The notes beneath the pieces were generated by a model, which did no database searches, was not told where the DNA came from, and worked only from the letters and a program-made list of their open reading frames with translations. A stretch of DNA of 39,196 bases from a virus. Its lineage: Duplodnaviria; Caudoviricetes. The stretch spans positions 1-39,196 of the IMG/VR virus record IMGVR_UViG_3300038608_000019, one strand, 5' to 3'. Position 1 is the first letter of the stretch, and the number at the start of each line of letters is the position of its first letter. The translations under genes were made by a program, and so were the position numbers. Below, piece after piece: positions 1 through 39,196 of the stretch.

Positions 1-9
1 GTGTAAAAA

Positions 10-477
10 ATGGGAGCGAATCGAAAATCATCGGCAGAAAAGATAGCGGCGGGTAACCCCGGAAAGCGTAAACTGCCTGCGGAAACCGATGTTCAGGTTA
101 TCACGTCCGCGCGGGCACCGGCTGGCATGGGCAATGCCGAAAAACGGTACTGGCATCGGTATGCAAAGCCGATGATTGATGCCGGGATGCTGACGGAGCT
201 TAATGTCAGCGACCTTACACGGCTTTGCAAATTCGAGGCTACCCTTGACTCAATGCTTGAACTTATGGCCAATACTGTGGGGTCTATGGTGCAGGAAAAA
301 AAGAATTATCACGGCGAAGTGGTTGACCTCGTGGAGAGCACCTACTCCAAAATTGCCCGGAATTACGCAGCTACGATCCGGAACCTAAAAGCTGATCTGA
401 AGCTTCGAACAGACAAGATGGCAGGATCATTTACGCCGAAGCAAAAGTCGAAGCCAAACGAATTTGAGGGATTCTAG
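10..477 (+). CDS. terS: terminase small subunit (P27-like)
   Basis: N-terminal GNPGKR motif, 'W...L..G.LT.L' core, upstream of terL. Confidence 0.85.
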   Translation: MGANRKSSAEKIAAGNPGKRKLPAETDVQVITSARAPAGMGNAEKRYWHRYAKPMIDAGMLTELNVSDLTRLCKFEATLDSMLELMANTVGSMVQEKKNYHGEVVDLVESTYSKIARNYAATIRNLKADLKLRTDKMAGSFTPKQKSKPNEFEGF

Positions 478-482
478 CTGGC

Positions 483-1241
483 ATGTCTGATTATCCAAAA
501 ACAGCCCTTCAATACTGCATTGACGTAACCTCTGGTAAAATACCAGCCGTTAAATATTGCTCAAAATGCGGAAATGCAAGGCCACATAGTGAATTTAAAA
601 AAAATAAAGGGCACAAAGACGGGCTTGAATCATCATGTAGAGATTGTCTTAAAGAATATAACAAAATCTATCGTTTTGCCAATAAGGAAAGAATGTCATA
701 CCTAAGCAGACAATGGAAGATTAAAAATAAAGAAAAGCATCTTGCTGGATCAAAAGCATGGAGAGAAAATAACCCGGAGAGACAAAAAGAAAATACTGAA
801 AGGTGGCGGAAAAATAATCCCGATAAAGTAAAAGCAATTAAAAAAAGATGGTATATGCGAAACCCAGAAAAAGTTAGAATGAATACCAGAATAACTGGCG
901 CACGATTAAGAGCAACTCCTTCTGGCAAATTAAAAAGAAATATGGGAATGATGATGTATCAATCTCTTAAAGGCAGAAAGATGGGCAGGCATTGGGAAAA
1001 CTTAGTTGGGTATAATATAGAAAAACTTAAACTACACCTTGAAAATCTCTTTAAGCCAGGGATGCTTTGGGAGAATTACGGAAAGGGTGGTTGGGAGGTT
1101 GACCACATAATACCAGTTGCGAGCTTTGATTTTGATTGTGAAGATAATATTAAGAAATGTTGGGCGTTAAATAACTTACAGCCACTATGGAGTCGCGAAA
1201 ATAAGATCAAAGGCAAGAAAGTCTATGCAGAAAGATTATGA
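483..1241 (+). CDS. free-standing HNH endonuclease whose first ~22 aa resemble the TerL N-terminus
   Basis: CxxC...CxxC finger, W-R/K-x-x-N helical repeats, C-terminal WEVDHIIP...NLQPLW..EN HNH motif; AT-rich. Confidence 0.85.
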   Translation: MSDYPKTALQYCIDVTSGKIPAVKYCSKCGNARPHSEFKKNKGHKDGLESSCRDCLKEYNKIYRFANKERMSYLSRQWKIKNKEKHLAGSKAWRENNPERQKENTERWRKNNPDKVKAIKKRWYMRNPEKVRMNTRITGARLRATPSGKLKRNMGMMMYQSLKGRKMGRHWENLVGYNIEKLKLHLENLFKPGMLWENYGKGGWEVDHIIPVASFDFDCEDNIKKCWALNNLQPLWSRENKIKGKKVYAERL

Positions 1242-2973
1242 AAAAATTGCAAATGAGTATTGTAAGGACATTATCTCCGGGAAAATCCCTGTATGCCAGT
1301 ATGTGAAATTGGCATGTAAAAGACATCTTGATGATTTGGAAAAATCCAAAGACCCATCATATCCGTATGAATTTAATCCAACTTTAATTGATAGAGATGG
1401 AAATGAATATAAACCAGCAAACAGGCGGTGCGGATTTACAGAACTATTGCCACACATTAAAGGAAAATGGATCGGGAAAAAAATCATACTTGAACCAGAT
1501 CAGGTTTTTGTCGAGAGTGCAGTATTCGGATGGATTAAAAGAAAGAATCATAAAAGACGGTTTAATATTGTTTATGATGAGCGACCACGAAAAAATGGCA
1601 AATCAACTCGCTTGGCCACTACAGGATTATATATGTTGGCATTAGATAGGGAACCTGGGGCGGAAGTATATTCCGGAGCTACTTCTGAAAAACAGGCCCT
1701 TGAAGTTTTCCGTCCGGCATGGCTTATGGCAAAAAATAGCCCAGCGTTTTGTGAAAAATTTGGAATATCTCTTTCCGGAACACCAAAGAATCCTACGAGT
1801 ATATATCGATTAGCAGATATGTCCCGGTTTGAACTGATGATAGGAAAACCCGGAGACGGAACAAGTCCTCATTGCGCCATTATTGATGAATATCACGAAC
1901 ATAAAACCAGCGAACAATTTGATACAATGAGCACCGGAATGGGATCAAGGGAACAGCCATTATTGTATGTAATAACAACAGCCGGAATAGACACATCAAC
2001 CCCGTGTTATGATATGCATCTGAATGCTATTAAGGTGTTAGAGGGAATAATTGAGGATGATTCCTTCTTTGCCATTATTTATACCATTGATCAGGATATG
2101 GATTATCGGGATTATGATGTTTGGAAACTCGCCAATCCGGGGCTTGGTGTGTCGATAGAGTCAGATTATCTTGAGCAAAAATATAAAGAATGTCTTATAA
2201 ACACAGCAAAGCAAAATATAAATCAATGCAAACATCTTAATTCCTGGATGAACGCCGGTGTAGCCTGGATGAACATGGTCAAGTGGGAAGCCTGCAAGGA
2301 TACGACACTGAAACTTGAAGACTTCATTGGGCAGCCATGCTATGCCGCCTTCGACCTAGCTTCGAAGATAGACATTTCCTCCCTTGTGCTGGTATTTGAG
2401 CACAACGACGGATATGCTGCTTTTGCAAAACATTACCTGCCGGAAGAGACTGTGCAGCTTGCCGGCAACGAGCATTACGACAAGTGGGTGAAGCAAGGTT
2501 TCATAATACAGACCCCCGGTGCCAGAACGGATTTCAAATATATTGAGGACGACCTGAAGGCTATTAATAGCGATCATCCCATCTGCGAACTTGCCTATGA
2601 TCCCCGCGAAAGCACTTATCTGATCAACAACGTAATGGAATGGCTTGGGCCGGAGAAGTGCATTGAAATTACGCAGGGCCCGGCGCTCATGTCTGAGCCA
2701 ATGAAAGAGGTTGAGGCCCTTATTTACGACTGCAAGCTCTGGCACAATGGCGATCCCGTGCTGACGTGGATGATGGGGAACATCGTTAAGCGGCAGGGAC
2801 GGAATACGGGGCCGGTGAAATATTATTATCCGACGAAGGAACGCAACGAGAATAAGATCGACGGCGGCGTTTGCGTGATTATGGGGGTGGGCCGGGCGTT
2901 ATCTCATCATGATGAACGATCACAATTCGAAGACATGACGAAAGATCAAATTCTAGCCGGCATGGCTTTCTAG
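1225..2973 (+). CDS. terL: terminase large subunit
   Basis: Walker A PRKNGKS, Walker B IIDEYH, coupling motif ITTAG, nuclease motifs FDLASK, YDP, KIDG. Confidence 0.97.
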   Translation: MQKDYEKIANEYCKDIISGKIPVCQYVKLACKRHLDDLEKSKDPSYPYEFNPTLIDRDGNEYKPANRRCGFTELLPHIKGKWIGKKIILEPDQVFVESAVFGWIKRKNHKRRFNIVYDERPRKNGKSTRLATTGLYMLALDREPGAEVYSGATSEKQALEVFRPAWLMAKNSPAFCEKFGISLSGTPKNPTSIYRLADMSRFELMIGKPGDGTSPHCAIIDEYHEHKTSEQFDTMSTGMGSREQPLLYVITTAGIDTSTPCYDMHLNAIKVLEGIIEDDSFFAIIYTIDQDMDYRDYDVWKLANPGLGVSIESDYLEQKYKECLINTAKQNINQCKHLNSWMNAGVAWMNMVKWEACKDTTLKLEDFIGQPCYAAFDLASKIDISSLVLVFEHNDGYAAFAKHYLPEETVQLAGNEHYDKWVKQGFIIQTPGARTDFKYIEDDLKAINSDHPICELAYDPRESTYLINNVMEWLGPEKCIEITQGPALMSEPMKEVEALIYDCKLWHNGDPVLTWMMGNIVKRQGRNTGPVKYYYPTKERNENKIDGGVCVIMGVGRALSHHDERSQFEDMTKDQILAGMAF

Positions 2974-2988
2974 TTATAGGCGCGGAAT

Positions 2989-3174
2989 ATGCTCGAACTA
3001 CCGAATAAGCGATATCTTACCCCGAAAGAGGTAGCATCCTACTATCGGATCAGCATCCGCACGCTCTATTCTTGGATTGCGGAAGGGAAAGTTGAGGCTG
3101 AAAGAATCGGGCCATCTCGTATTCTGCGTATCAGGCGCGAAGTAGTAGAACAGATATCCCGGACAGTCGATTGA
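2989..3174 (+). CDS. excisionase/MerR-like HTH protein, possible late regulator
   Basis: YLTPKEVA.Y.IS.RTLY.WI..GK pattern typical of HTH_17 proteins. Confidence 0.8.
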   Translation: MLELPNKRYLTPKEVASYYRISIRTLYSWIAEGKVEAERIGPSRILRIRREVVEQISRTVD

Positions 3175-3180
3175 AAATAC

Positions 3181-3232
3181 ACTGCATTGAGCGCAGTCCT
3201 GCGCAAAAAAAATCAACACAATCTGTTATGAT
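3181..3232 (+). promoter_or_regulatory. putative activator-dependent late promoter
   Basis: Extended -10 TGtTATGAT at 3224-3232, no good -35, upstream GCA repeats and gcgcag-tc-ctgcgc inverted repeat. Confidence 0.4.
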
Positions 3233-3473
3233 GCCATCCATGAAGATCATCATGCGAGCAGGAGTCTTTATTGCGTCTCTGGTCAAGGGCCTATGGAGTG
3301 CCTGTGACATCAGAGACGTTTTTGTTTTCGGCGGGCTAGTAATGCTCGGCTATGGGCTGTATTTACGCTGGGGGCAATGGCTGGCCTTCATGGTGTGCGG
3401 GGCATTGCTTGTGTTGCTTGGCTTGGGTTGGTTAACACGGGGACAGAAAGAGGGCCAACATGGGGATCATTAG
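3228..3473 (+). CDS. small two-TM membrane protein upstream of portal; start uncertain
   Basis: Two hydrophobic segments, overlaps portal start, common position in HK97-like phages. Confidence 0.65.
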   Translation: MMPSMKIIMRAGVFIASLVKGLWSACDIRDVFVFGGLVMLGYGLYLRWGQWLAFMVCGALLVLLGLGWLTRGQKEGQHGDH

Positions 3474-5130
3474 CGGCATGGAAAGACGAATGGCACTCGG
3501 GCCGATGGATGATAGTTGGTATGCTCCCGGAGGTTTCTTCTATGGCGGCGGCGGCGGATTACAGACAAAAACAGGCACACAAATCTCTGAGACCAGCGCG
3601 TTACAGCTTGCCATAATCTGGTGCTGCATCAAGGTGCTTTCCGAAGATTCTGCCTCGCTCCCCCTGCATCTATACCGGCGTATTAGCGGTGGCGGGCGTG
3701 AGCGGGCCACAGATAACAGCTTATATGCTCTTTTACATGACCAGCCAAATCCTGAAATGACCGCTATGTCATTCAGAGAGGCGTACATGTCGCATCTGCT
3801 TTCATGGGGGAACGCCTATGCCGAAAAAGTGTATGGCCGCGGAAGCGTCTCACGCGCTTTTGTTGAGCAACTATGGCCGATACCACCTAATCGTGTGACG
3901 CCGAAGCGGGATCAACAAAACCAGATAACATATCACATCAGCATGGCCGGGACAGGGAAGCCTGATGTAATTCTGTCGAAAGAGAAAGTTCTGCATACTC
4001 CTGGTCTCTCATTTGACGGCATCAAAGGCTATTCCCCTATCGCGTATCATCGCGAAGCAATCGGCCTTGGCAAGGCACTTGAAGAATTTGGCGAACTTTA
4101 TTTTGGACAGGGAACGCATCCAGGGGTGATAATATCACATCCCGGAAAGTTATCGCCTGAAGGGCACCAGAATCTAAAGGCTTCGTTAGCCGAAGCGCAC
4201 TCAGGACTCGGGAAGTCTCATCGTTTAATGCTCCTTCAAGAGGCGATGAAAGTTGAAAAAATCGGGATACCGAATGACGAAGCACAATGGCTTGAAAGCC
4301 GATCATATCAGAACATAGACATCGGCTCCCGGATATATCGTTTACCTCCGCAGATGTATGGCGAATACGACAAAGCCTCTACATATGCCAGTGCAGAGCA
4401 ATTCAATATTGATTATGTCGTAAAGACTTTGCGCTCGTGGCTAGTGCGACTAGAACAATCGTTCAATACGTCGCTGATCCCTGAACAATACAGGGCTGAT
4501 TTATATTTCGAACATGCGATAGGCGGTCTTTTACGGGGTGATTCGGCGGCGCGGGCATCGTTCTACCGTGAACTATTCCAGGTAGGCGGTATAACGCCGA
4601 ACCAGATTGCTGAAATGGAGAACTGGAATCCTATCGGGCCGGAAGGCGATAAACGATTTGTACCTCTGAACATGATTCCCTTGGATCAGGCCGGCAGGAG
4701 CGAACCGGAACCGCCGGCAGTCGAGCAAAACCGGATGAAATATCAAGAACGGCTTATGTCCGCATACCAGAGGCTACTTGACGGAGCGATTGATAAGATC
4801 ATTAAGCAAGAAGAACAGCGAGTGAGCTGGCTGAAAAAAACTGACGGTGATATTGATGAATTTTACCGGGAATTTCCTGAATACGTCGAAAAACATGCAA
4901 ATCCGGTGTTTTTTAGCTTTGCAGAGGCTGTAATTGGCATGGAATCGGAACTGAATGGCCTCAAATATGACGATTATAAGCCCGAAATTGAGCAATTTAC
5001 ACGTTCTTTTGGGAGTGATTTTGCCTCTAAATTCGCAGATGGGAGCCGTGAGGGGGGCACTCTCGGGGAATTGGCTGGCGGATTGATTGAATTTTTATGG
5101 GAGAAAACTGGAGAAAAACGCCATGAATAA
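3460..5130 (+). CDS. HK97-family portal protein with C-terminal extension
   Basis: LLHDQPNPEMT, GNAYA, GYSPI, LLRGD..AR, TPNQI...EN, VPLNM motifs. Confidence 0.95.
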   Translation: MGIISGMERRMALGPMDDSWYAPGGFFYGGGGGLQTKTGTQISETSALQLAIIWCCIKVLSEDSASLPLHLYRRISGGGRERATDNSLYALLHDQPNPEMTAMSFREAYMSHLLSWGNAYAEKVYGRGSVSRAFVEQLWPIPPNRVTPKRDQQNQITYHISMAGTGKPDVILSKEKVLHTPGLSFDGIKGYSPIAYHREAIGLGKALEEFGELYFGQGTHPGVIISHPGKLSPEGHQNLKASLAEAHSGLGKSHRLMLLQEAMKVEKIGIPNDEAQWLESRSYQNIDIGSRIYRLPPQMYGEYDKASTYASAEQFNIDYVVKTLRSWLVRLEQSFNTSLIPEQYRADLYFEHAIGGLLRGDSAARASFYRELFQVGGITPNQIAEMENWNPIGPEGDKRFVPLNMIPLDQAGRSEPEPPAVEQNRMKYQERLMSAYQRLLDGAIDKIIKQEEQRVSWLKKTDGDIDEFYREFPEYVEKHANPVFFSFAEAVIGMESELNGLKYDDYKPEIEQFTRSFGSDFASKFADGSREGGTLGELAGGLIEFLWEKTGEKRHE

Positions 5131-5239
5131 TCAATATGAACGGGCAGTTCTATCGAAATATGACACAAGAAAGCTCAAAAAAAAGGAAAAGGGGAAGAAA
5201 AATGAAAGAAAAACTAAAAAACGACATAGAACGTCGTAA
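5123..5239 (+). CDS. possible small basic protein (38 aa, MNNQYERAVLSKYDTRK...)
   Basis: ATG overlapping portal end with GGAG upstream; below the ORF track cutoff. Confidence 0.35.
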   Translation: MNNQYERAVLSKYDTRKLKKKEKGKKNERKTKKRHRTS

Positions 5240-5840
5240 CTTTCCCGTAACTGAGTTGCGGGCGATCACCGATGAAAAGGGCTTGAGACACATTGCCGGA
5301 TACGCGGCGGTATTCAATTCATTGTCTGAAGACCTCGGTGGTTTTCGGGAGAAAATTGATACTGGCGCGTTCAAAAAAACAATCGGGAGTGATGATATCC
5401 GTGCATTATGGAATCACAACGACGATTATGTTCTTGGCCGCAACAAATCAGGCACACTCTCGCTCTCGGAAGATGCACACGGCCTGAAAATTGATATACT
5501 CCCCCCGGATGCGCAATGGGCGCGTGATCTGATGGTGTCCATCGAAAGGGGCGATATTGATAAAATGTCATTCGGGTTCAGGACTGTCTCCGACAGATGG
5601 GAGATGAAAGATGAAGACGAGGTTAGAACGCTGGAAGAGGTGAAATTGTACGATGTCAGTGCGGTGACATTTCCTGCCTACCAAGATACTACCGTGGCTT
5701 TACGGTCACTTGACGAGTTTAACGCTTCCCTGATGGGCGGCGATGAAGGCGATGAACTCCTGATGGACTTCGAAGCCATAGCAGAAGAGGATGAATTATA
5801 TCGAAAGATCAACAAAATTGCAGAAGGAGGTAACAAATGA
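5202..5840 (+). CDS. HK97-family prohead protease
   Basis: GYAAVFN, ALWNH, MSFGF, LYDVSAVTFPAY; ATG 5202 preferred over 5136. Confidence 0.93.
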   Translation: MKEKLKNDIERRNFPVTELRAITDEKGLRHIAGYAAVFNSLSEDLGGFREKIDTGAFKKTIGSDDIRALWNHNDDYVLGRNKSGTLSLSEDAHGLKIDILPPDAQWARDLMVSIERGDIDKMSFGFRTVSDRWEMKDEDEVRTLEEVKLYDVSAVTFPAYQDTTVALRSLDEFNASLMGGDEGDELLMDFEAIAEEDELYRKINKIAEGGNK

Positions 5841-7231
5841 ACAAATGGCAAAAAATCATGAATGATGCTTTCAAAAAAATGGAAGATATCAGAAAGAAAG
5901 CGGAGTCCGAAAAGCGGGCAATGACCGCCGAAGAGATTGAAGAGCGGAATACACTTAAGGCTGAAATCGAAGCCGCTGACGCGGAAATGAGATCGGTCGA
6001 AGCAGAGGAAGAACTGAGAAAGAAATTGTTTGTCGATGACGGGAGCGACGACGGTGGTGCGCAGACGCGTGGGATTCCGATAGAGATTCCTGATCAGCCG
6101 ATCTACCGAGGGTCTCCGGCATCGCAACTTGGGCAACAGCTCCTCGACATTCGCGCGCTCTGCCTTCCCGGCGGACAGGTAGGGAGTAAGGAGGTTTCAG
6201 AGGCTCGCTCACGGCTGGAGCAGACCGAGAAACGCAACGCCACTAAGATGGCGGAGCAGGCCAAAAAAGAAGGACGTGCCGCAGCGACAGGAGGCTTTAC
6301 CATCGGCACCCCGTCTGACGGCGGATACTTCTTGCAGGGCGAAACAGCCATTGATCTGATGACCAACGGATTCAACAACAGCGTCGTGCTTCCCCGGACG
6401 CAATCGCGGACGCTGGGAGCTGGCACGCAGTATGTCGAGGTCACGTATCTCGATGAGACCAGCCGTGCTACCGGATCACGTGGCGGAGGTGTGCGAGTAT
6501 ATACAACTACTGAACTGGAAGCTATGACGGCATCCAAAACGAAGTTCAGAAAAATCCGCATCGAGCCGAAGAAACTGACTGGTCTGTATTACGCGTCCGG
6601 TGAAATGGTGCGCAATGTAACCTTCCTCGGTCAGGAAATGCGGCAACTGTTCGGCGAGGAGTTCGCCTTCAAAGCACAAGACCTCGTCATCAACGGAACC
6701 GGAGCGGGTGAACCTCTTGGTATTCTCAATGCGGGATGCCTTGTTACGGTGACGAAGGAAACCAATCAGACCGCAGACACAATTGTTGCAGATAATATTC
6801 TTAAAATGGAATCCAGACTGCTTAACGAGAACCCGGGTGTATGCTACCTGGTGAATCGCGAGACGAAACCTCAGCTTGGCGCTCTGTCAATCGCGGTCGG
6901 TACCGGTGGGCAGTTAGTGCCGATGTATCAGCAACAGTTCTATCAAGGTGTAATGCAGGCGTCCCTGAACGGTTTCCCCTGCTTCACCATCGAACAGGCG
7001 GCGGCTCTTGGTGATGCCGGAGATATTATTCTTGCCGATTTCAGCAAGTATATCACCGCTAACAAGGGTGATATCAACGAGGCGATGAGTATCCACGTCA
7101 ACTTTATTTATGACCAGGATACATTCAGATTCATTTATTATTTTGACGGCCAGCCGACACTGTCGAGCGCAATTACGCCCTACAAGGGATCAGCAACCGT
7201 TAGCCCGTTCGTCGTAATCGGCGCACGATAA
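5837..7231 (+). CDS. major capsid protein (HK97 fold, coiled-coil delta domain)
   Basis: N-terminal coiled coil, DGGY, INGTGAGEPLGILNA, GDIILADFS.Y motifs. Confidence 0.95.
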   Translation: MNKWQKIMNDAFKKMEDIRKKAESEKRAMTAEEIEERNTLKAEIEAADAEMRSVEAEEELRKKLFVDDGSDDGGAQTRGIPIEIPDQPIYRGSPASQLGQQLLDIRALCLPGGQVGSKEVSEARSRLEQTEKRNATKMAEQAKKEGRAAATGGFTIGTPSDGGYFLQGETAIDLMTNGFNNSVVLPRTQSRTLGAGTQYVEVTYLDETSRATGSRGGGVRVYTTTELEAMTASKTKFRKIRIEPKKLTGLYYASGEMVRNVTFLGQEMRQLFGEEFAFKAQDLVINGTGAGEPLGILNAGCLVTVTKETNQTADTIVADNILKMESRLLNENPGVCYLVNRETKPQLGALSIAVGTGGQLVPMYQQQFYQGVMQASLNGFPCFTIEQAAALGDAGDIILADFSKYITANKGDINEAMSIHVNFIYDQDTFRFIYYFDGQPTLSSAITPYKGSATVSPFVVIGAR

Positions 7232-7246
7232 AGAAGGAGGAAAATT

Positions 7247-7729
7247 ATGAAATTAGCTGAGGAAAAGAAAATTGTTCCGGTACTTAATTATGACGACATG
7301 GATACAGGTACCGCACTCGATGGTGATTCAATCAACATGAAAAATTATCATCGCGCGACGTTTATTGTGAATTTACATGATATTGGAACGGCAAGTCCCG
7401 TTCTGTATCTTTACTCTGGCGCAACTGATGGCGCTAAAACATCAGCGCTTACGTTCCATTATGCGTTCGGAAGTGCAGCGCAGGGGACGGCTGATTGTGA
7501 TGTGTTGGGAACCGATTCAACCAGTGCGGCACTTACGCTCACACATGGAACATACGACAATTACATGCTGATTGTCGAGATTGATGCTGATGCGATGGAT
7601 GTTGCTAATTCAGAGGAATGGCTGACTATATCCTTTACAGATCCCGGAACGGCAACTGGCCATGTAACAGTAACGGCGATTCTGGAGCCGCGTTATACAG
7701 GGAATTGTTCGGCAACTGCGTTGGCGTAA
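7247..7729 (+). CDS. putative head decoration protein
   Basis: AAGGAGG RBS right after capsid gene; beta-rich, 'DSINMKNY' pattern seen in post-capsid genes. Confidence 0.6.
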   Translation: MKLAEEKKIVPVLNYDDMDTGTALDGDSINMKNYHRATFIVNLHDIGTASPVLYLYSGATDGAKTSALTFHYAFGSAAQGTADCDVLGTDSTSAALTLTHGTYDNYMLIVEIDADAMDVANSEEWLTISFTDPGTATGHVTVTAILEPRYTGNCSATALA

Positions 7730-7737
7730 CCTAACCA

Positions 7738-7789
7738 CGGGGGCGGTGTAACAGCCGTCCCCATAACCATAGGGGGAACCGCTCCCTTA
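7738..7789 (+). other. two GC-rich intergenic hairpins without U tract
   Basis: ggggcgg...ccgtcccc and aggggg-aaccg-ctccct. Confidence 0.35.
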
Positions 7790-7817
7790 AGCTCCGGCAC
7801 GGATGGAGGTTGTTATC

Positions 7818-8381
7818 GTGAGCACGACAAATGTAAAAAGTAAGTGGGTTGATGGGAATCTTGTATTTTACGATTCTTCGATGAATGAAATTATGACATT
7901 CGACGGAACGAACAGAGAACTTTCATTCCCGTCAGGGAGTAAGCTTTCCGTTGAAACAGGTGCGTCTGTTGGAATTCCCAATGGCGCGATTACATCGGCA
8001 ATGTTGGCAAATGGCGCCGGAGTAGCAGCCCTATTAACTGCGGGACTTGGCGGGTCTGTGTCAGTAACAAAAACCAGTGCAGCAACGACAACGATTATTG
8101 CCGCTAATGCGGACAAAGCCCGCGCGTGTTTGGTCTTGGTGGTTGTTGACGAAACATATGATATCGGGACAGGGACCTTGCCGACCGTCAAAATCGGCGA
8201 AGATGGCGCAATCGAAAAGTGTATGGCGGGAACTGTTCTTACTGACGAAGCCGCAGGAACAGTGCTTGCCTTTGCATTTACGAACACGGCAACCAAAAAA
8301 ATAATTGTTACAACCACAGCGGCGGTAGGTGATGCTACGGGTGGATGCTCCATAACCGTTCTTGCTATACCGACAACTTAA
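7818..8381 (+). CDS. putative virion structural protein (head fibre/decoration-like)
   Basis: GTG start after GGAGG, Thr/Ala/Gly-rich, in head operon. Confidence 0.6.
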   Translation: MSTTNVKSKWVDGNLVFYDSSMNEIMTFDGTNRELSFPSGSKLSVETGASVGIPNGAITSAMLANGAGVAALLTAGLGGSVSVTKTSAATTTIIAANADKARACLVLVVVDETYDIGTGTLPTVKIGEDGAIEKCMAGTVLTDEAAGTVLAFAFTNTATKKIIVTTTAAVGDATGGCSITVLAIPTT

Positions 8382-8453
8382 TAACATCAGTGGGCGGCCT
8401 TCTCTCTCCGGGGTCGCCCACCCTCCCCAAAAAAGTGAAAGGAGGCACAGGAG

Positions 8454-8996
8454 ATGAATCAAAGAATAGGCAACTTATCAAACAGGTGGATCGGCCTTTC
8501 CACCGACACCAAACCGACAGCAAGTATTCCGATTGGAGCGACTTATTTTGAAGCAAATACCGGCTTCATGTTTATCTTCAACGGATATGGATGGATACCT
8601 AAGTCCTACATGCCTGGAACTACTGTCAATTACAAGCAAATCTCTCTTAATCAAAATGCGGCGGCTTACGACGTGATGACCGCCACGGCGCAGAACTTAT
8701 TTATTGATGCGGTGATTATCCACGTGCCCGATAATTTATCGGCCGCAGAAACTTTTACCGGAATTTCTGTCGCCACCAATGATGGCACTCCGATTGCTAT
8801 TCTATTGGAAGCGGCTGGCGTGAAAGCTAAGCTCACGGGCAACTTCTATCACGTCTATCGCGGGCCTTCTGTAACGGTAGCAACAAAGAAGATACAATTA
8901 ACTATCGGTGGTGGCGCGGCTGGCGAAGGCAAAGTGGCAGATGTAACGGTGCTTTGGCGGCCTCTTGTGGCTGGCGGATATTATCTTAATGCGTGA
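8454..8996 (+). CDS. putative virion structural protein
   Basis: N-terminal GLSTDTKPT...GATYFE.NTG module plus beta-rich C-terminus; good RBS. Confidence 0.6.
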   Translation: MNQRIGNLSNRWIGLSTDTKPTASIPIGATYFEANTGFMFIFNGYGWIPKSYMPGTTVNYKQISLNQNAAAYDVMTATAQNLFIDAVIIHVPDNLSAAETFTGISVATNDGTPIAILLEAAGVKAKLTGNFYHVYRGPSVTVATKKIQLTIGGGAAGEGKVADVTVLWRPLVAGGYYLNA

Positions 8997-9004
8997 GGTG
9001 TATC

Positions 9005-9037
9005 ATGATAATCACGACTACGGTGCAGCCAACATAA
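9005..9037 (+). pseudogene. 10-codon remnant MIITTTVQPT, probable original 5' end of the head-tail connector gene
   Basis: GAGGTG RBS; stop abuts HNH ATG; resembles [10 protein letters not shown] at 9727. Confidence 0.5.
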
Positions 9038-9742
9038 ATGAGAACAATTAAAAACCAGTGGCAAAAAGGGGCAGGTATAACGAAAGAAATTCTTTCTGAC
9101 ATGTATCTAACTCAAAAAATGAGCAACGTGGAAATAAGTAGGCATTTTGATGTCACCCCGCAGACAATATACTATAAAATGAAGAGTTTTGGTATAAAAA
9201 GTAGGCCACGAGGAGGGAATTTAAGCGGGCAAATATTCGGAAGATGGACCATTATTAAAAGAGCTGGAAAGAATAAAAGGGGAAGTACTCTTTGGCTGTG
9301 TCATTGTGCATGTGGCAATGAAGGATATGTCATAACTTCAGCGTTGAAGAATGGTTCTTCTAAGAGTTGCGGATGTCTAAAATCAGATTCAGCGAGAATG
9401 AGAAGTGGTATAGCCCATCCATCTTATAAAAATGGACGCACATATAAGGAGGGGTATATAATAATTTTGGATAGGACGCACCCCAATGCTAATAAATACG
9501 GGAAGGTTTCAGAACACGTTATGGTAATGTCAAAATATCTCGGTAGGGCAATAATTCCCGGGGAAACCGTGCATCATAAAAATGGGATAAGAGACGATAA
9601 CCGTATAGAAAATCTTGAACTCTGGGGTGGAAAACACCCTCCTGGGACAAAAGTTTCCGATATGGTTGATTTTTGTGTTGAATACTTAAAACAATATGCT
9701 CCCCATAAATTGGAAAAGGAGGGGCCATGCGCATACAGTTAA
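9038..9742 (+). CDS. free-standing HNH endonuclease (HTH + Zn ribbon + HNH_3)
   Basis: WLCHCACG...SKSCGC; EH.MVM..YLGR...[21 protein letters not shown]; AT-rich. Confidence 0.9.
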
Positions 9743-10335
9743 AGACAGCTCCGACATCTGAACCGGTCTCAAAGACCGAAGTCAAGAAGCACCTGCGGCT
9801 TGTAACGACGACGGCAGAGGCGGATGCTTATACGACCGAAGACGATAAGCTGGCCGATCTTATAGCAACCGCGCGGATACAGGCTGAGCAGGAAACGGGG
9901 CGGGCATTTATTACGCAGACAAAAGCATTCTATCTCGACCAATGGCCGGGCTGTAATTTCATCCGACTGCCATATCCGCCGTTACAATCTGCAACAGTGA
10001 CCTATCGGCTCAAAGACGATACCGGATACGACAATACGCTCTCCACTGTGGACACGGACATCGTAAGCGAACCTGGACGGGTAATCTTGCAGCCAAATGA
10101 AGCATGGCCTTCTGGGATGCTCTACAGTGACAAACCCATCAAAATTGAATTTGTTTGCGGATATGGTGATGGTGGCGATGACGTTCCGGCTCCGATCAAG
10201 GCGGCGATACTGCTTAAAATATCCGACCTCTATGAGAACAGGGGGGAAATTGTTACGGGCGTCTCTGTGGGGAAAATACAGGGGGCTGTGGATGCGCTGC
10301 TGGCAAGTTATGTCATTCATTCGAGGTTCGACTAA
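9727..10335 (+). CDS. head-tail connector (gp6-like)
   Basis: [24 protein letters not shown]....VPAPIK.AILL....LYENR. Confidence 0.9.
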
Positions 10336-10832
10336 TGCGAGCGGGTAGAATGGATCGCGTAATTGTGCTCAAAGAAAAAGTCATAACAACCGATGACTTC
10401 GGCGAAGAGATTATTACATGGATTGACCTTGTTAAAGTGGGGACTGAACTTGCAACGGGTAAACTGACAACCGGAGTTCTCTACCAGATAACGGCAATGG
10501 AGAAGGATCATTTTTATGAAGGATGTGCGATTTATGACACATTTACGGCGACGGCAGAAACGGTGCTGAATGCGGCAAATAAAGTGAAGCCAGTTACTTT
10601 GCCGGCAACAGTCTGGGCTGAACGGCTGGAACTGAGGGGCGATGAACGCTGGCAGGCGATGCAAACCATTGCGGGGGTGTCATGCAAATACCGGATTCGA
10701 TACCGTGACGATGTTGATCCTGAATGTATTCTGATTGATGCGGATAGTAAAAAATATGACATCCAGGCAGTACTTGAACTTGGCAGACGTGAGGGATTGG
10801 AATTGATCGTATCGGCACGAGGTGAAAAATGA
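10335..10832 (+). CDS. head closure protein (SPP1 gp16-like) with ~58 aa insertion
   Basis: [11 protein letters not shown]....W, ATVWA, RIRYR, YDI..V. Confidence 0.85.
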   Translation: MRAGRMDRVIVLKEKVITTDDFGEEIITWIDLVKVGTELATGKLTTGVLYQITAMEKDHFYEGCAIYDTFTATAETVLNAANKVKPVTLPATVWAERLELRGDERWQAMQTIAGVSCKYRIRYRDDVDPECILIDADSKKYDIQAVLELGRREGLELIVSARGEK

Positions 10833-11413
10833 GTGTTTCACGTGGTGAATTTAAATTTGAGCTTATCGGCATGAAAGAATTGATGAAAAACCTTGAAGAA
10901 TTGCCAACTAAGTCCATGAAAAAAAGCGTAATCAGGAAAGCCATGAAGAAAGCCCTAAAGCCGACGGCTGAATTGTATAAATCCGCATTGCCCTATGCGC
11001 CAAAAAACAAGGGGTTCGAGAAGTCGCCTCATCTCAGGGATAGCGTGCAAGTCACATCGGCGTTGAAGCGCAGCCAGAAAAAGGATGGACTAAGAGTCGG
11101 GCGAGATGAGGCCGTCATGTATGTAGGGAGCAACGCGCCCCACGCTCATCTGCTGGAATTCGGGACTGCTGAACGGCAGCATAAAAAGCCGGGAGTTGCT
11201 CCGATAGGGGATGAATTCAGAGTCGTCCAGAGCACGGGCAGGGTCCAGGCAAGACCTTACCTCCGGCAGGCTTGGGAAGAAACGAAAACGGGAATTATGA
11301 AAATATTTGCAGCAGAGATGAAGATAGAACTTGAGAAAGCTGCAAAAAATTTAGCGGCTAAAGCTGCTAAAGGCACGTTAACGGCTGGCCAACAGCGGGG
11401 GTTATTGCGGTGA
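10829..11413 (+). CDS. HK97 gp10-like tail component
   Basis: G.KEL..NL..L, LRDSV, HAHLLEFGT, ARPYLRQAW. Confidence 0.88.
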   Translation: MSVSRGEFKFELIGMKELMKNLEELPTKSMKKSVIRKAMKKALKPTAELYKSALPYAPKNKGFEKSPHLRDSVQVTSALKRSQKKDGLRVGRDEAVMYVGSNAPHAHLLEFGTAERQHKKPGVAPIGDEFRVVQSTGRVQARPYLRQAWEETKTGIMKIFAAEMKIELEKAAKNLAAKAAKGTLTAGQQRGLLR

Positions 11414-11793
11414 TCGTAGAGAGCGCATTGAGGAAAACGATAATTGAAGACAATGGCGTGAAGAACGTTACAACTCGGGCTTATTTCAATTACATCCCTC
11501 AGAATCCAACCTATCCGCTTATCGTTCTACAGCGGGTGACAGGCAGTCGTGTTCATCATCTCGGCGGGCCGTCAGGGGCCGTGAGATTTCGAGCCCAGGT
11601 GGAATCATGGGCAGAAACGTATGATGCGGCAAAGAGTCTGGCAAACCTTATCAGGGTGGCACTGGATGGTAAAGAACACACACAAGACGGCGTTACTTTC
11701 TCCTGCCTATCGCAGGCAGAAATTGACGGATATGAAGACGCGGTGGGAGTTCACCGTATAATACAAGATTACTCGGTGCGATACACCGAATAA
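11410..11793 (+). CDS. tail terminator (DUF3168-like)
   Basis: PQNPTYP.IV.QRV, R.QV.SWA.TY..AK.LA...R.AL. Confidence 0.85.
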   Translation: MIVESALRKTIIEDNGVKNVTTRAYFNYIPQNPTYPLIVLQRVTGSRVHHLGGPSGAVRFRAQVESWAETYDAAKSLANLIRVALDGKEHTQDGVTFSCLSQAEIDGYEDAVGVHRIIQDYSVRYTE

Positions 11794-11810
11794 AAAAGGA
11801 GGACTAAAAA

Positions 11811-12452
11811 ATGGCAATACTTGATGGGCAAGGAACAAAATTGGAAATTGGAACGGGATCAACGGGATCGGCGGTAACAATAACCGGTATCACTTTAACG
11901 AATCCCATGATTTTAACAGCTACGGGGCATGGGCTGGTCAATGGTGATTTGGTAACAGCCGCGAGCTTTGCGGGCACCGATGCCGAGGATATTAACGATA
12001 ATACGTATGTCGTGAAATATGCTACGGATGACACGTTCGCTATCGAACTCGATGCAAGCGCGTTGACCATTGATGACAACACTGACCAGGCGACGATGAC
12101 CCCGGCAGCGTGGGCGAAGGTGGGCGTCATAACCAACTTCTCGATAAACCCCACGGCCTCGGAACGTGACCGGACGACGTTGGCCGACACAGAGCGCAAG
12201 TGGAAACGTGGCATTCGTGACGGCGGACAGATGACATTCAACCTGCTTTGGGATAACGCTGATACTGGTCTTGATGCTGTAGTCGCTGCGTATAAGGCCG
12301 ACACTGAAACGCTTGGTTTCAGGATCACATTCTCCGACGACGAAGCCATCACGCTAGAAAAAGGATATATCATTGATTACTCCATCTCAGGTGATGTTGA
12401 TGCCGACGCGACAGGCGCGATTACGATCAGAGGAACGGTGAAAGCAGCGTGA
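11811..12452 (+). CDS. major tail tube protein with inserted beta domain
   Basis: GTKLEI...TTL.D......GIRDGG tube motifs; insert ITGIT.TNP...T..HGL.NGD.V. Confidence 0.85.
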   Translation: MAILDGQGTKLEIGTGSTGSAVTITGITLTNPMILTATGHGLVNGDLVTAASFAGTDAEDINDNTYVVKYATDDTFAIELDASALTIDDNTDQATMTPAAWAKVGVITNFSINPTASERDRTTLADTERKWKRGIRDGGQMTFNLLWDNADTGLDAVVAAYKADTETLGFRITFSDDEAITLEKGYIIDYSISGDVDADATGAITIRGTVKAA

Positions 12453-12781
12453 AAATAGATATTAACGGTGAAAAGGTAAATATCAGGTTTACCTGGCGGC
12501 AACTTGCGCAAATAGAGGAAGAATTTGGCGATTCGCCTAATCTTTTTAAGCAGGAAATCCTTGCGCGGGTTGCTTCAATCGGAATTGATAAACCGGAATG
12601 GACGCCGGAGAGGATCATCGAAGAATCCCCTCCGCTGGTCCCATTTATTAAGGCCGTCGACGCTGCGATTAAACATGCTTACTTCGGGGGCGAGGAAGTC
12701 CCCAAGGAGACGGAAAAAAAAAGCCTCCTGCTGGTGGTTGGGTTATGCAGGCGTATAGCGCGGCTGTTCAGGCGGGAATAA
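12449..12781 (+). CDS. tail assembly chaperone (gpG-like)
   Basis: Between tube and tape measure; slippery A9 run near 3' end. Confidence 0.75.
   Translation: MKIDINGEKVNIRFTWRQLAQIEEEFGDSPNLFKQEILARVASIGIDKPEWTPERIIEESPPLVPFIKAVDAAIKHAYFGGEEVPKETEKKSLLLVVGLCRRIARLFRRE
12715..12721 (+). other. -1 programmed frameshift site A_AAA_AAA
   Basis: Heptamer in correct phase; -1 frame continues into the ORF ending at 13002. Confidence 0.75.
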
Positions 12782-13002
12782 GTCCCGTTGAGTTCTGGGA
12801 GCTTACTCCCTACCTGACGCACAAAGCCATAACTGCCTTGACAGACGGGCGCAATACACAGGCATGGACAATCGCTGCATTGACAAGGGCAAAGAAAATG
12901 CCGAAGTTGGCAGATATGACCAGTAAGCCAACTGGCGCGAGAGAAAATATGGAAAATGAATTGAAGAAAGCGTTAATCGGGAGAAAGAAAAATGGCCACT
13001 AG
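12721..13002 (+). CDS. tail assembly chaperone frameshift extension (gpT-like)
   Basis: GISP.EFWELTP...AW..A.L.R.KK.PKL motif in -1 frame. Confidence 0.75.
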   Translation, partial: KPPAGGWVMQAYSAAVQAGISPVEFWELTPYLTHKAITALTDGRNTQAWTIAALTRAKKMPKLADMTSKPTGARENMENELKKALIGRKKNGH

Positions 13003-15208
13003 TATTGGGTCAGTTCGCGCGGACATGTCCGCAAATTGGGGCGCGTTCAAAAATGACATGGGGAAGGCCAAGCAGGCAGTGCAAGAAAATGCGACTGCCA
13101 TGGAACGCGCTATGGCTAAAGTTGGCGGCGGATTTACAAAGGCGACCGGAAGCCTGAAGACCTTTGTCTCGGCTCTGGCAATAGGCGCGGCTTTCCGCGC
13201 TATTATAAAAGCCACAACCGAGCAAGAGGCCGCAGTTGCACAACTTGAGCAGACCTTGAAATCAACAGGCAGATACACGCCGGAGCTATCCGCGAAGCTT
13301 CAGGAATACGCCGGACACTTACAAAAAACAACAACCTATGCCGACGAAACAGTAAACGCGATGCAGGCTCTTCTTCTCACATTCACGAATATTGGCGGGG
13401 ATGAGTTCAACCGCGCGCAGATGGCGGTGCTCGATGTCGCGACTGCCATGAAAACAGACTTAAAAACAGCAGCCATCCAGGTAGGCAAGGCTCTTAATGA
13501 CCCGGTTCTTGGCATGACTGCTCTCTCACGGTCTGGCATACAGTTTTCGGACGCGCAAAAAGAAGTAGTAAAACAGCTTGTAGCGACAGGTGATATGGTC
13601 GGGGCGCAAAAAGTAATTCTGAAAGAGCTTGAAGTGCAATTTGGCGGCAGCGCGAATGCTGCAAGAAACACTTTGGGTGGCGCTCTGGAAGGGCTAAAAA
13701 ACGCTTTCGGAGACTTGCTTGAAGGCGATACGAAAGGCGGCGGCGTCAAAGGGACAACAGCAGCCCTCAATGAACTTACGAAACTTCTAAGCGACAAACA
13801 AACCGTAGAAAATGCCCAAGTCCTCATCAACGCAATGATAACCGGGTTTTCCAAAGTGGCAGAAAAAATATCAACAGTAGTTGAATTTACAAAATGGTTC
13901 AGCGAACAAGGGGCGGCGCTGATATATGGTGTAAATAGCGACGACATTATTAGGTTATCGGAGAACTTGGATGTTGCAAAAAAGAAATTAGCTGATCTGG
14001 AAAAAGACTATCCGGCCGGGGCGTTACCTGACAAGCTCTTGGGAAAAATCGGAATATCCGGTGAGATGCTGGATAAAGTGCGGGGCATTACAAGCGCGCG
14101 AGAAGAAGTAGCCAAACTCCAGAAACAAGTTGACGATTATTATGCCGCCGAGGAAAAGAGAAGAGCAACGCCACAGGTAGTTGCTCCAAATGTCCCAGCC
14201 GTTAAGGGCGCGCAAAAAGGGATATCAGAGGATGGGTCCGCTGAGCGAAAAAAAAGAGAGGCAGATGAACAGAAAGCACAAGAGTTAAGGCGAGAAATAT
14301 ACCTTAAAGATGAAGCCGACAAATGGGAAAAACTAGAAGAATACGAAAAAGATTATGCCGATAAACAAGCAAAATTTCAGGATGATTATAAACGCGCCAC
14401 GATGTCAACGACTGCATATGAATTAGAGCAATTAAGTCTGCGCTATGATGAATATGCAACATATATCAGTGATAAGGAAAAGCTTGATGAATGGTATGAA
14501 GCGGAAAAAGCCAGACTGCTGGATAAAGAGGCTGATAAAGAAAAAGATCAATTTGATGATCTGAAAAGAGTAATTGAAGGCTGGGGACGCGACAGTACAG
14601 ATGCAATAGTTAAATTTTGTCGGACTGGCGAGATGTCGTTCTCAAATATGATTGACTCCATGATTGATGATTTATTACGAATGGTGATTCAAGAGCAAAT
14701 TATGTCCCCGCTGTTTAAGGGTATTTCCCAGGGCATTGGCGGCTTGGCTGGCGGATTTATAAGTGGACTTTTTGGCGGTGGAAGCGCACCAGTAGGTGGT
14801 GGAGGAAATGTACCGCCAGAAGTATTTGTAACAAAACACGGCGGGGCTTTTCTTAATGGCGAGGTTCTGCCGTTTGCCAGAGGAGGTATTGTATCACAAC
14901 CTACAGTGTTTCCTATGGCCAGGGGGACAGGTCTGATGGGTGAGGCGGGGGCGGAAGCTGTAATGCCGCTTGCCAGAGTAGGTGGCGATTTGGGAGTAAG
15001 GGCTTTAGCCGGTGGGGGAACTGAGGTCAACATTTACAACAACGTCGGAGCTGATGTATCAACAAAAGAACGCACAACAGCAGACGGCTCTAAAGCGATT
15101 GACGTTTATATTGACCAGGCAGTTGCCAAGAAGCTGGGGCAGTTCGGCTCTCAATCGAACAGGGCAATGAGACAAATGGGCGGGCGGCAACCGCTCACGG
15201 GGAGATAA
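12992..15208 (+). CDS. tape measure protein
   Basis: 738 aa Ala-rich helical; GKALNDP..G..AL.R.G; C-terminal FARGG.V..PT.F...GLMGEAGAEAVMPL. Confidence 0.93.
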   Translation: MATSIGSVRADMSANWGAFKNDMGKAKQAVQENATAMERAMAKVGGGFTKATGSLKTFVSALAIGAAFRAIIKATTEQEAAVAQLEQTLKSTGRYTPELSAKLQEYAGHLQKTTTYADETVNAMQALLLTFTNIGGDEFNRAQMAVLDVATAMKTDLKTAAIQVGKALNDPVLGMTALSRSGIQFSDAQKEVVKQLVATGDMVGAQKVILKELEVQFGGSANAARNTLGGALEGLKNAFGDLLEGDTKGGGVKGTTAALNELTKLLSDKQTVENAQVLINAMITGFSKVAEKISTVVEFTKWFSEQGAALIYGVNSDDIIRLSENLDVAKKKLADLEKDYPAGALPDKLLGKIGISGEMLDKVRGITSAREEVAKLQKQVDDYYAAEEKRRATPQVVAPNVPAVKGAQKGISEDGSAERKKREADEQKAQELRREIYLKDEADKWEKLEEYEKDYADKQAKFQDDYKRATMSTTAYELEQLSLRYDEYATYISDKEKLDEWYEAEKARLLDKEADKEKDQFDDLKRVIEGWGRDSTDAIVKFCRTGEMSFSNMIDSMIDDLLRMVIQEQIMSPLFKGISQGIGGLAGGFISGLFGGGSAPVGGGGNVPPEVFVTKHGGAFLNGEVLPFARGGIVSQPTVFPMARGTGLMGEAGAEAVMPLARVGGDLGVRALAGGGTEVNIYNNVGADVSTKERTTADGSKAIDVYIDQAVAKKLGQFGSQSNRAMRQMGGRQPLTGR

Positions 15209-15211
15209 AAA

Positions 15212-15568
15212 ATGAGCATACCAACATGGGATAATACTTTACCACAAACATTGCTCGTTGATGGTTATGGGCAATCATTTCCGGAGTTGATAATCAAATC
15301 CAATATGGATGCCGGGCCAGCTAAGGTTAGACGGCGTTTCACGGCTGGAGTAGAGCCAGTATCAGGCACGATGATAATGACGGAAACACAATTAACAGCT
15401 TTGGCAACATTTTATAACACTACATTGCTCGGTGGTTCTCTGCGTTTTTCGTGGACAAAACCACCTGCACATACGGCGGCATGTGAGATGAGATTTACCG
15501 CGTCTCCATCATGGACGAAAGTTGATTCAAATTATGAAGTAAGTTTATCACTGGAAATATTGCCTTAA
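15212..15568 (+). CDS. distal tail protein (lambda gpM-like)
   Basis: MDAGPAKVRRRFT motif directly after tape measure. Confidence 0.75.
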   Translation: MSIPTWDNTLPQTLLVDGYGQSFPELIIKSNMDAGPAKVRRRFTAGVEPVSGTMIMTETQLTALATFYNTTLLGGSLRFSWTKPPAHTAACEMRFTASPSWTKVDSNYEVSLSLEILP

Positions 15569-15608
15569 GAGGATATATGCTAACATTATTATTGAGGGAG
15601 AGCGCATC

Positions 15609-16124
15609 ATGACTACTGTATCTCTGGGTTTCCGTGATGCCGCTTTTGCGCAGGAAACTGGCCGTGTTCCTATTGCCTTAATTACGCTTTCGCATCCTGA
15701 CCTTGCCGACGATATCAGGATCAGCACTGATCCAACGCAGGAATTAACTGAATTTACAACGGACACAGAAAAAGTTTATGGCACAATATCAAATGGGAAA
15801 ACATATTTTTTCCTACCGGTGCGCATAAAGCTACCTGATGAAACAGATGAAGGCCCAGGTGAAATGCAACTTGAGATCGACAATATTCACCGCGCATACA
15901 TGGAGACGATAAGAAGCGTTTTTACGCCTGTAACTTGTCAGATTGATCTTGTTATGGACAATGCGCTTGATACGGTAGATGCAAGTTGGCCTGAGTTCAA
16001 GTTAACCAACATTACATACAATGCAACGACGATTACGGGGACTCTACGGTTGGAAACATTAGAGTCTGAACCATTCCCTTCTGGTTCAATGACCCCATCT
16101 TATTTCCCAGGACTGTTCTTATGA
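15609..16124 (+). CDS. tail tip protein (DUF1833/gpL-like)
   Basis: LITLSHP, I.LP.E, L.IDNI, EPFP...TP..FPGLF. Confidence 0.75.
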   Translation: MTTVSLGFRDAAFAQETGRVPIALITLSHPDLADDIRISTDPTQELTEFTTDTEKVYGTISNGKTYFFLPVRIKLPDETDEGPGEMQLEIDNIHRAYMETIRSVFTPVTCQIDLVMDNALDTVDASWPEFKLTNITYNATTITGTLRLETLESEPFPSGSMTPSYFPGLFL

Positions 16125-16246
16125 GCAAAATTAAAAAATGTATTAAATGTGGGATCGAAAAGGTTTTAAATGCGTTTCAGAAGCGTAATGCCACTGGAAA
16201 TAACTTGCGTGGAGAATGTAGGGATTGCGCTAAGATACTTGGGTGA
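16121..16246 (+). pseudogene. truncated endonuclease Zn-finger remnant (41 aa)
   Basis: MSKIKKCIKCGIEKVLNAFQKRNATGNNLRGECRDCAKILG; same finger pattern as the 483 HNH; ATGA-coupled to upstream gene. Confidence 0.7.
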
Positions 16247-16254
16247 GAGTTTTT

Positions 16255-16668
16255 ATGAGTTGGGCTGAAAACTACATCGGAATCCCGTTCGGGAAAAATG
16301 GCAACACAAGAGAATCCCTCGACTGCTGGCGGCTTGTAGTTCTTGTTTATCACGAGAAGCTGGGGGTTGAATTGCCTGATTATTCAGGGATATTTGTTGA
16401 CGACTCATTAACTTCGTTAATAAAAGTAACTCGCAAGATCAGGGAAGAAAAACAAAAATGGGAATGTGTTGATAAGCCACAAACATACGATGTGATTTTA
16501 CTCCGAACAGGTAATATGGTCTATCATACTGGGATAGTGATAGATCAAAAACGAATGTTACACACAATGGAAGGTATTAATTCCACAATCGAGGAATACA
16601 AGAGTCTTCAATGGAAAGATAAGGTCGAAGGGTTTTATCATTATGGAAAACAGACAAATCATAGTTAG
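16255..16668 (+). CDS. NlpC/P60 tail-tip peptidase (gpK-like)
   Basis: YIGIPF...DCW.LV..VY, HTGI, MLH. Confidence 0.88.
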   Translation: MSWAENYIGIPFGKNGNTRESLDCWRLVVLVYHEKLGVELPDYSGIFVDDSLTSLIKVTRKIREEKQKWECVDKPQTYDVILLRTGNMVYHTGIVIDQKRMLHTMEGINSTIEEYKSLQWKDKVEGFYHYGKQTNHS

Positions 16669-19600
16669 CCCATTTGCCTTTCACGCTCCTAAAGTGGCGT
16701 GTATTCCGCATGGGCTGACAATTCGGCAGATTGTGGAGCGAATGGATCAGTCTGCGTGGTCTGGGGCTTATCTCGTTGAGGTTGATGGACTTCCCGTGCC
16801 CCGCGAAGAATGGGAACTTGTCCCAGATGTTGCAGCTCATGTTCTTATTTATGCTCCTCTGCATGGTGGTGGTGGTGGTGGTGGTAAAAATCCCCTGCGG
16901 ACGATTCTGACTATTGTCGTAGCTGTGGCGGCGGTAGTAGTATCAAAAGGAGCCTTAGCTCCTTATATGGGAGAAATGTTTGCGGCCGGTGAACTAGGCG
17001 CATATGCCGCCGGTGCTGTTGTCATGACCGCCGGATCGCTACTCGTCAATGCCATTGCGCCAATCAAATATTCTAATTCACTGGCAGCACGGCAAAGTTA
17101 TAACGATTCTCCTACGTATTCAATCGGGGCAAATTCCAACCAGGCTAATCCATGGGGGCCTATACCGGTAGCCCTCGGAACGCATAAAGTATATCCGCCT
17201 CTGGGTGCGAGTTCATATACGGAGCTAGTCGGCTCGGACGAATACCTGCGCATGTTGTTTGTGTGGGGGTATGGGCCGTTGAAGATCGAGAACATCAAGA
17301 TCGGCGACACGCTTCTTTCTTCATATGCCGGTGTCGAGGTGCAAACCAAAGAAGGATGGTCAACCGATACACCATTGACTCTTTTCCCATCTGCCGTGCG
17401 GCAAGACTCCATCGGCGTGATAATTACGAATACCGGTGGGCAAGTCGTAAGAACGGCGAAAGCAAATGTTGATGAGCTGTCGGTCGATGTGGCCTTTGCT
17501 CGCGGCTTGGTGCAGTTTAATGACCAGGGCAATAGAACTGCCCGAAGTGTTATCGTTCTGGTGCAATACCGGGAGGTAGGGGCGCCATCGTGGACAACCG
17601 TTGAACAGAAGACCTTCTCCGATTTGACAACCTCTGCCGTCCGCTATGGATGGCGATGGACTGTAAACAATACGAAATCATATGAAGTCGGTATTACGCG
17701 CATGACAGCCGATACCGACGATGACCGAATACTCGATGAATTATACTGGGTATATCTCAGAAACATCGAAACAACTTATCCCATTACATTTCCTCATCCT
17801 CTGGCGGTAACCGCTCTTAGAATCAAGGCTACGGATCAACTAAGTGGACAATTGGATAATCTTAACGGCGTTGTGTCGTCGTATTGTCCGGTGTGGGACG
17901 ATGTGGCCGGGACATGGGGATCGACTGAAGCCTCTTATGCGGTGACCAATAACCCTGCTGCGCTTATTCGACATGTTTTGATGAGCAAAGCGAATGCCAG
18001 GGCGCGAACATCCACGCAAATTGACGATGCCACCCTCGGCGAATTCTATGAATTCTGCGAGACAAAAGGCTACAAATTCAATATGTATCGGGACTACACG
18101 TCTTCTGTGTTTGAGGCATGCCAGGATATTGCCTCAACAGCGCGGGCGGCAATCACAATTAAGGATGGCCTCTGGTCGGTTACTGCCGACACAGGCAATC
18201 AAATACTTACTCAACACATCACGCCACGTAACTCATGGGGATTTAGCGCGGAGAAGCAGCTTTATAACCGGCCTCACGCGTTCAGGATAAAATTCAAAAA
18301 TGAACTGAACGATTACAACGATGATGAACGTATAGTTTACGATGACGGCTATAATTCCGGCAATGCCACGCTTTTCGAAACCATAGAATTTCCGGGCATA
18401 ACCAAACCTGACTTGATCTGGAAATTTGGTCGCTATCATATTGCACAAGCGAGACTTCGGCCTGAAATGTATTCGCTTTATATGGATTTTGAACATCTTG
18501 TGTGCCGGAAGGGAGATAAAGTCCGCGTATCACATGATATTCCGCTTTGGGGCTTGAGCTGGGGCCGGGTGAAATCGCTGGATGTTGTTTCGGGCAATAT
18601 AATACATATTACCCTTGATGAATTATCTGCAATGGAGACCGGCAAAAGTTACGCTTGCAGATTCAGAAAGTCTGATGGCGCTACGCAAGTTTTATCCATT
18701 GTGACTGAAGTCGGAGAAACGGCGACACTTCAACTTCAAACTCCTGTTGCTGAGGCTTTAGGGCCGAAGGTCGGCGATCTGGCCATGTTTGGCAAGGCGA
18801 ACAGTGAGACGGTCGAGTTGCTGGTGCATTCCATCCAGCGGGCGGGTGACTTTACCGCTCAACTATTTCTTGTTGATGTAGCCTCTGCAATATACACATC
18901 AGACACTGGCACCATACCTCCATTTGACCCGCAGACAACAACGTCGGTTGATGTGACAACTTTACCTCCTGATCCCCCTACTATAGACGCAACGGTGGCC
19001 GGGACAGATGTTTCAACGGCTTCTGGCGGAGGCAGCACATCATCGATCATCGTGTATTTATCCGCTCCTGCCAACACGGTAAGAATCAGAGGATATCGGT
19101 TGCGATACAGGATCGTCGGTGAAACACAATTCCAATATACGCCGGAGATGGATAATCTGACAATCACGATACCGAATGTCATTGAGGGCGTGGAATATGA
19201 GATACAGGCTCAATCAATATCCGTTTATGGCGTGCCTTCCACTTGGACATCAATCGGGACGGGCATACCGGGAACGCCGCAAATAGTCCCTGCACATCCG
19301 ACTGGGATTACAGCGGAACTTGTTGCCGGTGGTGAGGCATATAATTATTGCGCCGTCCGAGTTATCTTCACGCCTCCGCCCACATCGTTATATTCGCACT
19401 GCGATATTTACGCTTCTAACGATAACATAAACTATCACTATGTTGGCCAGAATACGGCAGGGTCTTTTGTTTTTTCCGGGCTGGGCTCGATATATGAGAC
19501 CGGCGACACTTGTTACATCAAGCTTCGCAGCGTTTCAACTTTTGCACTGGCAGAAGCAATGCCTGCCGCATATGACACGTCTATTGTAATAAATGGCGCT

Positions 19601-21457
19601 ATCCGGCTCGGCGGGTTCTACGCAGGCGATGACTTCTTCGGCGACAATGTGACTCCGGCAAATGCTAAAATATTGCTTGATAAGACCAATTCGCTAATGC
19701 GCTTAGGCCCGACATCCGGTGACTATCTCGTTCTGGACGGCGATTACAGCGGAGAACCGGCAGTTCGGAGCTCCAACTATGTCTCCGGCGCATTTGGGGC
19801 TGGCTTCCTTTTGAAATCGGATTTGCTGGAAGTTGGCAATATCGCCGCACGGGGAATCATCAGAACATCCGTCTTTGAATACGATTCTATATCGGTGCAT
19901 TCGGGGTCTGATGTCACGGTCAAGGGCGGAGACGTGCTTGCCGCTGATATGACTGCCGCAGGCGGGACGGCATTTAACAGAATTACAGAAGCAGGCGATA
20001 CGCGAATTACAGAAACGGGCGATACACTAATTACAGAAGGGATAGCAGAAATTATAATCGAAGGTAATGATACCTTTGCTGTTGGCGATATTCTGAGAAT
20101 TAAAGAAGGTACGGACGATGAATGGCTGGAAGTGCTTGAAAATAGTTATGCGCCCGTTTATTGGGTTAGCAGGGACAAGTCCGGCAACTACGCAACTGAC
20201 AGCAATCCAGCATGGACAAAGGGAGCATCGGTAATCAATTACGGGCAGGCAGGGGACGGCGGAATTTACATTACCGCCTCGGATACCAATGCTCCGAATC
20301 TGTCAATCTTCACCCATGAGGGCGAACCGTGGACTGCAATCACAACACATATCCGTGAAGGCAACCTCAATGGCTATGCCGGCTACGAAACAGATATTTA
20401 TGGCTGGGCGGCATACATTGACGCTGATAACTACATAAAAATTGACCCTGTTGATGGCATCAGGATGTCGGGCAGTATTGTTATTACTGGTTCTTCGGAA
20501 GTTCCCTGGGAATCTGTTACGGGGGCAGAAGAATTAACAGACAGAATATTTTCCGACTCCGCCACCAAAACTATTGTTGAAGCCTGGCGCAAGGCTGGCT
20601 CGCCAACATATATAGACGGAGAGCGTATATTTGCGAAAACCATTACAGCGGATAAGTTTAACTCCACGCTTTACGGCGACATGAATCAGGCAATGGCCTA
20701 CGTAAAAACGGTTCTGGGCGCAGGAGATGAATACGAGCATGATGTAACTGTCTCTGATCTGTCTGGAGGGACAAAAAGCACAATAGATGCTGATACTCAC
20801 ATTGATTATGGTGTTTCGATACGATTGGCCACTGCGATTAAGTGGGACGATGCCGGAGCTGTATGGGACATCGGAACATGGGACGAACCGACAGTCTCTT
20901 CCGGCTCATGGACATCCGCTGCTGTGGATTTTGGAAGTGTTAAAACCCTGCAAATGGCATTTTTATTTACGAAGATAGAAGAAGTCTCTGCTTCAACAAC
21001 TGAAACCATTAAATTTATTTATTCATCTGATGGAACAAATTGGGGAACAAATGAGACATTAGACGATGATGTTTGGGAAACAGCGTCAATTCTGAATGTT
21101 ACTGGGAATATTTATAAAGCAAGCGGAACATTGAAAAACATCAGGTATTTTATAATTAAAATTGAACTCTCAACAACGGTGACAACCGATCGGATAATCT
21201 TGCATACGATGACATATTTAGGGAATGTGATAAATATGTATGCAATGGAAGTGTATAAAGCAATAGCGGCTGGCGGTACTACAATTAATTTGTCTGGTTT
21301 TAAAGCGGCTCCTGCTATTACAGTGACGCCGGTGGGTTCTACGCCTTTAGTGCCGGTAATAACAGCGCAATCTAAGGATAATGCAACTATTAAGCTATAC
21401 AGTTTAGCCGGTGCAGATACAGGTGGATATGCAAACATAACAATAATAGGAAATTAA
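16643..21457 (+). CDS. central tail fibre/host specificity protein (gpI-like N-terminus + gpJ-like body, FN3, long C-terminal extension)
   Basis: 1604 aa; P.HGGGG..KNPLRT, N.ANPWGPIP...G, WGYGPL, NNPA, FN3-like Y..RYR...GVEYEIQ. Confidence 0.88.
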   Translation: MENRQIIVSPFAFHAPKVACIPHGLTIRQIVERMDQSAWSGAYLVEVDGLPVPREEWELVPDVAAHVLIYAPLHGGGGGGGKNPLRTILTIVVAVAAVVVSKGALAPYMGEMFAAGELGAYAAGAVVMTAGSLLVNAIAPIKYSNSLAARQSYNDSPTYSIGANSNQANPWGPIPVALGTHKVYPPLGASSYTELVGSDEYLRMLFVWGYGPLKIENIKIGDTLLSSYAGVEVQTKEGWSTDTPLTLFPSAVRQDSIGVIITNTGGQVVRTAKANVDELSVDVAFARGLVQFNDQGNRTARSVIVLVQYREVGAPSWTTVEQKTFSDLTTSAVRYGWRWTVNNTKSYEVGITRMTADTDDDRILDELYWVYLRNIETTYPITFPHPLAVTALRIKATDQLSGQLDNLNGVVSSYCPVWDDVAGTWGSTEASYAVTNNPAALIRHVLMSKANARARTSTQIDDATLGEFYEFCETKGYKFNMYRDYTSSVFEACQDIASTARAAITIKDGLWSVTADTGNQILTQHITPRNSWGFSAEKQLYNRPHAFRIKFKNELNDYNDDERIVYDDGYNSGNATLFETIEFPGITKPDLIWKFGRYHIAQARLRPEMYSLYMDFEHLVCRKGDKVRVSHDIPLWGLSWGRVKSLDVVSGNIIHITLDELSAMETGKSYACRFRKSDGATQVLSIVTEVGETATLQLQTPVAEALGPKVGDLAMFGKANSETVELLVHSIQRAGDFTAQLFLVDVASAIYTSDTGTIPPFDPQTTTSVDVTTLPPDPPTIDATVAGTDVSTASGGGSTSSIIVYLSAPANTVRIRGYRLRYRIVGETQFQYTPEMDNLTITIPNVIEGVEYEIQAQSISVYGVPSTWTSIGTGIPGTPQIVPAHPTGITAELVAGGEAYNYCAVRVIFTPPPTSLYSHCDIYASNDNINYHYVGQNTAGSFVFSGLGSIYETGDTCYIKLRSVSTFALAEAMPAAYDTSIVINGAIRLGGFYAGDDFFGDNVTPANAKILLDKTNSLMRLGPTSGDYLVLDGDYSGEPAVRSSNYVSGAFGAGFLLKSDLLEVGNIAARGIIRTSVFEYDSISVHSGSDVTVKGGDVLAADMTAAGGTAFNRITEAGDTRITETGDTLITEGIAEIIIEGNDTFAVGDILRIKEGTDDEWLEVLENSYAPVYWVSRDKSGNYATDSNPAWTKGASVINYGQAGDGGIYITASDTNAPNLSIFTHEGEPWTAITTHIREGNLNGYAGYETDIYGWAAYIDADNYIKIDPVDGIRMSGSIVITGSSEVPWESVTGAEELTDRIFSDSATKTIVEAWRKAGSPTYIDGERIFAKTITADKFNSTLYGDMNQAMAYVKTVLGAGDEYEHDVTVSDLSGGTKSTIDADTHIDYGVSIRLATAIKWDDAGAVWDIGTWDEPTVSSGSWTSAAVDFGSVKTLQMAFLFTKIEEVSASTTETIKFIYSSDGTNWGTNETLDDDVWETASILNVTGNIYKASGTLKNIRYFIIKIELSTTVTTDRIILHTMTYLGNVINMYAMEVYKAIAAGGTTINLSGFKAAPAITVTPVGSTPLVPVITAQSKDNATIKLYSLAGADTGGYANITIIGN
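16865..16885 (+). repeat. (GGT)7 in-frame glycine linker
   Basis: Seven GGT codons. Confidence 0.8.
19977..20042 (+). repeat. three 24-nt tandem repeats encoding RITEAGDT/RITETGDT/LITEG
   Basis: aattacagaa recurs at 24-nt spacing. Confidence 0.75.
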
Positions 21458-21473
21458 GGAGGTACGTAAAATA

Positions 21474-22190
21474 TTGGATAGAAAAAATAATGGGCAAATT
21501 AAGAAAGGGAATATTCCATGGAATAAGGGTAAGCCTTTGTCTGAAGAGCACAAACAAAAATTAAGCCTTTCCCACAAAGGTAAGATATTAAGTGCGGAAA
21601 CGAGACAAAAAATAAGTGCAAAAACTAAAGGAGATAAAAATCCATTTTTTGGTAAAAAGCACGATGAAAACACTCGGAAAAGGATGAGTATCAATAGTAA
21701 AGGGAAGGGTAAAGGGAATACTCATGGATTTAAAAAAGATCATATCCCATGGAATAAAGGTCTTAAAAATCACCTACCGGAAGAAACTATCTTGAAAATG
21801 AGCGAAGTCCATAAAGATAAACCAGGATATTGGACTGGGAAAAAGAGGAATTTTACAAAGGAATGGATAAGGAATGCTTTGCGAAGAAGAATTCCCACAT
21901 CGCTTGAAACGAAATTTCAAGATATAATAGATAAATATAATCTTCCGTATAAATTTGTTGGCGATGGGTCTTTTATGATAGGAAGGAAAAATCCTGATTT
22001 TATCAATATAAATGGAGACAAAACAGCAGTGGAGGTATATGCTAAATATTATAAATTGAAGCATGAAAAAACTATAGATATTTGGAAAAAAGAGCGAAGT
22101 GCAGTCTTTGCTGAATATGGATGGATGTTATATTATTTTGATGAAACGCAAGTAAACGAAAAAAATATATTAAATATATTAGGAGGGTGA
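21474..22190 (+). CDS. NUMOD3-repeat endonuclease with Vsr/DUF559-like nuclease domain
   Basis: PWNKG repeats, SEEHKQKLS, G.KNPFFGKKH; PTSLE...PDF...AVEV; strongly AT-rich; TTG start uncertain. Confidence 0.8.
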   Translation: MDRKNNGQIKKGNIPWNKGKPLSEEHKQKLSLSHKGKILSAETRQKISAKTKGDKNPFFGKKHDENTRKRMSINSKGKGKGNTHGFKKDHIPWNKGLKNHLPEETILKMSEVHKDKPGYWTGKKRNFTKEWIRNALRRRIPTSLETKFQDIIDKYNLPYKFVGDGSFMIGRKNPDFININGDKTAVEVYAKYYKLKHEKTIDIWKKERSAVFAEYGWMLYYFDETQVNEKNILNILGG

Positions 22191-22193
22191 AAA

Positions 22194-23156
22194 ATGTACG
22201 ATGGGGCAAAACCTGCAAACAGTAGTTCTCTTGTGTCGGCAGACATAAGAGAGAATTTCAGGGCATTAAAAGATGATGGTATCGTTTACGCCGCCGGAAT
22301 AACAAAGAGCATATCGGCAGGGACTGGCCTATCTGGTGGCGGGCAATTAAATGCGGACAGGACAATTAGCCATGCAGCACATACCGGCGACGTGACAGGA
22401 ACGACAAGTTTGACAATCGCCGCAGGTGCCGTAACTGAAACAAAGATTGGCTCTGGTGCCGTTTCACAGGCGAAACTGAAAACAAGCAGTGGAAATGTGA
22501 GTGTATCGGTTTCTGCTGGCGGTACCGCCTATACAGCTAGTCTTCCCGGAGGAGAATATGGGTTTACCTTGCAAGTTAAGGGAGAACTGAATGGGAATCT
22601 AAGGTTTAGAGGAATGGGCGTGGGCTCACTGAACACGTCCTATGTAACGCCGGGTGCTTATTTCGAGAGTATTGGGGATGGTGCTTTTGGCTATGCCCAG
22701 CAACGATATGTTACATCATCCGGTGAAATCCATTGGGTATTTATCCTGCGGGACAAGACGACAAAAAATACCATTGCGATGTATCAGGCTCCCGACCATC
22801 CCTGCTTCGGCAATGGCGGCAAGCCGCTGCTTGTGCCCCATCCCTTTGGTAGTTACGACCCGGACAAGCATGAAATTATCGTCATCAACCCATCTGACGA
22901 AGATGTCTTCAACATGCAGGACGCCTGCATTATGTCGGAAGACAAGCCGGACAGGGACATTCTCGAAGTCATCATGGAAGATTATGAAATTGATGAAGAC
23001 TTACAGACTGAATGGCCAAAGAAAGAAGTAACCGTAGGACTGCCGAAAAACGTTGACTGGAAACGTATGCCGGAAGGCAGTAAGGTTGTGCCCGTGAAAA
23101 AACGGATACCGCAGCCAGAATATCTAACGACAAGAAAGCTATGGAGAAAGAAATAA
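22194..23156 (+). CDS. tail fibre-like protein
   Basis: IRENF.AL, AGTGLSGGG, HTGDVTG, GAVT..KI fibre motifs. Confidence 0.7.
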   Translation: MYDGAKPANSSSLVSADIRENFRALKDDGIVYAAGITKSISAGTGLSGGGQLNADRTISHAAHTGDVTGTTSLTIAAGAVTETKIGSGAVSQAKLKTSSGNVSVSVSAGGTAYTASLPGGEYGFTLQVKGELNGNLRFRGMGVGSLNTSYVTPGAYFESIGDGAFGYAQQRYVTSSGEIHWVFILRDKTTKNTIAMYQAPDHPCFGNGGKPLLVPHPFGSYDPDKHEIIVINPSDEDVFNMQDACIMSEDKPDRDILEVIMEDYEIDEDLQTEWPKKEVTVGLPKNVDWKRMPEGSKVVPVKKRIPQPEYLTTRKLWRKK

Positions 23157-23167
23157 GGAGATAAAAT

Positions 23168-23974
23168 ATGGCTAATATTAAAATAACCGATTTACCTGAG
23201 CTTACGACAACACCAAACGACGCCAACTTACTGGAAATAGTGGATAAGGCAAGTGAAACGCCAACAAGCAAGAAGATTACATGGGCTACCATTAAGGCCG
23301 CTGTCTTGACTGCTGTCGGCAAAGTCAATGAGGCAGTTGGCTTTACTCTTTCCGGCGGCACTACCAGCAAGACACTGACTGTTGAAGATACTTCTCTTGT
23401 CAATCAAGATTTGACCACAGACGCTTCACCCACATTTGCCAACATTACCGATTCAGGCTTGACCGCGTCTCAGACAGTTTTCTCTGACGCGGATAAAAAG
23501 CTAATAACTAAATCAGCTGCAGATACGATGATTGCCTTGGTTGGTTCTCTTACAGCTAATTACAAGTGCTTTGTCAATGCTGCTGGGAATGGGACGGAGT
23601 GGGCAAATGGAATGAAGCTTGTCTCGTTCACCCGCGCATTTGATGGAGCAAGTGGCGATGTATCTTATACGGGAGCTGGATTTAAACCGTCTGCTGCTGT
23701 TTTTTTTGGAGCGGTAAACGGTGCTGCTGGCCATTGGGGATTTGGATGGGCAGCGGGGGCTGCACAAGGGCTTTTTCAAAGTAATTATCTACAAACGGCA
23801 GGGGCTGCACGAGTACTGACGTCAGACTATTGTTTTGCAATTCAACCAGATGTAAATACTGGCCAAATAGCGTCCTTGAAAACATGGGATTCTGATGGAA
23901 TGACTATTACATGGGCTAAAGGTGGGTCTCCTGGTGCTGGAACTATAACTATAATGGTATTATATCTGAGATAA
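23168..23974 (+). CDS. tail fibre/receptor-binding protein
   Basis: N-terminal MANIKITDLPEL; C-terminal TGAGFKPSA...DGMTI.W beta domain. Confidence 0.7.
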   Translation: MANIKITDLPELTTTPNDANLLEIVDKASETPTSKKITWATIKAAVLTAVGKVNEAVGFTLSGGTTSKTLTVEDTSLVNQDLTTDASPTFANITDSGLTASQTVFSDADKKLITKSAADTMIALVGSLTANYKCFVNAAGNGTEWANGMKLVSFTRAFDGASGDVSYTGAGFKPSAAVFFGAVNGAAGHWGFGWAAGAAQGLFQSNYLQTAGAARVLTSDYCFAIQPDVNTGQIASLKTWDSDGMTITWAKGGSPGAGTITIMVLYLR

Positions 23975-23984
23975 GGGGGATTTT

Positions 23985-24338
23985 ATGAATAGAGTATGTT
24001 TAGCAAAAGACGGGAAGTTGATCGAAATGCAGAGCGGCGGAGACGACCGTCCTGACTTGATGGAAACGCACCTTAATACGTTGAAACAAAATGCCATCAA
24101 TGCCGGATACAAAGAAGAAGACATTGAAGTCAAGTGGGTGACGGATGAGGAACTAGATATCATCATGGAAGCGCAAAGACAGCGTGACCTTGATGCAAGG
24201 CCTTATGGTGAAAAGCGTAAGTCTGAATATCCGCCTATGGCAGAGTACCTTGATGGAGTTGTTAAAGGCGACCAGGCACAGATTGATAAGTATATTGCGG
24301 ATTGCTTAGCGGTAAAAGCCAAGTATCCAAAAAGCTAA
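23985..24338 (+). CDS. tail fibre assembly/chaperone-like protein
   Basis: R.SEYPP..EYLD......VKAKYPK C-terminal motif after fibre genes. Confidence 0.7.
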   Translation: MNRVCLAKDGKLIEMQSGGDDRPDLMETHLNTLKQNAINAGYKEEDIEVKWVTDEELDIIMEAQRQRDLDARPYGEKRKSEYPPMAEYLDGVVKGDQAQIDKYIADCLAVKAKYPKS

Positions 24339-24387
24339 TTCAACGAGAAGCATGAAACTATAATCTAAAAAGGACGGTGCTGGAAGA

Positions 24388-24759
24388 ATGGAACAACGAC
24401 ACAACTGGGTTTGTGATGCTCACGAAGAAACATTTAGGGCAATCAACAAAAAACTTGATGACATTGTTGACCGGCAGATTGCTTATGCGGAAATATCCGC
24501 GAGGATTGAGTCGAAGCAGGAACAACTTGAGAGGATTGTCATAAATGGATTAACTCATAGTGTTGCAGATATGACTAAGAAAATAAACGATATTTGTAAA
24601 AAACTTTCTGCTCTTGAAGATTTTAAATGGTTCCAGCAACCGATCACAAAGTTCCGTGATAAACTCTTTTGGTATGGTATAGCAATAGCGTTACTTGGAG
24701 GAGGAGTTTATTCACTGGTACATTATGGTTCAACAATAATTAAGGAGGTGTTGCCATGA
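24388..24759 (+). CDS. coiled-coil protein with C-terminal TM, putative holin/antiholin
   Basis: Coiled coil plus one TM; first gene of the lysis cassette. Confidence 0.6.
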   Translation: MEQRHNWVCDAHEETFRAINKKLDDIVDRQIAYAEISARIESKQEQLERIVINGLTHSVADMTKKINDICKKLSALEDFKWFQQPITKFRDKLFWYGIAIALLGGGVYSLVHYGSTIIKEVLP

Positions 24760-24905
24760 ATCCGTATGAATGGTGGTTAAAGGTAGTCGAAATGTGGATG
24801 AACTTGGCCTTTGAGGTAAATGCCTTGCGAAACTGCCATAACCAGAACAAAAGTGAACTGACAAAGATTAAAGAACTGTTGATTAGGGAGGGACTTTGGA
24901 AATGA
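24756..24905 (+). CDS. 49-aa hypothetical lysis-cassette protein (MNPYEWWLKVVEMWMN...)
   Basis: AAGGAGG RBS; ATGA overlaps at both ends. Confidence 0.55.
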   Translation: MNPYEWWLKVVEMWMNLAFEVNALRNCHNQNKSELTKIKELLIREGLWK

Positions 24906-25240
24906 ATAATTTTGATATTCGGGAATTTGATTGTAAATGTTGTGGCGAGAATAAAATGGAACCGGAGTTTCTCAAAAAACTTGATGAGGCAAGAGATATA
25001 GCTGGCATTCCGTTTGTCATAAGTTCGGGATATAGGTGCTTGAAACACAATAAAGAAGTTGGTTCAACGTCTACTAACCATACTCTTGGAGTGGCAAGTG
25101 ATATACGATGCACAAACGGGCCGGCAAGATTTAAAATCATTAAGGCATTGATAGAGGTAGGATTTTCACGAATCGGGGTGGCAAAAACATTTATCCATTG
25201 TGATGCAAATATGCTACCCTCATCTATCTGGTTTTATTAG
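24902..25240 (+). CDS. endolysin, peptidase M15 family
   Basis: EF.CKCCG, ISSGYRC..HN..VG, H..G.A.DI, FIH.D. Confidence 0.9.
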   Translation: MNNFDIREFDCKCCGENKMEPEFLKKLDEARDIAGIPFVISSGYRCLKHNKEVGSTSTNHTLGVASDIRCTNGPARFKIIKALIEVGFSRIGVAKTFIHCDANMLPSSIWFY

Positions 25241-25250
25241 GAGGTTTATC

Positions 25251-25673
25251 ATGGGAATTGAAGCTATATTAGCGTTGGTATCATTGGTCATTCCACCGGC
25301 TTTTGATTTTGTTAAGAAGAAATTCTTGAAGCCGTCACAGGATACGCCAGAAGCGACTATGGCAGCACTGGCGACGACCAAGCCGGAAGTTATGGGAGAA
25401 TACCTTAAAGGTCAGGCAGGTCTGCTGGAGGCCAAAACAAAGTATTTCAATCGGGACGTTTGCGGAGTCCCTACTCAGTGGGTCATAAATCTTCGTGCTT
25501 CCATTCGCCCTATCGGTGTCATAATGGCCTTCATTATCCTTTCAGGCATGGCGTATTTGGCCTTCAACGATTACACATTCTCGGCAGAAATGAAAAGCAC
25601 CGTTGACGGTGTAAGATATGCTTGTGTTGTTATTATGGCCTCGTGGTTCGGCGACCGTTTGAGTGAAGACTAG
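25251..25673 (+). CDS. putative holin (3TM-like)
   Basis: Three hydrophobic segments, LRA.IRP and WFGDR motifs, follows endolysin. Confidence 0.7.
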   Translation: MGIEAILALVSLVIPPAFDFVKKKFLKPSQDTPEATMAALATTKPEVMGEYLKGQAGLLEAKTKYFNRDVCGVPTQWVINLRASIRPIGVIMAFIILSGMAYLAFNDYTFSAEMKSTVDGVRYACVVIMASWFGDRLSED

Positions 25674-25695
25674 CCATATCAACTAAAAGCGTTGC

Positions 25696-25740
25696 AGGCC
25701 CGCACCAGACTTAGGGTCTTGGTGGTAGTATGCGTGGCTT
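25696..25740. terminator. hairpin between convergent operons
   Basis: cacca-gac-ttagg-gtc-t-tggtg stem; no U tract. Confidence 0.35.
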
Positions 25741-25742
25741 GT

Positions 25743-26117
25743 TCATTTCTCTTCCTCCCATCCATAGAACTCTGCCGCCAGTTTACACCTACTTTCATAG
25801 TCGTCGTCACCAAGACAGAAAAGCCATGCATCAAATATTTCTGTTGTCGGAACATCTTTATAATATTTGAAGACAAAATCAGCAAATCTTGTCCACTTCC
25901 TGTCTTTATAAATCGCTCTGTAAAGTTCCATCATATCGTTGAGATAATTAAATGCACGATTTCTTCGATGGATATGTTCATCAAGCGTTTCTCTGGGCCA
26001 TCTACACTCTCGACCGCATATACATTTTTGGCCAAGATATGCACCGTTGCTTTCGTGCCAAACTTCGTGAAGAATATTCTCGGTTAGAAACTTTTTCCAG
26101 TTCATTTCTTCGAGCAT
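25743..26117 (-). CDS. hypothetical protein, distant paralog of the next two ORFs
   Basis: F..LND......W..F.....AWL pattern; AGGAGG RBS. Confidence 0.65.
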   Translation of the reverse strand: MLEEMNWKKFLTENILHEVWHESNGAYLGQKCICGRECRWPRETLDEHIHRRNRAFNYLNDMMELYRAIYKDRKWTRFADFVFKYYKDVPTTEIFDAWLFCLGDDDYESRCKLAAEFYGWEEEK

Positions 26118-26154
26118 ACATCCTCCTGATCACAAAGAGATTTGTGAAGTATTT

Positions 26155-26448
26155 TCATTTCTTTTCCTCCTTCATCCACTTAGCCATAGCCGTGAAAAAA
26201 TTATCAGAATCATAAAGCCATGCAAGAAGCTGACTCCATGTATTGAACCGCTTGCTTGTGTCTGCCTCAACATGGGTTACGAAATCAGCCCAATCCCTAC
26301 GCCTTTTCATTTCCTTGGCACATAGTCCGGCATCGTTGAGATCAAAATCAACCAATACTATTCCGGAATCGTCCTCCCTCCACCAATTTAACACAGTTGT
26401 TTCCCATCCCATATATTCCCTTATTAATTCCTTGTCTTCGTTATTCAT
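26155..26448 (-). CDS. hypothetical protein (paralog pair)
   Basis: EDK.LI..YMGW...FDLN.AG.C..EM.RR..W...AWLYD.DNFFTAMA.W. Confidence 0.75.
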   Translation of the reverse strand: MNNEDKELIREYMGWETTVLNWWREDDSGIVLVDFDLNDAGLCAKEMKRRRDWADFVTHVEADTSKRFNTWSQLLAWLYDSDNFFTAMAKWMKEEKK

Positions 26449-26768
26449 CCCTTTTCCTCCTTCAACCAGGCTGCCATAGCCGTGAAAAAATTATCAGCAT
26501 CGTAAAGCCATGCGGTAAATCCTGCCTGCAAAAAACAATCCTTTGAGTATTTATCGACAGTGAATCTATGAAACGCAACCCAATTTCTGCGTCTCTGCAT
26601 CTCCTCAACACATGCTCCGGCAGCGTTGAGATCAAAGTAAATATTCCTAAGGCCGTTATCGCAAGTTGTAAAAACGAAATCTTCCTGCATGTTGAAAACG
26701 TGTGCAACATGAGTTCTCGTCCGCCATCCCATGTAGTCACCAATCAATTTTTTGTCCTCATTTGTCAT
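26445..26768 (-). CDS. hypothetical protein (paralog pair)
   Basis: Same motifs as 26155-26448; ATGA-coupled. Confidence 0.75.
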   Translation of the reverse strand: MTNEDKKLIGDYMGWRTRTHVAHVFNMQEDFVFTTCDNGLRNIYFDLNAAGACVEEMQRRRNWVAFHRFTVDKYSKDCFLQAGFTAWLYDADNFFTAMAAWLKEEKG

Positions 26769-26810
26769 ATTTATACCCTTTCAATTCTTTTTGTTTCTCT
26801 TCATCGATAA

Positions 26811-26963
26811 TCATTTCTTTTCCTCCTTAAACGGGCAGTTTTTTTCTGTGCAGACTTCAAAATCGTTTACTGTGCATGATGTCTTTTTTCGCCCGTAGTA
26901 TGGGATATATTTAAGCGGACAATTTTTCCGATCTGTTCTGATTATAACCTTAAAGTTTTTCAT
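26811..26963 (-). CDS. 50-aa Cys-containing hypothetical protein
   Basis: MKNFKVIIRTDRKNCP...C...C...CPFKEEKK; ATGA overlaps. Confidence 0.55.
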   Translation of the reverse strand: MKNFKVIIRTDRKNCPLKYIPYYGRKKTSCTVNDFEVCTEKNCPFKEEKK

Positions 26964-27175
26964 TTTCTGCCCTCCTTTGTCCAGTACCATACACCATGCA
27001 ACATTACTGCTTCGGAAAAAGGATGCGGTTTAGCATCTGATGGGACGTACTCCCACCACTCGCGGCTTGCCGAGACAACTGCGCCTTTTCCCGGCAATAG
27101 CCAGCGCCATCTCCCGCTTTCCTTGATATACGTTGGCTGCGGGTCAACTTTCACTAATTTAATTTCTTCTTTCAT
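26960..27175 (-). CDS. Trp-rich hypothetical protein
   Basis: AAGGAGG RBS, ATGA coupling. Confidence 0.6.
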   Translation of the reverse strand: MKEEIKLVKVDPQPTYIKESGRWRWLLPGKGAVVSASREWWEYVPSDAKPHPFSEAVMLHGVWYWTKEGRK

Positions 27176-27429
27176 TCTCTTTCCTCCTTTGTTAGCCCAT
27201 CTGGATACCATTTAGGACAAGCCTTATGACAATTTATTTGCTCTCCCTTCATTTCGCAGTATGTGTCTATATTAACTACATGAGCATTCTCGCAGTTCCC
27301 GCAGCACTTGAGATCATTGACAATATCTTCAAGTTCTTTTGCTTGCCTGATAAATTCGTCCATCTTCCATTCATCAGGCCGATCTATTCTCCATTGCTTT
27401 AATTGTTCACTAAGATTAATAATTATCAT
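27172..27429 (-). CDS. hypothetical protein with C-terminal DLKCCGNC module
   Basis: Module shared with 27679-27921. Confidence 0.65.
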   Translation of the reverse strand: MIIINLSEQLKQWRIDRPDEWKMDEFIRQAKELEDIVNDLKCCGNCENAHVVNIDTYCEMKGEQINCHKACPKWYPDGLTKEERE

Positions 27430-27686
27430 ATTTCCTCTTTTTCAATAAAGCAAAAATCTGATAAAAAATTCTCTTTTGTTTTTTTTGATGTTATTTTAAA
27501 TACAAAGCCGCAGTGGGCACATGGTAAGGTCTGGAGATGTTTTGTTATCCCAGAGATTGTAATCATAAACACTGTTCCTGCAGGCATTTTACCGAGCTGA
27601 TTTCCTACAATTCTCGTTGACATAACATAATGGCCTTCCCAATCTTTAATTTTGGCTGGCGGGTCAATCTTATGGTAATTAATCAT
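27426..27686 (-). CDS. hypothetical protein with CxxC
   Basis: Coupled within operon, good RBS. Confidence 0.6.
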   Translation of the reverse strand: MINYHKIDPPAKIKDWEGHYVMSTRIVGNQLGKMPAGTVFMITISGITKHLQTLPCAHCGFVFKITSKKTKENFLSDFCFIEKEEI

Positions 27687-27921
27687 TTTCTTTCCCTCCT
27701 CCTTTCATATATACCCTCTCAATCCTTGTTAGCCCGTCTGAATACCAAAATTCACAGTAATGGCCCGGGCTATATCCATGCTTTGATCGGCAATCTCCAC
27801 GTGGTGTATAGTGTTTGCAGTTCCCGCAGCACTTTAAGTCATTTGCCTGTTGCTCAATGATGGGCATCTGTTCTTTCATGACTTCGATCAACGCCTTAAG
27901 CATTGCAATCTGGTTATCCAT
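27679..27921 (-). CDS. hypothetical protein with C-terminal DLKCCGNC module
   Basis: ATG 27921 (MDNQIAML); module shared with 27172-27429. Confidence 0.6.
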   Translation of the reverse strand: MDNQIAMLKALIEVMKEQMPIIEQQANDLKCCGNCKHYTPRGDCRSKHGYSPGHYCEFWYSDGLTRIERVYMKGGGKEND

Positions 27922-27925
27922 TTTC

Positions 27926-28102
27926 TTACCCCCCAAAAAGCCTGCGATATTCCTCGTGATAATCTGCCTGATATTGCCGGTAGTCGGCGTTTGTTGCGTA
28001 TCGCTCGCGCTGTTTGCGGTTGATCTCCACCCTGTTTGCCGCCCGATATTTCCGGGCCAGCTCAAGTTGCCTGGCCCGGTTTCTCTGGTAGTAGGTCATC
28101 AT
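27926..28102 (-). CDS. 58-aa Arg/Tyr-rich helical protein resembling endonuclease DNA-binding repeats
   Basis: MMTYYQRNRARQLELARKYRAANRVEINRKQRERY...; ATGA-coupled to ERF gene. Confidence 0.55.
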   Translation of the reverse strand: MMTYYQRNRARQLELARKYRAANRVEINRKQRERYATNADYRQYQADYHEEYRRLFGG

Positions 28103-28935
28103 TTACCCCACGCCGGGCAACCTACGAACTTCTCACACGCATTGCAAAATGCCCACGTATATGTCGTTTCCGGGTTGTCTGGGCACTGCCCGGGGGCCAT
28201 TTCAGTTGGTTTCGGGTCTGGAACGGCGGCGGCTGGCTCTTGTATTTTAGCCTTGACCACCTCGGCGCAGAGATAATCGTAAATACCCTTCTGGATATCG
28301 CGCGTGGACTCGCTACCGGTGATTTCGCGCAGAAAAGCCTTTATTTCCTCGTCTGTTTTGCCGGACTCTTTGGCGATTGTATAAAACCGCTTGCGCTGCT
28401 TGTCGCTGATAAGCACAGATTTGGCATTTTGGCTTGCGACGTTGCCCCGTGGCGAGTTTTCTTCTGGAGTTTGGCCGATTGTGTCGGGGATGTCATTGGG
28501 TTGTTTTGCACCATCATGTTTTGTATTGGTCTTCTTCCCAGTGGCTGCATTCCCGTCGTCGTCAACTTCGGCACAAATAGAAATAAACGATTGCAATGAA
28601 TACCGACGTAGATACGTTAAACATGAACCATAGGATTGTGGATCAGATTTTACCGGTTTCATTACAATTCTGCCCTCAAGCCACTCGCCAGATGAATGAC
28701 ATAGGCGTGTGTCCAGTCCGACCATATCAGGATGCTCGGTAAGAAACACGGGTGATTGGACTATACTCAAACCGTTATCCGTCAACGGTTTGCGACATGC
28801 TTCCCATATTGACGATAGATCGGCGTATTTTGATTTAAAAAATGGATTATCTGATTCCTTCTTGGCGTTCTCAATAACCGCCTGTGCCCTTGCTAATGCC
28901 TCTGCAAGCTTTCCGATAGTTTCTGATTGAATCAT
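28099..28935 (-). CDS. erf: ERF-family single-strand annealing protein
   Basis: NPFFKSKYADL, PQ.YGS.LTY.RRYSL, DDDGN. Confidence 0.92.
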   Translation of the reverse strand: MIQSETIGKLAEALARAQAVIENAKKESDNPFFKSKYADLSSIWEACRKPLTDNGLSIVQSPVFLTEHPDMVGLDTRLCHSSGEWLEGRIVMKPVKSDPQSYGSCLTYLRRYSLQSFISICAEVDDDGNAATGKKTNTKHDGAKQPNDIPDTIGQTPEENSPRGNVASQNAKSVLISDKQRKRFYTIAKESGKTDEEIKAFLREITGSESTRDIQKGIYDYLCAEVVKAKIQEPAAAVPDPKPTEMAPGQCPDNPETTYTWAFCNACEKFVGCPAWGK

Positions 28936-29049
28936 CTTGTGACCTCCTCTTTGCTTGCATCAGGGGTGGTTGCCCACCCCCTCCGCATCATACAACTTAT
29001 TAACCCCGGCTTTTCTTTATTTCCTGCTGGCCGGTGGCAGGGAATAAAC

Positions 29050-29340
29050 TCAACTTTTGATAGCTGCCTGAATTTCCTCGCTTATCATTTCCCTCACCAT
29101 ATCCTCAAGTGTAAAAGGAGTTACTTCTTCTACCTTTGATTCTTTAACGGCAGGAATTAAGCCATATTTATATCTGCAATCTTTGCACCATTCCCGGGTG
29201 AGTTGCATTTTTGGTTCACTGGCCCAGTGGGAATAATTGAGTTCACAGTTTCCAACAAATACTCCAACGCGATCAAGATCAATTTCATTGGTTGTGTCTT
29301 CTGCTCCACATTTGTCGCATTTGTATATTGTTGTTTTCAT
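29050..29340 (-). CDS. Zn-ribbon hypothetical protein
   Basis: YKCDKCG...WCKDC. Confidence 0.65.
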   Translation of the reverse strand: MKTTIYKCDKCGAEDTTNEIDLDRVGVFVGNCELNYSHWASEPKMQLTREWCKDCRYKYGLIPAVKESKVEEVTPFTLEDMVREMISEEIQAAIKS

Positions 29341-29379
29341 TCTGTTTTACTCCTTTCTTTTTTTATTATCACGTGGCGT

Positions 29380-29589
29380 TCATCCGGGTTCGTGCGCATC
29401 GGCCTCTTCGGCGCTTTGCCAAACACTACTGCGCGGGCAGCCCGCCACGTTTTTATATTCATTGTCTTCCTGTTCGCCATCATCAAGGGCTTTTTCTTTT
29501 TCCAGCGCCTCAATGTCGTAGCATTCCTGCGACTTTCGTCTGCCATATTCTGTGTTCAGATAACTGCAATCATGCGGATATAAGTTCAT
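29380..29589 (-). CDS. hypothetical protein
   Basis: AGGAGG RBS, ATGA-coupled. Confidence 0.45.
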   Translation of the reverse strand: MNLYPHDCSYLNTEYGRRKSQECYDIEALEKEKALDDGEQEDNEYKNVAGCPRSSVWQSAEEADAHEPG

Positions 29590-29786
29590 TTTGTTCCTCC
29601 TTTTTCGTAACACCTAAAACACATTGCCTGGTTTGCAATGTTCGTTTCTGGTTGCAATGAGTCACGCTTTAATGAGCAAACAGAATGTCGGCAAATAATC
29701 CAGTTTGGTCTTTTCCCGGTTGGCGAGATATTGTGAAAAAACTCATCTGGTTTTAGTTTCGTTTTCAAAGCCTCGGTACTTGTCAT
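29586..29786 (-). CDS. Cys-containing hypothetical protein
   Basis: ATGA coupling on both sides. Confidence 0.5.
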   Translation of the reverse strand: MTSTEALKTKLKPDEFFHNISPTGKRPNWIICRHSVCSLKRDSLQPETNIANQAMCFRCYEKGGTK

Positions 29787-30001
29787 TTCACGCCTCCCAA
29801 CTTTCTAAATTTATCTGCGATTTCTCTCATTTCTTCCGCCAATCGCATAAAGTCATTTTCACAATATGCCGGAGATTCATTCAACGCCTTTCTTTCCGTA
29901 TTTGTGACTTTCATGGCATCGGATTCTATCAATAACGCCTGTGCCTCGCATATCAGTGCATTAAATTCTGCTGACTTTTCGGATTCTGTCATTTCTTTCA
30001 T
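29783..30001 (-). CDS. hypothetical protein
   Basis: AAGGAGG RBS before ATG 30001. Confidence 0.6.
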   Translation of the reverse strand: MKEMTESEKSAEFNALICEAQALLIESDAMKVTNTERKALNESPAYCENDFMRLAEEMREIADKFRKLGGVK

Positions 30002-30051
30002 GGTGCCTCCTTTCTTAATTTTAGACACAAGTCTGGCCGTTCTCTCCGCAT

Positions 30052-30534
30052 CTATCTCCAATCAATTTCGTCTCTTGCTAATTTCCCAAGGTTGCAATCA
30101 CTACATAATATTTGTAAATTATTTTCATCTAACTCAAGTTCAGGATATTTAGACCTTGGTTTAATATGGTCAACATGTATTACAACGCCGTTTTCTTTGT
30201 AACTTCTACCGCATAATTGGCATCTGCCACCATATTTTCTCAAAACGTTATATCTTACTTTTCTCCATTCAACAGATTCATAAAAACTAATATTTTTTTG
30301 TTTTTGTTCTGTCTGAATTTTCATTATTTCATTATCAGAAAAGTAATTATGAATTTCCCTTTCTACTCTCTTGCGCGCTCTTTTTTTTATTTGACAATTT
30401 GCTAAGTTTTTGTCGTTGTCGTAAGTTTTCCCTAATGCTTTAGCAAAAGACGCCCAAGTATGTAGTATTTTTGGATCACCTTCTGACTTTTTAAGCATTG
30501 CAATAACACATGCTCTTGCTGTGGTTCTTTTCAT
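30052..30534 (-). CDS. HNH endonuclease
   Basis: FY.S.EWRKVRY.VL...GRCQLCG...IHVDHIKP...NLQILC..CNLGK; AT-rich. Confidence 0.9.
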   Translation of the reverse strand: MKRTTARACVIAMLKKSEGDPKILHTWASFAKALGKTYDNDKNLANCQIKKRARKRVEREIHNYFSDNEIMKIQTEQKQKNISFYESVEWRKVRYNVLRKYGGRCQLCGRSYKENGVVIHVDHIKPRSKYPELELDENNLQILCSDCNLGKLARDEIDWR

Positions 30535-30555
30535 TAGATACCTCCGGTTAGGTAG

Positions 30556-30620
30556 TGGTGTGGAAGGGGAACCGATTGAACCGGCAATCAGTAATTACGG
30601 ATTATAAGCCCAACCCTTCC
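30556..30620 (-). ncRNA. tRNA-like structured element
   Basis: GGAAGGG/CCCTTCC closing stem, GCCGG-TTCAA-TCGGT T-arm-like hairpin, 3' ACACCA; too short for a canonical tRNA. Confidence 0.3.
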
Positions 30621-30663
30621 ATAATTCATGTGTTTAATTTTCCACTTTTTGTCAAGTATTTTT

Positions 30664-31221
30664 TTAATACCACTGCTCCGCCATGGCTTCCGCTATTCCT
30701 TGGTATGTGCGCGACCTGTTTTTCCACCTGTCAGGGCTTGGCGGTTCTTTCCAACATTTTTGTTCTCTTCCTTCAACAATGTTTGTTGGTTTCAGCTTCG
30801 GCAGCCCCTTAAGCCATAAACATGTTGCCTTTTGATAGGGATCGCCGAACCAATAGGGTTGAATAATCTGATCGGGCCGGCGGTAAATAGTGCTCATGAT
30901 TCCTATCGGGTTTTCTATCGCTATTTTTCCAATAGGCGCCTCAACCAGGCGCATAAAGAAATCTATTCCCTGTTTCTGCCTCCCATCCGCACGCTTTTCG
31001 ACAAACCAACGGGCTCCGGACACAGCAAGATGTGTGCAAGGAGGATGGAAAATTCCCAGATCAAACTTTTCTTTTTTTAATACCTCAAAAATATCTTCCT
31101 GAAAATGCCACTGCGGATTGCCCTCTGTTGGAAGTAAATCACAAGAATATGCCTCATGTCCCCTGTTTCTAAAGGCCATAGTTACAATCTGACTAAATTC
31201 ACAGCCTATCAGAACTCTCAT
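30664..31221 (-). CDS. short phage DNA cytosine-5 methyltransferase-like protein
   Basis: VLIGCEFS, SCDLLP, HPPCT, IENP, K.TCLWLK.LP, RS.TY.GIA.AMA.QW. Confidence 0.8.
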   Translation of the reverse strand: MRVLIGCEFSQIVTMAFRNRGHEAYSCDLLPTEGNPQWHFQEDIFEVLKKEKFDLGIFHPPCTHLAVSGARWFVEKRADGRQKQGIDFFMRLVEAPIGKIAIENPIGIMSTIYRRPDQIIQPYWFGDPYQKATCLWLKGLPKLKPTNIVEGREQKCWKEPPSPDRWKNRSRTYQGIAEAMAEQWY

Positions 31222-31236
31222 CTCCTCACCATTTTT

Positions 31237-31413
31237 TCAAATCCACTTTGCGATCATGGTCAAGACGCTCGCAGCCACCAGGACAGCCATGATCCCAAGA
31301 AATACTTTTCCCGCCCTGCTGACCGGCTGGTCAAGCCATGCGTCCATTTTGTTAAGCTCAACAAAATGGTTATTCAGTTTCAGCATTTTCCACGGTTTTT
31401 TCATTGCTTTCAT
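31237..31413 (-). CDS. 58-aa protein with C-terminal TM
   Basis: ...GKVFLGIMAVLVAASVLTMIAKWI; ATGA-coupled. Confidence 0.55.
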   Translation of the reverse strand: MKAMKKPWKMLKLNNHFVELNKMDAWLDQPVSRAGKVFLGIMAVLVAASVLTMIAKWI

Positions 31414-31661
31414 CCTTTCCGGATCAATCTTGCCACCCTGTCGGAAGCTTCAAGTTCTTCGGCAGTTTCATCCTTTTTGTCTTGCTTTTTGAAAATCAAA
31501 ATACTTGTGTCTTCATCAAAACTGATCCGGCCTACCCCTGCTAATGGGTCTTCCAGTTTGTCAAACGCCGGCCTAAGTTTCTCAAACAATTCCGGATCAA
31601 CATCGTGTATACCTATTTCCCGATTACCTCCAGAGTATGCCCACATTGATAATGTCTTCAT
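31410..31661 (-). CDS. hypothetical protein, first gene of the leftward early operon
   Basis: GAGGAGG RBS downstream of consensus promoter. Confidence 0.6.
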   Translation of the reverse strand: MKTLSMWAYSGGNREIGIHDVDPELFEKLRPAFDKLEDPLAGVGRISFDEDTSILIFKKQDKKDETAEELEASDRVARLIRKG

Positions 31662-31689
31662 CTCACCCTCCTCTTGTTATTTTTATCTC

Positions 31690-31857
31690 TTCGCTTGTGG
31701 TGGCCAATCCACCCCCTAAAGTTTCCGCCTCTGCCAGCTTCGAGAGCGGAACGTCCTTTGCGGCTTACTGCGGCTTAACGAGTAGGCGCTTTGCCTGTTA
31801 TGCCCTGCCGGGCGCTCAAGCCTGAAGCCAGGAGCTTCGGGGTGTTGCTATGTTTCG
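31690..31857 (-). ncRNA. structured 5' leader of the leftward transcript
   Basis: Successive hairpins gaagc/gcttc, gccc/gggc, ttccgc-tct/aga-g-gcggaa, gtgg/ccac. Confidence 0.4.
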
Positions 31858-31862
31858 TGGGT

Positions 31863-31890
31863 ATTATACGCCTATTTTCTGGTATGTCAA
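31863..31890 (-). promoter_or_regulatory. leftward sigma70 promoter
   Basis: TTGACA-16 nt-TATAAT, both hexamers perfect consensus. Confidence 0.8.
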
Positions 31891-31936
31891 ACATTATTTA
31901 CAAAAAAGTAAAAAACATTTCACTTAAAAGCCACTA

Positions 31937-31965
31937 TTGACAAAAATGCAAAAATATTATAGTAT
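31937..31965 (+). promoter_or_regulatory. rightward sigma70 promoter
   Basis: TTGACA-17 nt-TAGTAT with AT-rich upstream tract. Confidence 0.65.
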
Positions 31966-31975
31966 AACACCCACT

Positions 31976-32146
31976 ATGAGAAAGAAACTTCTGATAAAAC
32001 TTCAAAAAGACGCGAAAAAACACGGCGTTATGGAAATGTCCCGCCGGTTGAGGTGGCCATATATGCCGTTATATCGGCTGATCACCGGCAAGAACGCCGG
32101 ACATATCACGCTTTGGGATAGAATTGAAGCATACTACAAAGACTGA
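31976..32146 (+). CDS. Cro-like HTH protein, probably near-leaderless
   Basis: 56 aa, G..EMSRRL.W.Y..LYRLI.G pattern; ATG ~10 nt after the -10 with no RBS. Confidence 0.6.
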   Translation: MRKKLLIKLQKDAKKHGVMEMSRRLRWPYMPLYRLITGKNAGHITLWDRIEAYYKD

Positions 32147-32172
32147 AGCAAACATTTTGAACTGGAGAAATT

Positions 32173-33294
32173 ATGCAGGGATTGATAAACATTAACAAAG
32201 CACAACTGCCAACGACGGTTGACGAACTTGAAAAATATATTGCCATTGGCAAAGAACAACAAAAGGCCAGACAAGCACAAATCAGGGCATACGACAAGAT
32301 TGAAGCTGCTGAAACAACCAAGAAGGCAGTCCTTGAGAACGCCCAGAACGAGGCCGATACTCTGCTTGACGCCGAGATCAAGCTGGGGGAGCTGGTAGCA
32401 AAGAGGCCGGAGCAAATTAGAAGTTCTCAAGGAGGAACCTCAAAACCCCTACCGCCCACCATCGACAAGAAAGAATCGCACTATCTTCAGGCCATAGCGA
32501 ACAATCAGGATGTTGTTGAGCAGGTTAAGGCTAAGGCAAGAGAATCCAATACACTGGCAACAGACAAAGATGTCCTTAAAGAAATAAAAAATATATCAAA
32601 CAAAGAAAAGCAGAAAAAAAGAGAACAGGATAAGGCAGAGCAGGCAAGAAAATCATCATTTCAACCAACCGTTGAGCAACGAGATTACAAAGATTGGCTG
32701 CCCGAGCAGGATCAATGCGACCTTCTTTTAACTGATCCGCCATATTCAACCGACATCGAAGACATTGAAAAGTTTGCCCCAGAATGGCTGCCTTTGGCTT
32801 TAAGCAAGGTGAAGCCAACTGGCAGGGCCTATGTCTTCATAGGCGCCTATCCAAACGAGCTGGCGGCCTACCTTGCCATAAAAAAGCCTAATCAGATATT
32901 AGTCTGGACATATCAAAACACCTTAGGGCCAACCCCTAAATTCGATTACAAGTTGAACTGGCAAGCAATCCTGTATTACAGAATGCCTGATGCACCTCCG
33001 CTTGATAGTCCCATCATGCTTGAACAGTTTTCAGTTCAGAATATCTCCGCCCCGGATGGCCGGCAAGGCGACCGATATCACCAATGGCAGAAGCCGCTTG
33101 AAATAGCCGAACGGTTCATAAGACATTCGACAAAAGAAGGCGATCTTATTCTTGACCCATTTTGTTGCACTGGGAGTTTCTTGTTAGCCGGCGCAAAGTT
33201 GAATCGCATTGCAAGGGGATGTGATATTTCACGTGAAAATTTAGAAATAGCGGGGAAACGCGGGTGTATAATAACTGGAAAAAAGACGCCATAG
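32173..33294 (+). CDS. N6A/N4C DNA methyltransferase (beta class) with N-terminal helical domain
   Basis: LLLTDPPY, H.WQKP, ILDPFCCTGS. Confidence 0.88.
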   Translation: MQGLININKAQLPTTVDELEKYIAIGKEQQKARQAQIRAYDKIEAAETTKKAVLENAQNEADTLLDAEIKLGELVAKRPEQIRSSQGGTSKPLPPTIDKKESHYLQAIANNQDVVEQVKAKARESNTLATDKDVLKEIKNISNKEKQKKREQDKAEQARKSSFQPTVEQRDYKDWLPEQDQCDLLLTDPPYSTDIEDIEKFAPEWLPLALSKVKPTGRAYVFIGAYPNELAAYLAIKKPNQILVWTYQNTLGPTPKFDYKLNWQAILYYRMPDAPPLDSPIMLEQFSVQNISAPDGRQGDRYHQWQKPLEIAERFIRHSTKEGDLILDPFCCTGSFLLAGAKLNRIARGCDISRENLEIAGKRGCIITGKKTP

Positions 33295-33806
33295 ACTCGG
33301 CCAGGGCCATTGAGTCTATCCGTGATACATATCTGCCTAAGGTGATACTTGGTAAAATCCACACGATAGAATCAATGGATAACGAAGTGCTGATCTTGAT
33401 GGATTTGAAAAGTGGAGTTGATTATATAAGAGAGGACGACTTTGGACTGCAAGGTATAGCCGCCAGGTGTCAATGGGAAAGGGTATATAACACATTCACT
33501 ATTCGTGAAAAAAGACATACAGGAACAATAACTGAACTGGAAAAACGAAAAATAGCGATTGATCGAGGATATCTTTACCCAACATTCACGCTTCAGGCAT
33601 ACTTCGACAACAGGGAAAACAACGAATTGTTATCTCTGGGAATAATTAAAACTCTTGAATTATACAATTTCGTAAAAAATAATCCTGATAAGGTTCACAA
33701 AAACAAATCTGACAATGATTTCGTCTATGTTCGCTGGCAGGATTTAGGCAATAATGTAAAAAAAATATACCGGTGCCTACCGGTTACCGGTAAAATATCA
33801 TCTTGA
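33264..33806 (+). CDS. hypothetical protein, possible PD-(D/E)XK-fold partner of the MTase
   Basis: D..SGVDY...IAARCQW...YNTFTIR; overlaps MTase 3' end. Confidence 0.55.
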   Translation: MYNNWKKDAIDSARAIESIRDTYLPKVILGKIHTIESMDNEVLILMDLKSGVDYIREDDFGLQGIAARCQWERVYNTFTIREKRHTGTITELEKRKIAIDRGYLYPTFTLQAYFDNRENNELLSLGIIKTLELYNFVKNNPDKVHKNKSDNDFVYVRWQDLGNNVKKIYRCLPVTGKISS

Positions 33807-33817
33807 GGAGGGACACC

Positions 33818-33955
33818 ATGTTAAACAAACGTGACTATCTTCGCGGTTTCACCCGTCTGGCCGTTGTCGCCGGCATCCTGCTGGCGGTGTGGGCTTTTGT
33901 TTTTCTGGCAATTTATGGGGGAGTCCGGCTGGCAGAAAGGTTCGGATTGTGCTGA
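33818..33955 (+). CDS. 45-aa single-TM protein
   Basis: GAGGAGG RBS; MLNKRDYLRGFTRLAVVAGILLAVWAFVFLAIYGG... Confidence 0.6.
   Translation: MLNKRDYLRGFTRLAVVAGILLAVWAFVFLAIYGGVRLAERFGLC
33932..33955 (+). repeat. left copy of direct repeat flanking the radical SAM gene
   Basis: gcagaaaggttcggattgtgctga; 14-nt identical core at 33935-33948. Confidence 0.7.
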
Positions 33956-33956
33956 T

Positions 33957-34868
33957 ATGAAGATCATCCGTGTATTTCCGAGAAAAACAAAAGCAACGCC
34001 TATTGATGAAAACGTCCGGATTAATACCATGCCGGGTTTTTTTGATGAGGCAGATGAAGTGCATATTTCTGTTTGTTTTACTTGGGATTTACAGCGGGCG
34101 GAATATTTAGCGAAACAATGGCGGGTTGTCGCGCCGGTTTGTATCGGCGGGCCAGCAACGGGGGAATGTGGTGGTGATTTTGTTCCTGGAATGTATTTAA
34201 AAAAAGGTTATGTTATAACGTCGCGGGGCTGCCCGAATAAATGTTGGTTTTGCTCTGCATGGAAAAGGGAGGGGCAGGTAATTCGCGAACTGCCAATTAC
34301 TGAAGGAAACAACCTTCTTGATGATAACCTGCTTGCCTGTTCTGACGATCACATAATGAACGTCTTTTCGATGCTGTCGTGGCAGAATAAGCCCGTTGAA
34401 TTTACGGGTGGATTAGAGGCCGCGAGGTTGACGTGGAAGTGGGCGCAATTTTTACGGGACTTGCGTATTAAGCAGATGTTTTTTGCATACGATACGCCGG
34501 ATGATCTTAAACCATTGCAAAAAGCCGGTGAAATGCTGATTGATGCCGGTTTCACAACACAGAGACATACTCTCCGATGTTATGTTCTTTGCGGATATAA
34601 GGGCGACACGGTTGAAGCAGCCACGAAAAGAATGATCGAAACAATAGACGCCGGATTTGCGCCAATGGCTATGTTGTGGCGGCGCGATGATGGATATAGA
34701 AATCCGGATTTTATCGGCAGTAATTTCCAGAGAGAGTGGGCGCGTCCGTCAATTATTTACGGGAAAATTAAATCATTGAAGCGGAAAGGTTCGGATTATG
34801 TTGATGAAAAGACGCAAAATCAGAATCCAATGTCGGTGCCGGTGATGCGGCAAGGTTTGGATGGATAG
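33957..34868 (+). CDS. radical SAM protein
   Basis: TSRGCPNKCWFC (CxxxCxxC), GGPA, LLDDNLLA, FTGGLEA. Confidence 0.85.
   Translation: MKIIRVFPRKTKATPIDENVRINTMPGFFDEADEVHISVCFTWDLQRAEYLAKQWRVVAPVCIGGPATGECGGDFVPGMYLKKGYVITSRGCPNKCWFCSAWKREGQVIRELPITEGNNLLDDNLLACSDDHIMNVFSMLSWQNKPVEFTGGLEAARLTWKWAQFLRDLRIKQMFFAYDTPDDLKPLQKAGEMLIDAGFTTQRHTLRCYVLCGYKGDTVEAATKRMIETIDAGFAPMAMLWRRDDGYRNPDFIGSNFQREWARPSIIYGKIKSLKRKGSDYVDEKTQNQNPMSVPVMRQGLDG
34781..34804 (+). repeat. right copy of direct repeat flanking the radical SAM gene
   Basis: gcggaaaggttcggattatgttga; core at 34784-34797. Confidence 0.7.
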
Positions 34869-34935
34869 CAAGCAGGCGGACATTTGCGCGGACTGCAAGG
34901 GGGAGAGAACGAGGAGGCTGAAAAATGGCAATTAA
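34798..34935 (+). pseudogene. small Zn-finger ORF interrupted by in-frame TGA
   Basis: MLMKRRKIRIQCRCR*CGKVWMDSKQADICADCKGERTRRLKNGN; TGA at 34843-34845. Confidence 0.5.
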
Positions 34936-35296
34936 ATTGACAGACGCGAAACTTCTGAAATTATGGGGTAAGGCCGTTATTGAACGAGCCGGATTTAAAT
35001 GTGAATACCCGGACTGCAACATCCACTACACGCAACTTCACCCGCACCACCTGTATTCAAGGCGATATGTTACCATGCGTTACAATTTGGACGCAGGCAT
35101 CGCATTATGCCCCAGTCATCATACGATGGGCGGTCTGTCGGCACACCATGATCCAGATTTCAAATCTGTTTTGGTGGCAACCGGCGTCCGGACGGAAGAG
35201 TTTTTTGACCGGCTGCGGAAAGAACGCAACCGTGTCCAGAAGAACACGGCGGCCTGGAAGCAGGAGTGCTACGAAAAACTGAAAGCATATTTATAA
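34925..35296 (+). CDS. NinG/HNH-like nuclease
   Basis: LW...V..R....CE...C...L.PHH..SR....RY....GIALC..HH. Confidence 0.75.
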   Translation: MAIKLTDAKLLKLWGKAVIERAGFKCEYPDCNIHYTQLHPHHLYSRRYVTMRYNLDAGIALCPSHHTMGGLSAHHDPDFKSVLVATGVRTEEFFDRLRKERNRVQKNTAAWKQECYEKLKAYL

Positions 35297-35311
35297 AAAA
35301 GGAGGCACAAA

Positions 35312-35947
35312 ATGAAAACGAGAAATGCTGTTATTTTTTTAATTCTGCTTACCGTGGCCGGGTGCGCCCCGATACGGGCGAATCTGGCCGAATCCGAATA
35401 TCGCCCGGATGTTAAAATCACATCACGGCAGCCTAAAGTCGCGTCTTATGTTGTCATAAATCGCGCGCCTATCACTGACTTTAAGACGACATTAGGAATA
35501 ATTACTCAGCAGCCACTACGGGCGGAAGAACCATTTGCGCAGACGGTCACATCGGACATTAAACAACTGCTCGCACAGACATTAGCGATTGACCCTGCTT
35601 CCGACATATCGGCAATTATGACCATTCATAAAGCCGATATATTTTATCTGACCCAGGATGAGCCCAATATGTTTTTCCGAATAGTATCATTTGTTCCGGT
35701 TGTCGGTATTATTTCTGCCGGAAGACCGCATAAAGTTATAGTTGATATTTATGTTTCGGTAGAATTAAGGCAAAACGGTAAAATTATCAACAATTATCAA
35801 TTTGAAAAGCAGGCGTCCATATATGGAATCTTTGCTCTTTCCAGCGACGTAAAAGAATCTTATGAAAAGATGGTGGCAGAATATCGGAATACGATACTTC
35901 CGGAATTTATAGAGCAACTTTTTTTGAGGCTGATCCCCGAAAAATAG
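35312..35947 (+). CDS. lipoprotein of unknown function
   Basis: MKTR + hydrophobic core + lipobox VAGC. Confidence 0.75.
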   Translation: MKTRNAVIFLILLTVAGCAPIRANLAESEYRPDVKITSRQPKVASYVVINRAPITDFKTTLGIITQQPLRAEEPFAQTVTSDIKQLLAQTLAIDPASDISAIMTIHKADIFYLTQDEPNMFFRIVSFVPVVGIISAGRPHKVIVDIYVSVELRQNGKIINNYQFEKQASIYGIFALSSDVKESYEKMVAEYRNTILPEFIEQLFLRLIPEK

Positions 35948-36002
35948 TTTGATATCCGGCGCGGTGTGTGCTACATTACGAACATGAGGTAAGAGACAAG
36001 GC

Positions 36003-36200
36003 ATGAACAAAGAAATAGAAAGACTCCACAAAAGGCAACTTGCAAGGCTGTTATCACATCTTGAAAAAACAGGACAACTCACTCCAGAACTTGTACAGGA
36101 TTTGAAGCGGGCTTATGGATTTGTGTTTGAAGACATTAAAAATTTATTAAAGAGACAAGGCGAGGATAAAATATGGGTAGAACAACAAAACAAGGAATAG
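36003..36200 (+). CDS. hypothetical protein
   Basis: GAGG RBS, overlaps initiator start. Confidence 0.55.
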   Translation: MNKEIERLHKRQLARLLSHLEKTGQLTPELVQDLKRAYGFVFEDIKNLLKRQGEDKIWVEQQNKE

Positions 36201-37153
36201 ACTATTTTTCTCTTGATGTTCAATTCGATGACAAAACTGAATTGTATTTACTTGAGACAGAAGCAATCGGACTCTCCGTGATGATTACGCTCTGGCAATT
36301 AATATATCAAAACGAAGGATATTTTATAACAAATTCAAATGATCTGCGGCTTTTAATTAAACGTAGGATAAATGTAAGCATAAATAACATAAATGAATGC
36401 ATTAATGCAATGTTAAGACGCGGAATTTTTGATAACGATCTTTGTAAAAAACACAATATTTTAACTTCTAAGGCCATACAGAAACGTTATTTTGATGCTG
36501 CCAAAAGAAAAAAAGAAGTGAGGGTCGTTAGGAATTTTATCTTAACAAACCTCGATCAATATGAAAACCTTGTAGATGTCAACATAAATGGGATAGATGT
36601 TGGAATAAATGCCATAGATGTTGGAATAAATGCCACAAAGGAAAAGGAAAAGGAAAAGGAAAAGGAAAAGGAAAAGGAAAAGGAAAACCAACTCAAAGCG
36701 AGTTCGAGGTTAAGCAACGGTGAATTAACCGTTAATGAACCGTTAGAAACAGCCGCCAACACTTCAGATAAAATTCCATACCAGGAAATAATAAATTATC
36801 TTAACGAAAAAACATCAAAGTCATTTCGATATACATCAAAAGAAACACAAACATTAATTAAGGCAAAAATAAAGGCTGGATTTACGGTGGACGACTTTTT
36901 TAGAGTTATCGACAATAAGGTCGCGAAATGGTTATTTGACCCAAAGATGGCTGAGTATTTAAGGCCCCAAACACTATTCGGGACAAAATTTGAGTCATAT
37001 CTGCAAGACATTCCGCTTCCACCACGAGCAAGCCCACAACAAAATACAATGTTTATCGATTGCCCATCATGCGGTAAAAGAGTGTCAAAACAATCTGAGT
37101 TAATTGAAGACGGCTGTATATGGTGTAAGCATGGAAAATCAGACAAAATATAA
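36173..37153 (+). CDS. replication initiator (DUF4373-like N-terminus, conserved phage C-terminal domain)
   Basis: GIDYFSLDV...LTSKAIQKRY; IINYLN.KT...YLRP.TLFG.KFESYL; upstream of DnaB. Confidence 0.85.
   Translation: MGRTTKQGIDYFSLDVQFDDKTELYLLETEAIGLSVMITLWQLIYQNEGYFITNSNDLRLLIKRRINVSINNINECINAMLRRGIFDNDLCKKHNILTSKAIQKRYFDAAKRKKEVRVVRNFILTNLDQYENLVDVNINGIDVGINAIDVGINATKEKEKEKEKEKEKEKENQLKASSRLSNGELTVNEPLETAANTSDKIPYQEIINYLNEKTSKSFRYTSKETQTLIKAKIKAGFTVDDFFRVIDNKVAKWLFDPKMAEYLRPQTLFGTKFESYLQDIPLPPRASPQQNTMFIDCPSCGKRVSKQSELIEDGCIWCKHGKSDKI
36573..36687 (+). repeat. putative origin: three 21-bp iterons followed by (GGAAAA)n
   Basis: tagatgttggaataaatgcca at 36594 and 36615, degenerate copy at 36573; hexamer tract encoding KEKEKE. 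Confidence 0.75.
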
Positions 37154-38483
37154 AGCATATGACGCGCATGCGTCACGGGTAATGCCGCACGACGAACAGG
37201 CTGAAATGGCTATTATCGGATCGATGTTATACGACAATGAGTGTATTGATAACGTACATTTATCTCCTGATGATTTTTACTCGACGGCAAATAAAATAAT
37301 ATTTACGGCAATTATGGATATTGTGAACAGTGGCCGTGTTGCTGATTTAGTAACGGTTTGCGAAGGTATTTCAACAGCAGGAAATATGAAAAAATGCGGT
37401 GGCCCGGCGTATATCTCTGAGACAATAGATGCTGTCATTTCTCCGGCATCTGTCGGATCATACGAGCAGATCGTCAGGGAAAAATCTATTGAGCGCCAGA
37501 TAATTGCGGAGTCTCAGAGAATGATTGAAGCTGTTTATGATCCATCAGAAAACAGCAAGACAAAACTCGAAGAAGCTCAAAAAACGATATTGAATTTATC
37601 GTTGACCAAAGGATCAGATACACTTCAAAACGCAAGAGAAATTTGCAAGAAAACATTCGCCGGGATTGAATATCGCTATCAAAACAAATTCTCCCTGATT
37701 GGGCATCCAACAGGACTTTGCGACTTGGATTCAGCAACTTCCGGACTGATTTCTGGTGACCTGATCATCATAGCAGGCCGCCCAGGCATGGGAAAGTCAG
37801 CGTTGGCCGATAATATCGCGGCAACGGTGGCAGCAAGTGGAGTATCGGTACTACTGTTTAGCTTGGAGATGCCGGCTGAATCTGTTATGACCAGGATCAT
37901 CTCTCGGGAGTCGGGGATCAATTCGCGAATCCTCAGAAGGGGGCAATTAGCCGAAACACAATGGTCATCAGCTGTCCATGCTACGGAATCAATATCGCAC
38001 TGGCCTATTTTTATAGACGACAGAGCAGATATTACACTTACGGAAATCAGGGCTAAAGCGCGTAAATTAAAAAAAGAACAGGGGTTGGGTCTTTTGATCG
38101 TCGATTACATTCAGCTTGTCTGCCCTGCTGGGAAACATGAAAGTCGGGAACAGGCAGTTGCAGAGATCAGCAGGACGCTAAAGGCGATTGCACGCGAATT
38201 AGCGATCCCAGTCATCGGGTTGAGCCAACTGAATCGTCAGGTTGACAGCAGGCCAAACAAGCGGCCAATGCTTTCCGATCTCAGGGAATCCGGTGCCATC
38301 GAGCAGGACGCGGATATTATAATATTTATTTATAGGGACGAAATTTATAACAAAGCAGAGGATAATCCACATCGGGGAATCGCGGAAATAGATATTGCCA
38401 AGCACCGCAACGGGGAAACAGGGCGGTTTGATGTCATTTTTGACGCACGGACGCAGCATTTCAAAAATAAGGCACGAATATAA
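37131..38483 (+). CDS. dnaB: replicative DNA helicase
   Basis: AGRPGMGKS, FSLEM, IVDYIQL, LSQLNR, DLRESGAIEQDAD, KHRNG. Confidence 0.97.
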   Translation: MENQTKYKAYDAHASRVMPHDEQAEMAIIGSMLYDNECIDNVHLSPDDFYSTANKIIFTAIMDIVNSGRVADLVTVCEGISTAGNMKKCGGPAYISETIDAVISPASVGSYEQIVREKSIERQIIAESQRMIEAVYDPSENSKTKLEEAQKTILNLSLTKGSDTLQNAREICKKTFAGIEYRYQNKFSLIGHPTGLCDLDSATSGLISGDLIIIAGRPGMGKSALADNIAATVAASGVSVLLFSLEMPAESVMTRIISRESGINSRILRRGQLAETQWSSAVHATESISHWPIFIDDRADITLTEIRAKARKLKKEQGLGLLIVDYIQLVCPAGKHESREQAVAEISRTLKAIARELAIPVIGLSQLNRQVDSRPNKRPMLSDLRESGAIEQDADIIIFIYRDEIYNKAEDNPHRGIAEIDIAKHRNGETGRFDVIFDARTQHFKNKARI

Positions 38484-38494
38484 GGAGGCCGACG

Positions 38495-38671
38495 ATGACG
38501 ATTGAAGAAAAAGAATTGTTGAAGCGTAGAATATACATGAAAAAACAACTAATTGAATTAACGCAAGATGAAATTAAGAAATTGGAAGAAGCTCTTGAAG
38601 AGCAGGAAGGGATGAACAATGACCGCACAAGAGAATGCCGCGATACTGCTTCTGGCCGAAGCGCTGAATAA
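38495..38671 (+). CDS. 58-aa coiled-coil hypothetical protein
   Basis: AAGGAGG RBS; MTIEEKELLKRRIY... Confidence 0.55.
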   Translation: MTIEEKELLKRRIYMKKQLIELTQDEIKKLEEALEEQEGMNNDRTRECRDTASGRSAE

Positions 38672-38739
38672 GTGAGGTGATCACGCCTGCCAGGTCCTTG
38701 CATCTGAATGGACGACTAAAAACGAAAGGAGGCAACCAC

Positions 38740-38847
38740 ATGAAAAACGTACTCAAAATAGCATTAGGGATACTTATAGCTGTACCACTCGCAATTGCAG
38801 GCTTTCTGTTGTTGTGTTATATTGCATATCGGTTTCCGATGCAATGA
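38740..38847 (+). CDS. 35-aa single-TM protein
   Basis: AAGGAGG RBS; MKNVLKIALGILIAVPLAIAGFLLLCYIAYRFPMQ; ATGA-coupled to HNH. Confidence 0.6.
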   Translation: MKNVLKIALGILIAVPLAIAGFLLLCYIAYRFPMQ

Positions 38848-39176
38848 AACCCCTTAAACCATGCAAGCATCCCGGCTGCCGGAAATTGTCGCAAACCGGC
38901 TACTGTGAAGAGCATCAAAAAGTGGTTGAAAAAAACTATAGAAACAGGCAAGATGAAAAACGGGGGACAGCTACGGAGCGGGGATATACTTGGAATTGGC
39001 ACAAAGTGAGAAACATGAAGCTGTCGGAGAATCCGCTATGTGAACGCTGTGAGAAGAACGGGAAGATAACCATTGCCGTGTTGGTGCATCATCGGGATCG
39101 TAATCCGAGAAACAATTTAGAAGACAACCTGGAAAGCTTATGTGGCATGTGCCATCAGGAAGAACACAAGGTTTAA
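38844..39176 (+). CDS. packaging-associated HNH endonuclease (HK97 gp74-like)
   Basis: KPCKHPGC...YCEEH, RGY...W.K.R...L..NPLCE.C, VHH.D...NL.SLC..CH. Confidence 0.9.
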   Translation: MKPLKPCKHPGCRKLSQTGYCEEHQKVVEKNYRNRQDEKRGTATERGYTWNWHKVRNMKLSENPLCERCEKNGKITIAVLVHHRDRNPRNNLEDNLESLCGMCHQEEHKV

Positions 39177-39196
39177 ATCCACGCGCCCACGCGGGG
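39171..39196 (-). CRISPR. type I-C-like CRISPR repeat, truncated by the window end
   Basis: Minus strand CCCCGCGTGGGCGCGTGGATTTAAAC matches the 3' 26 nt of the recalled I-C-type repeat GTCGCGCCCCGCGTGGGCGCGTGGATTGAAAC with one mismatch. Confidence 0.75.

Follow-up and report, generated by a model that had tools for sequence, protein, structure and literature searches.

The window, that is the whole stretch of DNA analysed, is 39,196 nt long and corresponds to the whole viral record (G000). The genes run in the order terS, terL, portal, protease, capsid, tail and lysis, followed by an early block that is read leftward and by an HNH endonuclease gene, the last codons of which overlap a partial CRISPR repeat (Table 1). 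The early block carries an ERF recombinase, and methyltransferases, a replication initiator and DnaB are also encoded. The gene order has the layout of an HK97-like cos phage. Comparison of 60 ORFs with PHROGs matched neither an integrase nor a repressor family, and no cas gene was matched among these or among 24 and 21 ORFs compared with Pfam. No Acr-like gene was found near the repeat with PHROGs or Pfam, and Rfam gave 0 matches at the gathering score. The region of the leftward early block (24883-31940) also contains small unknown genes, in which motifs at gene starts recur and one pair of genes is duplicated (26154-26641). Further genes of HNH or endonuclease VII-like type, four in all, are found at 483-1241, 9038-9742, 21474-22190 and 30052-30534, one of them between terS and terL.

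Table 1. Position of the features discussed in the text, in window coordinates.
Feature	Position	Strand	Remarks
Small terminase (terS)	10..477	+	Contig begins 9 nt 5' of its ATG; 41 nt in relative L025
ERF single-strand annealing recombinase	28099..28935	-	Profile match
Packaging-type HNH endonuclease, 110 aa	38844..39176	+	Profile match, E=1e-16; ends ...HQEEHKV (stop)
Candidate protospacer/spacer, antisense to HNH 3' end	39135..39170	-	32-36 nt from array spacer lengths
PAM-equivalent position	39171..39173	+	L006/L039 read GAA, which is TTC on the minus strand; HNH Glu codon
Partial type I-C CRISPR repeat, 26/32 nt, 3' part in crRNA orientation	39171..39196	-	Variant at 39175

No terminal overlap of 5-199 nt is present between the window ends. 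Circular joining of the end to the start was considered and rejected on this ground, and the contigs X1 and X2 stop at 39194 and 39196. Relatives break in the same interval, L006 and L039 at 99 nt past the HNH motif and L025 before terS. These breaks are probably linear ends at cos and, with the position of cos taken from the relatives, the window would lie short of it. At the left end GAA is found at 37-39 after the first 36 nt, a faint indication that the left break could also be the start of a protospacer; spacers of 36 nt make up about 6% of the spacers counted.

The window terminus reads GTTTAAATCCACGCGCCCACGCGGGG. The sequence is identical at 25/26 nt to array copies of the repeat in three stretches (L001, L003 and L004), a match with a chance of about 7e-15 per repeat and site. 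With up to 3 mismatches allowed, the sequence has a single occurrence in the window and none in 100 shuffles. The 32-mer is held by at least 122 genome stretches, and in host genomes the identical 32-mer adjoins cas1c, cas7c/Csd2 and cas4, which point toward the array. Among the subtype proteins Cas1c exceeded the cut-off in both L282 and L112 and Cas7/Csd2 did so in L121, and Cas4 was matched as well; cas5d and cas8c were not seen among the 14 proteins scanned beside arrays. These genes and their direction assign the repeat to subtype I-C and make the minus strand the crRNA sense. The initial annotation had proposed a single I-C-type repeat matching at 25/26 nt and oriented as crRNA on the minus strand, with no cas genes and no second copy visible in the window, and it had suggested a match to host arrays as a check; on all these points it is borne out. 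The folding energy of the visible 26 nt is -8.3 kcal/mol (z -0.92), whereas a near-full copy reaches -14, and the complete stem cannot form in the sequence as seen because only 26/32 nt are present. In G001 a cas1/cas4 module of type V (L282:8682-11179) is encoded within a few kb of the adaptation genes of the I-C system.

The one differing base, A for C, creates the TAA (39174-39176) of the HNH ORF, as the initial annotation had also stated. The variant was found in 0/1,726 internal host copies, in 0/57 leader-side, 2/67 trailer-side and 1/51 edge copies, and in 0/308 and 0/144 further repeat copies. The exact 26-mer with the variant is in no GTDB contig, a looser variant pattern was found in 0/401 genomes, and no genome has the variant as its repeat consensus. 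The copy next to the candidate spacer consequently departs from the internal-repeat consensus. An in-frame stop arises from only 2/78 possible single changes, and the variant is one of them. Changes within the first 8 nt were found in 21/67 trailer copies, a count that includes a few N runs or sub-array starts, compared with 17/1,726 internal copies.

A host bearing a type I-C system is implied by the repeat subtype, in agreement with the initial annotation. The repeat is common to many phyla and therefore does not in itself name the host. The repeat family is found in 50/251 genomes of the order of a Smithella record, a 70% identical terL is found in 2/339 genomes, and the best matches to the HNH protein in 251 genomes of the order Syntrophales are at 36-40%. 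The phage host is likely a member of the Syntrophales. The contig of a 60.6-kb phage with DnaB and early genes in common with the window terminates in an array of 8 copies of this repeat (L004/G729:60070-60564), which may be real or chimeric.

The HNH protein retains the invariant C, H and N residues, and its position before cos and terS fits the class of packaging HNH endonucleases, of which HK97 gp74 is another cos-adjacent member. The C-terminal [DE]R motif and the tail of the homologues are lacking, and the protein stops two residues past the last conserved His. All homologue rows run beyond this stop (28/28); every one of them has D or E at +2, and 25 have R at +3. This alignment leaves out 5 of 31 non-self matches and the identical P0003, and two of its rows are one protein. 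The closest homologue continues with EDR, and Glu is found at the PAM-equivalent codon in 11/28 rows. Among HNH loci 0/97 aligned (of 99) stop within one codon of the stop in the window, in a comparison where positions are extrapolated and some contigs are duplicated. P0002, which belongs to the same 90% cluster as the HNH protein of the window, ends in EEHREDKKHWTA. An AlphaFold model of the full-length homologue P0008 has a helix at 101-119, with a pLDDT of 83 over residues 101-110 falling to 50 over residues 111-120, and because of this drop the model gives no answer on the importance of the missing [DE]R. By analogy with Skunavirus, in which the cos-adjacent HNH is reported as essential (PMC12967558), the HNH of the window belongs to a probably essential gene class.

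L006 and L039, the closest relatives with DNA sequence, show where the phage sequence is interrupted. They are 86% identical to the window over 222 nt up to 39169 and agree at 31/34 positions over the last 34 nt. Past 39169-39170 the relative reads GAA GAC AGG, where the window reads repeat instead. L006 and L039 are the same sequence, and the PAM rests on one independent DNA relative, which differs from the window at 3/34 spacer positions, the last one among them. GAA starts at 2.6% of window positions and at 10.8% of positions starting with G. TTC is described as the canonical I-C PAM (PMC8482600), and in the relative it lies on the strand and side where the repeat of an array would replace the PAM. 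Since the HNH gene is truncated exactly at the protospacer/PAM boundary, the join very probably corresponds to the boundary of repeat and spacer in a host array, and an origin of the preceding phage segment as a spacer target is the firmest conclusion drawn here from sequence comparison. No array holding this spacer was found in one metagenome scan and one viral scan, which gave only the intact relative, and 0/2,084 array spacers lay within 7 mismatches of the window; the host of the spacer may lie outside the collections searched. A partial 22/23 match from L121 did not extend and was rejected. A search for closer DNA relatives over the HNH-cos-terS interval gave three 97% DnaB relatives without HNH in the flank examined, and annotated phages gave no match across this region.

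The repeat at the contig end is interpreted as a piece of a host array, joined to the phage most likely by the assembler, an account that we hold at even confidence. A chimera through a host spacer, which the initial annotation had itself named as the scenario that would overturn its proposal, is the leading explanation, and as a feature of the phage the join is more likely not real. All such probabilities are judgements and shift considerably with the assumed rarity of the variant base. A host would have acquired a spacer of about 34 nt (about 39135-39170, minus strand) against the 3' end of the HNH gene. The true phage tail, which in L006 reaches the cos end after about 99 nt, would form a short dead end and be removed by tip clipping, the array path out of the shared spacer would then be the sole continuation, and the contig would halt inside the repeat. 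De Bruijn assemblers clip short dead ends before they remove weak cross-links.

The geometry of phage, repeat and contig end is found in 9/49 viral stretches with this repeat family and is reversed in 5, one cut locus (L302) being left out of the count. Among 12 frames scanned from 9 loci, one belongs to a portal gene interrupted after 112 aa (L293) and one to a major tail gene interrupted at its start (L283). L332, an identical twin of L293, continues with AAA, corresponding to a TTT PAM, and four other close relatives continue with AGA. Where joins of this kind fall in essential genes, they most plausibly arose during assembly. In L293/L333 it is a 3-repeat array at the contig end that cuts the portal gene. 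The contigs carrying the join of the window end 24 nt (X1) and 26 nt (X2) into the repeat, and the window terminates exactly with 21 nt common to it and the ordinary repeat. With k=31, stops at 24 and 26 nt are expected in 20% and 25% with 1,132 pooled spacers, and in 1.7% and 17% within a single array of about 50 spacers. The contig ends therefore fit a k=31 entry into a widely shared repeat, which supports the chimera. Several observations stand against it, among them the small number of single changes that give an in-frame stop, the failure to find an array with this spacer, and the single DNA relative behind the PAM. The k=31 account also requires many copies with variant A, which was seen in none of the internal copies, and X1 (depth 20.2) and X2 (19.1) share the join with no mismatch. 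In X1 and X2 no listed record leaves the phage at the ends of the spacer; contigs drop rare branches, and X1 or X2 may be the source of the window itself.

It is possible, at a lower probability than the assembler join, that the sequence is a real recombinant, in which a phage targeted by the host spacer recombined with the array through that spacer and a second time near cos, and the PAM together with about 65 nt was replaced by repeat DNA. A second crossover may have taken place at the microhomology CACG(C)GGGG, and a later C-to-A change would have closed the HNH frame. The protospacer, now flanked like "self", would give escape. This accounts jointly for the PAM-exact join and for the variant base, and the same join is present in three assemblies from two runs. 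L006 has CACGGGGG ending 34 nt before its end and the window ends in CACGCGGGG; the last nine bases of the window thus resemble CACGGGGG of the L006 tail, a motif found once elsewhere in the window. The left end of the window is 32 nt short of that of L025, so that a similar length would have been lost at both ends, and the contig of a relative in run X5 ends 67 nt past 39168, at about the same place. The similar losses and the X5 end fit a recombinant with a second crossover at the microhomology and cos kept. The encoded ERF recombinase could mediate recombination across homology of spacer length, recombination between spacer and protospacer has been reported (PMC8616872 and PMC10434264, citing Varble 2019), and it has been proposed that phages obtain leaderless mini-arrays in this way (PMC6858448). 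Against a real recombinant, the HNH is probably essential and is left without its conserved [DE]R, the second crossover would have to spare cos, no repeat-like sequence (up to 8 mismatches) was found in the 35 + 83 relative loci scanned, and assembly joins of the same shape occur in the same type of data.

The most far-reaching form of the recombinant reading is slightly less probable still. Here a wild cos phage would have escaped I-C immunity by recombination with an array that replaced the PAM with repeat, and the protospacer would be an in-place repeat-spacer unit, itself protected, which if transcribed leftward would aim Cascade at sister phages that keep the PAM. The suggestion in the initial annotation of a guide flanked by repeat rather than by PAM would hold only if the sequence is a real recombinant.

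The principal proposal of the initial annotation, in which a solitary repeat or the trailer copy of an array would act as a decoy for Cascade, is improbable. The repeat would have been gained independently, as a solitary copy or as the trailer of a mini-array, and a leftward RNA processed by Cas5d would serve as a decoy of the Racr kind or as a guide that targets sister phages. The only support from the sequence of the repeat itself is that trailer copies typically carry changes in the first 8 nt; many viral contigs contain a solitary I-C repeat in their interior, and I-C repeats can inhibit, as described for RacrIC1 (PMC10651486). An independent gain would require a chance hit on the PAM (2.6-11%) and would have to truncate the HNH gene; the join coincides with the TTC PAM of the relative. 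With 26/32 nt (81%) the copy overlaps a gene and lies at a contig end, where the definition of a solitary repeat unit (SRU) is an intergenic copy of at least 90% of the repeat length. No promoter-like site is present in window 1-600, neither of the two promoter-like sites in 38400-39196 would read the repeat in crRNA sense, and there is no Acr-like neighbour among the PHROGs and Pfam matches. The least probable reading by far is a prophage integrated into an array by a single crossover at the spacer, the window being that prophage, which agrees with the absence of integrase and repressor among the 60 ORFs and with the presence of ERF and predicts the same junction. Such a prophage would, however, run on through cos, yet the beginning of the contig lies only 9 nt ahead of terS and the relatives are broken in that interval too. 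Its spacer would also be present twice, so that k=31 contigs are expected to end near 39135, where X1 and X2 are unbroken.

Other viral contigs contain copies of the same repeat in different settings. Internal solitary copies are found in two phage contigs (L002:569-600 and L003:1496-1527), one of them just behind a head-decoration gene. In a transposase-like ORF (L295:1167-1269) an I-C repeat lies between the copies of a 34-nt direct duplication, the second copy being followed by GAA (TTC PAM). This layout of protospacer, repeat, protospacer and PAM may be an assembler loop or an integrated repeat-spacer circle, and it would pass as a solitary repeat.

Even as an artefact, the join shows a I-C host targeting this phage next to cos, and in that case it is a warning that repeats within metagenomic phage contigs or at their ends can be joins made by spacers. 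SRU and Racr candidates can be filtered simply by looking for a PAM at the junction in relatives. If the join is real, it would be a natural escape by copying of the "self" flank of the host and a snapshot of solitary repeats or mini-arrays entering phage genomes, and the proposed recombinational origin of phage-borne repeats would become directly testable.

The junction can be compared with several known systems. With the junction of a type I-C array (Cas1c/Cas4, TTC PAM; PMC8482600) it shares the repeat, the orientation, the seed end of the spacer beside the repeat, and TTC in the relative. In contrast to such an array the phage runs on for 39 kb, rather than for a spacer of 32-36 nt and the next repeat, and the variant base is absent from internal copies. 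With the cos-adjacent packaging HNHs (PDB 5H0M; Skunavirus HrdP, PMC12967558) the HNH of the window shares the place of last gene before cos and terS, the HK97-type head module and the profile match; it differs in ending two residues beyond the last conserved His.

As described, SRUs and Racrs lie between genes and have nearly the full length of the repeat, and they often follow a promoter and have acr genes nearby (PMC10651486). RacrIC1 is likewise one I-C repeat-like copy on a cas-less phage; the copy in the window differs in being partial, in truncating a gene, in coinciding with both a PAM boundary and the end of a contig, and in that no promoter or acr gene was found with it. Virus-borne mini-CRISPR arrays also place a repeat of host type on a virus and could target sisters with self protected (PMC6858448). 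Unlike in these, no second repeat or leader is seen, no further repeat is present on the phage side of 39171 within the window, and the "spacer" is the end of a gene of the phage itself, in place.

Among the papers listed by literature searches there was none on the replacement of a phage PAM by repeat DNA or on chimeric phage contigs made by a spacer, and Watson 2018 (PMC5821089) treats generalized transduction and not spacer recombination. The closest parallel is spacer-mediated recombination between phage and CRISPR locus (Varble 2019, as presented in PMC8616872 and PMC10434264), in which phage DNA is also joined to an array through a spacer; that case differs from the window in being the transfer of a CRISPR locus in staphylococci. 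If real, the join in the window would be a new variant of this already known recombination between phage and array.
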